From: Promethearchaeota archaeon
GTDB lineage: Archaea; Asgardarchaeota; Lokiarchaeia; Sigyniarchaeales; SOKP01
Length of the DNA: 64,000 nt
Direction: 5' to 3'
Assembly: GCA_048937405.1 (NCBI GenBank)
Contig: JBHLNF010000002.1
Span: forward strand, 480,001 to 544,000
Position 1 is the first letter of the stretch; the number at the start of each line of letters is the position of its first letter. The position numbers and the translations under genes are program-made. The notes below the pieces were generated by a model, which saw only the letters and a program-made list of their open reading frames with translations, ran no database searches and had not been told where the DNA came from. Positions 1-64,000 of this stretch are shown piece by piece.

Positions 1-233
1 TTCATATTCTTTAAAAACACAGTTGTTTTAACAATATTTAAAACGCTAGAGCCAGCAGCTTCTATAACTTTTTTAACATTTTCAAGAGCTGTCCGTGTTT
101 GTTCTTTGATATCAGTTGTACCTTGATTAGATATTTGACCCGAAATAAAAATTAAGTTTTCAAATTTAACTCCTGGGCTATAAGGACCTACGATAGTAGC
201 ACCCTCAGGAATTACTTTTTCTAAATCAACCAT
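1..233 (-). CDS. ridA: RidA/YjgF family enamine/imine deaminase (3' end outside window)
   Basis: Manual translation from ATG at 233: MVDLEKVIPEGATIVGPYSPGVKFENLIFISGQI...EQTRTALENVKKVIEAAG...IVKTTVFL, with typical Rid motifs GPYS and ISGQ. Not in the ORF track. Confidence 0.85.
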   Translation of the reverse strand, partial: MVDLEKVIPEGATIVGPYSPGVKFENLIFISGQISNQGTTDIKEQTRTALENVKKVIEAAGSSVLNIVKTTVFLKNM

Positions 234-460
234 ATTAATTATAGTTCATTAAAATTTAATAATTTTTCCCTCATGCTAAAAATATTCTTTATCCTAATAA
301 TTCATCATTATTGATGATTATAAAAAATTAATAATAAGAAATGATAATTTCAATTTCATATAAAATAGATTTATCTTCTTATTAGAGAAAAATCGAAAAA
401 GATATTTGTTAACATTCTTTTTTGGTTTTAATAATAGTTAAATGGAATTAAAATAGTAAG

Positions 461-1822
461 ATGTCAAAGAAATTTTCTAAAGAACCACTCAGAGGGATGA
501 AGGATTTTTATCCTCCAGCTTTAAGAGAATACAATTGGATTATTGAGACTCTAAAAGATGTTGTTGAGAGATATGGTTATGAAGAATATAGAACACCCCA
601 AATAGAGCCTATTGAAATTTTTGCTGCTAAATCTTCTAATGAATTAGTTAATGAACAATCCTTTATAGTGGAGAAAAAAAAAGGAGAGAGACTAATTTTA
701 ATTCCAGAACTTACACCTTCCTTAGCCCGGATGGTGGCAAAAAAAAGTCAAGAACTTAAAAAACCTATTAGATGGTTTTGCATCCCAACATGTTTTAGAT
801 ATGAAAGACCTCAAAAAGGACGTCGAAGAGAATTTAAACAACCCAATGTAGATATATTAGGTGAAGAAAGTCTTTATGGGGATCTCGAAATATTTAATAT
901 CATTGTAGATATATTCACCGAATTTGGAGCTACAGCAGAACAATTTCAGATTTATTATAATAGTCGACGATTCATGGATTCGATTTGTAATTTTATAATT
1001 AAAATAGATAAAGCTAAGATACCCTTAGTCTATAAAGCCTTAGATAAATCAGCTAAGATGGAGGATGAGGAATTTGAAAAATATTTAATTGATACCTTTC
1101 AAGATGAAGTAGCCATCCAAGGAATATTAAAATTAAAGGATGCTAAGAATATAAATGAATTATTAGAGAAATTTGATGATATTCCTGATGATTTCTACAA
1201 ATCTGAAGGATATCTCGAGATAATTAATTTTGACCGATTATTAAAGGAAGTAAAGATCTCAAACTATTGTACATTTTCTTCTGGGACCGTAAGAGGTCTT
1301 GATTATTATACTGGAATTATTTATGAAGTATATGATACAGGAACAGAAAATATAAGAAGTATTTTTGGAGGAGGTCGATATGATGATCTATTATCAATAT
1401 TTTCAGATGAGAAAATTACTGGAACTGGATTTGGTATGGGTGTTTATATGCTTTCTTTATTTTTGAAGACATATAATTTAATTCCAGATGAAATTAGAGA
1501 AAAGGATTATAGTGACACAATTTATATCGCATCAATAAATGAAGATATGTCAACCTACGCTTTTAAAATAGCACAAATTGTCCGAGATGAAGACTTTCCA
1601 TGTATAATTGATTATAGATTTAAAAATCTAAAAAGCCAACTAAAAAAAGCTAATGAATTGGGAGTGATTATAGTGCTTATCATTGGACCTGAAGAATTGA
1701 CTAATGGAACGGTGGTAATAAGGAATATGGTATCTGAAGAACAAAAAAACGTTGATTTATCTGAATTAATAAATGAAATTTATGATATCATTGATCAATT
1801 CAGTGATAGGAAATTTGAATAA
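461..1822 (+). CDS. hisS: Histidine--tRNA ligase
   Basis: RGMKDF, PELTPSLAR, FRYERPQKGRRREF, RGLDYYTG and GGGRYD motifs; C-terminal anticodon-binding domain. Confidence 0.97.
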   Translation: MSKKFSKEPLRGMKDFYPPALREYNWIIETLKDVVERYGYEEYRTPQIEPIEIFAAKSSNELVNEQSFIVEKKKGERLILIPELTPSLARMVAKKSQELKKPIRWFCIPTCFRYERPQKGRRREFKQPNVDILGEESLYGDLEIFNIIVDIFTEFGATAEQFQIYYNSRRFMDSICNFIIKIDKAKIPLVYKALDKSAKMEDEEFEKYLIDTFQDEVAIQGILKLKDAKNINELLEKFDDIPDDFYKSEGYLEIINFDRLLKEVKISNYCTFSSGTVRGLDYYTGIIYEVYDTGTENIRSIFGGGRYDDLLSIFSDEKITGTGFGMGVYMLSLFLKTYNLIPDEIREKDYSDTIYIASINEDMSTYAFKIAQIVRDEDFPCIIDYRFKNLKSQLKKANELGVIIVLIIGPEELTNGTVVIRNMVSEEQKNVDLSELINEIYDIIDQFSDRKFE

Positions 1823-1839
1823 TAACAATTTTATTCTAT
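1691..1839 (+). repeat. Left copy of 149-bp direct repeat (functional hisS 3' end)
   Basis: Ungapped manual alignment to 12237-12385, about 122/149 identical. Confidence 0.9.
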
Positions 1840-2306
1840 AAGATTTAGATAAAATTTTTTTAATATACTAAAATGATATTAAATCTTCATTTTCATACTT
1901 AACTTAAAAAAAATATAGAGATAGATAAAAAAACTATAGTTATAAAAGCATACGGTTAATTAAAAAAACCAGATAAACCTAAAATTAGTATATATTAATG
2001 ATATATTTCAAATCATATGTGCTATCTTTTTCTGATTATTATCTTAAATCTTCATAGGTGCTTTTTTATTATAATAAAATAGAATTTGTTAAAAATAGAG
2101 ATATGATTACTCTTTGTGTCAATAAAGGAAATTAATTCATGAATTCAAAATATTGAAAAGAATTTTATTGGTTTTAAAATATCGGAAGAAAACATATCAA
2201 AAATAAAAGATTTTTAATATATTTATTTTTAATAAAAAATTACAAAAAAGTAAAAAAATAGAAAGATTTATATTAAACCATTTGATAAAATTTAATTGAG
2301 AGTGCG

Positions 2307-2903
2307 ATGTCGGATTCAATGTCTAATCTTGAAGAAGAATATTTTATTTCATTTAGGGATATGATTGTAGAAATTGCGAAAGGTGTTGCTGAAGCTCAGA
2401 GTGCTCTTGATGAACAAGCATTGTTGATACAACAAAGTATTAACGCAAACCCAGAATTAGCTAAGTTAGGTATACAGGCGACATGGTATCAAATACCAGA
2501 GGTTACCGCTTCTATCAAGGTATCAGTAGCAATACAAAGAAAAGAAACAGAGGCAAAAAAAGTAAATATTTTTTTCTGTCCCATCAATGCAAGTTATAAA
2601 AATGAGTTCGATTTTGATTTTCAAGGAACTAGTGAAATGACATTTAAAATTGTCCCCGTGCCATCGCCCATAGCAACATCCTATAGAATTGTTCCTGACC
2701 TAACAGGTAAATCAGAGGAAGAAGCTACTAACATGCTCAATACTGCTGAGCTTGCTTTAGGAGCCATAACCTATAAAGAGAGTGAAAAGGAAGGTGTGAT
2801 TGGTCAAAATCCTCCTCCAAACTCGACTGTTTTAATCGGTTCATTAGTAACTTTAACAATTGCAGTAAAAAAGCAAATGCAATTTGAAGATACGGGAATA
2901 TAA
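2307..2903 (+). CDS. DUF2589-like helix/beta-hairpin protein with C-terminal PASTA domain
   Basis: N-terminal FRDMIVEIAKGVAEAQSALD...KIVPVP aligns with 3393-3926; C-terminal VPDLTGKSEEEA...GVIGQNPPPNSTVLIGSLVTLTI is PASTA-like. Confidence 0.65.
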   Translation: MSDSMSNLEEEYFISFRDMIVEIAKGVAEAQSALDEQALLIQQSINANPELAKLGIQATWYQIPEVTASIKVSVAIQRKETEAKKVNIFFCPINASYKNEFDFDFQGTSEMTFKIVPVPSPIATSYRIVPDLTGKSEEEATNMLNTAELALGAITYKESEKEGVIGQNPPPNSTVLIGSLVTLTIAVKKQMQFEDTGI

Positions 2904-2908
2904 ATGAG

Positions 2909-3319
2909 GTGATCTTTATATCAGATAATAATCAAGATGAAAAAATAAGTAAAGAAAAGCAATTAGAATCATTGAGTAAGGAGGATTTAATTAAATTGTT
3001 AAAAGAAAAGGAGAAGCAATTAGAGCAACCTCTAATTACGCCTTCTGAATTAGCAGGCTCGTTTATAAATGCAATTGATACAATGAGAGAAAAAGGAATA
3101 ACAGCTAAGGAAAAACCAGTTAATTATAGAATTAGTAAATTAGATTTAAAAATAAAATCTGGTGTAGCAGTAGATGAAAATAAAAATTTGAAGTTATCAT
3201 TACCTAAAGCAGGAGAAACCCCATTGTTCGCACCAGAACAGTTAAGCACTATTAAATTTTCAGTTAGTGCTATTCCAAAAATTAAAGAGAAAAAAGAAGA
3301 AAAAGTAGATGAGAAATGA
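2909..3319 (+). CDS. Hypothetical protein, helix plus beta-hairpin (Trypco/DUF2589-like architecture)
   Basis: ELAGSFINAIDTM helix, YRISKLDLKIKSGV strand, STIKFSVSAIP end. The annotated GTG lies inside a GAGGTGA SD-like motif, so the true start may be ATA at 2918. Confidence 0.55.
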   Translation: MIFISDNNQDEKISKEKQLESLSKEDLIKLLKEKEKQLEQPLITPSELAGSFINAIDTMREKGITAKEKPVNYRISKLDLKIKSGVAVDENKNLKLSLPKAGETPLFAPEQLSTIKFSVSAIPKIKEKKEEKVDEK

Positions 3320-3392
3320 ATAATAATTCAATTTCTTATCTATAATTTTTATTTAAAAAAAAGAAATAATATAAAAAAAGGAGGTAGAAAGT

Positions 3393-3926
3393 ATGAGTAG
3401 CGTAGGACATGATCTTTTAAATGTCCCCTTTGGTGATATGGTAATGCAATTAGCATCAGCAATAGCGGAGGGTCAACACAAATTAGATCTAGTAAGTATT
3501 GAAATCGCTAAAATTATGGGTGATGTTTCCAAAGCTTACATTCAATTACCAAAAATTGCTGGAAATGATTTTGCTGGAACAGAAAATTTATCTTTAATAG
3601 CAGCAGGTTTTATTCCAACATTTTATCAATTTGTTGATACCATTCTTGAAGTGAAAATGGCAATTACAATGTCTCGAACGACTAAAACCCAAATTGGGGT
3701 GAAAGCTAAGATTGGATGGGCTTGTTTTAGTGCTTCTGTTAATGCGAAATACTCTAGTAAATATTCTTATAGTGCCGAAGGTTCAAGCCTTATTAGAACA
3801 AAAATCGTTCCTGTGCCTGTACCTCAAGTATTGGAAGAAAGATTAAGGGAAATAGTTAGAATCCAAGGGGAAGGAGCGCAATTGCCACCACCAGATGGAG
3901 ATGAATGGAGCACAGATATTGAATAA
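3393..3926 (+). CDS. DUF2589-like protein (paralog of 2307-2903)
   Basis: GGAGGT SD upstream; VPFGDMVMQLASAIAEGQHKLD...PTFYQF...KIVPVPVP. Confidence 0.65.
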   Translation: MSSVGHDLLNVPFGDMVMQLASAIAEGQHKLDLVSIEIAKIMGDVSKAYIQLPKIAGNDFAGTENLSLIAAGFIPTFYQFVDTILEVKMAITMSRTTKTQIGVKAKIGWACFSASVNAKYSSKYSYSAEGSSLIRTKIVPVPVPQVLEERLREIVRIQGEGAQLPPPDGDEWSTDIE

Positions 3927-3958
3927 ATTCAAATCACTTTAATAAAAAAAAAATTAGT

Positions 3959-4756
3959 ATGGAAAATCCCCGTAAACGTCTGTTTCCCTATCATTTAAAT
4001 GCTGATAAGATAGAAAAAGAATATCGTATTTGGAAATGCTTGGAGGAAGAGTTAAAACAAGAAAAAGAAAAAAAACTTAAAATAAATCAGCAGTTCGAAG
4101 AAAAAAGAATGGAATTTTGGGATTCAATAAAAAAAAATAACCTACTTAAGAAAAATAATCCATTTAAAAAAAAAGATAAAACTAAAAATAAACCAAAATG
4201 GGAAGAAATAAGGAATAAACAAAATAAATCAGCTTTGAATAACGCCAGTAAAAGGAACTCATTATTACATAAACAAAATCTTAAATGGGAACAAAATCAG
4301 AATCTCAATAATAAAAATTCTTTAAAAAATAGTCAAATTAGAGCTCAAAAAGAAATCAATTGGGAAAAAAGAAGAGAGAAAAATAGAAATAACAATATAG
4401 AAAGGACAATACAGCAAAACATTATAAGACGCAAGAAACCAGCAGAATTAGAACAAAAAAGAAAAGTAATCCGAAAACCTAATATTATATGGAATGAAAC
4501 TAGAAAAAAACAACATCAACATACTTTAGAGTACCAAACTGAAAAAAGAAAAAGTGAAAAAAAACATGAAAAAGCTTTATTAAAACGGAAAATAGAATTA
4601 CAAGAAAAGAAGAAAAATCAAGAAAAGTGGGAATGGAAAAGAGAAAAAGCACATGAAAATGCATTATTAAGACGAAAATTAGAATTACAAGAAGAGAAGA
4701 AAAATCAAGAAAAGTGGGAAGGAAAAAGAGATAATCTAAATTTTTTTATCCAATAA
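3959..4756 (+). CDS. Lys/Glu/Asn-rich low-complexity hypothetical protein
   Basis: 265-aa ORF in the same-strand cluster; periodic W-E motifs; 29-aa tandem repeat. Confidence 0.6.
   Translation: MENPRKRLFPYHLNADKIEKEYRIWKCLEEELKQEKEKKLKINQQFEEKRMEFWDSIKKNNLLKKNNPFKKKDKTKNKPKWEEIRNKQNKSALNNASKRNSLLHKQNLKWEQNQNLNNKNSLKNSQIRAQKEINWEKRREKNRNNNIERTIQQNIIRRKKPAELEQKRKVIRKPNIIWNETRKKQHQHTLEYQTEKRKSEKKHEKALLKRKIELQEKKKNQEKWEWKREKAHENALLRRKLELQEEKKNQEKWEGKRDNLNFFIQ
4565..4731 (+). repeat. 87-bp intragenic tandem repeat (about two copies)
   Basis: HEKALLKRKIELQEKKKNQEKWEWKREKA / HENALLRRKLELQEEKKNQEKWEGKRD; units start at 4565 and 4652. Confidence 0.85.
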
Positions 4757-4762
4757 TTATAA

Positions 4763-5194
4763 TTGTTTCATTGGAGGAATCATGGATTGAATTTTGAAGA
4801 TTTTGTTGATCTAATTGATAATTTAATTGAAAAATTTACAAGAGAAAAGAAAAAAAAATTCCTTATTCTTGAAGAATATATAGACCATGGCATTCTTCAG
4901 AAAAGAAATCCTGAATTCTTATTTGTAGTATATGAAAAATCAAAATACTTATCAGAAATGGATGTATTAGACGAAGAATTAGAAGTTGTTAAAGTGGGCG
5001 TCAAAATTAAACTCTATACAAAATCCTCGGAGCCAAATAACAGAAAACTTTTCTTAGAAATGGAAGGGGAAGAAGTAGTTGAAAAACTAAAACATCTTCG
5101 AAGATTGATCAATTGTGGATGTATAAAACCTCCAGGAACATTGTTTCGTGATAAGGAACATTATAAGATAAAGATTGATGGTATAATATTTTAA
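4763..5194 (+). CDS. Hypothetical protein (start uncertain)
   Basis: ORF in operon-like spacing; a GGAGG SD inside the annotated 5' end suggests a slightly later start. Confidence 0.55.
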   Translation: MFHWRNHGLNFEDFVDLIDNLIEKFTREKKKKFLILEEYIDHGILQKRNPEFLFVVYEKSKYLSEMDVLDEELEVVKVGVKIKLYTKSSEPNNRKLFLEMEGEEVVEKLKHLRRLINCGCIKPPGTLFRDKEHYKIKIDGIIF

Positions 5195-5253
5195 AATATT
5201 ACACTATATAATGATAATTCTCATATCAATTCTCTATTTAGAAGGTCAATAAA

Positions 5254-6294
5254 ATGAATTCATCTAATAATTATAGTATGAAATTTGATGCAAAAATTCA
5301 TGATAAACTTCAAACCAAGCTAAAACCATATAGCATTTTACTCAATAAATCATTCTATAAAAACCAAATGAAAAATACATTCAAAAGAAAGAATGTAGAT
5401 AATAATGATATGAGTAATGTTACATCTCTCGGGATGCAAATTATAACTTTACTCGGAACACAAAAAAAGATTAAAGAAGCAATAATCAATATACTTGAAA
5501 AAAATCATACAAGTAACGAGGAAATTTTTACAGATAACTCTATAATTGAAATACTTAATTATTCTGAAAATAAGGATAAAAATCAAACAATCGCAGACCT
5601 TATAATGCATCGATTTTATCAAATAATTAAAAAAAAGGAATGGATAAAAAAACCTGATAACTTCTTCACTAGATGGAAAAATAGTAATAAAATCGACTTA
5701 ACAAAAAAATTTCGTGAGGATTGGTTTAAATCAATGGATCTCTCTGCTTATGTAGGATTAGAAATTCTCCAAAATTTAAGTCTTGACTATAAATTCAAGC
5801 ATATTTCATTTTCTTTTCAGAACAATAAAATATCTCATAAAATTATTTCCAGAAGACCTAAAAAACCTAATTTGAAAAAAATTGAAGAATATTTTGTGAA
5901 TAATTTAAATAAAGGGTCTGTCTTATTATGTACCGAACTCATTAAAGATCATTTTGTATATCTTTTACAAATTCTAAATGAGGGAATTATCATTAATGAC
6001 CCTCTTGGAATTAAATTATTTGAATTTGGTAATAACTCAAAAAGATCCTATTTAATTAACAGTATGGTGATAAACAGGAACATTCAAAGGAATATTAAAA
6101 ATTATATGAAAGAATTAGAACATCGTTTAAAATATAATTCTTGCTTGTTGCAACACTTTAAAAAATATGAAAAATTCAAAGAAAAGGATCTATCGCACAA
6201 AAAACTTCCAGAATATATGGGTGAGAGAAATTTCTTTAATTGGGAAGAGGTTTATAAATTTCAAATAGGAATATTGGCAAATATCTTCTACTAA
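5254..6294 (+). CDS. Peptidase C39-like protein, catalytic Cys apparently replaced by Ser
   Basis: NQMKN...MSNVTSLGM (compare CNVTSLAM), DHFVYL and IIINDPLG papain-fold motifs. Confidence 0.55.
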   Translation: MNSSNNYSMKFDAKIHDKLQTKLKPYSILLNKSFYKNQMKNTFKRKNVDNNDMSNVTSLGMQIITLLGTQKKIKEAIINILEKNHTSNEEIFTDNSIIEILNYSENKDKNQTIADLIMHRFYQIIKKKEWIKKPDNFFTRWKNSNKIDLTKKFREDWFKSMDLSAYVGLEILQNLSLDYKFKHISFSFQNNKISHKIISRRPKKPNLKKIEEYFVNNLNKGSVLLCTELIKDHFVYLLQILNEGIIINDPLGIKLFEFGNNSKRSYLINSMVINRNIQRNIKNYMKELEHRLKYNSCLLQHFKKYEKFKEKDLSHKKLPEYMGERNFFNWEEVYKFQIGILANIFY

Positions 6295-6384
6295 TTTGTA
6301 GATTACTTTTCTAAAGTTAAAAAAACAAATGAATAGCAACTCTAAAAAAAGATAATATTTTCAGACAGAACAAATGTTCCAAAA

Positions 6385-7395
6385 TTATTTACTTAGGATT
6401 TTTTTATATACTGCTATATAATTTTCAACCATAATATCTACCGAAAATTTTTCTTCAATCCATTTACGACAATCTAACCTATTAATACTTTTTATACCTT
6501 CCAATGCATTAACGGCTTCTTCAATATTATTTACTAAAAATCCAGTTTTTTTATCGTAAATAACTTCAGACATACTTCCCCTCTTAAAAGCTATTACAGG
6601 AGTACCACATGCCATTGCTTCGATTACAGACAATCCAAATGGTTCATTAAAATTAATTGGATGAAGGAATGCATAAGCATGACCTAATAATTTATCTCTT
6701 TGTATAGGACCCACAACTCCAATGTAACTTATGTTATCATCTTTTAAATGCGGTTTTATCTCTTGATTATAATAATTTTTATCCTGTATAATTCCTGCTA
6801 TTATTAATCTCATTCCAAATCTTTTTGATATTTCAATTGCTTCTTTAGCTCCTTTATCATGATGAATTCTTCCCAAAAATAATAAATAATTTCCAGATTT
6901 TTCCCTATAAGTGAAATGATTAAGATCTATACCATGATGGACTGTAGCTATATAGTTAAGTTCAGGACAACGATCAGCATCACTAATAGAAACATAATAG
7001 GATTTTTTATTATATTTTTTATATACAGGTAGAATTTTAGGTGAAGAAAATCCATGAATCGTTGTTAACACAGGAGTTTTTGTCATTTTCATGTAGGTTA
7101 ATGGCAAATAATCAAAATTATTGTGGATAAGATCAAATTCATTCCCTCTTTCAAAAAGTTCTGAAATATGTAAGCATTCCCATACTTTTGGTAATAATTC
7201 TTTATCTTCTTCATACCCTTTAGGACATACTCCAAAAAGACGTGCTTTTGAAAGTGAGTCCTTAGTAGCAAAAAGAGCAACGTCAATTCCCTTCTTAACA
7301 AGTCCCTCTGATAATAATGAAACAAAAGATTCCCAAGGACCATAATAACGTGGAGGTGTACGCCACGCAATGGGAGAAAGCATTGCAATATACAT
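6385..7395 (-). CDS. Glycosyltransferase family 4
   Basis: PPRYYGPWE, FLGRIHHDKG, EPFGLSVIEAMACGTPV. Confidence 0.93.
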   Translation of the reverse strand: MYIAMLSPIAWRTPPRYYGPWESFVSLLSEGLVKKGIDVALFATKDSLSKARLFGVCPKGYEEDKELLPKVWECLHISELFERGNEFDLIHNNFDYLPLTYMKMTKTPVLTTIHGFSSPKILPVYKKYNKKSYYVSISDADRCPELNYIATVHHGIDLNHFTYREKSGNYLLFLGRIHHDKGAKEAIEISKRFGMRLIIAGIIQDKNYYNQEIKPHLKDDNISYIGVVGPIQRDKLLGHAYAFLHPINFNEPFGLSVIEAMACGTPVIAFKRGSMSEVIYDKKTGFLVNNIEEAVNALEGIKSINRLDCRKWIEEKFSVDIMVENYIAVYKKILSK

Positions 7396-7406
7396 TTTTC
7401 ATAATC

Positions 7407-8357
7407 TCATTTCAATTTATATTTTTTTAGCCATTCAAGTAATTCTAAAAGATTTGCTTTAGCTAGGGCGATACATTTATCAGCACTTCCATAATATAAA
7501 AATATGTCACTTTTATCTAGTATCCAACCACAGGGAAAAACAACTTTATCTACATCACCAATAATCTCATAAGACTCACTAGGACTGAAAACCCATTCAT
7601 CTGATCTTGCTATTAAATTTCTAGGGTTTTTTAAATCTAAAAGAGCTAATCCCAATCGATAAATAATTCCTCCAACTGTTTCTTTAACACCATGGTAAAG
7701 AATCAACCATCCCTCCTCAGTTTTTATTGGAGGTGGGGAGATACCAATTTTATTTGCATCCCACCAACTACCTCTTCTAGCTGGAATAAGGATTTGATGT
7801 TCACCCCAATGTATTAAATCGGGAGAATAAGAGATCCAGATGTGTGCTCCCATACCAGGACGATTGCATACTGGTCTATGAATTAATGCCCATAGACCAT
7901 TAAATCTAATGGAAAATAAAGCAGCATCTTTATTTTCAGGTGGCATTATAGGACCAAAACGATTGTATTCCTTAAAATCTGATGTGGTTGCTAATGATAC
8001 TAAAGGTCCTGCGGTTGAATATGATGTATATGTAATAGCCCATTCTTTCTTTTCTTCAAGAAAGGTAATTCTAGGATCTTCAATACCCCAAATCTCTTCT
8101 GGATATTGCTCTGGATTAGGTACTAATGCAGGAGAAGGATCAATTAACCAATTATCTATACCATTTTTACTTCTTGCTAATGTTAAATGAGAAATGCCTC
8201 TTTTATCCTCAACCCGCATTAAAAGCAAGAATGTATCCTTTTTTTTAACAGCACCAGCATTAAAAACCGTATTGGCTGGATAAGGCAAATCTAAAGCTGT
8301 TATTATTGGATTATTTTTGTGTCGAATAAAAAGTTCTTTATTTAAATTTTTTATCAT
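7407..8357 (-). CDS. GH130-family glycosidase/mannoside phosphorylase
   Basis: VFNAGA, GIEDPRIT, NKDAALF, WLILYHGV, VVFPCG, YYGSAD. Confidence 0.9.
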   Translation of the reverse strand: MIKNLNKELFIRHKNNPIITALDLPYPANTVFNAGAVKKKDTFLLLMRVEDKRGISHLTLARSKNGIDNWLIDPSPALVPNPEQYPEEIWGIEDPRITFLEEKKEWAITYTSYSTAGPLVSLATTSDFKEYNRFGPIMPPENKDAALFSIRFNGLWALIHRPVCNRPGMGAHIWISYSPDLIHWGEHQILIPARRGSWWDANKIGISPPPIKTEEGWLILYHGVKETVGGIIYRLGLALLDLKNPRNLIARSDEWVFSPSESYEIIGDVDKVVFPCGWILDKSDIFLYYGSADKCIALAKANLLELLEWLKKYKLK

Positions 8358-8371
8358 CAGATTCTCTTTTA

Positions 8372-9607
8372 TTAAAATTCTTTTTCTAAAACTACTTTTT
8401 TATCTGTTCTTTTTGCTTCTATCGCCAATTCATAAGCATAATTATATTGTTGCGCAACAATTTCCCAAGAGACTATAGTATCAAGATATTTTTTTAGATT
8501 TTCTCCTAATTTTAATCGTAGATTCTCATTACATGCTAATTGAACAACTTTGTCTCTTAACATTTTTTTAGTAGTAAATAATAAACCACCTTCGCTCTCT
8601 AAAGTTTGAGCTGTTAATCCTTCCATTGGAGCTACTGTAATATATGGTTTATTCAGAGATATAATTCTTGCGAGAGTACCTGATTGAGTTTCATCAATAG
8701 TAGGTAAAACAATAAAATCACAGATAGCCATCACCTTATAGTAAAGATCACCTCGAGGAATAAATTCATAATAATAAGCTAATCCCTTATCTTGGAGTTC
8801 AAGAACTTGGGATTTCCACATTTCATAATCCTCTTTATGGTTAGGATCGCGTATTGTCCCAGCAGCAAATAACTGCCATTCTTGTCCACTTTTCTTTTTA
8901 ATATCTTCATAAATTTCTTCCCATATTGAAAAGAGAATATCCCATCGCTTATTTGTTTGTATCCATCCTACCATTCCCATAAGATGATTATATCGATTTG
9001 AATCATTTAACCCCAATTCTTTTTTAAGACCTTGTATCTCATGGACACCCCATCTTTTATCAGAACGCGCACCATGGGGTACTACTAAGATATTTTGGGG
9101 GAGTTTCCAACCTCGCCCACGAAATGACCAATCCAATCTCCATTTTTGGTAATGACATTTAAATAAAACAACATCACTGTTTTGACAAAGCTGATATATA
9201 AAATTAGCTTCATCATCAGTGATTCGTCCATGAATTGTATGCGGTTCAACAATTATAGGATATTCACTTATAGCCTCAAGAAGCGTGAGAAAACCCTCAT
9301 TTTTGTCACCTATTCCACGTTCATCATAATGTTCATAAAGTCCATATTCATGTTCTAAATGAATTGCATAAGGCTCTAATTCCTTTACTTTATCCGCTAC
9401 ATTTCTCCACCATTTTCTACTATTGATATTAATAATTGGAAAAACTCCCTCACCTTCGCCATCAAAATGACTTATAACAAGAACTTCTCTATCTGGATTG
9501 GCTTTTTGGATAAATTCTCGAGCCTCTTCAGCAAAAGTTGCAATGCCACACAAGCGTGGAGGATATGAACTTATCATTACTATTGGTTGATTTGACAAAT
9601 TAATCAT
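8372..9607 (-). CDS. Glycosyltransferase family 4-like
   Basis: SSYPPRLCGIATF, HEYGLY, QSGTLA; similar to the N-terminal domain of 9609-11891. Confidence 0.85.
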   Translation of the reverse strand: MINLSNQPIVMISSYPPRLCGIATFAEEAREFIQKANPDREVLVISHFDGEGEGVFPIININSRKWWRNVADKVKELEPYAIHLEHEYGLYEHYDERGIGDKNEGFLTLLEAISEYPIIVEPHTIHGRITDDEANFIYQLCQNSDVVLFKCHYQKWRLDWSFRGRGWKLPQNILVVPHGARSDKRWGVHEIQGLKKELGLNDSNRYNHLMGMVGWIQTNKRWDILFSIWEEIYEDIKKKSGQEWQLFAAGTIRDPNHKEDYEMWKSQVLELQDKGLAYYYEFIPRGDLYYKVMAICDFIVLPTIDETQSGTLARIISLNKPYITVAPMEGLTAQTLESEGGLLFTTKKMLRDKVVQLACNENLRLKLGENLKKYLDTIVSWEIVAQQYNYAYELAIEAKRTDKKVVLEKEF

Positions 9608-9608
9608 T

Positions 9609-11891
9609 TTACATAATTTTTATTTTTAAATCAATATCAGTTATTGTATTTAAATAATACATGTTTAATAGGGAGAGTAACCAAGCTAATGTGGATTCTG
9701 CTCCTTGGTTTCTATCTATTCCTGTGGACGATAAACCATCGTAACAACCTCCCGTTTGATAATTATAAATAGAAAGATTTAGATCATTGAAGCCCAAGAA
9801 CCATTCTAAACAGCTGCGTGCTTTTAAAACCCATTTAGTATCTTGAGTGACTTTAAAAGCCTCTATACATGCTTCAAGAATACTGTAAGCCTCTAAAGGT
9901 TGTTGATCAAATTTTGCTTTTTCGCCATCTTTAGGATACCATCCCATATTCCCAATAGGAGAAAATTGTCCCTTTTCATTGGTTTGAATATTTAATAACC
10001 AGTCTAATGATTTTAGTCCAGCTTTAACCATGTCTCCTCTTTGTAACCATTGTCCAGACATTAATAATGCTTGAGGAATTTTACCATTATCATAAGTGAC
10101 AATGTTATCGATCCATGGCCAATTATCTTGAGCATTTTGACTGTACATGTTAAATAATTTATTTGCAATATTCTTTCTAAATCTTTTAATTTTACGATCT
10201 CCACTAAACCTTATTAAATAAGCATGAATACCTATTAAACCAAATGCTAATGAACGTGTATATGTGAAATCTGATAAAGTTTCAACAGCTTTTTCAAATA
10301 TTTCCAATGCCACATTACTATATTCCTTATTTTTAGATAAACCAATTGCATAACCTAAGCTTAAAACAGCACGCCCATGACTATCTTCAGATCCCATTTC
10401 TTCAATCCATTTCCTATCATAACTCATAAAATTTCGAAATCTTTTGTTGTCTTCATTAAAAGCATGTAATATAAAACTTAAATATCGATCACCTTGATCT
10501 TTTAGAGATTTATCTCCGATTGATAGATTTTCAGCCAGTAATACAGTAATTAATGCTCTCGCATTATCATCGCTACAATATCCATGATTTCGATTAGGTA
10601 TAATATAATTAGAATGTTGTAAAATACCAACATCATCTGTTAAACGTATTAAATGATCGAACTTTGGATAAGGCATCTCAAATGGTGAAGATCTCAATGT
10701 TTTCCTTTTTGCATTACTTAATGGAACGGATAATCGATTTTTTACCACTTTTTCAAAAATATCTAAATATTCCATAGCAACTTCTTTCCAAATCATTTTC
10801 CTAGAAAAAAGATATGCTTGTTTACGCATATTATGCCTGTCAACTTCATTATCTAATAAAAAAATAACCTTTTCAGCTATAAACTTGGAATCTCCGAAAG
10901 GTACAATAAATCCTTTTCCATCAGCTAAAATTTCCTCGGCATACCAATATGGTGTCGATATTATGGCTTTACCTGCACCAAGTGCATAAGATAGAGTTCC
11001 TGAAACAACTTGTTCTTTATTTAAATACGGTGTGATATAGATATCAGCAACACCTAAAAATTCGCACAATTCATCTAATTCCACAAATCTATTGTAAAAA
11101 ATTACATTATCTTCTACACCAAGTTCTCTAGCTTTTCTTTGAAGAAAATGACGATATGCTTCCCCAAGCTCTTTTTTTATATTTGGATGAGTTTCTCCTA
11201 ATATTATATATACTACATTAGGGTGTATCTTTATAATTTCTGGTAATGCGTCAATAACGAATTCTATTCCTTTATTAGGATTAATTAAACCAAAGGTTAA
11301 AATTACTTTTTTTCCTTCTACTCCAAATTGATCTTTATAAAAATTAGGATCTATAAATTGTAAATCGGGAATCCCATGATAAATAAAAGAAATTTTTTCT
11401 AAGGGAACATTGTAAACCTCTCTTAAAAATTCCTCTGATTTTTTACTCATAACGACTAGCTGATCAGAAAATCTTGCAATTGTATTAATTATTCTTTTCT
11501 GTTGTGCACTCGGATTTGGCAAAAGACTATGAAATGTAGTAATAATTGGTATCTTCAAATTTTGAATTAAATTCAAAATATAATTACCCTGATCTCCTCC
11601 ATATATTCCAAATTCATGTTGTAATGAAACAATCTCAACTTTATTTACATTAACAAATTCCGCGGCTAATTTATAATCTGCTAAAGAATTTGCATCCAAT
11701 TCGAAGCGAACTTGTTTGAGATAAGGATAACCTTGAGGAATATCATTCATTGCAATAGCCCAACAATCGATATTACTCCCTTCATTTGATACTGCTTCCA
11801 ATAGATCATGAGTAAATGTAGCAATTCCACATCTTCTTGGAAGATAATTCCCTATAAACGCAATACTTTTAAGTTTCGTGAATTTCTCCAT
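9609..11891 (-). CDS. GT4 glycosyltransferase fused to a C-terminal helical glycosidase-like domain
   Basis: YLPRRCGIATF, GLINPNKGIE, SGTLSYALG; C-terminal GILQH, YCSDDNARAL, FDQQPLE, NQGAESTL. Confidence 0.88.
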   Translation of the reverse strand: MEKFTKLKSIAFIGNYLPRRCGIATFTHDLLEAVSNEGSNIDCWAIAMNDIPQGYPYLKQVRFELDANSLADYKLAAEFVNVNKVEIVSLQHEFGIYGGDQGNYILNLIQNLKIPIITTFHSLLPNPSAQQKRIINTIARFSDQLVVMSKKSEEFLREVYNVPLEKISFIYHGIPDLQFIDPNFYKDQFGVEGKKVILTFGLINPNKGIEFVIDALPEIIKIHPNVVYIILGETHPNIKKELGEAYRHFLQRKARELGVEDNVIFYNRFVELDELCEFLGVADIYITPYLNKEQVVSGTLSYALGAGKAIISTPYWYAEEILADGKGFIVPFGDSKFIAEKVIFLLDNEVDRHNMRKQAYLFSRKMIWKEVAMEYLDIFEKVVKNRLSVPLSNAKRKTLRSSPFEMPYPKFDHLIRLTDDVGILQHSNYIIPNRNHGYCSDDNARALITVLLAENLSIGDKSLKDQGDRYLSFILHAFNEDNKRFRNFMSYDRKWIEEMGSEDSHGRAVLSLGYAIGLSKNKEYSNVALEIFEKAVETLSDFTYTRSLAFGLIGIHAYLIRFSGDRKIKRFRKNIANKLFNMYSQNAQDNWPWIDNIVTYDNGKIPQALLMSGQWLQRGDMVKAGLKSLDWLLNIQTNEKGQFSPIGNMGWYPKDGEKAKFDQQPLEAYSILEACIEAFKVTQDTKWVLKARSCLEWFLGFNDLNLSIYNYQTGGCYDGLSSTGIDRNQGAESTLAWLLSLLNMYYLNTITDIDLKIKIM

Positions 11892-12236
11892 GATAATTAA
11901 GATCCCTACAATTTTATTATGATTTTTTTTAATAGGAAAATTGTTTTCACTAAAATAAATAGCTAGACTTCAAATCTATATTCTGATAATACACTAAATA
12001 TAATAAAGATTGTTGATAGAGAGTGTTTATTATTTCTATTTTAAAATAATAAACTTTTAAATTTATCTCTTTTAATTTTTTAATAGCCAAATATTAATTT
12101 ACCTTCTATTGAAGTTATATCCAAATAGATTCTTCTAATTTTTTGCTATTCTTTTTAAATTTTCTTTTTTTTTTTAAGATAATAGAATTTCATCTTATAC
12201 TTTCACTATATTTATCGGATTACTATGATTTTTTGC

Positions 12237-12385
12237 GAAGAATTGAATGATTAGATTGTGATAGGAAGGAATAAGGTATTTAAAGAACAAAAAACGGTTG
12301 ATTTATCTGAATTAATCAATGAAATCTATTAGATTATCAATCAATTCAGTGATAATAAATTTGATGAATAAAAATTTTATTCTAT
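12237..12385 (+). pseudogene. hisS: Decayed duplicate of the hisS 3' end (right repeat copy)
   Basis: Translates EELND*IVIGRNKVFKEQKTVDLSELINEIY*IINQFSDNKFDE* versus HisS EELTNGTVVIRNMVSEEQKNVDLSELINEIYDIIDQFSDRKFE*. Confidence 0.9.
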
Positions 12386-12425
12386 TATATCAGAATTTAT
12401 AATAAAAAGTTAATTTTGGCTAATC

Positions 12426-13346
12426 ATGAATTTTATAGATGAATTAATCCGAGCAATAAGAGAAAAGAAAAGTGTAGTGTGTATGGGGCTTGATCCCAGA
12501 ATGGATCATGAGGGAGAAATTCCTCAATTTTTAATTGAAGAATTCCAAGAACCAAATAAAATTATAACCGAATTTAATAAAATCTTGATAGAGAACACTT
12601 ATGATATAATCCCAGTTGTTAAACCTCAAATGGCGTTTTATGAAAAATATGAAGCTTTAGATGCTTTAAAAGAAACCATAAAAGTTGCACATCAAAATGA
12701 TTTATTAGTAATTTTAGATGCGAAGCGAAATGATATTGGAAGCACTTCTGAAGCATATGCTTATTCAGTGTTTAAAAATTTTAACGCAGATGCATGCACA
12801 ATTAATGCCTATTTAGGTTTTGATGGAGTTAAACCCTTTTTAGATTACAAAGAAAAAGGAATTTTTGCCCTTGTTAAAACATCAAATCCTAGTAGTGCTG
12901 AATTTCAAGATTTATTTAGTATTAAATTGGATGAGATTCCTACTAATATAACTGAATACAAAATAGAAAATAAGATTTTGAAGAGAAATTATATTAATCT
13001 TGCTGAGCTAATATATGAATGGAGTAAAAAACTTGATAAATTTTCCAATTTTACTAATCTTGGTGTTGTAGTAGGAGCAACATTTCCTCAAGAATTAAAA
13101 ATTATACGAGATATTGTTAAAAATTCATTCATTTTAATACCGGGTTATGGAGCTCAAGGTGCTCAAGCAAAAGATATTAAATTTGGATTTTATGAAAAGG
13201 GATTAGGTGGAATTGTAAATTCTTCAAGAAACATAATTTATGCTTATAATAAAAGTGATAATTTTTCTCAAGAGAATTTTGGAAAAGCAGCAAGAGAGGA
13301 AATTATCGAAATGAGCAAAAAAGTCAATAAAGAAATATTAATATAA
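12426..13346 (+). CDS. pyrF: Orotidine-5'-phosphate decarboxylase
   Basis: CMGLDP, KPQMAFYE, DAKRNDIGST, GVVVGAT, PGYGAQG, NSSR. Confidence 0.96.
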   Translation: MNFIDELIRAIREKKSVVCMGLDPRMDHEGEIPQFLIEEFQEPNKIITEFNKILIENTYDIIPVVKPQMAFYEKYEALDALKETIKVAHQNDLLVILDAKRNDIGSTSEAYAYSVFKNFNADACTINAYLGFDGVKPFLDYKEKGIFALVKTSNPSSAEFQDLFSIKLDEIPTNITEYKIENKILKRNYINLAELIYEWSKKLDKFSNFTNLGVVVGATFPQELKIIRDIVKNSFILIPGYGAQGAQAKDIKFGFYEKGLGGIVNSSRNIIYAYNKSDNFSQENFGKAAREEIIEMSKKVNKEILI

Positions 13347-13347
13347 T

Positions 13348-13767
13348 TTATAGGATAGTTCCTCCTAAAGATTGACCAATTAAATACATAGCGAATATAA
13401 TTGGTCCTGCGACAAAGATAACCACAACAAAAGATTTTTTTAACCCTATTTTATGAATTACATTTATTACGTTTAAATCTATAAAAATAGAGAAAATACT
13501 TAGAACAATAACAATTACTATGACCTCTCCCTCAATTTTTCCTATCATACCATATAAAATCACAGGAGAAGCAATAAAGAAAATAATTCCAAATTGTATA
13601 CCAAAACTACCAGCTACCCATTTCATCTTTCTTTTTTCTTGAGCATTAGTAATAATTAAGGTGAGTTTCAAAAGTAAAATATCTATAAGGATTAACGCGA
13701 TTATTATAGCAATTAGTCCTGGTGGTTCCATTTCGGAAAAAGGGTCAAAAAACATAAAAATCTCCAA
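13348..13767 (-). CDS. Small integral membrane protein (about 4 TM)
   Basis: Four long hydrophobic stretches. Confidence 0.7.
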   Translation of the reverse strand: MEIFMFFDPFSEMEPPGLIAIIIALILIDILLLKLTLIITNAQEKRKMKWVAGSFGIQFGIIFFIASPVILYGMIGKIEGEVIVIVIVLSIFSIFIDLNVINVIHKIGLKKSFVVVIFVAGPIIFAMYLIGQSLGGTIL

Positions 13768-13948
13768 CAGGACAAATCTTTTTAGATATTAAAAAATTGA
13801 TTTATTTTAAAAATAATTTTTAACTATAAGAAACATTTTATTAAAACAATTTAAATTTATTTAATTAGCTTTATCATTTAGAATTATTATAAAATTAAAA
13901 TTATCAAATTGGAGGAACAAAATAAAAAAAAATAGAAGGTAATAGGCA

Positions 13949-15928
13949 ATGGTAGAAACTAAAGATGAAACAGTTCAATACGAAGAAGAAACACCAAGGA
14001 TTGCTGTATTTATATGTCAGTGAGGTATAAACATTGCTGAAACTATTGATACTAAAAGCTTAGTAGAATTTTCAAAAACACTTCCAGGAGTGGTTGAAGC
14101 TTTAGAGTACATAAGTCTATGAACTGAAGCTGGTGCAGAATTTATAAAAGAAAAAATGAATGAGAGTAATGCAAATAGATTAGTAGTTGCATCATGTACT
14201 CCCAAAACGCATGAACCGGTTTTTAAAAGTGTTTTGGAATCAATGGGTACTGATTCATCTTACTTGGAATTTGCAAATATTCGTGAACATGCTAGTTTTG
14301 TGCATAAAAAAGATAAAAAAGGGGCTCAAAAAGTTGCAGAAGATATAATTCGATCTGCGGTGGCAAGAGCTTCTGTGTTGGAAAAAATAATCGTTAAGGA
14401 AGTAGATATTACAAAGAAAGCTTTAATTATAGGTGGAGGAGTAGCAGGATTATCTGCAGCTATCGATCTTGCTGAAGAAGGATTTGAAGTATATTTAGTA
14501 GAAAGAAGTCCTACAATAGGAGGTAAAATGGCTAAATTGGATCGAACATTTCCTACAGATGATTGCAGTATATGAATATTAGGTCCTGTTATGCTCCAAG
14601 CAGCAAGAACTCCAAGACTGAATCTATATACTTATAGTGAAGTTGAAGAGGTATCGGGATTTGTAGGTAATTTTAATGTAAAAATAAGAAAAAATGCTCG
14701 ATATGTTACTAATGACTGTAACGGTTGTGGAGCTTGTTTTGAAGTGTGTCCCGCTTTTGGATATAATGAATTCAATGAGGGAATGGATTCAAGAAAAGCT
14801 ATTTATATTGCATTTGCTCAGGCAGTCCCTTCTTTAGCCCAAATAGATATGGATAGGTGCATCAAATGTGGATTGTGTAAAAGTGCATGTGAAGTAGATG
14901 CGATAGATTTCGATCAAAAAGATGAAATTATCGACTTAGAAATCGGATCAATCATAGTGGCAACTGGTTGGGATGAATTTGAACCTCCAATAGGTTATTT
15001 AGGGTATAATAAATATCCTAATGTAATTACTCAACTCAAACTTGAAAGAATGTTAGCGCCGAATGGACCAACAATAGGTCATTTGAAAAGACCTTCTGAT
15101 GGGAAAGTACCAAAAAAGATATTATTCATTCAGTGTGTTGGATCACGGGATTTAAACATGAATACTTATTGCAGTTCTGGAGTTTGTTGCATGATTTCTA
15201 TTAAAAACAGTAAATTAATTAAACAACATTATCCTGAAACAGACATTACGGTTGCTTACATGGATATGCGAGCTGCAGGGAAAGACTATGAAGAATATTT
15301 TACGCTTTCAAGAAAAGAAGGAATAAAATATATTAGAACAAATGTCAGCAAGATAAAAGAAGATCCAAATACTCACAATCTGAAAATAGTTATGCAAAAT
15401 ACTTTAAGTTCAGGTGGATTGAAGGAATTAGAATATGATTTAGTTGTGCTTTCTGCTTCTATGGTCCCTGCTATTGGAGTTGAATCAATTCAGAAAATAC
15501 TAAAATTAGAAACTAGTCAGGATGGGTTCTTTAAAGAATTTCATGCTAGATTAAATCCGATCGATACAAAAATTCCCGGAATTGCTTTAGCAGGAGTAAG
15601 TCAAGGTCCAAAATCTATAGTAGAATCTATAGCTCAAGGGAGAGCTGCAGCATCCTCACTTGCTAGACTCATGGTTAAAGATAAGTATCGTATTTTGCTG
15701 ATACGTGCCTCTGTAGATAAAGAACGGTGTGCCAAATGTGGGTTATGTGAGTTAAATTGCCCTTATAATGCAATTAATTTGACTGAAGATGGAGCTGAAG
15801 TAAATGAAATTTTATGTAGGGGATGTGGAACGTGTTTAGCTAATTGTCCTTCAGAAGCTATAACTCTTCGATATTATCGTGAACCTCAATATGAGAAACA
15901 GATAGATGCAATTTTAGAAGAAATATAG
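13949..15928 (+). CDS. hdrA: Heterodisulfide reductase subunit A, selenoprotein with 3 Sec (U25, U58, U209), 659 aa
   Basis: One frame from ATG 13949, with TGA at 14021 (FICQUG), 14120 (ISLUT) and 14573 (DDCSIUILGP), all at Cys-equivalent positions. Joins ORFs 14156-14575 and 14591-15928. FAD motif GGGVAG and several ferredoxin-type Cys clusters. Confidence 0.93.
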
Positions 15929-15941
15929 GGAGGTAACATAA

Positions 15942-16406
15942 ATGACTATTAATGGTAATGTTAAGATTTTAGCATTTTTATGTTGGAAGTGAGGATATGG
16001 TGCAGGAGATATGGCAGGTACAATCAGAGCACAATATCCTGCTACATTAAGACCAATAAGGATTAATTGCAGTGGTAGAGTTACCCCTAGTTTAATGATG
16101 AGAGCAATTGGTAAAGGAGCAGATGGAGTAGCAATTGGAGCTTGATATAAAGGTGAATGTGATTATGAAACTGGAAACCTAGTTGCTGAAAGAAATGTTG
16201 TTTACACTAAAGAAATTTTAAAGACCATCGGAATTTCCCCAGAGAGAGTACAAATGTTTAATTGCAGTGCCGCTGAGGGACAAAAATTTCAAGATGAAGC
16301 TACTCGTATCTCAAATACAATCCAAAACTTAGGAAGCAATCCACTTAAAGATTCTGTTAATCCTAAGAAAGAGGAGAAAGAATCTAACAAGAAAAAAACC
16401 GAATAG
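15942..16406 (+). CDS. mvhD: F420-non-reducing hydrogenase Fe-S subunit D, selenoprotein with 2 Sec (U17, U68), 154 aa
   Basis: GGAGGT SD; ILAFLCWKUGYGAGDMAG...INCSGRV...GADGVAIGAUYKGECDY...CSAAEG; TGA at 15990 and 16143; stop TAG at 16404. Missed by the ORF track. Confidence 0.93.
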
Positions 16407-16477
16407 AATGACCTTTTCAAGAAAAAATTAGTTGATTAGGGACTGACCTTGTGAGGGATTCGGAAATGATTTCTATT
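16402..16477 (+). promoter_or_regulatory. Eukaryote-like SECIS element
   Basis: Helix I aatagaa/ttctatt; AUGA (16408-11) with GA (16457-58) core; helix II ccttttcaag/cttgtgagg; unpaired A run; apical mini-stem ttagtt/gactga. Confidence 0.8.
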
Positions 16478-16577
16478 ATTTTTAACTTATATTAGAAATT
16501 TTATATCTTTCTTTTAACTTTTTATTTTAAATTTAATTTTGTAAATTAAATTATTTTTTTATTTTTGTGATTTTAAG

Positions 16578-17876
16578 ATGGGAAAAGATGCTGAAAAACT
16601 ATTAAATAAGGCGGAGCAGCTTTATAATGCAATGGCATACAAACGGGCAGCAAAACTATTTCATTCTGCTGGGGATACTTTCTTAAAATTAGGAGAATAT
16701 GAACTTGCAGAACAGAGTTTTTTTAATGCTGCTAAATCCGCGATAAATGAGGAAAAATATTTAAAAGGAGTAGAATTTTTGAGATATGCTGGCAATGCCT
16801 TTCTCTTTAATAATGATTTCTCAGAAGCTTATCAAATATTTAAGGAAGCATTAAATTATATCCCTACTTTAAAACACAACTTAGATAAAAATTTTCTATT
16901 TACATTATTTTCAAGTTTATCTTATTTATGTTTATTTTTAGAAGGAAAACAAGAAGAAGGTTTGAATATAATAAAAAAAAATAGAAAAAATATCGAAGAT
17001 ACTTATTTTAAAGAAAATTATTTAATTAAACTGATAAAAGATATCGAAGTAGCCACAAAAGATATAAATGAAGATTATGTGAAAAAAATCGAAAGTGAAT
17101 TTGATCCAACTTATCTTCTTGAAGGAGAAATAATTTTAGTTAAAAATGCTTTAGTTTTAGCTAAATCCATTGTATCCTTAATCATCAGTTTATCTCTAGA
17201 CAAAAAATCGTATACTACAAATGATAGTATTAACTTAAAAATTGATATTAATACTAAACCACTTGTAAATATGAAAAAACAATCTTTTTATAAATATGAT
17301 CTAAAAGAATTAAAAATTACCAAGATTGGATTACAGCTCTCCGATAACTTTACACTTCATAAAAAACCAGAATTACCAATTACTATTCTTGCTGGTCAGA
17401 GTCATCAATTAGATATATTAATTAAACCCCACTTTCAAATGGAGAAACCTTTTATTGGACCTCTCTTATTAACTTCAGAAATCGATGGAATTTTCAAATT
17501 TCTCTATGAATCTCCAGACATATTCTATCCCACTTTAATATCTCCTCCTCCAACTTTAGATATTATCTTAAAAAATTTAAGACCACCCCTTATTGGTCAA
17601 ACTTTTCCTATAGAAATCCTTATTGAAAATAAAAGTGAGGGAGAAGCTTTAGATCTTAATATTGAAGTGGAATTTCCTGAAAATCTTAAGGTTATGAGAG
17701 GAACATTAAAAAAACAAATATATTCACTTAGACAAAATGAAAATATTAAATGGGAAATTAGTCTAAAACCACTAGAAGCGGGAGATTATTCTATTAAGAT
17801 AAAAGCACTATTTAAAGATCCTGATCAGAATCAAATTGGAGAGATTAAAGATTTCCCTCTTTCAATAAAATTATAA
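16578..17876 (+). CDS. TPR/SNAP-like solenoid plus C-terminal Ig-like domains
   Basis: Helical repeats YKRAAKLFHSAG and YELAEQSFFNAA; C-terminal IEILIENKSEGEALDLNIEVEFP...PLEAGDYSIKI. Confidence 0.7.
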   Translation: MGKDAEKLLNKAEQLYNAMAYKRAAKLFHSAGDTFLKLGEYELAEQSFFNAAKSAINEEKYLKGVEFLRYAGNAFLFNNDFSEAYQIFKEALNYIPTLKHNLDKNFLFTLFSSLSYLCLFLEGKQEEGLNIIKKNRKNIEDTYFKENYLIKLIKDIEVATKDINEDYVKKIESEFDPTYLLEGEIILVKNALVLAKSIVSLIISLSLDKKSYTTNDSINLKIDINTKPLVNMKKQSFYKYDLKELKITKIGLQLSDNFTLHKKPELPITILAGQSHQLDILIKPHFQMEKPFIGPLLLTSEIDGIFKFLYESPDIFYPTLISPPPTLDIILKNLRPPLIGQTFPIEILIENKSEGEALDLNIEVEFPENLKVMRGTLKKQIYSLRQNENIKWEISLKPLEAGDYSIKIKALFKDPDQNQIGEIKDFPLSIKL

Positions 17877-17927
17877 ATTCTATTTGTTTTATAATCTTCA
17901 TCTTAAAATAAAAATTGAGAAATTTTA

Positions 17928-19496
17928 ATGAAACTAAAAGTTAAAGAAATTAATTTTGAAACAGGCAATCCTAAAGATATTGTCTTAAACATCAAAGATG
18001 CTAAAGAATTGGGTCAAAAAGCAGGAGAACGGGTCTTTATTAAAAATCTAAAATCAAAATCTTTGGAAGATAAATATTGGGTTGCTATTATTCAAATTGA
18101 TTATTTAGGCACCATTGTTAAATCTGGAGAAATAGGGTTATTTCTTAACCTGTTAAGAGAAAAAAAAGATTTAAAAAATGAAATGCTCGTCTCAGTAAAA
18201 CCAGCAGATCCTCCCGATTCATTTAGATTTATTCAAAAAAAGATCAAAGGGAATAAAATAACTAGCGAAGAAATTAACAGTATTATTAATGACGCAGTCT
18301 CAGGTTCCTTATCGAGGATTGATTTGGCTGCTTTCATAACAGCTGTATCGATTAAAGGAATGGATAATGAGGAAATGACCGCTTTAACCTTATCAGAAAC
18401 AAAAAGTGGAGAAATTTTTTATTTCGGAATGGACGTCTACGATAAACATAGCACAAAAATTTACATTTAGTAAATTTTGTTAAAAGGTGGCGTTCCAGGA
18501 AATAAAGTTTCATTGATAATTGTTCCAATTATTGCTGCAGCGGGATTAACAATTCCAAAATCATCAACAAGAGCTATCACATCCCCTTCAGGTACAGCAG
18601 ATTCAATGGAAGTTTTAGCTCCTGTATCTTTCTCTCCAGATGAGCTAAAAAAAATTGTAGCCGATCAAAATGCGTGTATAATATGGGGTGGTGCTCTTGA
18701 AACTGCACCGGCAGATAATATATTAATAGAAATTGAGCGTCCTTTACATATGGATCCTATTGGTCTTATGATACCTTCTATTTTAACAAAAAAGCTTTCG
18801 TTGGGGGTTAAAAAGCTAGTTCTTGATATTCCTGTTGGAGAGGGAACTAAATTTATTACGACTGATAAAGGAAAGCAATTTGCATACTTATTTAAAGAAA
18901 TCGCAGCAAATGTTGGAATTGAGGCAGAGTGTGCTTTAACTTTAGCTCATCAACCAATAGGTCATGCTGTAGGTCCTGCTCTTGAAGCAAAAGAAGCTCT
19001 TACATTATTACGTGATTATTCTACTGGACCTAATTCCTTAATAGAAAAGTCTACAGACCTAGCAGGGATGCTACTAGAAATGGGTGGGAAAGCTCAAAAG
19101 GGGATGGGACAAACTCTAGCAAAAGATATATTACGGACTGGAAAAGCCTATGAAAAAATGAAAAAAATTATTGAAGCACAAGGGGGAAATCCTGAAATAA
19201 TACCTGAAGATATCGAATTAGGACCCTATGTTAAAGATTTTTATTCTTCAAAAGATGGTTATATTGTTGATGTTAATAACGCACTCATTAATCAAATTGC
19301 AAAAACTGCTGGGTGTCCTAACTCAAAAACTTCAGGAGTAGTAATTATAAAAAAACAGGGAGCAAAAATTAAGGAAGGAGAACTCGTGTTTAAAATATAT
19401 TCCCATAGTGAATCAAAATTAAGAAAAGCAGAAAAGATATATAATGCTACAGGAGGTCCTATTAGGTTAGGTGGAATGGTGATTGAAAGAGTCTAA
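17928..19496 (+). CDS. deoA: AMP phosphorylase (thymidine phosphorylase family), interrupted by a 30-nt intron; spliced product 512 aa
   Basis: Exons 17928-18454 and 18485-19496 give DKHSTGGVPGNK; also PKSSTRAITSPSGTADSMEVL and LDIPVG; N-terminal extension typical of archaeal AMP phosphorylase. Confidence 0.9.
18455..18484 (+). other. Putative archaeal BHB/BHL-type intron in a protein-coding gene
   Basis: UAGC/GUUA 4-bp helix, ACA and AAA 3-nt bulges, perfect 9-bp intron stem with 5-nt loop; contains in-frame TAG TAA. Confidence 0.8.
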
Positions 19497-19529
19497 TAAA
19501 TTTAATTTCAACCAATTTTCAATAAGTTC

Positions 19530-21020
19530 ATGCCTTTAACTCCAAATGCTATTTATGAGGATTTCAAAAATAAAGATCTAGATTATAATTCAACTCTTGA
19601 ATTATTAATAATGCTAATCGATAATGCTGATAGCATAAATACACGTCTAGAATGTATTGAAATCTTGAATAAAATTAAATCTAAAGATGATAGAGTATTT
19701 GAAATATTAGAAAATTTATTAATCTCTGATTCAAACAAAGAAATAAGAAATAGGGCTGCCCTTTATATAAAAACACATTTTTTAGATAGAGCTTTGAAAC
19801 CAATGAGTTGGGCTCTTGAATATGAAACAACAATCAAATGCATAATTACTGTAATATCAACAATTTCGGAAATTAAGGACGAAAAATCTAAATCAGTATT
19901 GTTTGATAAATTAATTTATTTCTACAATCAAGAAATTAAATATAATTTGAAAAATATTTTTAAAGTCAAAAAATATGAAGATTTTACAGTTGAAGACCTT
20001 GCAGAAATATTGATAAATTATTATTTTATTTTATCCCTAAAAAAAAAATTTGGTTATATTAAGTATGAGTTTGATGCTACTGGTTTTATTACAAAACTAG
20101 ATTTAACTAATATCGATGCACAAGGTATTTTTTTGATAGATTTCCTTGAACTAATATCATCGCTAAAGCATCTTCAAGTTCTTGATTTAAGATTCAATAA
20201 ATTAACTAAATTAATGGAGATCCCTGTCGAAATAACATCCTTGAGATCTTTAGATTTAAGTTATAATCACATTTTCAGTCTTAAAGAATCAATTGATAAA
20301 TTAAAGTCCCTGAAAATATTAAATTTAAAATCTAATAGGTTGCGCATTCTTCCTAACTCTCTTGGTAACCTAAAATTACTTCAATCGTTAAATTTAAGAA
20401 ATAATTTTTTGAAGAAGATTCCAGAATCAATAAATTCTCTAAAAAGATTAGAGACTTTAGACTTACATGGAAATAAATTGAATTCAATTACATTCAAATT
20501 AAATATTCCTATTAAAAAACTTGAATTAGGTTGGAATAACTTTCTAGAAGTCCCACCCAGTATTAAATTACTTACCTCATTAGCAGAATTGGGTTTAAGT
20601 GGAAACAAATTAAAGACTATTCCTAAATGGATTTCTTCACTTCAGTCATTAAAAGTTTTAAATTTATATGATAATAATATATCCCACTTGCCCAAATCTT
20701 TAGGTCTTCTAAAATCTTTAGAAGTTTTAATTTTAAGGAATAATAGTCTTTTAAAATTACCAGATAATTTTAAACGTTTAAAAAGTCTTAAAATCCTTAA
20801 TTTAAGTTGGAACAACTTTGCTCAAATCCCTAAATGGATCGGAGAATTGGATTCACTTGAGGATTTAAATTTATGGGGAAATAAACTTGATTCACTCCCT
20901 AGATCAATACTCTCATTATCTCACCTTAAGATCTTAGATATAAATTTTAATAAATTCGAGTCTTTCCCTCCATTTTTAAAAGAATTAGAAAGAAGAAAAG
21001 ATCTTATTATTAAATATTAG
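19530..21020 (+). CDS. HEAT-repeat plus leucine-rich repeat protein
   Basis: LENLLISDSNKEIRNRAA HEAT unit; about 13 LxxLxLxxNxL repeats. Confidence 0.9.
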   Translation: MPLTPNAIYEDFKNKDLDYNSTLELLIMLIDNADSINTRLECIEILNKIKSKDDRVFEILENLLISDSNKEIRNRAALYIKTHFLDRALKPMSWALEYETTIKCIITVISTISEIKDEKSKSVLFDKLIYFYNQEIKYNLKNIFKVKKYEDFTVEDLAEILINYYFILSLKKKFGYIKYEFDATGFITKLDLTNIDAQGIFLIDFLELISSLKHLQVLDLRFNKLTKLMEIPVEITSLRSLDLSYNHIFSLKESIDKLKSLKILNLKSNRLRILPNSLGNLKLLQSLNLRNNFLKKIPESINSLKRLETLDLHGNKLNSITFKLNIPIKKLELGWNNFLEVPPSIKLLTSLAELGLSGNKLKTIPKWISSLQSLKVLNLYDNNISHLPKSLGLLKSLEVLILRNNSLLKLPDNFKRLKSLKILNLSWNNFAQIPKWIGELDSLEDLNLWGNKLDSLPRSILSLSHLKILDINFNKFESFPPFLKELERRKDLIIKY

Positions 21021-21137
21021 TAGATGACCTATCTAACAAGGGAATATACAGTAGAGATCTCATTCTTTTTGTAGTAAATATCAAAAAACATCTTTTATTT
21101 TTGATATATGAAATTAGAATAGTTTAGATTTTAATTT

Positions 21138-22898
21138 CTATTGGATTTCATACAATTCTTTAATCTCTTTTATAGTAGTAATATCTTTTGGAGATTTTTC
21201 TGGACGTAATCTTAGAAAAACAGGAAATCTCATAGAATATCCTAAGGTAGCAAATTTATCACTAACTGTTATCTCATCTCCGGTAATTTCCATAACAATT
21301 TCTGGATTTAACCATACATCAGGGGTATCTTCACAAATAACATTTTTTGGTTTTCTCTCCACGCTATATGATTCCATTTCTTCTGTTAAAGATTCAGATA
21401 ACTCATCAGTTAAACCTGAGAAGAAGCGCGTAAAAGCTATATAAATATCATTTTCAGGATCATAAACAGCACCTATATAGGTTCCATATACTCCCGTTCT
21501 TCTTCCTTTACCAAAAAATGCACCAACCAAGACCACATCAATAGTATCTTTTAATTTTCCTCCTTCTAGACTTTTTAATTTTAACCATTTGTAACCACGA
21601 TTTCCTGCTTGATAAATTGAATCTTCTTTAATCGATTTTGCCATTATTCCTTCAGTTCCTTCTTCTTTTGCCTTATTAAAGAAACTGAGTAATTCCTCAG
21701 TACTATGAATAGTTATAGATTTAACTAACCTTAATTCATCTCTTTCCTTAACAACTTCTTCAAGTTTTCCCCTTCTTTCTAAAAATGCTTTATCTACGTA
21801 TGATTCATCACCAAATTTTAAAAGATCAAAAACAAATAAACAAACAGGGACTTCTTTTGCAATATCATCAATATCATATTTTCGTCTCCTTTGACTTAAA
21901 ACCTGAAATGGTTGCATCTTCTCATAGAATGGGTCCATAGCTACAACTTCTCCTTCAATAATAACCTTTTTGGCTTTAATATTTTCCCTTATAACTTGAC
22001 ATACATCAGGATATTGGTTTGAGATATCTAGCAACCTTCTTGAAAATAACATAATATCATCACCTACTTTATGGATTTGTAGCCTTTCTCCATCTAGCTT
22101 ATATTCTGCAATAAATGGAGATCCTAGTCTTGATATGAACTCTGTGTATAATTCACGAGAGGCAAGCATACTAAGAATAGGTATTCCATATTGTATATCA
22201 ATCTTTTTTACATTTTCTAAACCGTTTATTGCTAATACTTTTGCAATTTCTCCTAAATCTGGATATAAACTATACGCTCTTTCTATAAATTGTTTATTTT
22301 CCTTTAGATCTGTGAAAGCTAGAGCTAAACCTTCTATAATAGTTGGAGATTGAACTCCTACTCTCAGTGTTGATGTTATAATTCTTAATAAATATTTTGT
22401 TTCTAATGGTGTACATTTTCTCATAAGGCCTCTTAAAATCCTTAATTTAGTATCATGTGACCCTATACCCTCAGATAATGCTATTTTCTTTAATTTAGAG
22501 TATAATTCAACAATCTCTATTGATGCCTTTAAATCTTCATTCGGATTGATATCTAATATTGATCTTTGCTTTTTACTTTTTGATAACATAAATTCAGCAG
22601 TAGCTCCTATATCTCCTTTTTTAACCAAAACTTCTTTAATTCTTTTAACTCCAACACCAGAATGTACTGATAAAGCTTCAATTATCATTTTTTCAGCTAA
22701 CCCCATCTTAGGAAATTGCATTATATTAGGTGTTAATTGACCTTGTAAAAGATAAATAATTTTATCTAAATCTTCAAATTTTTTACTTTTTTTAATTTCA
22801 GTAAAAAAAGTTGATAGTAGATCAATCATTTCTAGTCTTTTAGTAGTACTTTCAAGTTTTAAAAACAACTGAGATAATCTATTGAATTTCATGTTCAA
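21138..22898 (-). CDS. lig: ATP-dependent DNA ligase
   Basis: EYKLDGER, EGEVV, FDLL, EGIMAK, WLKLK, RFPVF. Confidence 0.97.
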   Translation of the reverse strand: MNMKFNRLSQLFLKLESTTKRLEMIDLLSTFFTEIKKSKKFEDLDKIIYLLQGQLTPNIMQFPKMGLAEKMIIEALSVHSGVGVKRIKEVLVKKGDIGATAEFMLSKSKKQRSILDINPNEDLKASIEIVELYSKLKKIALSEGIGSHDTKLRILRGLMRKCTPLETKYLLRIITSTLRVGVQSPTIIEGLALAFTDLKENKQFIERAYSLYPDLGEIAKVLAINGLENVKKIDIQYGIPILSMLASRELYTEFISRLGSPFIAEYKLDGERLQIHKVGDDIMLFSRRLLDISNQYPDVCQVIRENIKAKKVIIEGEVVAMDPFYEKMQPFQVLSQRRRKYDIDDIAKEVPVCLFVFDLLKFGDESYVDKAFLERRGKLEEVVKERDELRLVKSITIHSTEELLSFFNKAKEEGTEGIMAKSIKEDSIYQAGNRGYKWLKLKSLEGGKLKDTIDVVLVGAFFGKGRRTGVYGTYIGAVYDPENDIYIAFTRFFSGLTDELSESLTEEMESYSVERKPKNVICEDTPDVWLNPEIVMEITGDEITVSDKFATLGYSMRFPVFLRLRPEKSPKDITTIKEIKELYEIQ

Positions 22899-22975
22899 TC
22901 ATAAAATATAGTTTAAAAAGTAGATGTTATTTAAATCCACAATTTAATAAATAATAAAAAAGAAGTAATAAAAAA

Positions 22976-23809
22976 TTATATTAGTTTTGAGAGTTCAATA
23001 AATTTCTTTTGAATTGCTGTTTTTACTTTAGGATCTACTCCAGAAAAGCTATTGACCGTAAAATTCAATTTTGAACCTTCTTTGATTGAAAATTGACATA
23101 TAGGACCATCCATTTGTTCAACAGCATAACTTCCATCTTGCTTCTTCGAAATCCAGATGTCATCATAATGATCCATAATTGCCGAAAAAACAAATGATAT
23201 CTTCGCATCTACCATTAAATCCGTAGAAGACACCTTTTTTGCTGGTGCTGGTTGTGTTTTAATACTAGGCATTGGTTCAGTAGATTCATATTCAGAGGCT
23301 ATTGTTTTAGGTTTAGCCGAAGTAACAGGTTTTGAGACAGCAGGAGATGCCATAGGAGTTGGAGTGGGTTTTGCTTGCACTTTTGGTTCTGTCTTTTTAA
23401 CTGTTACAGGTTGCATTACTCCTGTTTGAAAAGTAACAATAAAATTTTCTAACTCTGTATGCTTTTTATCTAAAATTTCCTGAAGTTCTTCGTTCATCTT
23501 GGTATCTTCAGGAACTTTTCCGACTTTTCGAGCATCAATTTCTTTTATGCTTTTAATATCTCGTCCTATAATACTTTTTCCAACTGTATATCCATGTCCT
23601 TTAAGTGATTCCGCTTGTCTAAGAGCTGTTCTCCGTGCAACTAATCCTTGTTTGGCACCATGCCATAAATAGACAGATTCACTACCTTCATCTAAAACTA
23701 TAATAGAAGTCTCTGGCATAAAGCTATTTTTATCCCATTTAATTGGAACAATTTCTCCCCCGGGTCTCGCGTCGAACATTAGCGCAAATGAAGTCGTTAT
23801 AATCACCAA
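22976..23809 (-). CDS. Single gelsolin-domain protein with Pro/Thr/Lys linker and C-terminal domain
   Basis: IIVLDEGSESVYLWHGAKQGLVARRTALRQAESLK matches the gelsolin repeat pattern. Confidence 0.75.
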   Translation of the reverse strand: MVIITTSFALMFDARPGGEIVPIKWDKNSFMPETSIIVLDEGSESVYLWHGAKQGLVARRTALRQAESLKGHGYTVGKSIIGRDIKSIKEIDARKVGKVPEDTKMNEELQEILDKKHTELENFIVTFQTGVMQPVTVKKTEPKVQAKPTPTPMASPAVSKPVTSAKPKTIASEYESTEPMPSIKTQPAPAKKVSSTDLMVDAKISFVFSAIMDHYDDIWISKKQDGSYAVEQMDGPICQFSIKEGSKLNFTVNSFSGVDPKVKTAIQKKFIELSKLI

Positions 23810-24070
23810 TTTGAATTTACATTAAATCTTGATTTTTATTATAATTAAAATAGTTTTCATAAATTTAAAAATTGAGTTTTCGATGATTTTATTAAATTAC
23901 TGATTAAATTAAAAAATTTAAATTACAATTTGAATTTCAAAAACTTAAGTATTTTAACTTAATAATACTAATAACGGAAATAATAAAAGATAAAAATTAA
24001 ATTTTATTAAGTAAATATTTTAAGTATTTAATTCAAGAGATTCTTAAAAAAAATAAAAAAGGATACAGAC

Positions 24071-25156
24071 ATGGAATTAAATAGATTACTACGAGAAAAT
24101 TTAAGAAAATATACCGCTTTTGAGCTTGTGGAACAACCAAAAGAAGATGGTTGGGTTATTTTAAATACTAATGAAAATCCTTTTCCTCCAATAAATGACA
24201 TTTTAATTGATATAAAAAATGCTGTGAATGATAACATTAGACTCTATCCTGACCCCACTTCGTTTGAATTGCGTAAGGAAATCCTTAATGTATTACTAAG
24301 AGATAAGGATACACTTACTAATCGTAATTCTATACTCATTGGAAGTGGTTCAGATGAGATCTTAGACATTCTTTTTAAAATATTTGTTGACCCTGAAGAT
24401 AAGGTAAATTTCTTTTATCCTTCTTATGGATTATATAAAACATTAGCAACACTTTATAATGCTAAAATCAATGAAATTCAGTTAAATGAAGATTTTTCAA
24501 TACCTGATACAGTTTATTCATCTAAAGGTAAATTATTAATTATTAACTCACCAAATGATCCAAACGGAAAATCTTTTGGAAATGCTACGATCTTAAAAAT
24601 CTGTGGAAGCTTTCCAGGTGTTGTTGTTGTTGACGAAACTTATGCTGATTTTTCGCCTCAAACTTGTTTATCATTATTGAAAAAAGTAAAGAATTTAGTT
24701 GTATGCAGATCTTTTTCAATCGGGTTTTCTCTGGCATCCTTTAAATTAGCATTTGCTCTTGCTGATGCAGATATTATCAAAGAAATGAATAGTGTAAAAT
24801 TACCATATAATATTAGTTATATAGATCAAATAGCAGCTTTATCTTGTATTAAACATCATAAAAAAGTATTTGAGCAGAATAAAAAAATTCTTGAAGAAAG
24901 AGAAAGATTAACTAATAAATTAAATACGTATAATGGTATTAGTGTTTTACCTTCAGATGCAAATTTCATATTCATTAAATTTGAAGATAAATCTAAAACA
25001 TTAAAGTTTGTATGGGATTTGAAAGAACTTAAGATCCTAGTACGTCACTTTAGTAAACCTGGATTATATAATTATATTAGAGTTACTATTGGAACTGAAG
25101 AAGATAACAATAAATTTTTAGAAGCCTTTGAGACAATTGCAAATAAATACTTGTAA
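24071..25156 (+). CDS. HisC-like class I/II aminotransferase homolog lacking the PLP lysine
   Basis: LNTNENPF, YPDP, GSDEIL, VDETY, PSDANF, IRVTIG; RSFSIG in place of RTFSKA. Confidence 0.85.
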   Translation: MELNRLLRENLRKYTAFELVEQPKEDGWVILNTNENPFPPINDILIDIKNAVNDNIRLYPDPTSFELRKEILNVLLRDKDTLTNRNSILIGSGSDEILDILFKIFVDPEDKVNFFYPSYGLYKTLATLYNAKINEIQLNEDFSIPDTVYSSKGKLLIINSPNDPNGKSFGNATILKICGSFPGVVVVDETYADFSPQTCLSLLKKVKNLVVCRSFSIGFSLASFKLAFALADADIIKEMNSVKLPYNISYIDQIAALSCIKHHKKVFEQNKKILEERERLTNKLNTYNGISVLPSDANFIFIKFEDKSKTLKFVWDLKELKILVRHFSKPGLYNYIRVTIGTEEDNNKFLEAFETIANKYL

Positions 25157-25183
25157 TACTTTTAATTTATTGTCAAGTCACAC

Positions 25184-26386
25184 ATGGAGCGATTGATAAA
25201 AATTACTAATTTACACTTTTCTGAAGATAAAAGGAAAGATGAGGTTAAATGTCCGTATTGTGGATATAAAATACTAAGACCTTATCCAAAAGACAAGCTT
25301 TGTCCTAAATGTAGTAAATTTTTAGCGATTCTTCATGATTTATCTACTGAAAAGGAAGGAAGAACTACTCCTAAAGAATTTGAGAAAAAGCAAAACACAC
25401 TCTCAACAAAATTAGGTAGTAAAGTAAAAGTTAAGCAACAACCATTAGCTATCTCTTTAGAAAGTGATAAAATTAAATTAAAAAAAGGAGAATATGTAAA
25501 GTTATTAGGCATTACTACAAATGAAAGAACTCAATTATATTGTAGTAATGATAATTATAAGTATTTGTTAGAATTAACAAATAACCTAGATTTCATAGCA
25601 ACCGGTATTTTAGAAGGGGATCTTGATAAAATGTTGCTTATTTCGGGGGAGAAGAAAAAAGAAGAAAAATGCCAATTCTATGAAAAAAACGAGATAATCT
25701 ATATTGTTTATGGGAAATTTCCTGATAAAAAAGGCAAATGGATCCTTGAACAGATGTCAAATCATTTCACAGAATTATTACAGGGTAAAGACGCTGACAA
25801 ATTAGATAAATTTGAGAAATATAATATTCAATTAGAATTTAAAAGACGAGTTAAGTTTATACTCCAACAATACGTAAGATTACAAGAAGTATTTACTGAT
25901 CAAGATTTCACTTATGTAGAAGATACAATTAGAATTGATTATTTAGGATTATCTTCAATGTCAATTGGGGTGATATCAATTTTAATAGGGGAGGATAACT
26001 TGAATATTGAGACCCTTGGTGAATTTGAAAATCCAGAAGAAGATAGAGAAATGAAGGAATCAATGCTTACAGCAAAAATAGAAGCAATAGCCGCTAATAC
26101 ACAAGGTAATACAGGTGCAGTACCTCAATGGATAGCAGTAAAATTAGGATTTCAAAAATATCGATTTTTAACTTTTAAAAAATTTCAGAACGATTATTTT
26201 CTTTCTATGCTTTCGGAAGGTAATTTAGATAAGATACCCCAAGTAGAACAATTATTGAATCTTTTAATTGAAAAAGTTACATCGACAGTGTTTTCTGGTA
26301 ATCTAAAACCTTTTAATGAATTAAAAGCAGAACTAAAAGACAAATTTTCTATAAGAAATAAATTTCCTCCCTTTGATTTTAAATAA
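25184..26386 (+). CDS. Zn-ribbon hypothetical protein
   Basis: CPYC...CPKC near the N-terminus. Confidence 0.7.
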   Translation: MERLIKITNLHFSEDKRKDEVKCPYCGYKILRPYPKDKLCPKCSKFLAILHDLSTEKEGRTTPKEFEKKQNTLSTKLGSKVKVKQQPLAISLESDKIKLKKGEYVKLLGITTNERTQLYCSNDNYKYLLELTNNLDFIATGILEGDLDKMLLISGEKKKEEKCQFYEKNEIIYIVYGKFPDKKGKWILEQMSNHFTELLQGKDADKLDKFEKYNIQLEFKRRVKFILQQYVRLQEVFTDQDFTYVEDTIRIDYLGLSSMSIGVISILIGEDNLNIETLGEFENPEEDREMKESMLTAKIEAIAANTQGNTGAVPQWIAVKLGFQKYRFLTFKKFQNDYFLSMLSEGNLDKIPQVEQLLNLLIEKVTSTVFSGNLKPFNELKAELKDKFSIRNKFPPFDFK

Positions 26387-26419
26387 AATATTTATCAAAT
26401 TATATCAGAAATATATAAG

Positions 26420-27376
26420 ATGAATTTAACTCCTCAAATTATTTTAGACCAATTAGAGAGGAATGAAATAAGTAAATCTTTTGCTTTTGATCAATTAATC
26501 TCTTTTGTAGAAAACAGTGAAAATGAACAAATAAGAGAAGAAGCATTAGAAAATTTAGATCGGGTTGGAATTTATGATAATAAACTTTTTGAATTTTTAG
26601 AAAACATACTCCTTTCTGATTCAAATGAAAAAATCAGAAATGTCGTTTTGAAAATCATAGAAAGAAGATTTCTATACAAAGCAATTGCCCTTTTAAAGTG
26701 GGCTCTAAATCATGAGAAAGATTATGAATGCCTTGTTATCATAATCAAATCATTAAAAAAAGCTAATACTGAAGAGTCTAAAAGAATTTTATTTGATAAA
26801 ACAAAGGAGATTATACACACTAAATATATCAATAAAGACAAAAGAATTGAAAATCGTAAATTCAAATATATTTTAAAGAAATTATTAAAAACTAAGAAAT
26901 ATGAATTATTTACTCATAAAGAATTATCCCTTATTTTAATTAGTTTCATGACAATTATTAATTTAACAAATTTATATCCAAATGTCTCTTATGAGATAAA
27001 TCCAGAAAATGGATTGTTAAACGAATTAGATTTATCAGATTATTTTGAATATGAAGTGAAAGGGATACCTTTTGGATGGAAAAATAATATTAAATCAATT
27101 TCAGAAATAAAAGGTTTAATGTATTTAAAATCTCTCAAGAAAATTAATCTTTCAAACAATCTGATTGAAGATATTAAAGAATTAGTTTATTTAAAAAATA
27201 TAACACATTTAACTCTTTCTAAAAATAATATTAGTAATGTCGAAAACATTGAATATCTTAAAAAATTCAAAAAACTAGAATATCTGGATCTAAGAGATAA
27301 TGAAATTGCTACAAAAATTCAATCTAATGATTTTAATTCTAGTATAAGAGTTATTCTGAAAGATTCTTATATTTAA
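26420..27376 (+). CDS. HEAT plus LRR protein (paralog of 19530-21020)
   Basis: MNLTP...LENILLSDSNEKIRN; short LRR array. Confidence 0.85.
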   Translation: MNLTPQIILDQLERNEISKSFAFDQLISFVENSENEQIREEALENLDRVGIYDNKLFEFLENILLSDSNEKIRNVVLKIIERRFLYKAIALLKWALNHEKDYECLVIIIKSLKKANTEESKRILFDKTKEIIHTKYINKDKRIENRKFKYILKKLLKTKKYELFTHKELSLILISFMTIINLTNLYPNVSYEINPENGLLNELDLSDYFEYEVKGIPFGWKNNIKSISEIKGLMYLKSLKKINLSNNLIEDIKELVYLKNITHLTLSKNNISNVENIEYLKKFKKLEYLDLRDNEIATKIQSNDFNSSIRVILKDSYI

Positions 27377-27388
27377 AAAAAAAGTAGA

Positions 27389-28726
27389 TTATTTTTCAAT
27401 TAATTGTGTTTTTCCCGTCCCCCATACTCCAAGGGCGACACCTAATTCCTTCTTCTCTTTAGCTACGTCTTTTACGTTCTTACCCTCCATAACCGCATCT
27501 ATTGCTTGTCTAAAAGCAATAGCGCCAGCTATAGGCCCATCAGGATGACTATGGATACCACCTCCACTTCCAATAAGGATATCCGTTCCAGCTTCTTTTA
27601 TACATTTCTCAACCATTCCTTGTGTTATTCCACCACTAGGCATTGGGAGTGTTGGTTTAATGTTTTGTAATGAATATCGAAGGGCCTTAAGATTTTGCTC
27701 ATATCTTTCTTCTAATATTTCTGCCTTTCCATATGGGGCAGGGATGACTACTATATCAGCACCACAAATCCGTGGTAATTTTGCAAATGTTAACATACTA
27801 GTCATTCCTGTCCATTCTCCTCCAAAATATGTACCACCAAAATCCATGTGTCCTAGAATTGGAACATTTATTGAAGGATCCTCTGCTATTTGTCTCAGAG
27901 CTTCATAACCAGTAGCTAAATAATTTATCATCAAGGCATTGGCACCTAATTCGATCATCTTATCCGCGTGTTCAAATATATCTGGGAATTTAGAGGTAAT
28001 ATTGATAGTATATAAAGTTTTTTCGCCTTTCTCTGCGTCTGCTTTGTCAACAGCTTCCATAACCTTGACAATTCGCTCTTCAAGTCTATTAAAGGAGGGA
28101 TCTGAGATTAATTCATCATCTTTTACTACATCGCAACCACCGACTGCAGCTTTATAAACTAAATCTGCAGCTACATCTGCTGTATGCCCCGTACACGGTT
28201 TAACCATATTATTCAAAAGTGGACGTGTAGGAATATTCATAAGTTTCCTAATTCCATCAATTCCAAATTTAGGACCTTTAAAATCTTCTAACCAAGCTTT
28301 AGGAAATGCTAAATCAACCAACTTTAAACCGTGAGTTATACTAATATTTCCAATTACTGTTGTGAATAACATTGGAATCCCCATTCCCTTAATATTTATG
28401 ATAGGAAATCCGATTTGAACGAAGTATGTTCTTTCTTTAATATCTTTAGGGATAACATATTCATACATAGGAAGTTCATATACGCCAAGTACTCTAGCAA
28501 CATGGTATTTTCTCACTTCTTCTGTTTCAGCTGGAACTCTAATCCAAGTTCCAGTGGATTGTTCAATTGCAGCAAAACGGGATAAGTAATTAACATTTTG
28601 GCCTTTAGGACGTTTAATAATGTATGAAGCAATTATATATTTTTCTATATCAATTCCATCTAACATAGCTTCTGGAACATCATAATATTGCTCACAAGAG
28701 GGAAATTCTCCTTCCATTTTAATCAC
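27389..28726 (-). CDS. RubisCO-like protein (form IV)
   Basis: EQSTGTW, GPKFG, KDDE and SGG motifs; HMDFGG instead of the HR motif of true RubisCO. Confidence 0.88.
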   Translation of the reverse strand: MIKMEGEFPSCEQYYDVPEAMLDGIDIEKYIIASYIIKRPKGQNVNYLSRFAAIEQSTGTWIRVPAETEEVRKYHVARVLGVYELPMYEYVIPKDIKERTYFVQIGFPIINIKGMGIPMLFTTVIGNISITHGLKLVDLAFPKAWLEDFKGPKFGIDGIRKLMNIPTRPLLNNMVKPCTGHTADVAADLVYKAAVGGCDVVKDDELISDPSFNRLEERIVKVMEAVDKADAEKGEKTLYTINITSKFPDIFEHADKMIELGANALMINYLATGYEALRQIAEDPSINVPILGHMDFGGTYFGGEWTGMTSMLTFAKLPRICGADIVVIPAPYGKAEILEERYEQNLKALRYSLQNIKPTLPMPSGGITQGMVEKCIKEAGTDILIGSGGGIHSHPDGPIAGAIAFRQAIDAVMEGKNVKDVAKEKKELGVALGVWGTGKTQLIEK

Positions 28727-28827
28727 TTCTAGTTTTAAAATTATAATTATTTCTATAATGAAATTATTTTTAAATATTGAAAAATCTTAGTATAAAAAAA
28801 AATAAGATAAAGAAAAATAAAAAAATA

Positions 28828-29955
28828 TTAAACTTCAGTTTTAGCAGCTTCTTTTGCAGCAGCTTTGGCTACAGCTTTAATATCACTGTAAGAATTTTCC
28901 AGTACTGTTAAATATTCAACTAATACTTGACTTGCTTTTGATTTCTGATCGTATACTTTCTTGATAGTGTTAAGTAGATATTTAGGAAATACGAGATCTA
29001 AGTAATAATCTGAAAGAAGTGCATAGTATTCATTATTTCTATCATCTTGGAATACTTGAATCATCTGAGTATCCCAAAGCAACTTTAATACATCATCTAA
29101 GTCATCGACGCCTTTCTTTCTTAACTTCTCAAGGTCATTCTTGGTTACTATTGCTGTCCTTAATAATCGCAATGTTTCATACACTTGTGGATTAATTAGT
29201 ATATCTATTATCCTAAGATTGTCTCCTTCTGATGGACGATAATTTTGAAAGTATTTCTTTACTTCCATCTTATAATCCTCCTCAAGTTGTGAAGGTAAAC
29301 CTCGATTGGAGGGATCACTATAAATTTTAACAGGAGGTACTCTTAATGCAACAACATCTTGAATTAAAAAGATTAATTCCGATGGCATACCTTTTACAGA
29401 AGTTTCTTTTACAATTTCTCGTTTAATCAGCTCTGTTAAAACGCCTTCTAGATCAACAAAACCTTGTTTATATTGATCTTTAAGCCATACCATTAATTCA
29501 GATTTAGAAACTACACCCTCATCTCTTAAGCGACTAATTATTAATCTTTTAATCTCATCTTGATAGGTGATAGCAAGACGTTGCTCATTATTGAGTGTGG
29601 GATACACAGATAATCTTCTAAAAAGATCAGGGATCATTGGTACATAGGCATCATCTGTTATATTTTGAAGAATTATTCGAGAAATGTCTATTAATCCTCC
29701 TTCATAAGCGTCGGGATCATCATCTAAACTTAAAAGTAAAAGAATATAAAAGCCTTTATCAGGACCAGTGTAATATGAAGCGATATTTAAAGATCCTATC
29801 ATTAGACTGATCATCCCGGATTCACCACTGTATTCATGAGTGCTATATACTTGCATAAGAGTTTTATCAGTTATATTTAACTCTTCTGGATATTTCGCGA
29901 GGATCTCAGTTCCAACTCGTTCATCCCATCTCATTATTGCTAATCCAACAGGCAT
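28828..29955 (-). CDS. Longin/uDENN-like cytoplasmic protein, copy 1
   Basis: GLAIMRWDERVGTEILAKYP resembles the uDENN N-terminus; 1-nt TAATG overlap with the upstream gene. Confidence 0.65.
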   Translation of the reverse strand: MPVGLAIMRWDERVGTEILAKYPEELNITDKTLMQVYSTHEYSGESGMISLMIGSLNIASYYTGPDKGFYILLLLSLDDDPDAYEGGLIDISRIILQNITDDAYVPMIPDLFRRLSVYPTLNNEQRLAITYQDEIKRLIISRLRDEGVVSKSELMVWLKDQYKQGFVDLEGVLTELIKREIVKETSVKGMPSELIFLIQDVVALRVPPVKIYSDPSNRGLPSQLEEDYKMEVKKYFQNYRPSEGDNLRIIDILINPQVYETLRLLRTAIVTKNDLEKLRKKGVDDLDDVLKLLWDTQMIQVFQDDRNNEYYALLSDYYLDLVFPKYLLNTIKKVYDQKSKASQVLVEYLTVLENSYSDIKAVAKAAAKEAAKTEV

Positions 29956-32900
29956 TAGTCAGCACCTCCTTTAAATTCTTCTTTTACTTCAGGTAATTTC
30001 ATCTTCTTTTTCTCTTTGACTCCCATAATATCCTCCAAAGATAATCCAATCGAATCCCATTTATCTCCTAGTTTCTTCACTATAAATTCTTCTTTTGAAG
30101 GATAAAGTAAGGAATCGGATATAATTTTATTTCCCTTAATGCTTTTCTTCATTGATCTCGACTTCTTGACAAATGTAGGGATTCTCCGTTGCTGAACTAT
30201 ACGATATGCAGTAAGACTTCCCGCAACAGCTATTATTGATCCTATAATCATTACAAAATAGAATGTTGGGAAACCAAATATTTCTTGCATATTAACTACT
30301 ATAGTAATAGTTGAAGATTTGGTCTCAAAGTATTGCTTTTCGATTGTTAGTGTAGCTGTAAATGTTTCAGGCACAAAGAATGGATTAGAAATTGCAGGTA
30401 TATTAACTATATAAGAACCATCACCATTATCAGTAAAAACATAAGTTTCATCTCCAAGTGTTAAATAAACGCTTGCTCCTGTAATTGGTGCCGAATTATT
30501 ATTGGGATCTGTAAGATCTATTGAAAATTGTAATGTTTTTCCTGCATCTATTTCAATCTTAGAATCTAAAAGTAACTCAGGCCAACCAATATCTATAATT
30601 CTTTCCAAAATCGTTAAAGAAACTATCGCAATTCTGTATTCATAATTTTTTTTAGCAAGTGTAACTATCACAGAATATTCTCCATCGTGTCGTAATTCTG
30701 TATCAAGATCTAACACGAATTCATTGCCTATTGGGATTAGTGAACCTATTTCTGAAGTGCCTTGAATTGGATCACCATTTTCATCCAATTCTTGCATTAT
30801 ATAACTCATTTCATCTAAATTTGAGATTGGACTATTCCTCAAAACATCTGTATAATCAAAAGAAAAATTAAGTTCTTCAAAGATATAAATTGATTCAGAA
30901 ACATACACTATTCCTGTCGAGTCTTCCGTACTGGTTGGTCTAGTTAATATAGTTATGAAAAAATCAAAATTTACAATTTCGGTATAGTTCTCACGTCTAG
31001 CAGTAAATTCTAAATGATATGTACCAACATTCTCTACTACTGAAGTATCAAGTTCTAATATATAATATTCAGAATTTATTGGATCTGGGCTTAAAGTACC
31101 TGAACCATAGTCCCAATCATAAGTGAAAGATTCTGGAGTTAAAGAATTATTATTGCTTGCATCATAGTATTTTAAGGTTATATTTATTAATTCATCATAA
31201 TATTCTGAAATTGAATTACTTTCTAACTCATCTAATGTTTCATAATCATGTATGCTCATTCCTGTTGGTCTTGAATTTATTGTGATTTCAGCAAATATAG
31301 GGATAGGATCAACATATCCTAGTTTACTTCCAGTTATTTCAACCGAATATATTTCATAATTATTTCCAGCTGAGAACTCATATGAAGGAATTGTCACTGT
31401 AAAAACTCCATCAGTAACAAAATTCATATCATAAGATTTAATTCCCCCTATTGTACAAATTATTTCATCAGGATCATCTAGACCTACCCAGTTAGCCCCA
31501 ACTCCAGCTTTAATCGTAAAATTAACAGAGAAGGTCATGTCGCTTCCCCAAATTACAGCAGTATCTCCTGAATAATCAATAAACATTGATTGGTAATCAT
31601 CGATATTTATTAGTAACTTAAATACAAGTGAAGTATTGAATCTTAAAGAATAATTGTAGTGATTAACTAAACTTGGAGATGGATCATATTGATCTGTTTT
31701 ATTTACTAAAAAGTTTTTATCACTACCACCATAGAAGTTTAAACTAAAAGTGTAGTTTTCTGTTGGATTTCTTACATACCAGAAATCTGATTCGGAATTG
31801 ATCTGTCCATGAGCATATCCTTCACTATCTGTAATCAAGTTTGTAATTGAATCTCCAGTAGAATTCTTAACTTTAACGATACAAGATTGGACAGGTATAA
31901 TTTCATCGCTTGTATCAATTACTCGAATCTGTAATTTAGCCATTGAAGTTTTATTATATATATTGCATGTTTCAACGGTCTCTACTAAAATTGTACCATT
32001 ACATTGAGTAAGAGTTGTACTATTAAAACCCCGAACGTCAATCAACAATCCATATGCTTGGAAATTATCATTTATTAAATTAATGCTTTCTTCAGGTGTA
32101 TCACGTATATTAATCGAGATAAAATCTTCCTGTCCTCCAGAATATGAATCATTAAAATAGATAAGACTGTTATCATCCCAATTTCCATCTTCATCCAAAT
32201 AATATATTTTTACAGTATCGAGAAAATCCGTCATTTTTTCTATTGTTATATTAGCTTGAAGCAGTCTTTTATTACTAACGTCTGTGGTTGAGCCATTTGT
32301 GTATATATATTCAATAACCCTATATTCTGATCCCGGAGGATTCATTATATTAGATTGATTCACTAATATTATATGGTTATAGTATTTTTCATTTAAAGCA
32401 TCATAAGTATCTCTATAAACATAACTTTCATTCAAGTGAATAGGAATAGTACTATTATAATCTTCGTTATCATAGGATATGTTATAGTAATATTGAGATT
32501 GATTTTTCCAAACAAAAGTTCCTTTTCCATCGATGAGTCTTATATGATCTATAACGGGATTCGTTGGGGAGTCACTTACGTTAACATAGGAATACCCTAA
32601 TGGATTATTATCCCAATCAACTATTTCAAAGTCAATAGTCCACAAATTAACATAGACATCCATTTCGTTTCTAATATATGTAAATGTATACATATCAGCA
32701 TCAGGTGTTCCGAAATTCTCCTCTGTACTATTGTAAGCAAGATATTCCATTCCAGAGCTGGTATCATTGTATTTTACAGTAATATTATATGTACCTGCAG
32801 GAACTTTTTTAAAAGTTACAGAACCATCATCTCCAGTTTTTCCAGTAGTATAAACTTCAGGTACAGACATATTGACTAATGATAAGTATGCATTAGGTAC

Positions 32901-34133
32901 AAATCTTCCATCTACATCATACACAGTTAGTACCAAATTTTCAATAATTCCTTTATATTGTTCTTCATTTAATTCTGCAGGAATCGCTGATAAATTATAG
33001 ATTGACTCAACATCATAAGTAGAGAGACCATATTGGAAAATCCTTACATCATCTATTTCTCCATTCCAATGGTAATTATCATTAATTGGCCAACTTGATA
33101 TCTGAAATCGTCTACTTGTTGATGTAGGATTATTATAAAATGCGGTTCCAGCTAACTGACCATCAATCCAAAATTTTGAGGTTTGAATACTTCCACCAAT
33201 ATTTTCCCATACATAGTGGTGCCATTCGCCATCAGTTGGATATGGTACTCTTTGGGATAACTCATCATAATATGGATTTCCACTCCCATCACCTCTATTA
33301 TTATATATAAAACCTCCAGAATGATATGGGTCCATATCTGTTCCACTGTTTCTATCTATCGACCAAGGCATTTGACCAGATCCTCCACCTTTTGTCCAAC
33401 CTGCTACGATTAAGGTATCTCCACAATAAAATCCATCAAAGTGAATGTGATCATCCTGAACATTTCCATCAAGATCAACTGAACCCCCTACCTTCCCATC
33501 AGTGACGTATGTTGGAGTATTTTGAAAATCACCATTTATATTACCGATTGAATCTTCAGCTTCATAAGGTCCTGGCATATCCTCATCTAATCTCCACCAG
33601 TTTGTTCCAAAACGACTATTTTTATTATAATATGCAGTAGCCATTCCTACGGTATCATTTCCATAATACATATATGTATCAAGTTCTAGACTTGAAGCGC
33701 TAAGATTTGTTTCAAACCAAACAGTTGCTAAACTTGCATTTGGATAATCTATTTGAATGATGTAATTTCTAATAGTGTTGTTTTCTATTATTCTTACATC
33801 CTTTAAGGTGCTATTCATCTTTCCGGCATTAACATAATCTGAATAATTGAACGTTATTGATACAATGGTGTCTACTAAATCTACAGCATGTGGATTAGTA
33901 ATATTTATTAATCGTCTATACGTAAAAGAACTATTCCACCAAGCATCTTCACCAAGAGCAGCATTTTTTAATGTTGATTTAAGATTGGTTTTGTCATTAG
34001 ATTTACTAACATCATTAATATTTTCTGAATTAATAGAATTTTGAGGAAATAGTGTTAATCCCGAACTTATCAAAAAAATCAACAGTAATGAAATTGAAAA
34101 TACCATTCGCGATTTTTTATTTTTTGTTTTCAT
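29955..34133 (-). CDS. Giant membrane-anchored surface protein (DUF2341-like, LamG/ConA-like, Ig-like stalk, TM, basic tail), copy 1
   Basis: N-terminal hydrophobic signal, WWNSSFTYRRLINI...YMYYGN, WRLDE...WHHY...GEIDDVRIF, many NxS/T sequons, C-terminal TM. Confidence 0.8.
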   Translation of the reverse strand: MKTKNKKSRMVFSISLLLIFLISSGLTLFPQNSINSENINDVSKSNDKTNLKSTLKNAALGEDAWWNSSFTYRRLINITNPHAVDLVDTIVSITFNYSDYVNAGKMNSTLKDVRIIENNTIRNYIIQIDYPNASLATVWFETNLSASSLELDTYMYYGNDTVGMATAYYNKNSRFGTNWWRLDEDMPGPYEAEDSIGNINGDFQNTPTYVTDGKVGGSVDLDGNVQDDHIHFDGFYCGDTLIVAGWTKGGGSGQMPWSIDRNSGTDMDPYHSGGFIYNNRGDGSGNPYYDELSQRVPYPTDGEWHHYVWENIGGSIQTSKFWIDGQLAGTAFYNNPTSTSRRFQISSWPINDNYHWNGEIDDVRIFQYGLSTYDVESIYNLSAIPAELNEEQYKGIIENLVLTVYDVDGRFVPNAYLSLVNMSVPEVYTTGKTGDDGSVTFKKVPAGTYNITVKYNDTSSGMEYLAYNSTEENFGTPDADMYTFTYIRNEMDVYVNLWTIDFEIVDWDNNPLGYSYVNVSDSPTNPVIDHIRLIDGKGTFVWKNQSQYYYNISYDNEDYNSTIPIHLNESYVYRDTYDALNEKYYNHIILVNQSNIMNPPGSEYRVIEYIYTNGSTTDVSNKRLLQANITIEKMTDFLDTVKIYYLDEDGNWDDNSLIYFNDSYSGGQEDFISINIRDTPEESINLINDNFQAYGLLIDVRGFNSTTLTQCNGTILVETVETCNIYNKTSMAKLQIRVIDTSDEIIPVQSCIVKVKNSTGDSITNLITDSEGYAHGQINSESDFWYVRNPTENYTFSLNFYGGSDKNFLVNKTDQYDPSPSLVNHYNYSLRFNTSLVFKLLINIDDYQSMFIDYSGDTAVIWGSDMTFSVNFTIKAGVGANWVGLDDPDEIICTIGGIKSYDMNFVTDGVFTVTIPSYEFSAGNNYEIYSVEITGSKLGYVDPIPIFAEITINSRPTGMSIHDYETLDELESNSISEYYDELINITLKYYDASNNNSLTPESFTYDWDYGSGTLSPDPINSEYYILELDTSVVENVGTYHLEFTARRENYTEIVNFDFFITILTRPTSTEDSTGIVYVSESIYIFEELNFSFDYTDVLRNSPISNLDEMSYIMQELDENGDPIQGTSEIGSLIPIGNEFVLDLDTELRHDGEYSVIVTLAKKNYEYRIAIVSLTILERIIDIGWPELLLDSKIEIDAGKTLQFSIDLTDPNNNSAPITGASVYLTLGDETYVFTDNGDGSYIVNIPAISNPFFVPETFTATLTIEKQYFETKSSTITIVVNMQEIFGFPTFYFVMIIGSIIAVAGSLTAYRIVQQRRIPTFVKKSRSMKKSIKGNKIISDSLLYPSKEEFIVKKLGDKWDSIGLSLEDIMGVKEKKKMKLPEVKEEFKGGAD

Positions 34134-34638
34134 TTTTACTTGCCAATTTTATTAAATTTTTTTTTAAAATACTTAATAACAAAGATATTTGTTATCATTA
34201 AATATGCAAATTGTATTATTTAACTTTTTATTTTTCAGCTCTACTTATAAAAAATACATAATTTGTGTCAATAAAAATCAGATTAGAAACAAAAAACCAT
34301 TAATAGAATTTCTTGTTATTGACTTATGGCTTAGATGGAAAGTGCTATATTCTTAAAAATTATAATATAAAATAAATTGTTAAATTCTCATAACTGAATA
34401 ATTATATAAAAATATATTCATAACTGTTTTGGGCAATTATCTAATTTACTGATTTCAGATTTAAAATAATTAAATAATTCTTTTTATAATTACTCATGTT
34501 TAATTTTTTCTAAAAATTTAAATATTTTGATTAAGATCGAAGATTCAAAGAAGAATATCAAAGAAAGGTTTTTATTCTTAAAAAAGAATTTTTAATCTTT
34601 TTTAGTATTATATTTTCATTAGATTTAGGCAGAAAATC

Positions 34639-35679
34639 ATGTTGAGGCAAGTTTATATTTTAAAAGATGAAAAGGTTATCTACAATAAAAATTTTGGAAA
34701 AGCTGTACCCTCAGAGGATTTTAATAAACTCTATCAAGAGATTATTGATGCTTCTTCCAAAGGGACTGGAATAGAACTTAATAGTTATGACTATATTCAA
34801 TATAAAATAGTATTTTCATTAGTTCAGGACTCAGGATTAATGTTTATGTTTATAACTGATCTGAATGATAATCTAAGACAAACAAAAAAGGAATTAACAA
34901 CATTAGAGAAGGAATTTTTAGAAACATTTGGTGAAAATATGGAAAATTTGGATCCTTCTCTTTTGGAGTTGCTCGATCCTATATTGGATTCGATTCATAG
35001 AAATCTTAAAACAAAGATTTCTTTAGTTGGATTTTCTGGAGTGGGAAAAACAACAACAACAACACTAATATGTGCTACTGAGATTCCTTCTGTACATATT
35101 CCTACTATTACTGGTAAAATTTCAACAGTAAAAATTGGTAAATTATATTTTCATTTATGGGATTTTGCTGGACAAGAGCAATTTAGTTATTTATGGAATG
35201 ATTTTATTTTAGGCAGTGATGCAGTTCTCGTAATAACTGATTCCACATTAGAAAACGTGGAGAAGAGCAAGTTTTTCATTGAATTGATAAAAGAGCATGC
35301 TCCTTATGCTCATACAGCAATAATTGGAAATAAACAAGACTTACCTGACGCATTAAATGTCGAAAAAATTCAAGAGATAATCGGATTAAAAACATATTCT
35401 ATGGTAGCTATTGACCCAAATAATCGAGATAAAATGATCCAAATAATTGCAGATATCTTAGAGATAAGCACTGATGCTTCTCCCTTATTAAAACCTTTAT
35501 TTGAAAGGGATCAACTAATCCAGCAAGCAAAAATCAGTTTAGAAAATGGAGATATTTCTAAGACTGCAGAATATTTCGAAAGATTATCTGATTTATGCCT
35601 TGAATTAGGAGATGATATTCTTTATAAGGAATTTTATGAAAAAGCTAAGAAATTGAAAGGATACTTAACCAATCAGTAA
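34639..35679 (+). CDS. Small GTPase with N-terminal longin-like and C-terminal helical domain
   Basis: GFSGVGKT, WDFAGQE, NKQD. Confidence 0.9.
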   Translation: MLRQVYILKDEKVIYNKNFGKAVPSEDFNKLYQEIIDASSKGTGIELNSYDYIQYKIVFSLVQDSGLMFMFITDLNDNLRQTKKELTTLEKEFLETFGENMENLDPSLLELLDPILDSIHRNLKTKISLVGFSGVGKTTTTTLICATEIPSVHIPTITGKISTVKIGKLYFHLWDFAGQEQFSYLWNDFILGSDAVLVITDSTLENVEKSKFFIELIKEHAPYAHTAIIGNKQDLPDALNVEKIQEIIGLKTYSMVAIDPNNRDKMIQIIADILEISTDASPLLKPLFERDQLIQQAKISLENGDISKTAEYFERLSDLCLELGDDILYKEFYEKAKKLKGYLTNQ

Positions 35680-35738
35680 ACTCTAAAATAATGATTTTTC
35701 TTTCAATTATCAAATAAAAAATATTAAAAAAAAATATA

Positions 35739-36848
35739 TTATTCTTTTTCTATTTCAGCTGTTAATTTCATAGATCGATAGTTATCATCAAGAACGTTTA
35801 GATATTCAATCAAAACAGCCTCTGATTTTGACTTTACACCATATTGATAAATTATTGTGTTTAACATATATTTAGGATAAATTAATGAATTAAAAAAATC
35901 AGTAAGTAACGCATAATACTCATTTCCTTTAGTATCTTGAAAAACATGAATCATCTGATTATCCCACAATACCTTCAAACCACCATCTATATCATCTACA
36001 CCTTTTTTTCTGAGTTTCTCTAATACATTCTTTGTTACTATTGAAATTCTTAATAGCTTTAAAATTTCATAGATCTGGGGATCTGCAATTATTTCATCTA
36101 AAACCTTGAGATTATCTTCCTCAGTTGGTTGATAATTTTGAAAATAATTTTTAACAGCAACTTTATACTCTTCAATAAATTTTTCAGGAAGTCCACGTTC
36201 TACTGGATTTTTGAGCAATTTGATTGGAGGTCTTCTAATCATAAAAAGATCATTGATTAAAAATATCAATTCCGAAGGCATTCCTTTTACCGATGTTTCT
36301 TTAATGATTTCTTTTTTAATTAATTCAGTTAAAATAGCATCTACATCAAAAAATCCTTCTCTATATTTATCTTTTAACCATATTTTCAATTCAGATTTCG
36401 TTATCACACCTTCCTCTCTAAGCCTATTAATAATTAGCCGGTTTACACCATCCAAATACGTGACAGCAAGATTTTGTTCTTCATTTAAATTAGGATAAGT
36501 CGATAATCTCTGGAATAAGAAGGGGATCATTTCTAAATATGCATTATCACTGTAATTTTGGAAAATTACCCGTGAAATATCTGATAATCCCCCTTCAAAA
36601 GAATCAGCATCTTCGTCTAAATTTAGGAGTAAAATAATATAAAGAGGTTTCTCTCGACCTGTATAATATGAAGCAATATTTAGCGGGCCTACTAATAAAC
36701 TGATCATCCCTGGTTCCCCTGTATATTCATGCGCTGCATAGATTTGCATCAAAGTTTCATCACTAATAATCAGTTCTTCAGGATATTTTGCAAGAATCTC
36801 AGTACTAACTTTAATATCCCATCTCATAATAACTAATCCAATTGGCAT
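35739..36848 (-). CDS. Longin/uDENN-like cytoplasmic protein, copy 2
   Basis: Closely paralogous to 28828-29955 (e.g. LNIASYYTG, KETSVKGMPSELIFLI, EKLRKKGVDD). Confidence 0.65.
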   Translation of the reverse strand: MPIGLVIMRWDIKVSTEILAKYPEELIISDETLMQIYAAHEYTGEPGMISLLVGPLNIASYYTGREKPLYIILLLNLDEDADSFEGGLSDISRVIFQNYSDNAYLEMIPFLFQRLSTYPNLNEEQNLAVTYLDGVNRLIINRLREEGVITKSELKIWLKDKYREGFFDVDAILTELIKKEIIKETSVKGMPSELIFLINDLFMIRRPPIKLLKNPVERGLPEKFIEEYKVAVKNYFQNYQPTEEDNLKVLDEIIADPQIYEILKLLRISIVTKNVLEKLRKKGVDDIDGGLKVLWDNQMIHVFQDTKGNEYYALLTDFFNSLIYPKYMLNTIIYQYGVKSKSEAVLIEYLNVLDDNYRSMKLTAEIEKE

Positions 36849-39800
36849 TATTCAATGTCACCTCTTTGTTCTTTTAACTTATCTTTTATTGGTAATTTCT
36901 TTTTTAATTCTTCAATTCCTAAAGATTTCTCAATTGATAAATCAATTTGTTTCCAATCATCACCGAATAGTTTTGCTATCATCTCTGCTTTAGATGGAAC
37001 AGATATTATTTCGGTAATTTTCTTTTTCGATTTAATTAATCCTTTAACTTTTCTGATCTTTTTGACATGTTTAGGGATTCTGGCCTGTTGTATAACTCTA
37101 TATGCTACTAAACTTCCTAATATACCGATTATTGATGCAGTGATCAATATAAAGTAGAATGATGGCATTCCAGGAAAAATTTCCTCCATATTTACGGTAA
37201 TTGTAACTGTGATTTCTTGTCTAGTGAAGTTATCAGCCTCAATGTAAATTTTACCTACAAAGGTTCGTTCACTTAAAAAAGTATCAATATTACTAGTTAT
37301 TAATGTTAAAGTGTATAAGCCTGCAGTAGTATCAGATGGATCAAAAGTATGATTAACTCCTCTAAAAGCAAATTTAATTGTGGCGCCTTCTAATTCTATA
37401 TCTCTGGTAGTATCCCATAAACTTATCTCAAAATCAACATCAGTTCCATGTTCGATCTGGATTTGGTTATTGCTTCCTAATTGAAGGCTCTCAATTGTTG
37501 GTTCAAAATTCCTTAACATAATTTCTAAATTAATGAGAGCAGATTTTGCTTTGTAGTTTTGTTTTTGAAGTGTAACATATAAGTAATAATAACCAACAGA
37601 TCTTATTTCAGTCTTAAAATCTAAAATAAGAGTATTATTATTATTTTGGAAAAGTGTTCCAGAACCATGTATTCCAGGAATTCTTGTACCGTTTGCATAT
37701 AATTCTTCCCAAGTATATGTGGCAGTTGTTAAATTACCAATATAAGCTTCTGTAATTTCGTCTTGGTAAAAAAATTCGAAAGGATTAGGATCTTCAACCC
37801 ATACTTTGGAATTAATATAGACTAAATCAGTTTCACCATTAAGAGTTGTTATTCTCTCGTTGATATTTAGAGATGTATATAATGTCTGAGATGTATGATT
37901 TTCATTCTTTGCTATAATTTCAATTGATTTTGTACCCCATACTTCTGCAATTGTAGTATTTATTGTTGCTGTATAATACCCATCATTGATTGGATCTTCG
38001 AAGAATTGAATAGGATCTAAATTCAACCATTCATAAGTTAATACTGCGCCTTTTAATGGTGCTTCTGTAAATGAATTATAATATTTTACGGTTAAATTAA
38101 CCATTTCGCCAAATATTTGAGAAAAATTAGTAATTTCTGTTAAATTATTATAATAATCGTGCATAGTTATATTAGTTGGAATAGTATCTATGAAAATTGA
38201 GTCACTTAAATTAGTTGGAGGTGAATATCCAACTTTATTTCCAGAGATAATAATGCTGTAGAGTCTACCTCTTTCACCAGCTGATAATTGAGCAGAATCA
38301 AATGTATAATCAAATATTCCATTTTCTTGTGGATTCATTTCAAGTTCTAATACAACATGACTTCCTGGTCCAGTTGTTTTAATAGTACAAAATACATTTG
38401 CGGGAAGAGTAACAGGTTCTGAGGTATCCCACCCATCTTCTGTTAATGAGAAGTTTACCTGAATTGTAATATCTTGATCCCATATTACCGTTTCTTGAGT
38501 GATTAAGTCTTTAAACTTAGTTTGATAATCACTTGCATTTATATCTACACCTAGAAATATTTCAAAAATAAGCTCTGTTGAATTTTTTAAAGTATAATTA
38601 TAAAAAGGAATATTTACACCTTGCTGGAATGTTTGATCTGATTTATTTACTATTAAATTCTTATGCGATCCAAAAAATACTAATGAAAAATTATATTCGA
38701 AACCTCTTAAATACCAAAGTGGTAGCTCTGTATTTATTTGTCCATATGCATATCCAGTAAAGTCTCTTGTTAATAAATCGTTAGTTACATTAAACAATCC
38801 ATCTCTATTTGTACTATTTACTTTTATAAGGCAACCAGAAACACCTGCACCAACAGCATCAATAATTTTAATATTCAGTTTACATAAATCCGTAACATTG
38901 TAAATATTACAAGTTTCATTAAAACTAACATTGATTTTACCCCAAACGTTTGATGAATTTATACCTGTAGTAACAATTTTCAAGCCATAAACCTCATACT
39001 TATCTCCAGCTAAACTACTAGGCTTTTCGGGAGGTGCTCTCATATCTATCTGTATACGATACAGATCTTCTCCTGCTGTGTTATTATAATAAACTCGATA
39101 ATTATCATTGGTATAATTATTTTTATCTATATAATAAACTGAGATAGAACTTATTGTTGTTGAGCCTCTTGGAGCTGTAACATTTATTTCAGCTGAAATT
39201 ATCTTTTTATTTCCAAGTTCAGTACGTGATCCATTCGTATAAAATAACTCATCAACAGTAAATGTAGAAGGGGATGCAGACCAAGGAATCGTTTCATTTA
39301 AAGATACAGACTTTTGCTGAATCTTATCACCGATTATATCATAATTAGCCCTTGTTATCCAACTCTCATTTAGCGCAGTAGGGTTCAAGTTATAATCGGG
39401 GTTATCATAAAATACTTTATAGTAATATTTATCTTTATTTATCCAGCGAAACGTAGCTTTTCCATCTGAGTTAAGGGTTAAATTATCTAGAAATCCACCC
39501 CCTTTAGTATAGTTAACTTCAATGTATCCATAGTTTAAGGGTTCCTTTCCATAATCAACTATCTCAAAATCAATAGTCCATAAATCCACCTTGACGTCAA
39601 AACTATGAATAGATTTGTAAATTTTGAAATCACTTCCTCCCCCCTCGCTACTATTATACACTACAGTTTCATTTCCGGTGTATTCTATTGTATAATTTAC
39701 CACAATATCATAAGTTTTATAATCAACATCCGTAAAGACTGCACTTCCCTCATCTGTGGAAGTGTTTTGTGTATCAATTATGGGGTCTGGTAATGAATAA

Positions 39801-41155
39801 TTCACCAAAGAGACTTCTGCATTAGGAACGATTCTTCCATCAATATCTTTAACTATTACAGTAACTTCTGATCTTCTTTCTTCAATATCTGAATCTAAAT
39901 CTACCTGTAAAGTATAGTTGAACCTTACATCATCTACTTGACCAAATGCACTAAATGCTGCAAATTCATCAGTATGGGTATAAATCCCAAATTCCAAAAA
40001 AACTGTTAAGCCTTCATAATCTGATAGGTCGATATTAATATAACCTGTTAATCCTGGAGAAATTGCTGCTGTATCAACTGATGGAGTCCCAGAAGGATGA
40101 ACTCCTGCCCAAGTTGGTAGATCGGAAACTTTCGTCCCCTCGCCAAGGCTGTCCCACAATTCTACATTAAAAAGTTCTTCATGTAAATTCACATTTTCAC
40201 TGTAAGTTGTAGCAATTCGAACAAAGTATCCAAAAACTTTTGATTTAGAAGAATCATACATCCTGATATTACGCCAAGCATTTATACCCATACGACCACC
40301 GGTAACTTTTGGTACCTTAAACGGATAACTAAATAAAGTTCCTACTATATCATCTCCTATACCCCCACTTGAGACATCGTGAGAAATATCACCCCATTTA
40401 AATGCATAAGACCCTTGCTCCACATGTTCTTGGGCTATAAGGGAATTAGATAAATTGTGTTGATAATAATCAGGTGTCATAGATGTTGGAGTATATGGCA
40501 CATTAAGGTCATCTGGAACATCATCCGCATAATACCAACCAAATGTATTATTAATTTTAGTACCAGTTACAATATCTTGTTCAAAATTACCATTTCTTAT
40601 CCATCCGAAATTATCAGCAGCCGAAGCTGAAGATTCATTCATGAAATAGGTTGTATCAATCTCAACTTCATCATTACCATAATATAAATAGGTGTCATAT
40701 TCTGTTGAACTAGCTGATATATTTGTATCAAACCAGACTGTTGCTATATTTGGTGAGGGATAATTCTTTTGAAAATAATATTTTCTTATATGTGGATTAT
40801 TAGCAGAGTCGTATTCAATGATTCTTATGTCTTTTAAACTTTTATTCATTCTGCCATCACTTACATAAGTATTATAAATAAATGAGATACTAACGCTATA
40901 GTTCTCAAAATCTACAGAATAAGGATTTGTAATATTAATAACTTGTCTAGATCGAAATGTTGTATTCCACCATGGGTGAGTGCCTGATAGCTTAATATTT
41001 AGATTGTTACCATCTTCAACTTCATTCAGTTCTTTTGTTTTAGATAAAGAATTTGAAATGTTTATTAAACAAATCGCATAAACGCTAGTAAACAACACAA
41101 TTGAAATTAATGAAATTACTTTTAATCGTTGTTTTATTGGTATTATATTATTCAT
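36848..41155 (-). CDS. Giant membrane-anchored surface protein, copy 2
   Basis: Collinear with 29955-34133 (INITNP, DGRIVPNA, LWTIDFEIVD, TCNIYN, TM and tail) but with a different head domain. Confidence 0.8.
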   Translation of the reverse strand: MNNIIPIKQRLKVISLISIVLFTSVYAICLINISNSLSKTKELNEVEDGNNLNIKLSGTHPWWNTTFRSRQVINITNPYSVDFENYSVSISFIYNTYVSDGRMNKSLKDIRIIEYDSANNPHIRKYYFQKNYPSPNIATVWFDTNISASSTEYDTYLYYGNDEVEIDTTYFMNESSASAADNFGWIRNGNFEQDIVTGTKINNTFGWYYADDVPDDLNVPYTPTSMTPDYYQHNLSNSLIAQEHVEQGSYAFKWGDISHDVSSGGIGDDIVGTLFSYPFKVPKVTGGRMGINAWRNIRMYDSSKSKVFGYFVRIATTYSENVNLHEELFNVELWDSLGEGTKVSDLPTWAGVHPSGTPSVDTAAISPGLTGYINIDLSDYEGLTVFLEFGIYTHTDEFAAFSAFGQVDDVRFNYTLQVDLDSDIEERRSEVTVIVKDIDGRIVPNAEVSLVNYSLPDPIIDTQNTSTDEGSAVFTDVDYKTYDIVVNYTIEYTGNETVVYNSSEGGGSDFKIYKSIHSFDVKVDLWTIDFEIVDYGKEPLNYGYIEVNYTKGGGFLDNLTLNSDGKATFRWINKDKYYYKVFYDNPDYNLNPTALNESWITRANYDIIGDKIQQKSVSLNETIPWSASPSTFTVDELFYTNGSRTELGNKKIISAEINVTAPRGSTTISSISVYYIDKNNYTNDNYRVYYNNTAGEDLYRIQIDMRAPPEKPSSLAGDKYEVYGLKIVTTGINSSNVWGKINVSFNETCNIYNVTDLCKLNIKIIDAVGAGVSGCLIKVNSTNRDGLFNVTNDLLTRDFTGYAYGQINTELPLWYLRGFEYNFSLVFFGSHKNLIVNKSDQTFQQGVNIPFYNYTLKNSTELIFEIFLGVDINASDYQTKFKDLITQETVIWDQDITIQVNFSLTEDGWDTSEPVTLPANVFCTIKTTGPGSHVVLELEMNPQENGIFDYTFDSAQLSAGERGRLYSIIISGNKVGYSPPTNLSDSIFIDTIPTNITMHDYYNNLTEITNFSQIFGEMVNLTVKYYNSFTEAPLKGAVLTYEWLNLDPIQFFEDPINDGYYTATINTTIAEVWGTKSIEIIAKNENHTSQTLYTSLNINERITTLNGETDLVYINSKVWVEDPNPFEFFYQDEITEAYIGNLTTATYTWEELYANGTRIPGIHGSGTLFQNNNNTLILDFKTEIRSVGYYYLYVTLQKQNYKAKSALINLEIMLRNFEPTIESLQLGSNNQIQIEHGTDVDFEISLWDTTRDIELEGATIKFAFRGVNHTFDPSDTTAGLYTLTLITSNIDTFLSERTFVGKIYIEADNFTRQEITVTITVNMEEIFPGMPSFYFILITASIIGILGSLVAYRVIQQARIPKHVKKIRKVKGLIKSKKKITEIISVPSKAEMIAKLFGDDWKQIDLSIEKSLGIEELKKKLPIKDKLKEQRGDIE

Positions 41156-41335
41156 GAATCATCATTTTGATTTTATTAAATTTTTTAGTATTATCGATAT
41201 TTTTGATTTAATTTTTTTGGAAAAAAATGTTAAAAATAAGAAAAAAGAAGTTAAATATAATACTTTGTTTATCATTAAATTCTTATTATAAAACTTATCA
41301 AGGAGTTCCAATTCTTTAAGAGATAATTTTAGTTT

Positions 41336-41971
41336 TTATTTTCCCTTTTCTAATAAAAGATAAATTTTTCTCTTTTTTGCGCTATTAGGATTATCTATTA
41401 TAAAGTTTCCATTAAAATCTGTTTTTTCAGCTATAATTTTGCCGATTCTATCTAAAATGTTTTTGTTTTTTGGATAAAATTGAATTATAACACGAGAATT
41501 AGGTTTTAAAATATTAAAAAAGGATTTAGACAAATTTATTAAATCCTTTTTCATTTGTTCATTGTTAATATCTCTATATATCCATTGTAATGCTGAGATA
41601 GATATAATTGCATCAAATGTGTTCGGTTTAAATGGAGGAAAGCACATATCTGATACAATTGGATTTAAATCTTTTATATCATAATAATTTAAAAATGAAC
41701 AAATAAGATCGATAGCCACTGTTTTATATCCTATCTCATTTAAATACATAGAAGCAAAACCTGGGCCACAACCAGCGTCTAAGATTATTGCATTACGTTT
41801 TTCAAGATTTAAAAGTTCTAAAACCCTGATCGTAATTTTTTCCTGTGTTTTTATTATACTTTTAGAGTTAGCATATTGTTTAAGAATATCTCCTTTAAAG
41901 TAATCTGAGACCTCAGAATATATCTCTTCTGGTCTTTCTCTCTTAACGTTAAAATCGTAATTGTTATTCAA
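41336..41971 (-). CDS. Class I SAM methyltransferase, Bud23/WBSCR22-like
   Basis: RPEEIY, ILDAGCGPG, FDAIISISALQW, QFYPKN, IIDNPNSAKKRKIYLLL. Confidence 0.8.
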   Translation of the reverse strand: MNNNYDFNVKRERPEEIYSEVSDYFKGDILKQYANSKSIIKTQEKITIRVLELLNLEKRNAIILDAGCGPGFASMYLNEIGYKTVAIDLICSFLNYYDIKDLNPIVSDMCFPPFKPNTFDAIISISALQWIYRDINNEQMKKDLINLSKSFFNILKPNSRVIIQFYPKNKNILDRIGKIIAEKTDFNGNFIIDNPNSAKKRKIYLLLEKGK

Positions 41972-42119
41972 TTTCTATTGAATTTTACTATTTTATTCAG
42001 GTGTTCAATGCTGAAATTAAATTTTCAATAATAAAACAAAAATTTTATTAAATTTTAAATATTTATAATTTCATTCAGCTAATATTCTTTAAAATTTTTA
42101 AAATTCAAATTGATTAATT

Positions 42120-42419
42120 GTGTCGGATAGAGAAGAAAAGCAAATAGTCAGAAAAGCTACTCTAAATCTAAGAAGAAAATATGGAAGAACAAAACAGATA
42201 AATATAGTTGAACGGGATTCATTTATACCAAAAAATCTTGAAAATGAGATAAAGGAAGGTATTTTGAAAAAAAAAACTATTTTAGCAACGGATATCGCAT
42301 TGAAATATGATATAAGAGTTTCAACAATAAAATTACTTTTGAAACAATATGAAGAAGAAGGATTAATCAAACTACTTGATCCATCTTTAAAATTAAAAAT
42401 ATATGTTCCATCATCTTAA
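42120..42419 (+). CDS. rps25e: Ribosomal protein eS25-like
   Basis: Basic N-terminus plus winged helix ATDIALKYDIRVSTIKLLLKQYEEEGLIK...KIY. Confidence 0.7.
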   Translation: MSDREEKQIVRKATLNLRRKYGRTKQINIVERDSFIPKNLENEIKEGILKKKTILATDIALKYDIRVSTIKLLLKQYEEEGLIKLLDPSLKLKIYVPSS

Positions 42420-42573
42420 AAATAATAATCTATTACCTCTGATCCTATATTCAAAAAGAAATTAATGAATTTTCTTTTCCGGATTTAGAAAGGAAATAGA
42501 TTTATATATCAAAGGTTTTAAGATCATTAATATATTGTATTAAAATGGCCCTAAATTTTTTCATTTTTTTAGA

Positions 42574-42678
42574 GCAGATGTAGCCTAGCTGGTAAGACGC
42601 CGGCCTCGAGCATTATAAATAATAATCAAGAAAGCCGGTGCGCGTAAGCGCTCGGGGGTTCAATTCCCTCCATCTGCG
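42574..42678 (+). tRNA. tRNA-Ser(CGA) with 22-nt intron at 37/38 (42611-42632)
   Basis: Acceptor GCAGATG/CATCTGC with G discriminator; anticodon stem CCGGC/GCCGG; CGA at 42607-09; long variable arm; GGTTCAATTCC T-arm; BHB-type intron. Confidence 0.92.
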
Positions 42679-42690
42679 TATTTTTTGAAT

Positions 42691-43626
42691 TTATTGAATT
42701 ATCTGATGTATTAAATTCTCCATTTGAGGCTTTGCAGCTTCAATTTTATCTAGAATACTGATTGTTTTTTTTAAATCTGACTTATCTTCTTCTACAATGA
42801 ATAATAAATAGAACTCCAAATTGCCAAAATTAAGAACTTCAATTATACCGGAAAATCTCTTTCCATTTTCAAATTTATCTGAAAATTCTAAAAGAGTCCT
42901 ATTTTCATTTACAACCCGTTTGTGCAATTCGATATATATTTCATATATCTTTAATTTCTCCGACAAGTGAAGATGGGGTCTATAATATTCCCCTAAAGTT
43001 ATACCCTTTGCATCAAATAATGCAATTAAAATAGAGTTATAATTCTTACTTAATTCTGAAAATAATTGAGACACCATTTCCATTTTTTCAAATAACATTG
43101 ATAGACCACTTGAGAAAGCATCCATAACGGATTTTATATCATAAATTGTGGTTTCAAAGAAAAATATATCAAATGCATTTGAATATCTTGTTAATGCCTG
43201 CTTTAATGTAAGAATCCGTTTATTTATATCTTTATCATCAACAAGTTGAGGATCAAATTTATGAAAAAGAATACATATTGGTATATATTCTTGTTCTTCT
43301 TTAAAAAAGAGTAATATTTCCTCTAAATAATCAATAGATTCAATATAACGATTAAAATCCTGAGCGTCTATAACATAATAAAGCAGATCTGTTCCCATTA
43401 GATACTTTTCTGGATGTTTTAAATATTCTTCCCTATATTGCTTCTGACCTCCAAAATCCATCCTTGCAAATTCAATACCTAAAAATTTGAAAGAATCACG
43501 AGCAATTCTTCTTGTAGGTGTTAAGGTAGCAATCTCTTCTTCAAAACCGAAACGTTTTGTTATTGCAGTTATTATACTGGTTTTTCCAGCATTATCTAAG
43601 CCCATTACACCAATTCTTTTTGTTAT
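42691..43626 (-). CDS. Rag/Arf-like small GTPase with C-terminal roadblock/longin-like domain; probable ATA start
   Basis: (I)TKRIGVMGLDNAGKT, DFGGQ, HKFD, ETTI; AGGTGA SD 6 nt before ATA 43626. Confidence 0.85.
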   Translation of the reverse strand: MTKRIGVMGLDNAGKTSIITAITKRFGFEEEIATLTPTRRIARDSFKFLGIEFARMDFGGQKQYREEYLKHPEKYLMGTDLLYYVIDAQDFNRYIESIDYLEEILLFFKEEQEYIPICILFHKFDPQLVDDKDINKRILTLKQALTRYSNAFDIFFFETTIYDIKSVMDAFSSGLSMLFEKMEMVSQLFSELSKNYNSILIALFDAKGITLGEYYRPHLHLSEKLKIYEIYIELHKRVVNENRTLLEFSDKFENGKRFSGIIEVLNFGNLEFYLLFIVEEDKSDLKKTISILDKIEAAKPQMENLIHQIIQ

Positions 43627-43775
43627 ATTTAATCACCTTATTTCGATTTTAAACAGTTTTTATTGAACCTTCTTCTAAATTATGCAATATTAAAAACTAT
43701 TAATAAATAATCACTTTTGTAAAAAAAAAAAGATGATATTAATATTTAAGCTTAATGTTTAAGAAAACAATCGTA

Positions 43776-44057
43776 TTATCCTCCGGATAAAGGATAAGAG
43801 AAATAAAGATCATCTCCATTCTTAAGTCTTGTTTTATAATTTTTTAGATATTTAATATTACGACCGTTCAATAGTATCAGAATGTGGGTATTAAGTTTCT
43901 GTTTTTTCTTATCTAATAATTCGTCATCAAGTTTGTCTCCATATTCTTTTATAAATTGAGAAATTATACTTCCAACAGTATTACCCTCATACTCTAAAGT
44001 TCTTTTGTTAATTCTAAGATGAAAAATATTTAATAAGTGCAATTTCACTTTAACCAT
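43776..44057 (-). CDS. MoaD/ThiS/SAMP-type ubiquitin-like protein
   Basis: ILLNGRNI...LKNGDDL...PLSGG with C-terminal diglycine. Confidence 0.9.
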   Translation of the reverse strand: MVKVKLHLLNIFHLRINKRTLEYEGNTVGSIISQFIKEYGDKLDDELLDKKKQKLNTHILILLNGRNIKYLKNYKTRLKNGDDLYFSYPLSGG

Positions 44058-44215
44058 ATAACAATCCCTATATTATTAGATCACTTAGATTCAATATCCA
44101 TTTTAAGCTAAATCTTTATTTTAATAAAAAAATATGACATATAAGTTTATTTTATCTCTAAAATATAAATATAAATATATTCAGAGTATTTTTTAGAAAT
44201 TCCCTCAATTCCCTA

Positions 44216-45811
44216 TTATATAAAAATATTAATATTATAATTACCAACAATTTGCGCTTTTCCAGTCTTTATATTATGTTCCTTTATAACCACATTACCT
44301 TTTTCGTATATTTCAATCTCAATAAAAGTTTCATCAAAGCGTTTAGGGTTAAGATTTCCTCCATTTGAAAAAACGGTATGATCAATTTTAACATTAAATG
44401 AGATACTAGGGGAGCTATTTAAACATAGATCTATTTGAGAACGTGCAAATTGAGAAAGAACATCTCCTGAATCTATTAACTCTGTCCGCCATACACTTAA
44501 TGGAGTAGGAATTAAGCTATGAAAACAAGAAACTCCAAAGATCTTTTGATGACTAAGAGATAAAACTTTTTCAATAAATCTATTCAACTTCTTTCGGCCT
44601 ATGAATCCATCAGTAGAATCGCGAGTTGTAGAGTTTAATCCTTGAAAATATATCATATCATTTTCAAATAAGGGATCAGGTTCATCAAAGTAATTATTCC
44701 AATAGTTCCAAGCAGGTGGTTTCGAATCTGTATATCCAGGTACAATTAAATAGGGGTATTTCAGTTCACTTATTTTATCTCTTGCAATTCTAAATTCATC
44801 CTTGTAGCTATTTTGAGTTACGTTACCAGTGTGTACCACCAAATCTACATTTGCTAATTCATTTATTTTCTTTACAGCTCTATCCAAATTAGTTATTTCA
44901 TTTTCTAAATTCTCATTAATTAATGAATTTGACATTTGTATAAATCTACAAATAGGATGTTGACCTTTTTCTATAACTAATGGAAGATAATAATTTACTT
45001 GGCGTTGAATTTTATGTTTAGAATTTGAATTTAATATTGGAATTATTTTAAATGTAAGATTGTTTTGATAAATATCAATAATTGAGTATGTAAATAATTC
45101 CCGATATCTAGTTTTATTACAACAGAATGTTCCCGCATTAAAAATATATAAATCTTTATCACTACTACTTACGGTATAAAGATTTGAAATATGTCTATGA
45201 CCATTCAAGACTAAGTCTGTTTTTGTGTCTAAAAGCATCTTTAGCATATCTCCTGAATCTTCTATAGCAGATCTCTCTTTTCCAGTATTTGGAATTGGTA
45301 TTAATTGATGGTGAAAGCATACAATTTTGAATTTATTTTCTCTTTCTGGTTTTTCTAACCTTTTTTTAATGGCATCTATTACATTATGATGAATAATTCC
45401 ACCAGGTAAGTCTGGCTTAGTACTATCTATTCCAATTACATAAACTTCATCATCTTCATATTCATAGTGCCTCCTTCCAATCATCTCCTCAAAAAGTAAA
45501 TACCCTACATTCATTGCATCATGATTCCCTATTAAGATCATCAGAGGACATTTTGAAGAAGGCTTAAATTTTGCAAATTGTTCCATGGCATACTCATATT
45601 CTAAAAGAGTGCCAGTATGTGTGATATCTCCTAGATGTAAATAAAGATCAACATTTTTAATCTTATTAATTTGTTCAATACCTAAATTATACGCGTGGAG
45701 ATTAAAAGCGCCCATTCCTCTACTGATATGAGTATCTGAAATAATTACAAATCTCTTTTTTGATTTATATTTCTCTTCTGATTTTGTTTTAGTACTTCTT
45801 TCAACATTCAT
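44216..45811 (-). CDS. Tandem calcineurin-like metallophosphoesterase (second domain degenerate)
   Basis: Domain 1 has DTH, GD, GNHD, HH and GHRH; domain 2 has SNS, GN, GYTD and SSPS at the equivalent sites. Confidence 0.88.
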   Translation of the reverse strand: MNVERSTKTKSEEKYKSKKRFVIISDTHISRGMGAFNLHAYNLGIEQINKIKNVDLYLHLGDITHTGTLLEYEYAMEQFAKFKPSSKCPLMILIGNHDAMNVGYLLFEEMIGRRHYEYEDDEVYVIGIDSTKPDLPGGIIHHNVIDAIKKRLEKPERENKFKIVCFHHQLIPIPNTGKERSAIEDSGDMLKMLLDTKTDLVLNGHRHISNLYTVSSSDKDLYIFNAGTFCCNKTRYRELFTYSIIDIYQNNLTFKIIPILNSNSKHKIQRQVNYYLPLVIEKGQHPICRFIQMSNSLINENLENEITNLDRAVKKINELANVDLVVHTGNVTQNSYKDEFRIARDKISELKYPYLIVPGYTDSKPPAWNYWNNYFDEPDPLFENDMIYFQGLNSTTRDSTDGFIGRKKLNRFIEKVLSLSHQKIFGVSCFHSLIPTPLSVWRTELIDSGDVLSQFARSQIDLCLNSSPSISFNVKIDHTVFSNGGNLNPKRFDETFIEIEIYEKGNVVIKEHNIKTGKAQIVGNYNINIFI

Positions 45812-45817
45812 TTTTGC

Positions 45818-46555
45818 TTATTTTTCTTTTAATTTTGCTGGATGACCCATATAGATAGAATTTTCTTTTAATATCTCATTAAAATTTGTATATGAGTGAG
45901 CAGATAATTTTACATTACGTTTAATATAAGTACCTGGTAGTAATACACATTTGGCACCGATAATTGTATCATCCTCTACTACTATTTTCCTTAAAATAAA
46001 CTTATCTTGTTCTATCCCAAAACTCAATAGCGTACTATTCATTCCAATAATTACATTTTTACCTATAGATACAAATTCAGAAGAGATCCAGCTATTATCG
46101 TGTATTCCGTTTTTTCCAATTTTCACTCCAAAAAATCGGAGTGTAAAACGATTTTTAAACCAAGGGAAAGGATTTGAAGCAGTTATAAAAAGCGGCCATT
46201 TTTTAACAATATTTCTTAAATTCCAGTAAAAATAGGCCTTATCTTTTAAATTTCTTTTAAAACTTCCCTCTTTTGGAACATAAATTAATTTTATAACAGT
46301 TAAAAATAAAATAGAAATTAAAATTGCACTAAACTGTAGAATATAAATTAATAATATGATGTTTAAAGGCAAAAGAAAAAAGAATAATAAATAGACTCCA
46401 TTTCTCCAGAAAATATCTAAATACCCAATTTCAAATGTAACACATGGTATAATGCTTAAAATAATGATGATAAAATAGAGAATGAGATACTTATTTCTAA
46501 GTCTTTCATCTATAGGCGTTGGAGAATCTCCTTTTAAGCTCGCTGGCTGAAACAT
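45818..46555 (-). CDS. Membrane-anchored hexapeptide-repeat (LbH) acyltransferase-like protein
   Basis: Two TM segments; FGVKIGKN, IGKNVIIG, TIIGAKCVLLPG, GHPAK. Confidence 0.8.
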   Translation of the reverse strand: MFQPASLKGDSPTPIDERLRNKYLILYFIIIILSIIPCVTFEIGYLDIFWRNGVYLLFFFLLPLNIILLIYILQFSAILISILFLTVIKLIYVPKEGSFKRNLKDKAYFYWNLRNIVKKWPLFITASNPFPWFKNRFTLRFFGVKIGKNGIHDNSWISSEFVSIGKNVIIGMNSTLLSFGIEQDKFILRKIVVEDDTIIGAKCVLLPGTYIKRNVKLSAHSYTNFNEILKENSIYMGHPAKLKEK

Positions 46556-46558
46556 TTT

Positions 46559-47425
46559 TTATTTATTGACCCCGATTTTATTTTTATTTGAATTATCAAT
46601 TTTTACAGCAGATTTACCCTTAATTCTTTCTGCTTTTTCTTGTGATTCTTCTAATGATTGAATTTGAAGTGTTTTACTCACTGGAGTTCCAATATGAATT
46701 AAATCTCCCTCAAGTACTTGGTTAACCCATGTATAACTATTTACTCCTAAAATGGCACCATCTTGAAGTATAGTTCCGGGACTAATGATGGTTTGAGGTC
46801 CAACAATGCAAGTTTTCCCTATTTTTACCTTCTTAATTAAAATTTTATCATGATAAATAAGGTGGGAAAATATGCAAATGTTTAGAGAGGTCATTGTATA
46901 ATCTTCAATCTCTATAAATTCAGGATCTATATATCCTTCATACGCAACAACATTTCTTCCAACGGATACTCCAAAAAGACGATAAACAAAAATATCAGAC
47001 CAAGGGAGTGGTAAGGATCTTGCTAGCCAAATTGGAAAGTAAGCTGTCCAAAATCGTCGATGGGTATATTTCCATTCCTTACTACCCTTTTCAAAAACAC
47101 CTTCTTTTGGAGGATAAAATTTATTTAAAAGTTGAAAAATTACTGTAGAAAATAAAATAATTGAAAACGCAAATAATAACAAATTGCCATAAATATTTAA
47201 TGGGAGCAGTATCCATTCCCACCATTGACCGATTAGTACAAACGATAAGAATCTCTTTCCTGTGAGAAGAAAATATAGATCATTATAGAACCACAAATTA
47301 ATTGAAATTACTACGAAAGATCCAATAAACAACTGTAAGATCACAATTAATGTAAATGGTGTCTTATATACACCTGAAGTTGAAATGTATTCGATATCGA
47401 ATTGTGAATTATCAATATTTTCCAT
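46559..47425 (-). CDS. Membrane-anchored LbH acyltransferase-like protein (paralog)
   Basis: Two TM segments; PKEG motif shared with the neighbour; VKIGKTCIVGPQTIISPG. Confidence 0.8.
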   Translation of the reverse strand: MENIDNSQFDIEYISTSGVYKTPFTLIVILQLFIGSFVVISINLWFYNDLYFLLTGKRFLSFVLIGQWWEWILLPLNIYGNLLLFAFSIILFSTVIFQLLNKFYPPKEGVFEKGSKEWKYTHRRFWTAYFPIWLARSLPLPWSDIFVYRLFGVSVGRNVVAYEGYIDPEFIEIEDYTMTSLNICIFSHLIYHDKILIKKVKIGKTCIVGPQTIISPGTILQDGAILGVNSYTWVNQVLEGDLIHIGTPVSKTLQIQSLEESQEKAERIKGKSAVKIDNSNKNKIGVNK

Positions 47426-47674
47426 TATGTTCCTCAGAATTCAAACAAGATTCCTTTATAATAAATTATAATTGTGAAAATAATTCAATCATCATATTTA
47501 TTTCTAGTATTTCATTTTCAAAATTAAAAATATTCAAAAATTTAATACACTATGATTTATATATTATTAATAAATTTAATTCATAAAATCAATTCAACTA
47601 ACAAAAAAAATTCAATAAGGTGAAATATAATTAGTATTGACTGGGCAAAGGCAGAAGAAAAACCCGATAAGAAA

Positions 47675-48490
47675 ATGTCCGTTGAAGGCAGAGTCTTACT
47701 GGATCTCAGAGCTAAAGTTAATGACTTGGAAAAACAATTAACCGAAAACAAGAATGAATTAGCTCAAACAAAAGATCAACTTGCTGATACAATGAATTCA
47801 CTTGATGAGACTCAATCCAAATTAGAACAGACTGATAATAAACTTCAAAAGGTTATTTCAGAAGATCAAGAAGTTATAAAAAACCTGAATACTGAAAATA
47901 ATGAACTTAAGCAAGAACTAGCAGAATTTAAAAGCAAAACTGAAGATCTTGAAAATAATTTGTCTCTTAATGAATCTAAGGTTTCTGAATCTGAGGAAAA
48001 AATAACAAATTTAACATCAGAATTAGATAGTGCTAAAGAGAAAATTTCAAGTTTAGAATCTGAAATGGAAGAAGCTAATAATAATTTATCAACAATGACT
48101 CCCGAGTTTGAAGAATTAAAATCTAAATTAGCAACAGCCCAAGGAGAAATCACTCAGTTAAATTCGCAATTGAGTGAATTAAACAGTACACTTTTACAAA
48201 GGGATAATCAACTCCAAGCATTAACAGATCAACTCAATGAAAAAGAACAAGTTTTGGAATCAACATCAGAACACCTTCATGAAGTAGAATCAGAATTAGA
48301 AGAGTTAAAACCACCAGAAATAGGTGCTGGAGGATTTGCCAGCGATGAACGTATTACTTGCCCCATGTGCGGAGCTGTAGGTGGTGATATAAAAACTGTT
48401 GAAGATAAAGGCAAAGTTTTAAGTTATGTTGGCCATATTCCAATGTATGCAAAGAAACATGTTTGTAAAAAATGTGGTTATGAATTCTAA
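47675..48490 (+). CDS. Long coiled-coil protein with C-terminal Zn ribbon
   Basis: About 200 aa of heptads, then CPMC...CKKCGYEF. Confidence 0.8.
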   Translation: MSVEGRVLLDLRAKVNDLEKQLTENKNELAQTKDQLADTMNSLDETQSKLEQTDNKLQKVISEDQEVIKNLNTENNELKQELAEFKSKTEDLENNLSLNESKVSESEEKITNLTSELDSAKEKISSLESEMEEANNNLSTMTPEFEELKSKLATAQGEITQLNSQLSELNSTLLQRDNQLQALTDQLNEKEQVLESTSEHLHEVESELEELKPPEIGAGGFASDERITCPMCGAVGGDIKTVEDKGKVLSYVGHIPMYAKKHVCKKCGYEF

Positions 48491-48686
48491 GTGATTTTAT
48501 TACAATTCTCTTTTTTCTTTTCTAATATTATAATTTTAATCTCCTCATTTTTATTAAGCTGAATAATTCAACAGTTTTAGTATTCAATTTTTAAGATCAA
48601 TCTCAAACCATTATAGCTAGTTTTTTGATATATCTCTACAATAAACAGAATTAAAATAATTAAAAGAAATTTTAAAATTAAAATTG

Positions 48687-50648
48687 CTAATTCAATTTGG
48701 ATAAAATTTTACGTTTTTTAACAATTACGATTACAATTATACTTAGAAATCCGAATAAGAGATGATAGTTACCAAAGGGGATTCTAAAACGACCTCCAGC
48801 TCCAAATCTAGCGGTCTCAATTTCTACTCTAACGGTATCAGAAATCCCAAAAACATATTCATTATCATGGTATTCAATAGAGTAATCATAAATTCCTGTA
48901 GTAGTACTATTAATAGGAACTTGAATAATTGTTTCGTTGAGCCAACCCTGCCAATCCTGCCATACAATAGAATGCCCAGTAGAATCATTAACCAATACTC
49001 GAAAAAATCCATTTTCAGAGTCATCATATATAGTCCAATTTATTAGTTCGTCATCATTTTCTTCAATTGATATATCTTTCGGGTGGTTTGAGGTTGGAAT
49101 ATTATTTTCACCCATCCATTGAAGATTTCCATCAGAATCAACTCTTTGTGCATAAATATCACTTTCGGGTGTAATATCACCCCACATATCTAACTTACCA
49201 GTTCTAGAATCCTCCCACGTAATTATTGCTCCACCCTGACCATCAGCAACTATACCAGGTTGTTTTTGATCATAAAGAGCTGTAGCAATTGGAATACCAT
49301 TTGTAGTCCATTGTATATTTCCATTTGAATCGATTCGTTGAGCATAAATGTCACTGTAAAATTCTTCTGATCTTTCATCCTCCCATGTAATTATTCCACC
49401 TCCCACTCCATCACTGCACATTTGAATATTTTCTTTGGTAGCATTTACGGTGCATATAGCTACGCCATTAGTAGTCCATAATATAGTTCCGCTTGGATCA
49501 ATTCGTTGAGCATAAATGTCATAAATGCCTGATCTTGTATCTTGCCAAGTAATTAATGCACCTCCTACTCCATCACTACAGATTTTCATATCATAAATAT
49601 AATCTCCTGAAATTGAACATATTTCAACTCCATCTGTAGTCCATTGACCACCTCCAGTTGAATTGATTCTCTGAGCATAAATACTAATACCGTCAAGATA
49701 TAATCTATGATCAATCCAAGCAATTATTGCGCCGTTATTATCATCACTACAAATTTCAGGACTAAATTGATCATAATAATGAGTACATACAGGTTCACCG
49801 TTAGCTGTCCAATTAATACCTCCAGAAGAATTAATTCGTTGAGCGTATATTTCTTGCTTATCACCACCGCTAAGTCTCTTATCATCCCAAGCTATAATTG
49901 CCCCACCCTCTCCATCGCTACAAATTGCTGGATCTCCTTGACCAATACCTGCTATACATATTGCTTCCCCATTAGACGTCCATTGAACCTGTCCTGTAGA
50001 ATTAACTCTTTGAGCATAGATGTGTGGATTATATTCTTGCCTGCGATCCGTCCAAACGGCAATTACTCCCCCATTTTCATCACTACATAAAACAGTTTTA
50101 TGAATGTCTAGGGATGATTCTTCATTCGCATCACAGATTTCAACCCTCAACCCTGACCAGAGTCTTCCCCCATTTGGACTGATATGCATTCCATAAATAT
50201 CAGGATCATATTCTCCCCAGGATATATACTGATAAATATCCCAAGTGAAAACAAAACCACCATAACCATCACTCAATATTTCAAGGTTATATGCATCACC
50301 CATATCTACTGGTAACCCTTTTTCCCACCAAAGTAGATTTCCATCAGGATCAATACGTTGTGCAAAAACATCATTTCCCGCATCATTTCGTAAATCATAC
50401 CACGCTATTATAGCGCCTCCTGCCCTATCGGTAGTTATTTTTGGTCTTGATTGATCACGAACTTTGCTGCATATGGATATTCCATTTTCTGATGGAGCAG
50501 AAATCATTAAATTTGCCTCATCATCAAGATTTACATTTATATCATAAGTAAATTGATTAAAACTTGCATAATAACTTATAAACATAGAAAATCCTAGTAG
50601 AACGGCAACAATTAGGAAAAATTTTCCTTTTTTAAATTCAGATTTCAT
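48687..50648 (-). CDS. Secreted beta-propeller-type repeat protein with C-terminal membrane anchor
   Basis: About 8 repeats of SDGxGGAIIxWxDxR...IYAQRI; C-terminal IPFG, TM and basic tail. Confidence 0.85.
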   Translation of the reverse strand: MKSEFKKGKFFLIVAVLLGFSMFISYYASFNQFTYDINVNLDDEANLMISAPSENGISICSKVRDQSRPKITTDRAGGAIIAWYDLRNDAGNDVFAQRIDPDGNLLWWEKGLPVDMGDAYNLEILSDGYGGFVFTWDIYQYISWGEYDPDIYGMHISPNGGRLWSGLRVEICDANEESSLDIHKTVLCSDENGGVIAVWTDRRQEYNPHIYAQRVNSTGQVQWTSNGEAICIAGIGQGDPAICSDGEGGAIIAWDDKRLSGGDKQEIYAQRINSSGGINWTANGEPVCTHYYDQFSPEICSDDNNGAIIAWIDHRLYLDGISIYAQRINSTGGGQWTTDGVEICSISGDYIYDMKICSDGVGGALITWQDTRSGIYDIYAQRIDPSGTILWTTNGVAICTVNATKENIQMCSDGVGGGIITWEDERSEEFYSDIYAQRIDSNGNIQWTTNGIPIATALYDQKQPGIVADGQGGAIITWEDSRTGKLDMWGDITPESDIYAQRVDSDGNLQWMGENNIPTSNHPKDISIEENDDELINWTIYDDSENGFFRVLVNDSTGHSIVWQDWQGWLNETIIQVPINSTTTGIYDYSIEYHDNEYVFGISDTVRVEIETARFGAGGRFRIPFGNYHLLFGFLSIIVIVIVKKRKILSKLN

Positions 50649-52245
50649 TTATTTTTAACCTCCGAGCTAAAGTAATGGAAATAATACCAATAATTCCAAT
50701 TATTATAAAGATATAATATCCTGGAATAAATGGTGTTCCTCTTCCTCCTGATGTAATCTCCTTTATAACAGCTACGTTGGCAAAACCTATATTATCAAAC
50801 GTATCCTTTGCATAAAAAATCATATTAATAGTAGTTCCGTTTGAAAATTTATCCCATTCAGCTTGATTAATTTGCCCTGTTAATCCGGTAAAAGTAATAT
50901 TTGTAACACCTTCGTCAAGAGTATACCATGTTTCATCTAAATTAGGTTCCGAAATAGATAATGTGTAATTTGGGGCTATTTTACCACATTTTTTATTTGT
51001 TGTAGGTGATTCAATTTCAATCTTTGGAGCGGAACTAAATTTTACTAAAGTCATTCCACCAAAATCATTAGCAATAAAAACATTTCCAGAAATATCTAAA
51101 GCAATTCCTTGTATATCATTGCTCCATCCATCTTCCCAAGTGTCATACCATTGAATTTCACCTAGATTATTAAATTTTGCAATTGTAACTGAGGAATATT
51201 CATTTGCATCAATATCAGATTTACCTACAAGAAAAATATTCCCCGAAGAATCTAATGTAATATCTGAGCAAGATTCCTCTTCATCTCCACCCCATGTAGC
51301 ATTCCATATTTGAGTACCACTAGAATTATATTTTACTAAACATATATCATCTTTTGCCTCACTAAAAGTAGTTGTAACTCCCGCAAGATAAATATTATCT
51401 GAATTATCAACTGCAATTGCTTTTGCACTTTCATAACCAATACCACCCCATATTCGTTCCCACTGAAAATTACCACTACTGTTATATTTTACCAAATACA
51501 TATCATATCCAAATGAACCACCTCCATATTTGTCTCCTGCTAAGTAAATATTTCCCGCTGAATCTAGAGCAATACCATAACACTGATCCCAACCCGGAGA
51601 AGCCCTCACCCCAGATAACTGAACATTTCCAGATTTGTTATATTTTACAAAACAAAAATCATTTGGTTCAACATATCTAAATCCTGCAATATAGATGTTA
51701 TCTAATGAATCAATTACCATATCATAACCTTCTTCACTTAAGCTAGATCCCCATGTTGAATTCCATGCTTGAGTACCATTTTTATAATATTTTACTACAC
51801 AAAAATCATGATCCTTTTCAAATCCCATAATGGTGTCGGTAAATCCTGCAATATATACATTATCATCAGAATCTATAGCAACCGCACGAGCACGATCTTG
51901 TTCTAGATATCCAAATGTAGTATTCCATATTATATCACCATTTTTATCAAATTTAACTAACCCTAAATCAGCATGACCAGCACTATAACTAAATGTATAA
52001 CCTGCCACATATATATCTCCCGAAGAATCTATAGCTAAATCATGAGCACCTTCTCCAGATTGTGCATTACCCGCCCAAGTAACATACCATTCATCATTAA
52101 GTTCTGGAACAGTAGCAAGTTTAGGAAATTCTCTTTGCAACACAACTTTATCTCTATAATTGAAAAAATAAGAATTAATTATTAACAAATTTAAAAATAG
52201 AGAGATTGTAATACTTAAAATAAAAAACAGTTTAAAATTTTTCAT
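50638..52245 (-). CDS. SBBP-type beta-propeller surface protein with Loki-CTERM-like anchor
   Basis: About 7 repeats of IAxDSxxNIYxAG...xVKY; IPGY, TM, RRLK. Confidence 0.85.
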   Translation of the reverse strand: MKNFKLFFILSITISLFLNLLIINSYFFNYRDKVVLQREFPKLATVPELNDEWYVTWAGNAQSGEGAHDLAIDSSGDIYVAGYTFSYSAGHADLGLVKFDKNGDIIWNTTFGYLEQDRARAVAIDSDDNVYIAGFTDTIMGFEKDHDFCVVKYYKNGTQAWNSTWGSSLSEEGYDMVIDSLDNIYIAGFRYVEPNDFCFVKYNKSGNVQLSGVRASPGWDQCYGIALDSAGNIYLAGDKYGGGSFGYDMYLVKYNSSGNFQWERIWGGIGYESAKAIAVDNSDNIYLAGVTTTFSEAKDDICLVKYNSSGTQIWNATWGGDEEESCSDITLDSSGNIFLVGKSDIDANEYSSVTIAKFNNLGEIQWYDTWEDGWSNDIQGIALDISGNVFIANDFGGMTLVKFSSAPKIEIESPTTNKKCGKIAPNYTLSISEPNLDETWYTLDEGVTNITFTGLTGQINQAEWDKFSNGTTINMIFYAKDTFDNIGFANVAVIKEITSGGRGTPFIPGYYIFIIIGIIGIISITLARRLKINEI

Positions 52246-52546
52246 TTTCTTTTTTTTAGATTTTAATGGATTATTTAGAGATTAGATAGTTAAATATTTA
52301 AAAATTTACAAAAATGTAACTTCAAATTTGATTTCAAAATTTTAATATATTTTTACAGGATATATTAAAATCATGAACAAGGATCTCAAAAATAAATATA
52401 TCGGTACCTTATCTCAGAAGGAATTACTTAAATTATGTTCTTCTTTTATTTAGATAACTCTTTACTGTAAAACGTGCAGCGTAAATTGAAAGAAGATACT
52501 AACATTTATATTCGACAAAGATTTCTTTAGAATGAATTGATAGAAA

Positions 52547-53509
52547 ATGAGTAAAAAACTTGATTATAGGAACGGAGCTCGAGTTATTGTAGAGACCTGT
52601 ATGGGAATAAAACCAAAAGAAAAAGTGTTAATCATTTTTTCTGAGGATTTAAATAGAAATGCAAAACTTTTAGCTGAAGAAGCTAGAGCATTAGATGCTC
52701 AAGTTACACTTGCTCAAGTAGATAATAAGGATATTCAGATAGAACCTCCTGAAGAAATAAGCAAACAAATGTTAAAATCAGATGTTGTGATGGGTGTTCT
52801 TTCCCCTAGCACGATTCAATTATTTCTTCATATGAATGCGAGAAGGGCAGCAACTGATGTGGGCGTAAGAGTAGGGGGAGTACCTTATATTAAACCCGAT
52901 ATTACTACTGAAGATATTTATAAAATTACAGAATTAACAGAGAAATTAGCTGATATATTGACTAATGGGGAAGAAGCAAAAATTACAACAAAAATCGGAA
53001 CTGATATTATATTATCTATCAAAGATAGAATATCAGCTCCTCTTAGGGTAAGACATGCCGTACCTGGAGCATGGGGTGCTGTTCCTGAATATGCTGAAGC
53101 TGCTATAGCCCCCGTAGAAGGGACAACTCAAGGAATCTGGATCATAGATGTTTTTTTTGAAAAAGTTGGTGCAATTAAAACGCCTGTAGAAATATTGGTA
53201 GAAAATGGTCGTGCTGTGAAAATTGAAGGTGCCGAAGAGGCTGATAAAATAAAAGCTATAATAAAAGCGGGGGATAATAATGCAACTAATATCGCAGAAT
53301 TAGGTATTGGAACAAATCATACAAGAACAATGCCATCTGGGACTGTAGGAGATAAAATGATAATGGGTACAGCACATTTAGCTATTGGAAAAAATATTAA
53401 TATTGGAGGTCAAACATATAGCAACATTCATCATGATGGTGTAATGAAAGATGTGACAATTGAAATTGATGGGAAGAAAATTCTAAAAAACGGTAGTATT
53501 GTAGTTTAA
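52547..53509 (+). CDS. Aminopeptidase, M29/AmpS-like family
   Basis: EAAIAPVEG, NIAELGIGTN, GTAHLAIG, SNIHHDG. Confidence 0.85.
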   Translation: MSKKLDYRNGARVIVETCMGIKPKEKVLIIFSEDLNRNAKLLAEEARALDAQVTLAQVDNKDIQIEPPEEISKQMLKSDVVMGVLSPSTIQLFLHMNARRAATDVGVRVGGVPYIKPDITTEDIYKITELTEKLADILTNGEEAKITTKIGTDIILSIKDRISAPLRVRHAVPGAWGAVPEYAEAAIAPVEGTTQGIWIIDVFFEKVGAIKTPVEILVENGRAVKIEGAEEADKIKAIIKAGDNNATNIAELGIGTNHTRTMPSGTVGDKMIMGTAHLAIGKNINIGGQTYSNIHHDGVMKDVTIEIDGKKILKNGSIVV

Positions 53510-53675
53510 TATCTATTTTTTTAAACATATCTTTACAGGAAAGGTTTTTTTATATCTTCCTTTTTCTTTTCTTACTGTTTTATTCCTTAATTATTTACTT
53601 CAGACAAAAATAAATATGATTAAATGCTTTAAACATAATATATCTTAAAATTCCCAATAAAGAATTCTATATAAA

Positions 53676-55124
53676 ATGGATTTGAACAAATTATTCAAAC
53701 CTAATTCAATGGCTGTTGTAGGAATCTCCAAGAAAAACCCCCTAAGCCCAGGAAGAATAGTTTTGTTAAAAAATGAATTTGAAATGAAGGTAAAAGTCTA
53801 TGGAATATATCCAAGTGGGGGAAATATTGAGAGTATCCAGTTATATGACCGTTTAGATAAATTACCTGAGATTCCCGATCTTCTTGTGATTGCAGTGGGT
53901 CCTGATGACACATTAGAATATATTCAAGACTGTGCTGATTTAAATATTCCTGCGGCGGTAATAATTGGTGGTGGTTTTGCTGAAATTGGGGGAAAGGGTA
54001 AAAAAAGACAAGAAAAATTAGTGAAAATAGCATATGAGAATGATATTGCTGTATTAGGCCCTAATTGTCTTGGAGTTTATGCTCCACCTCTAATAGATAC
54101 AATCTTTCTACCCACAGAACGTATCACTAGACCCCCAAAAGGATCTGTTGCATTAATAAGCCAAAGTGGGGGAGTACTCGTAGATCAATTTTTTGTAAAA
54201 TTCAATGAAAGAAATATTGGTGTCTCAACAGCGGTATCTATAGGGAATCGTGCAGTTGTTGATGAAGTTATGTTATTAGAATACTTTAGTAAAGTAGATC
54301 CTGAAACATCAAATATTGCATTCTATTTAGAAGGATTCAATGAAGGTAAAGCAAGAGATTTTTTAAAATTAGCAAAAGAATCTGAAGACACCGTAATTGT
54401 CTTCTTTGGAGGTAAAACAAGAGAAGGTAAAGTAGCAACCCAATCTCATACCGCTAGTTTAGCAGGTGATTTTAAAATTATTTATGATGCATTAAGGCAG
54501 CACTATATTATTCAACCCCATTCTGAAACAGAATTATTGACATGTTTAAAGGTATATGATGTATTATCAAAACGAAGAAATCCATTTGGAAACAATTTAA
54601 TAACTAATGGAGATGTAGCAATTGTATCTGTTTCTGGAGGGCATGCAGTGCTTGCCTCAGACATGTTAAAGAAATATGGATTAAATGCTGTCCGATTTTC
54701 ACCACCAGAAAAAAGACATCTAAAAGAGCTTATGAATCCAGTTGCTAGAGAAATTGCATCATTTAATAATCCAATTGATTTAACAGGTTCCGTATTAGAT
54801 ACAGATATTGAAAATGCAATTCGCTATTTATCAGATTTAGAAAAGATAGAATGCATTATATTACTGCTATTACCTTATCCGCCCAATATCTCATTTCAAA
54901 TTGGACGCAGAATAGCAAATATTATTGTCCATAAAAATAAACCGGTTGTTTGTTTTATTCCATATGTGCAAAAATATTTATTAATAATTGAAACATTAGA
55001 ACTTGCCAATATACCTGTCTTTCATTCGATTAAAGAGACTATTCAAGCAGTATCCGCATTAAAACAAAGAACCAGAATGAACAATTTAAAAATAGGGAAT
55101 TATTTCTGGAAAGGAAATACTTAA
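53676..55124 (+). CDS. acdA: Acyl-CoA synthetase (ADP-forming) alpha subunit
   Basis: LFKPNSMAVVG, GFAEIG, LGPNCLG, ISQSGG, SHTASLAG (phospho-His), NNPIDLTG. Confidence 0.88.
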   Translation: MDLNKLFKPNSMAVVGISKKNPLSPGRIVLLKNEFEMKVKVYGIYPSGGNIESIQLYDRLDKLPEIPDLLVIAVGPDDTLEYIQDCADLNIPAAVIIGGGFAEIGGKGKKRQEKLVKIAYENDIAVLGPNCLGVYAPPLIDTIFLPTERITRPPKGSVALISQSGGVLVDQFFVKFNERNIGVSTAVSIGNRAVVDEVMLLEYFSKVDPETSNIAFYLEGFNEGKARDFLKLAKESEDTVIVFFGGKTREGKVATQSHTASLAGDFKIIYDALRQHYIIQPHSETELLTCLKVYDVLSKRRNPFGNNLITNGDVAIVSVSGGHAVLASDMLKKYGLNAVRFSPPEKRHLKELMNPVAREIASFNNPIDLTGSVLDTDIENAIRYLSDLEKIECIILLLLPYPPNISFQIGRRIANIIVHKNKPVVCFIPYVQKYLLIIETLELANIPVFHSIKETIQAVSALKQRTRMNNLKIGNYFWKGNT

Positions 55125-55255
55125 TTTCTCAAATTTAATCTCAATCTATTACCATATTAATTTCATCAATTGATTTCTTTGCATAAGAGATATCTTCAAT
55201 TGTAAACTTTTTTTTCTGTATTATTGTAATATTTCTCGATAAAATATGTAATTCT

Positions 55256-55402
55256 CTATTTTTTTTTACTGGAAATCCATTTTTTCCTGCAAGATTCAGA
55301 ACAGAATACGTAAATGGTTGTAGGTTCATTCGGGTCGAATTCTTCTATACTGGCTCCTCCAATAATTTCTTTCTTACATACATGACATTTAATTTTCGCC
55401 AT
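55256..55402 (-). CDS. 48-aa TRASH/YHS-type metal-binding protein
   Basis: MAKIKCHVCKKEI...TIYVFCSESCRKKW; below the ORF-track cutoff. Confidence 0.8.
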   Translation of the reverse strand: MAKIKCHVCKKEIIGGASIEEFDPNEPTTIYVFCSESCRKKWISSKKK

Positions 55403-55530
55403 TTGTTATTCCCAATAAGATTTTTTAATTTTAAATTAGATTTAATTTTTTTAAACCTTGATAATAATAAGAATATAATAATATTCAATTTACCTTTTAA
55501 ATCTTATACTCAATTATTCTAATTACATAT

Positions 55531-56664
55531 ATGACACTTAAACCAAAGGTTTATTTTACCTCTAACGTATTTTCAGTTAAGAAGATTGGCTCTAATGAAA
55601 AGATCTCTGAAATTTTCCGCAATACTATCAAAGATTTATGGCAAGAATTAAGTAAAATCTCAATAATTAAGTTATTCAATGGAAGGTTTCCATCAGAGGA
55701 AGAAATTCAAAGTGAAATTAAAATATTTAATCCAAATATTCTTGGATGCCATTTAAGTCATCCAATATCCTCAAAGATACTGAAAAGTTCAAGTATTTTG
55801 GCTGTTTCAACCTCTACAGCAGGATATAACCATATCGAAAGAACCGAACAAGATGATATTTTAATTACTCATACACCTGGAGTACTTCAAGCAACTGTTG
55901 CAGATTATACTATCGCATTAATAATGGCTAATTTAAGGAATTTAATCGATCTGCATTCTTATGTGTGGAATGAACAATGGACTTCTGGTAATAAATGGGA
56001 TTTAGATCAATCATTATCATCTGTCATTACTGATGAAACTCTCGGTATTGTTGGATTGGGTGAAATTGGGAAGGAATTAGTTAGAAGATTATATTCTTGG
56101 GATATTAGAATTCAATACCATGATATTGAACAACAAAAAGTATTTGAGAAGAATTTTCCTTTAATCGAATTTAAAGAAGATATTCAAGATATATTTAAAG
56201 ATTCAGATATAATAACTTTACATATTCCTTTCAATAAACATACTGAAAAGTTTGTAGGTCGAAATCTTTTAAGTTTAATGAAAAAAGGAGCATTGCTTAT
56301 AAATACGGCTCGAGGAGGCGTTTTAGATTTAGAAACTCTATTAAACATGCTAGAAAGTAAAGAAATACAGATTAATATTGCTTTTGATGTATTTCCAATT
56401 GAACCTATTGATTCTAAAACTCTTGAAAGGTTAAAAAATATAAAGAAAAATCAGCAAGACATTAGAATGATTTTACTTCCTCATAATGCTTCTGCTGATG
56501 CGAATACAAGAGCCAAAATGATGATACTCTTTTTAAAAGATATAATCAAGATTATAAAATCTTCCTCCTTAGAAGATTTAAAAGATATTCATATTATTCC
56601 TGAACATAAAAAACAATTAACTGAAAAAAAATGGAGAATTTATAACTATTGGGAAGAAAAATGA
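55531..56664 (+). CDS. D-isomer-specific 2-hydroxyacid dehydrogenase
   Basis: HTPGVL, GIVGLGEIG, INTARG, DVFPIEP, PHNAS. Confidence 0.92.
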   Translation: MTLKPKVYFTSNVFSVKKIGSNEKISEIFRNTIKDLWQELSKISIIKLFNGRFPSEEEIQSEIKIFNPNILGCHLSHPISSKILKSSSILAVSTSTAGYNHIERTEQDDILITHTPGVLQATVADYTIALIMANLRNLIDLHSYVWNEQWTSGNKWDLDQSLSSVITDETLGIVGLGEIGKELVRRLYSWDIRIQYHDIEQQKVFEKNFPLIEFKEDIQDIFKDSDIITLHIPFNKHTEKFVGRNLLSLMKKGALLINTARGGVLDLETLLNMLESKEIQINIAFDVFPIEPIDSKTLERLKNIKKNQQDIRMILLPHNASADANTRAKMMILFLKDIIKIIKSSSLEDLKDIHIIPEHKKQLTEKKWRIYNYWEEK

Positions 56665-57239
56665 ATTCAATCAGATCATTTATAGCTATTGAGTTAAAAG
56701 ATAAAGAAACAATTGAAAAAATAATCCTATTCACTCAAAGATTAAAACAAAATCAATCAAAGATTAAACTTGTTGAACCTGAAAATCTTCATATGACCAT
56801 TAAATTTTTAGGAAATGTCCCTGAAGCCTTAGCACCTAAAATTTATTCTATTTTACAAGAAGAAATTAATGATAAATTATTTCAGGGTAAAAATCTTGAA
56901 TATAAACTAAAGGGAGTCGGACAATTTAATAGATTCTCTGTTTTATGGATAAAACTTCTTGGAAATATTCAATTTTTACAAAATATTAAAGATACAATCG
57001 AAGATTTTCTTTTTGATAAATTAAAAATTGATCGTGATAAAAGAGCTAAATTCAAACCTCATCTTACAATTGCTAGACTCAAAAAAGATAAAATAAATTA
57101 TAAAACATTTGATTCACTTAAGAATTTAATTAATGACAACAAGGATTTAGAGTTTGGAGTTTTTACAATCAATCAAGTAAAATTAAAGAAATCAGAACTC
57201 ACACCTCGCGGTCCGATTTATACAGATTTAGAATATTAG
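56661..57239 (+). CDS. thpR: RNA 2',3'-cyclic phosphodiesterase (2H family)
   Basis: RSFIAI, HMTIKFLG, PHLTIAR, SELTPRGPIY; ATGA overlap with the upstream stop. Confidence 0.92.
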   Translation: MNSIRSFIAIELKDKETIEKIILFTQRLKQNQSKIKLVEPENLHMTIKFLGNVPEALAPKIYSILQEEINDKLFQGKNLEYKLKGVGQFNRFSVLWIKLLGNIQFLQNIKDTIEDFLFDKLKIDRDKRAKFKPHLTIARLKKDKINYKTFDSLKNLINDNKDLEFGVFTINQVKLKKSELTPRGPIYTDLEY

Positions 57240-57929
57240 ATGCAAAAGAATAAACCTATTAAAGCAATTGTTTGGGATTTAGACGGCACACTAATTCATT
57301 TTAAAATCGATTATCTAAGAGCGCGAAGAAATGCAATCGAAATTTTAAAAAAGTATGGAGTTCCTAAAAAGCTCCTGACAGTTAAATTTTCCATTTTAGA
57401 AAATATAAAATATGCTAGAGAGTTTTTCGAAAAAGAAGGCTTCCACCAAAATAAAATAGATGAAATTATTGACGAAGTAGACAGCGAGATAATTAAAATA
57501 GAGTATGAAGCTGCTTTGGGTGCCGAAATGATCAATGGAATTGATCAAGTTTTAGAATATGCAAATAGAAATAATCTAAAACAAGCAATATTTACATTTA
57601 ATACCAAAAGAAATGCCGAAGTTTCTCTCAAAAAGGTGAACCTGTTACACTACTTTAGTCTTATTGTGGGAAGAGATAATACATCCAATTTAAAACCTCA
57701 TCCAGATCATTTAAATTATATTTGCAAATACTTAAAAGTAAATCCCGACGAAATATTAGTTATTGGAGACACTATTCGTGACATAGAAGCAGCTATCAAT
57801 GTAGGTGCATATTCAATAGCTACTCATACAAAATTAGCAAAAGTTGAAACCCTTAAAAAGGCTGATAAAATAATAAAAGAAAATGAAATACCGAAAAAAT
57901 TAATAGAAGAAATTAAGAAACTTTTATAA
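57240..57929 (+). CDS. HAD-superfamily phosphatase
   Basis: WDLDGTL, KPHPD, IGDTIRD. Confidence 0.92.
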   Translation: MQKNKPIKAIVWDLDGTLIHFKIDYLRARRNAIEILKKYGVPKKLLTVKFSILENIKYAREFFEKEGFHQNKIDEIIDEVDSEIIKIEYEAALGAEMINGIDQVLEYANRNNLKQAIFTFNTKRNAEVSLKKVNLLHYFSLIVGRDNTSNLKPHPDHLNYICKYLKVNPDEILVIGDTIRDIEAAINVGAYSIATHTKLAKVETLKKADKIIKENEIPKKLIEEIKKLL

Positions 57930-58014
57930 ACTTAAAAAAAATTAATAAACTATTAATAAAATATCCATTAAAACTATTTTGAAATAATTACACTTAAGGG
58001 TTTAATATAAAATA

Positions 58015-58269
58015 ATGAAAGTAGAGTATTATCTCGATATTTTAAAACCTCATAAACCGGGAGTCGATCTAGTTGCGCGTACTTTAATGAAAATTAATGG
58101 AGTAACAAGAGTTCGCATCAAAGTTGATGAATTAGATCAAAAAACAGCCTCTTTACACATGAATATTGAAGGAACGAATCTTTCTCTTGATGAAATTACT
58201 GATTCATTAGATTCAATGAATTGTGCCTTACATAGTGTTGATGAGGTTCTTTTGGAAGAAAAGGATTAG
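58015..58269 (+). CDS. DUF211 family protein
   Basis: LDILKPHKP...HSVDEV. Confidence 0.85.
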   Translation: MKVEYYLDILKPHKPGVDLVARTLMKINGVTRVRIKVDELDQKTASLHMNIEGTNLSLDEITDSLDSMNCALHSVDEVLLEEKD

Positions 58270-58381
58270 TTAAATTTTAACCAATTCTTTACTTTATATT
58301 TTTTTTATTATGTTAACCAAAAAAATAAAAATTAATTATACCGTTTTTATTTATAAAAAGAAAATTTTATTTTCCGTAAAA

Positions 58382-58735
58382 ATGATGAATCCAAGTGTGA
58401 TTAAGATCCTCGAAGAACGAGGAGAAATTAATGATGAGCTAGACTATGCCTTAATGAATTATCTTCTTAAAAATCGAGGTACTGGATTTACAGCTTGTCA
58501 ACCTCAACTGGTTGAAATAGAAGGTGGTAAGAAAGCAATTAAAATGAACATTGATCATACGTTTGTTGATAAAGATAATCAATTGATGGGATTAGGTATT
58601 GTAGGGAATATCTATATCGAACTTGATTCCTTACAAGTTGTATATTGTACACCGTTGGAAGAGCTAGCAAATAACATAAAAAAACTGGAAGAAGCAGGAA
58701 TTAAACCTCAACCTAGACCGAAAGGTAAATATTAG
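58382..58735 (+). CDS. Hypothetical protein
   Basis: ORF; probable start at MMNPS rather than 58310. Confidence 0.7.
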   Translation: MMNPSVIKILEERGEINDELDYALMNYLLKNRGTGFTACQPQLVEIEGGKKAIKMNIDHTFVDKDNQLMGLGIVGNIYIELDSLQVVYCTPLEELANNIKKLEEAGIKPQPRPKGKY

Positions 58736-58832
58736 GTATTAAATTATTTATATAAATAAAAAAGCCAAATTATACATCTTAACTTGGAAAAATAATATAA
58801 AATTCAGTTCATTTTTTACTATACTGAAAATA

Positions 58833-59381
58833 ATGTCGAGTGAAAAACACAATATCCAACAACTAATTCAAGACTATTTGTTAGATGAGGGATTGTTACG
58901 AGGAAAGATTTCAGATCCCAAAATTGAGTTTGGATTTCAATTTGTATTTCCTCCCGGAAAAGATCCTTTAGGACGCCAAATTGGAAGGAATATGGTAGTA
59001 ATTCAACCTAAGAAAAAACAACTAATAGTTGTTAGTTTAGGAGTTCAAATTTCAAAACCCCATATAAAAGCATTAAATTCTTTGGAAGATCCCAAAAAAA
59101 TGAACTTTTTCATGGATTTAAGAAAATCATTTCTTTTAAAGGATGTTTTTTATCGAATTGACATGAAAAATCACAGATATGAAATAACAGATCAAATTTT
59201 TTTAAATAAAGATGAATACTTTTCGAAAAATTCATTTTATAAGAGCATTCGTAAGGTTTTTAACTGTGCTACTTATAGTAATATTATCCTTGGAGAATAT
59301 TGCGAAGGTAAGATAAAACCAGAAGATTTTATGAAATCTAAAGAATTTACTGATGATTCCAATTTTTCTCTCTATACATAA
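58833..59381 (+). CDS. DUF2299-like protein
   Basis: IQDYLLDEG, FQFVFPP, VIQPK pattern. Confidence 0.65.
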   Translation: MSSEKHNIQQLIQDYLLDEGLLRGKISDPKIEFGFQFVFPPGKDPLGRQIGRNMVVIQPKKKQLIVVSLGVQISKPHIKALNSLEDPKKMNFFMDLRKSFLLKDVFYRIDMKNHRYEITDQIFLNKDEYFSKNSFYKSIRKVFNCATYSNIILGEYCEGKIKPEDFMKSKEFTDDSNFSLYT

Positions 59382-59411
59382 TTGTGAACCTATAATACGA
59401 GGCGAATATTA

Positions 59412-59930
59412 ATTTTTAAAAAGTGGTTACAAGCATTAGGAAAATTAGATTATGTTCAAGGAAAAGCAAAACCTAATGTAGAGTGCATTTTTTGTTCAGT
59501 GAGAGACAATGATGTTAGGGTTAAATCCCTAAAAATTTATGAAGATAATTTATGTTTTATTGTTTTGAATTTATACCCTTTTAATCCTGCTCATTTGTTA
59601 ATTGTCACTCAAAGACATATAACTAAATTTCTTGAACTTACCAAGGAAGAACTCATTCATATTACAAGAATAATTCAGGGAATCCAATTATTATTAAATG
59701 ATTTATATAATCCGAAAGGCTACAATATAGGCTTAAATCAAGGAAAATATGCAGGTGGAAGTATTGAACACTTACATATTCACATAGTACCTCGATATGG
59801 CACTGAACTTGGATTTATAGATATTATAGGTGAGACTCGTCCTTTACCCGAAGGTTTGGATTCTGTGAAGAAAAAATTAGAGGGTTCTATTAAAAACTAT
59901 CTCAATAGAGAATTTTTTGATAACTTCTAA
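59412..59930 (+). CDS. HIT family hydrolase; probable non-canonical (ATT/ATA) start
   Basis: CIFC zinc ligands lie upstream of the GTG at 59499; NLYPFNPAH, HLHIHIVPR. Confidence 0.88.
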   Translation: MFKKWLQALGKLDYVQGKAKPNVECIFCSVRDNDVRVKSLKIYEDNLCFIVLNLYPFNPAHLLIVTQRHITKFLELTKEELIHITRIIQGIQLLLNDLYNPKGYNIGLNQGKYAGGSIEHLHIHIVPRYGTELGFIDIIGETRPLPEGLDSVKKKLEGSIKNYLNREFFDNF

Positions 59931-59978
59931 AAGATAAAAAAAGAAAAAAAAATCTTAAATTATAAAAATGTAAAGGAT

Positions 59979-60224
59979 TTACCTTGTTGCATTACGAATG
60001 TCTGCAGCAGTTACTCTTTTACGTTTATCAGTTTTGCATATTTTAATTGCGTCTTTAGTTGCTGTAGCAGCACTTGATTCAAGAAAATCAATTAATTTAT
60101 CAAGAGCTTCAGCAGCAACTAAGTCTGCACCTTCTTTTTTCATTAATCTTCTGATGGGTGCCTTGGCAATATATCCTTCAGATTTCTTTTTTGCTGCTTT
60201 AGCTGGAGCTTTCTTTTTAGCCAT
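59979..60224 (-). CDS. Archaeal histone with Lys/Ala-rich N-terminal tail
   Basis: IAKAPIRRLMK...KRKRVTAADI histone fold; tail MAKKKAPAKAAKKK; GGAGG SD. Confidence 0.93.
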   Translation of the reverse strand: MAKKKAPAKAAKKKSEGYIAKAPIRRLMKKEGADLVAAEALDKLIDFLESSAATATKDAIKICKTDKRKRVTAADIRNATR

Positions 60225-60297
60225 TATTATTCCTCCACAAATTGTTTATTTTAGTTTATTTTTTAGATGTTAATTAAGTATAACTACACATTTCTAT

Positions 60298-60305
60298 TAT
60301 ATAAA
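60298..60305 (-). promoter_or_regulatory. Probable TATA box of the histone gene
   Basis: TTTATATA on the minus strand about 75 nt upstream of the ATG; the AT-rich background limits certainty. Confidence 0.45.
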
Positions 60306-60847
60306 TGTTATGATTCAAATCAATGATAATCATCATCTCGAGAATTTTCTTGAAGAGATCATACTAAATCGAAAATGAGATCGTTTTATTAATTTGATAT
60401 TAATTTTTCCGACTAAAATTAAAATCTAATTTTTATTAGGTAAAGCAGTTGTTTCTTTATTTTTTGAAATTTTACTATTGGTAGCATTTCAATTTTTTTA
60501 ATCGATATATTATTAATCACTAATTAAAATTTATAAAAAGTTTAATGATTCGGGGATCAAAAAAACTTAATATTTAACCTCCTATAGCGCTGAGTATAAC
60601 TTTTTTTGTATTTTTACGGTTATCAAAATTTCAATAGACAATTCCCTATAAAAAATAAATTAAATCAATTTTTCCTATTTTTTACAGTATTAAAGTACTA
60701 ATTAAAAGAAATTTAAAACTAAAAATGTCAAAACTTAAAATCTTGATGTTTTACATTTTTTTTCAAATCTAAAAATTAATATATTATTCGTTAGATTAGG
60801 ATATTAAATATAAATAATTAGATAATTTCAATAGATCTTCAATATTC

Positions 60848-61681
60848 ATGTCTGGTTCAAAAAAAATTAGTAGTACTGAAATCGAAGATTCACTTCAATC
60901 ATTGGGATTTACAAAAAATGATTCTAAGGTTTTATTGACATTATGTAAGTTTAAGATACTTAGCCCTGCAGATATCGCGAAAAATTCTGGTGTTGATAGA
61001 GCAAGAGTTTATGATTCTCTAAATAGATTAATTGAGAAAGGTTTTATTCAAAAAGAACCAATAAAGAGGGGTGCTAATTATCAAGTAATACCTATAGAAA
61101 GAATCTTTAAAGTAATCCGTGATGATTACAAGACAAAAATAGAAGATACTTTACTACTCGAAAAAGTCATTGCGGAATTAGAGATTAATAAAGAAGAATC
61201 AGAACCTAGAGTATGGGCTATAAATTCAAGGGGAAAAATTCGAAAGAAGGTTAAAGAATTAATAAATTCAGCAAATGAGAAAATATTTTTCATTGTAACA
61301 CCAGATTTACTAATGCAAGAATTAGGAGGGTATGATTGGGTTCTAAAGGAACTATGGAATAAAAAATTTTCATCTAATATCGAGATTATCATAGCTTTAA
61401 AATATAATGAAAGTTTAAAAGAAGAAATTAAAAAACTATTGAAAATTTCAATAACTGTCCATTCAATTGAAGGAGATAGTGTTATTCCTTTTGGATTGTT
61501 AATAACTGATAATCAATTCTTACTCACCACATTAGATAGTGTAAGAGAGGCACCTGAATATACTTCTGGATTATGGTTAGAAAACGGTACTACAAAACAG
61601 CTCATAGGATATGAGCATCTATTTAAACATTTTATTACTAGTGAATGCAAACTAATACAATTAACTACAAAAAAACCATGA
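60848..61681 (+). CDS. TrmB-family transcriptional regulator
   Basis: LQSLGFT...DIAKNSGVDRARVYDSLNRLIEKGFI wHTH plus effector domain. Confidence 0.9.
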   Translation: MSGSKKISSTEIEDSLQSLGFTKNDSKVLLTLCKFKILSPADIAKNSGVDRARVYDSLNRLIEKGFIQKEPIKRGANYQVIPIERIFKVIRDDYKTKIEDTLLLEKVIAELEINKEESEPRVWAINSRGKIRKKVKELINSANEKIFFIVTPDLLMQELGGYDWVLKELWNKKFSSNIEIIIALKYNESLKEEIKKLLKISITVHSIEGDSVIPFGLLITDNQFLLTTLDSVREAPEYTSGLWLENGTTKQLIGYEHLFKHFITSECKLIQLTTKKP

Positions 61682-61806
61682 TATTCACATGAAATATAAA
61701 GAATAAATAAAAATAGGTAAAACACATTTCTAAAAAAAATATAAATTCAAATCAAAACTAAATAAATAAATCTTAAACTTAAAAACAAATTAGAGGGTTA
61801 AATTAG

Positions 61807-62364
61807 TTGTCTTATCGAGGAAAAGTAATCCTTTGTGGAGATGCAGGGGTTGGTAAAACTAGTTTATTAGCTCAATATGTTGATAATCAATTTAGTGATG
61901 AATATCACCAGACGATTGGGGCTAACTTCTTAATTAAAGAAATTGAATTAAGCAAAGTAATTAATAAGTTAGAGTTAATAAATCCAAATTTAAAGAAAGA
62001 TATTAAACAAAAGGGATTCAAATTATACTTTTGGGATATTGGAGGACAACAAGACAAATTATTCAGCAACGAATATTATTTTGTTCAAGCTGTTGGAGCA
62101 ATGGTTATTTTTAGCTTAGAGAGTACTTCATCATTTGAACAGTTAGATTTTTGGATTTCAAAGCTAAAAGAATTAAGTGGAGATATTCCATATATTATAG
62201 TTGGAAACAAAAAAGACCTTCCTAGAAAGATTAATGCAGATATGATAAATAATAAGGTTAAAGAATTAGGTGTTGAGTATTTTGAGACTTCTGCAAAACT
62301 GGATCAAAATGTCGATAAAGCATTTGAGGTTTTATCAATTCAAATTCTCAATAAATTTAAATAA
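61807..62364 (+). CDS. Rab-like small GTPase
   Basis: GDAGVGKTS, TIGANF, WDIGGQ, GNKKD, ETSAK; no C-terminal Cys. Confidence 0.93.
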   Translation: MSYRGKVILCGDAGVGKTSLLAQYVDNQFSDEYHQTIGANFLIKEIELSKVINKLELINPNLKKDIKQKGFKLYFWDIGGQQDKLFSNEYYFVQAVGAMVIFSLESTSSFEQLDFWISKLKELSGDIPYIIVGNKKDLPRKINADMINNKVKELGVEYFETSAKLDQNVDKAFEVLSIQILNKFK

Positions 62365-62596
62365 GTTCAATAATTCCAAAAAAAATTTTAATTCAAATGA
62401 AAGACTTTAACTTCTGAAGTTTTTTTCCTATATTCTTACAATAATTAACCAAAAATTTATTTTTTATATAATAAAATAGTAATTGGAATTTAAATTAGAC
62501 AAAAAATTCTCAATTTTGTTAAAACTTAAATTATACTTTGTTATTAATTAAGGTTAATATATTATACGGTATATCAAATATCGATAATTTTCAAAT

Positions 62597-63328
62597 ATGA
62601 GTATTTTATTAATTCCAGTTGCACCATTATCAAGAACAAAATCTCGCCTTAGAGATTGTTTTTCTTCGGATAAACTTATCAAATTAACATTAGCAATGTT
62701 TAAAGATCTGGGGAATATACTATCTGAAGTAAAATGTTATGATGAAATTATTGTTTATTGCAATACTGATGAAATATTAGAACTAGCAAATAATTATAAT
62801 TTAATTGGAATTAAGGAAAAAATAACAGCCCCCCCTAAATCATTTGATAAAGTGATCGAAGATCTTAATAATATTGCTATAAACAAATATAATGCAACCC
62901 AAACTATATTCTCATTTCTCGACTTAATTTTAATTACTGTCAAGAATTTCTATGATATCAATAATCTTCTTACCAAGAATCAAATGGTCATATGTCCTGC
63001 TATTCATTCTGCTGGAATTTCCATACTGGGTAGGAATCCTCCAGATATTATTAATTCTTATTTTTCGGACCCACATATTCCTTCGTTAATTGCTCAATTT
63101 AATAATGCATTGGCAAAGGGAATTGACAAAATTGCTATATATGATTCTTTTAGAGCAGGTTTTGATATTGATCTTAAACAAGATTTAGTATTAGCTTATG
63201 AATATTTAAAAATTTTTAATCTAACTCATACAAATGTATTTAAGTTTTTGAAAAAGAACTTAAGATTATCACTCAAGAAAAAAAACCAGTTTAATAATAG
63301 AACTTTTGAATTAACCGAAAGAGAATAA
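62597..63328 (+). CDS. cofC: CofC-like guanylyltransferase (F420 biosynthesis)
   Basis: LIPVAPLSRTKSRL, AMFKD, FDIDLKQDL. Confidence 0.8.
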   Translation: MSILLIPVAPLSRTKSRLRDCFSSDKLIKLTLAMFKDLGNILSEVKCYDEIIVYCNTDEILELANNYNLIGIKEKITAPPKSFDKVIEDLNNIAINKYNATQTIFSFLDLILITVKNFYDINNLLTKNQMVICPAIHSAGISILGRNPPDIINSYFSDPHIPSLIAQFNNALAKGIDKIAIYDSFRAGFDIDLKQDLVLAYEYLKIFNLTHTNVFKFLKKNLRLSLKKKNQFNNRTFELTERE

Positions 63329-63332
63329 TAAT

Positions 63333-64000
63333 CTAAAACGAAAAGGTTATATTTATTTTAAGTTCTTCTTTCAAGATATCTCCTATTAACTTCTGAAACT
63401 CTTCTCTTTCAGATTTAAGAGCATTGAGATATCTGATATAATCTTTATTCTTTCTATTGAAATCTACTTCCACATGCTCAAGTTTCAGTGTATTTGAGGA
63501 GATTTGATTTTTAATCTCCTCCACTTTTTGAATTAATCCTTTTTCTCCAATTTTTTTCTCAAGTTCATCTATTTTTTTTTTAAGTTGGAGATAGATATCA
63601 ATATTAGTTTGTAATAGTTTCTCTTCGAAAATTGCATTTATTTGTTCAATTGTCTTTTGTTTAGTGTCTGATTTAAGATTTAATTTGTTTTCTTCTAAGA
63701 CATGCCGTAATTGTACCATAAGAGTAGTGAAATTTGGCAAATCCTTGCGCTCATTGATGAGTACTTTTATAGGATTTTTTAAGAAATCTTTTAAATAATT
63801 AGTATCAATATTGGGAATATTGATTATTCCTTTTTCTAACTCAAACTTAAACTTTTTTAGAGCTTTTTTAAAGCCAATTTCATCATTAATAGACATTTGT
63901 AATTGAAATAATTCTTCCTTTTTGTTTTCTAGTTCTTTAAAAAACTCATTCTTTTCTATATTAATTAATTCTGAGTTTAATTCATCCTGTTGTTTTTTTC
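63333..64000 (-). CDS. Coiled-coil hypothetical protein (5' end outside window)
   Basis: The frame of ORF 63333-63896 stays open to the window edge. Confidence 0.7.
   Translation of the reverse strand, partial: KKQQDELNSELINIEKNEFFKELENKKEELFQLQMSINDEIGFKKALKKFKFELEKGIINIPNIDTNYLKDFLKNPIKVLINERKDLPNFTTLMVQLRHVLEENKLNLKSDTKQKTIEQINAIFEEKLLQTNIDIYLQLKKKIDELEKKIGEKGLIQKVEEIKNQISSNTLKLEHVEVDFNRKNKDYIRYLNALKSEREEFQKLIGDILKEELKINITFSF

What the first reader, a model, noticed from the sequence alone, without database searches (positions are those of the whole stretch)
18449..18488. Candidate tRNA-type (bulge-helix-bulge) intron in an Asgard mRNA, inside the AMP phosphorylase active-site motif
Seen: the conserved DKHSTGG motif is broken by exactly 30 nt containing in-frame TAG TAA. 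The RNA folds as UAGC (18449-52), bulge AC^A, 9-bp perfect stem AAAAUUUAC/GUAAAUUUU with AUUUA loop, GUUA (18479-82, pairing with UAGC via one G-U), then bulge AA^A. Known: archaeal splicing endonuclease cuts after the second nucleotide of each 3-nt bulge flanking a 4-bp helix. Applying that rule removes 18455-18484 and gives CAT AGC ACA GGT GGC = HSTGG and a full-length 512-aa enzyme; both halves are otherwise intact. The exon-exon helix is weak, so this is a relaxed (BHL-like) motif. The tRNA-Ser intron at 42611 has the same design (AU stem, 5-nt loop, AA^A). The well-established archaeal mRNA case I know is crenarchaeal cbf5. Inference: endonuclease/ligase-dependent mRNA splicing in Asgard archaea, perhaps gating nucleotide salvage on RNA-processing activity. 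It is conceptually similar to non-spliceosomal HAC1/XBP1 splicing, and more such introns may hide among apparently split Asgard genes.
Basis: partly seen in the sequence, partly recalled or inferred. Interest (0 to 1): 0.95.

Follow-up and report, generated by a model that had tools for sequence, protein, structure and literature searches.

The report
tRNA-type mini-intron in Asgard AMP phosphorylase
The only AMP phosphorylase gene of this Lokiarchaeia-type Asgard archaeon is interrupted inside its phosphate-binding motif by a 30-base intron shaped like an archaeal tRNA intron; comparison with relatives shows it is real and under selection, although the spliced RNA itself has not been observed.

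Summary
Window 18455-18484 is a 30-nt insert with in-frame stops. It splits an AMP phosphorylase gene (TIGR03327: profile 1-165 | 167-500) within DKHST|GG.

- **Fold:** a 4-bp helix, two 3-nt bulges and a 9-bp hairpin. No exon-exon helix closes the 3' bulge, so this is a relaxed HBh' motif.
- **Distribution:** a model of the intron finds one copy per genome in 36 of 134 species of the family, in 10 of 13 genera.
- **Covariation:** in 21 aligned copies, 97.8% of pair cells are paired and 9 of 13 pairs show compensatory changes. The third base of the His codon covaries with an intron base (15 U-A, 6 C-G, no mismatch).
- **Length variants:** introns of 29, 30 and 31 nt all give DKHSTGGVP when cut after the second base of each bulge.
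- **Selection:** both exons are under strong purifying selection (dN/dS about 0.03-0.24, dS > 1). No second AMP phosphorylase copy was found.
- **Machinery:** the genome has two EndA paralogues, one a crenarchaeal-type catalytic subunit with the extra loop, plus RtcB.
- **History:** the intron descends vertically and was lost precisely at least 10 times.
- **Missing evidence:** no RNA data exist, so splicing is inferred.

This scan had already noted the same intron in other genomes (follow-up e1-4886982). A second mRNA intron, in a methylmalonyl-CoA mutase gene, was verified in this genome.

The parts
17928..18454 (+). Exon 1 of the AMP phosphorylase gene: 175 codons plus the first two bases (AC) of the Thr codon of DKHST.
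   Evidence: ORF. Pfam Glycos_trans_3N. TIGR03327 profile positions 1-165. dN/dS 0.03-0.24 against other intron-bearing orthologues.
18449..18452 (+). 5' strand (UAGC, exon) of the central 4-bp helix H. It pairs with 18479-18482.
   Evidence: Paired in 100% of cells in 21 sequences. The His-codon third base covaries with the intron base: 15 U-A, 6 C-G. H is 4/4 paired in 14 further genomes.
18453..18455 (+). 5' three-base bulge ACA. The predicted cut lies between 18454 and 18455.
   Evidence: Sequence. The bulge is ACA or ACU in all 35 copies read. Contigs of intron-less relatives diverge from the window at 18454.
18455..18484 (+). The 30-nt intron, with in-frame TAG TAA.
   Evidence: It is unique in the genome. 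One copy per genome in 36 of 134 family genomes.
18456..18478 (+). Intron hairpin h': 9-bp stem 18456-18464 / 18470-18478, loop 18465-18469.
   Evidence: 8 of 9 stem pairs show compensatory changes and 96.8% of cells are paired. The length changes from 29 to 31 nt fall in the loop.
18479..18482 (+). 3' strand (GUUA, intron) of the central helix H.
18483..18485 (+). 3' three-base bulge AAA. The predicted cut lies between 18484 and 18485. Base 18485 becomes the third base of the Thr codon.
   Evidence: The bulge reads AAA, AUU, AAC, AAU, AAG or ACA across relatives, and always gives Thr. No closing exon-exon pair: A.G in 21 of 21.
18485..19496 (+). Exon 2: the last base of the Thr codon, 336 codons (GGVPGNK... 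to the end) and the stop.
   Evidence: Pfam Glycos_transf_3 and PYNP_C. TIGR03327 profile 167-500. Matches PDB 4ga4/4ga5, E = 4.5e-102 and 1.5e-99. dN/dS 0.04-0.12.

Best explanation
The 30 nt at 18455-18484 are an archaeal splicing-endonuclease intron in the pre-mRNA of the AMP phosphorylase gene.

The proposed mechanism runs as follows:

1. The transcript folds so that exon bases UAGC pair with intron bases GUUA, forming helix H.
2. H is flanked on opposite strands by two 3-nt bulges, and an intron hairpin (h') stacks on the 5' bulge.
3. The cell's heteromeric EndA cuts after the second base of each bulge.
4. RtcB joins the 2',3'-cyclic phosphate and 5'-OH ends. This rebuilds the Thr codon and the motif DKHSTGG, so a 512-aa enzyme can be translated.
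5. Unspliced mRNA can give only a truncated 180-aa product.

**Shown here:** the insert and its fold; selection on that fold on the sense RNA strand; selection on both exons; the presence of the enzymes; and the in-silico splice product in 35 copies.

**Inferred:** that cleavage and ligation actually happen, and which enzymes carry them out.

The intron arose once in the family's ancestor, was inherited vertically, and was lost precisely many times. It looks like a tolerated passenger, not a regulator.
For: 1. **Same site across the family.** One copy per genome in 22 of 54 species of the genus and 36 of 134 species of the family, in 10 of 13 genera.
2. **Covariation in 21 copies.** 97.8% of pair cells are standard pairs. 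9 of 13 pairs have changes on both sides. No shuffle of 500 and no slid register comes near this.
3. **Exon-intron pairing.** Helix H joins exon to intron. The synonymous third base of the His codon covaries with an intron base (15 UA, 6 CG, no mismatch). All 35 intron-bearing copies read use AGY for Ser, as pairing requires, while many intron-less genes use TCN.
4. **Sense-strand structure.** 29 of 273 pair cells are G.U (summed). These would be C.A mismatches on the other strand or in DNA, so the selected structure is sense-strand RNA.
5. **Length variants.** Introns are 29, 30 or 31 nt, with the difference in the loop. Cutting after base 2 of each bulge gives DKHSTGGVP in every case. At 29 and 31 nt the two exons lie in different frames in the DNA.
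6. **In-frame stops.** All 21 aligned copies carry one.
7. **Purifying selection.** Both exons evolve at dN/dS about 0.03-0.24 with dS mostly above 1. The intron of G000 differs from that of G018 at 1 of 30 bases, where 61-75% of synonymous sites differ.
8. **No spare copy, and pathway partners present.** No second AMP phosphorylase copy was found in the 7 intron-bearing genomes searched first. RuBisCO-like and e2b2-isomerase genes are present.
9. **Machinery.** There are two EndA-family genes. One aligns end to end with crenarchaeal catalytic subunits, including the Crenarchaea-specific loop segment and the Y/H/K motifs. RtcB is present. Asgard EndA is reported as (alpha-beta)2 with the L1 loop, the type that cuts relaxed motifs (PMC5829648).
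10. **Active use of the pathway.** The tRNA-Ser intron in the window has the same layout. 14 of the 20 tRNA genes found are about 90-140 nt long.
11. **Precise losses.** Intron-less alleles equal the predicted spliced sequence exactly, at least 10 independent times on the gene tree.
12. **A second case.** A second gene of this genome has a 31-nt intron of the same kind.
Against: - No RNA-level observation exists. No spliced transcript, excised or circular intron, or peptide across the junction has been seen.
- The motif is not the strict hBHBh' form. The pair that should close the 3' bulge is A.G in 21 of 21 copies, so cleavage depends on an endonuclease with relaxed specificity. That specificity is inferred from sequence and from the literature. 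It has not been assayed for this organism.
- The single-sequence fold is only moderately better than shuffles (z = -2.37).
- All genomes are MAGs.
Confidence: 0.87

Rival explanations
1. Two-piece enzyme. The gene is truly split. A 180-aa N fragment and a 339-aa C fragment (starting at TTG 18477) are translated separately and assemble without any RNA splicing.
For: - Both halves are intact and under purifying selection.
- An in-frame TTG lies three codons before GG in 18 of 21 copies.
- Length variants of 29 and 31 nt are compatible with separate translation.
Against: - The break lies inside the phosphate-binding loop DKHS-T-GG, within a codon.
- Three copies (L089, L092, L093) have no ATG, GTG or TTG between the stop and GG.
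- The TTG is made of stem and helix-H bases and would be buried in the fold.
- This model does not explain the invariant 4-bp helix plus two 3-nt bulges, the exon-intron covariation, or why intron-less alleles match the predicted splice product exactly.
Confidence: 0.05
2. Programmed translational bypassing. As in phage T4 gene 60, ribosomes take off before the hairpin and land after it, skipping the 30 nt.
For: A stable hairpin and stop codons follow directly after the last sense codon.
Against: - Bypassing needs matching take-off and landing codons. The codon before the gap is ACA or ACU (Thr), while the triplet before GGU is AAA, AUU, AAC, AAU, AAG or ACA, so only one copy of 35 offers a match.
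- The conserved features are those of an endonuclease substrate: a 4-bp helix between two 3-nt bulges.
Confidence: 0.02
3. Dead gene or inert DNA insertion. Either a small palindromic insertion inactivated the gene (pseudogene), or the insert is an assembly artefact.
For: - The insert is an almost perfect palindrome with stop codons.
- An annotation pipeline reading the raw frames would call two fragments.
Against: - dN/dS is 0.03-0.24 on both halves, with synonymous sites near saturation.
- The insert is kept at one site across a family.
- It is unique in the genome, with no repeat family.
- G.U pairs show that the constraint acts on the RNA.
- Independent assemblies and runs from two studies contain it.
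Confidence: 0.02
4. Regulated intron. The intron is spliced as in the best explanation, but splicing is conditional and gates AMP salvage, in the manner of HAC1/XBP1.
For: The intron sequence is far more conserved than synonymous sites. That could reflect more than the minimum needed for cleavage.
Against: - The intron model found no match in 98 of 134 species of the family, and 48 of 67 orthologues read at the site are uninterrupted. The intron was lost at least 10 times.
- No sensor or conditional element is visible.
- Similar mini-introns sit in unrelated genes of the same genome, which fits passengers better than a dedicated switch.
Confidence: 0.04

Closest known systems
cbf5 pre-mRNA intron of Crenarchaeota (Watanabe 2002; Yoshinari 2006; Yokobori 2009, PMC2738675)
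   Same: - A short BHB-type intron inside a protein-coding sequence.
- Linked to a hetero-oligomeric splicing endonuclease.
- Present in an ancestor and lost in some lineages.
- Breaks gene prediction.
   Different: - A different gene (a metabolic enzyme, not an RNA-modifying one) and a different phylum (Asgard, Lokiarchaeia-type).
- Here the motif is the relaxed HBh' form with no exon-exon helix.
- Loss is far more frequent: at least 10 losses within one family, against at least 2 for cbf5.
- cbf5 splicing was shown experimentally; this one was not.
Archaeal tRNA introns of the same genome, for example tRNA-Ser(CGA) at window 42574-42678
   Same: The layout is identical: one intron base in the 5' bulge, an AU-rich hairpin with a 5-nt loop, a 4-nt strand of helix H, and an AA^A 3' bulge. 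Sizes are similar (22 against 30 nt). The same enzymes are expected to act.
   Different: - The host RNA is an mRNA.
- The anticodon stem that closes the 3' bulge in tRNA has no counterpart here.
- The hairpin is longer (9 bp against 5 bp).
- There is no sequence similarity to other introns of the genome.
HAC1/XBP1 unconventional mRNA splicing (IRE1 plus tRNA ligase/RtcB)
   Same: Protein-only, spliceosome-independent excision of a short intron from an mRNA at structure-defined sites, followed by RtcB-type ligation (XBP1).
   Different: The nuclease (IRE1) and its substrate (two 7-nt loops) are unrelated to EndA and BHB. That system is a stress switch, and no regulation is shown here. This is an analogy only.
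Phage T4 gene 60 translational bypass
   Same: A coding gap with a hairpin and a stop codon, read as one protein.
   Different: The gap is skipped by the ribosome, not removed from the RNA, and this needs matched take-off and landing codons. Those are absent here in 34 of 35 copies.

Membership tests
Archaeal splicing-endonuclease (BHB) intron | A central helix of exactly 4 bp, flanked by two 3-nt bulges on opposite strands. | tested here: met
   UAGC/GUUA with bulges ACA and AAA. Helix H is paired in 100% of cells in 21 copies and 4/4 in 14 further genomes. The bulges are always 3 nt.
Archaeal splicing-endonuclease (BHB) intron | Strict hBHBh' form: both bulges are closed by outer helices h and h'. 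| tested here: not met
   h' is present (a 9-bp intron hairpin). The pair next to the 3' bulge is A.G in 21 of 21 copies, so h is absent. A distal helix from the single-sequence fold is not conserved. The motif is therefore the relaxed HBh' type.
Archaeal splicing-endonuclease (BHB) intron | Relaxed HBh' form accepted by (alpha-beta)2 or epsilon2 endonucleases that carry the extra loop. | tested here: met
   The motif fits HBh'. The genome has two EndA paralogues. One aligns with crenarchaeal catalytic subunits through the Crenarchaea-specific loop segment (loop position from PMC2724299). Asgard EndA is reported as (alpha-beta)2 with the L1 loop (PMC5829648). Enzyme specificity itself was not assayed.
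Archaeal splicing-endonuclease (BHB) intron | Cutting after the second base of each bulge yields a functional joined RNA. | tested here: met
   In silico, the rule gives HSTGG / DKHSTGGVP in all 35 copies read, including introns of 29 and 31 nt. The product equals the intron-less orthologues.
Archaeal splicing-endonuclease (BHB) intron | The structure is maintained by compensatory evolution. | tested here: met
   9 of 13 pairs have double changes. Covariation score is 0.467 against 0.234 in shuffles, with 0 of 500 shuffles as high. Slid registers give at most 0.116.
Archaeal splicing-endonuclease (BHB) intron | An RNA ligase for 2',3'-cyclic phosphate and 5'-OH ends (RtcB) is present. | tested here: met
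   PF01139 match of 564.6 bits in a 519-aa frame at G000:C25.
Archaeal splicing-endonuclease (BHB) intron | The intron is actually excised and the exons ligated in RNA. | not testable with these tools
   No RNA run holds the gene. The spliced junction is absent from the metagenome contigs scanned.
AMP phosphorylase (NCBIfam TIGR03327, equivalog) | Full-length match above the curated cut-off. | tested here: met
   The N half scores 108.9 bits on profile 1-165 and the C half 448 bits on profile 167-500. The sum of 557 bits exceeds the 535-bit cut-off. The best solved relatives are 4ga4/4ga5, which I recall as the Thermococcus kodakarensis AMP phosphorylase. Activity was not assayed.
Programmed translational bypass (T4 gene 60 type) | Matching take-off and landing codons flank the gap. 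| tested here: not met
   The take-off codon is ACA or ACU. The triplet before GGU is AAA, AUU, AAC, AAU or AAG in 34 of 35 copies.

The most novel reading that the evidence does not exclude
This Lokiarchaeia-type family may carry a whole population of endonuclease-spliced mini-introns (about 29-31 nt) in protein-coding genes.

- Two were verified in this genome: AMP phosphorylase and a methylmalonyl-CoA mutase.
- At least six more were flagged by first-stage notes.
- The introns are inherited for family-level times and repeatedly lost with base precision.

If so, routine protein-dependent mRNA splicing, and probably cDNA- or recombination-mediated intron loss, operate in close prokaryotic relatives of eukaryotes.
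Probability: 0.45. Interest if true: 0.9.

Novelty: new member of a known kind. Interest (0 to 1): 0.72.

Why it matters
In the papers I could search, cbf5 of Crenarchaeota is still the only archaeal protein-coding gene cited as needing tRNA-type splicing. A 2025 paper on archaeal splicing endonucleases cites only those three cbf5 studies.

This case matters for three reasons:

- **New lineage and gene class.** It puts such an intron in a central metabolic enzyme of Asgard archaea. The comparative data are strong enough to design the decisive experiments directly.
- **A natural experiment.** About a quarter of the species in one family keep the intron and the rest lost it precisely. This pattern can inform how introns are gained, kept and lost without a spliceosome, in the lineage closest to eukaryotes.
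- **Annotation.** These genes will be called as fragments or pseudogenes, so metabolic reconstructions of Asgard MAGs will wrongly miss AMP phosphorylase and similar genes.

Tried and rejected
- **RNA evidence.** No RNA holder is listed for the gene. Only DNA contigs could be laid. An exact 35-nt spliced-junction pattern found nothing in metagenome contigs.
- **Motif-plus-ORF scans of the genome.** I scanned for a 4-bp H, a 3-nt bulge and an inner stem, and required that excision join two open frames. This gave as many hits as controls with shifted cut sites: about 2150 each, 369 against 388-400 with a no-start filter, 25 against 20-29 for compact hairpins, and 614 against 593-666 with loosened limits. 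The motif alone cannot count mRNA introns in this AT-rich genome (29% GC). The scan did pick out the methylmalonyl-CoA mutase intron, which I then verified by homology.
- **Repeat or mobile-family test.** No second copy of the intron exists within 5 mismatches. The covariance model finds no other significant hit in the genome, and its best full-length weak hit is non-coding noise.
- **Distal outer helix.** The helix from the single-sequence fold has 8 broken cells and no compensatory change, so I rejected it.
- **Default ARAGORN.** It finds no tRNA in the window. Rfam and intron-mode ARAGORN do.
- **iorB candidate from the scan notes.** The insert is present and has a 10-bp hairpin, but only 2 of 4 helix-H pairs form. 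I did not pursue it.
Full report
**Observation**

GAT AAA CAT AGC ACA is followed by AAAATTTAC ATTTA GTAAATTTT GTTA AAA, and then by GGT GGC. The 5' frame (ORF 17928-18470) runs into TAG TAA. The downstream frame continues to 19496.

The two halves are one gene:
- Pfam puts Glycos_trans_3N on the first half, and Glycos_transf_3 (profile 11-253) plus PYNP_C on the second.
- The NCBIfam equivalog TIGR03327 (AMP phosphorylase) matches the halves on profile positions 1-165 and 167-500. The one missing position is the split Thr codon. The summed score of 557 bits exceeds the 535-bit cut-off.
- The nearest solved structures are 4ga4/4ga5.
- Removing 18455-18484 gives a 512-codon frame reading HSTGG.

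**The insert is real DNA**

Contigs from public DNA runs of two studies bridge the site without gaps. Contigs of intron-less relatives in the same samples diverge from the window exactly at 18454 and 18485. No RNA run holds the gene.

**Organism**

The closest records are MAGs titled Promethearchaeota or Promethearchaeia, the Lokiarchaeia-type Asgard lineage. The genome is 4.47 Mb in 29 contigs with 29% G+C.

**Distribution**

Among 41 related genomes, 7 congeners have the gene cut at the same place, while the others have open frames of 511-519 aa. Of 67 further orthologues read at the site, 48 have no insert, 18 have 30 nt and one has 31 nt.

I built a covariance model from 18 copies. It finds:
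- the AMP phosphorylase intron and nothing else significant in the window's genome;
- one hit each in 22 of 54 species of the genus;
- one hit each in 36 of 134 species of the family, spread over 10 of 13 genera.

Fourteen copies fetched from the other genera are 29, 30 or 31 nt long, and the length difference lies in the hairpin loop.

**Structure and covariation**

On 21 aligned copies, the proposed fold is the 4-bp helix H, the 3-nt bulges and a 9-bp hairpin. It is paired in 97.8% of cells. Nine of 13 pairs carry changes on both sides. None of 500 column shuffles, and no register slid by 1-3 columns, approaches these values (the seven-sequence version is).

- **Exon-intron covariation.** Helix H joins exon to intron. 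The synonymous third base of the His codon (U or C) covaries with the last base of the intron strand (A or G): 15 U-A, 6 C-G, no mismatch.
- **Codon constraint.** The Ser codon is AGY in every intron-bearing gene, as pairing requires. Many intron-less genes use TCN.
- **RNA, not DNA.** Twenty-nine of the 273 pair cells are G.U (summed). They would be mismatches on the opposite strand, so the constraint acts on the sense RNA and not on the DNA.
- **Relaxed motif.** The exon-exon helix that would close the 3' bulge does not exist. The adjacent pair is A.G in 21 of 21 copies. A distal helix seen in the single-sequence fold is not conserved.

**The cut rule**

In archaeal tRNA introns, the endonuclease cuts after the second base of each bulge. 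I checked that geometry on the tRNA-Ser(CGA) of this window (42574-42678). Its 22-nt intron has the same layout: one base in the 5' bulge, a 5-bp AU stem with a 5-nt loop, a 4-nt H strand, and an AA^A bulge.

Applied to the mRNA, the rule gives DKHSTGGVP in all 35 copies examined, including those of 29 and 31 nt. In those copies the two exons lie in different frames in the DNA. This rules out any reading as a tolerated in-frame insertion or as stop-codon read-through.

**The gene is alive**

- Between the window's gene and 17 other intron-bearing orthologues, dN/dS is about 0.03-0.24 for exon 1 and 0.04-0.12 for exon 2. Synonymous divergence is mostly above 1.
- The intron is far more conserved than synonymous sites. 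It differs at 1 of 30 bases from the G018 copy, where 61-75% of synonymous sites differ.
- No second AMP phosphorylase copy was found in the seven intron-bearing genomes searched first.
- The pathway partners are present: RuBisCO-like genes, one of them inside the window at 27422-28264 on the minus strand, and an e2b2-family isomerase next to the other.

**Machinery**

The genome has two EndA-family genes. One aligns end to end with the catalytic subunits of Aeropyrum pernix and Sulfolobus tokodaii. The alignment covers the segment that forms the Crenarchaea-specific loop, and the Tyr, His and Lys motifs. The other is nearest the Methanocaldococcus enzyme.

This fits the published statement that Asgard archaea have the (alpha-beta)2 enzyme with the L1 loop, the type that cuts relaxed motifs (PMC5829648). 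RtcB is present. Fourteen of the 20 tRNA genes that reach the Rfam threshold are about 90-140 nt long, so the cell relies heavily on this pathway.

**History**

On a tree of 78 distinct orthologues, the 21 intron-bearing ones are scattered. At least 13 changes are needed, and at least 10 are forced by well-supported branches (the 29-sequence tree is).

The intron occurs in the deepest lineages of the family and in crown lineages. The type of helix H (CAGY:GCUG or UAGY:GYUA) largely follows the gene tree (my reading). The simplest history is one ancient gain, vertical descent and many precise losses. Every intron-less allele equals the predicted spliced sequence.

**Rivals**

| Rival | Main objection |
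|---|---|
| Two-piece enzyme | Break within a codon of the phosphate-binding loop; three copies lack any ATG/GTG/TTG before exon 2; does not explain the conserved endonuclease geometry |
| Translational bypass | Take-off and landing codons do not match in 34 of 35 copies |
| Pseudogene or artefact | Contradicted by the selection data and by independent assemblies |

**Other introns in the genome**

My motif-based scans could not separate signal from chance, but they flagged G000:C15:3027.

Homology confirmed that site as a 31-nt full hBHBh' intron in a methylmalonyl-CoA-mutase-family gene:
- The Pfam profile splits as 2-54 | 58-512.
- The intron is shared only by G005 and G024.
- Nineteen congeners read at the site are uninterrupted.
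- Splicing restores HGTPEETN.

First-stage notes list further candidates in this genome. The scan has also noted this same AMP phosphorylase intron in other genomes, with one earlier follow-up reaching the same verdict.

**Literature**

In the searchable library I found no report of BHB introns in Asgard protein-coding genes. A 2025 paper on archaeal splicing endonucleases still cites only the three cbf5 studies for archaeal pre-mRNA splicing. The cbf5 work also describes ancestral presence with lineage-specific loss (PMC2738675).

**Verdict**

This is a genuine, selected, tRNA-type intron in an Asgard mRNA. It is a new member of the kind first seen in cbf5. Splicing remains to be shown at the RNA level.

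Noticed in passing
G000:C15:3033-3063 (+), locus L105: A second mRNA intron: 31 nt, full hBHBh' with an exon-exon helix, in a methylmalonyl-CoA-mutase-family gene. It is present only in G000, G005 and G024. Nineteen congeners read at the site are uninterrupted. Splicing restores HGTPEETN.
   Followed up: yes
L106, L122, L124 around the methylmalonyl-CoA mutase intron: DNA identity among the three intron-bearing species peaks at 0.88-0.98 in the roughly 120 nt around the intron, against a typical 0.8 along the rest of the gene. This could reflect structural constraint, or co-conversion and lateral spread of the intron with its flanks.
   Followed up: partly
G000:C28, about 81590-81620 (-): iorB is split between GSE and MHGLAQR by 30 nt with two ochre stops and a 10-bp hairpin. 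The bulge geometry fits, but only 2 of 4 central-helix pairs form, and a 7-bp exon-exon helix lies further out.
   Followed up: partly
window 42574-42678 (+): tRNA-Ser(CGA) with a 22-nt intron at 42611-42632, laid out like the mRNA intron. Default ARAGORN misses it. Rfam and intron-mode ARAGORN find it.
   Followed up: yes
whole genome G000: Only 20 tRNA genes reach the Rfam threshold in a genome rated 100% complete, and 14 of them are about 90-140 nt long. tRNA genes seem heavily interrupted, and some are probably missed.
   Followed up: no
window 27422-28264 (-): A RuBisCO large-subunit homologue (162.7 bits) lies about 9 kb downstream of the AMP phosphorylase gene. A stronger one sits next to an e2b2-family isomerase at G000:C28:205471-207290.
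   Followed up: no
window 19530-21020 (+): The gene directly downstream encodes a 496-aa protein. By eye its sequence carries many leucine-rich repeats. No family search was run.
   Followed up: no
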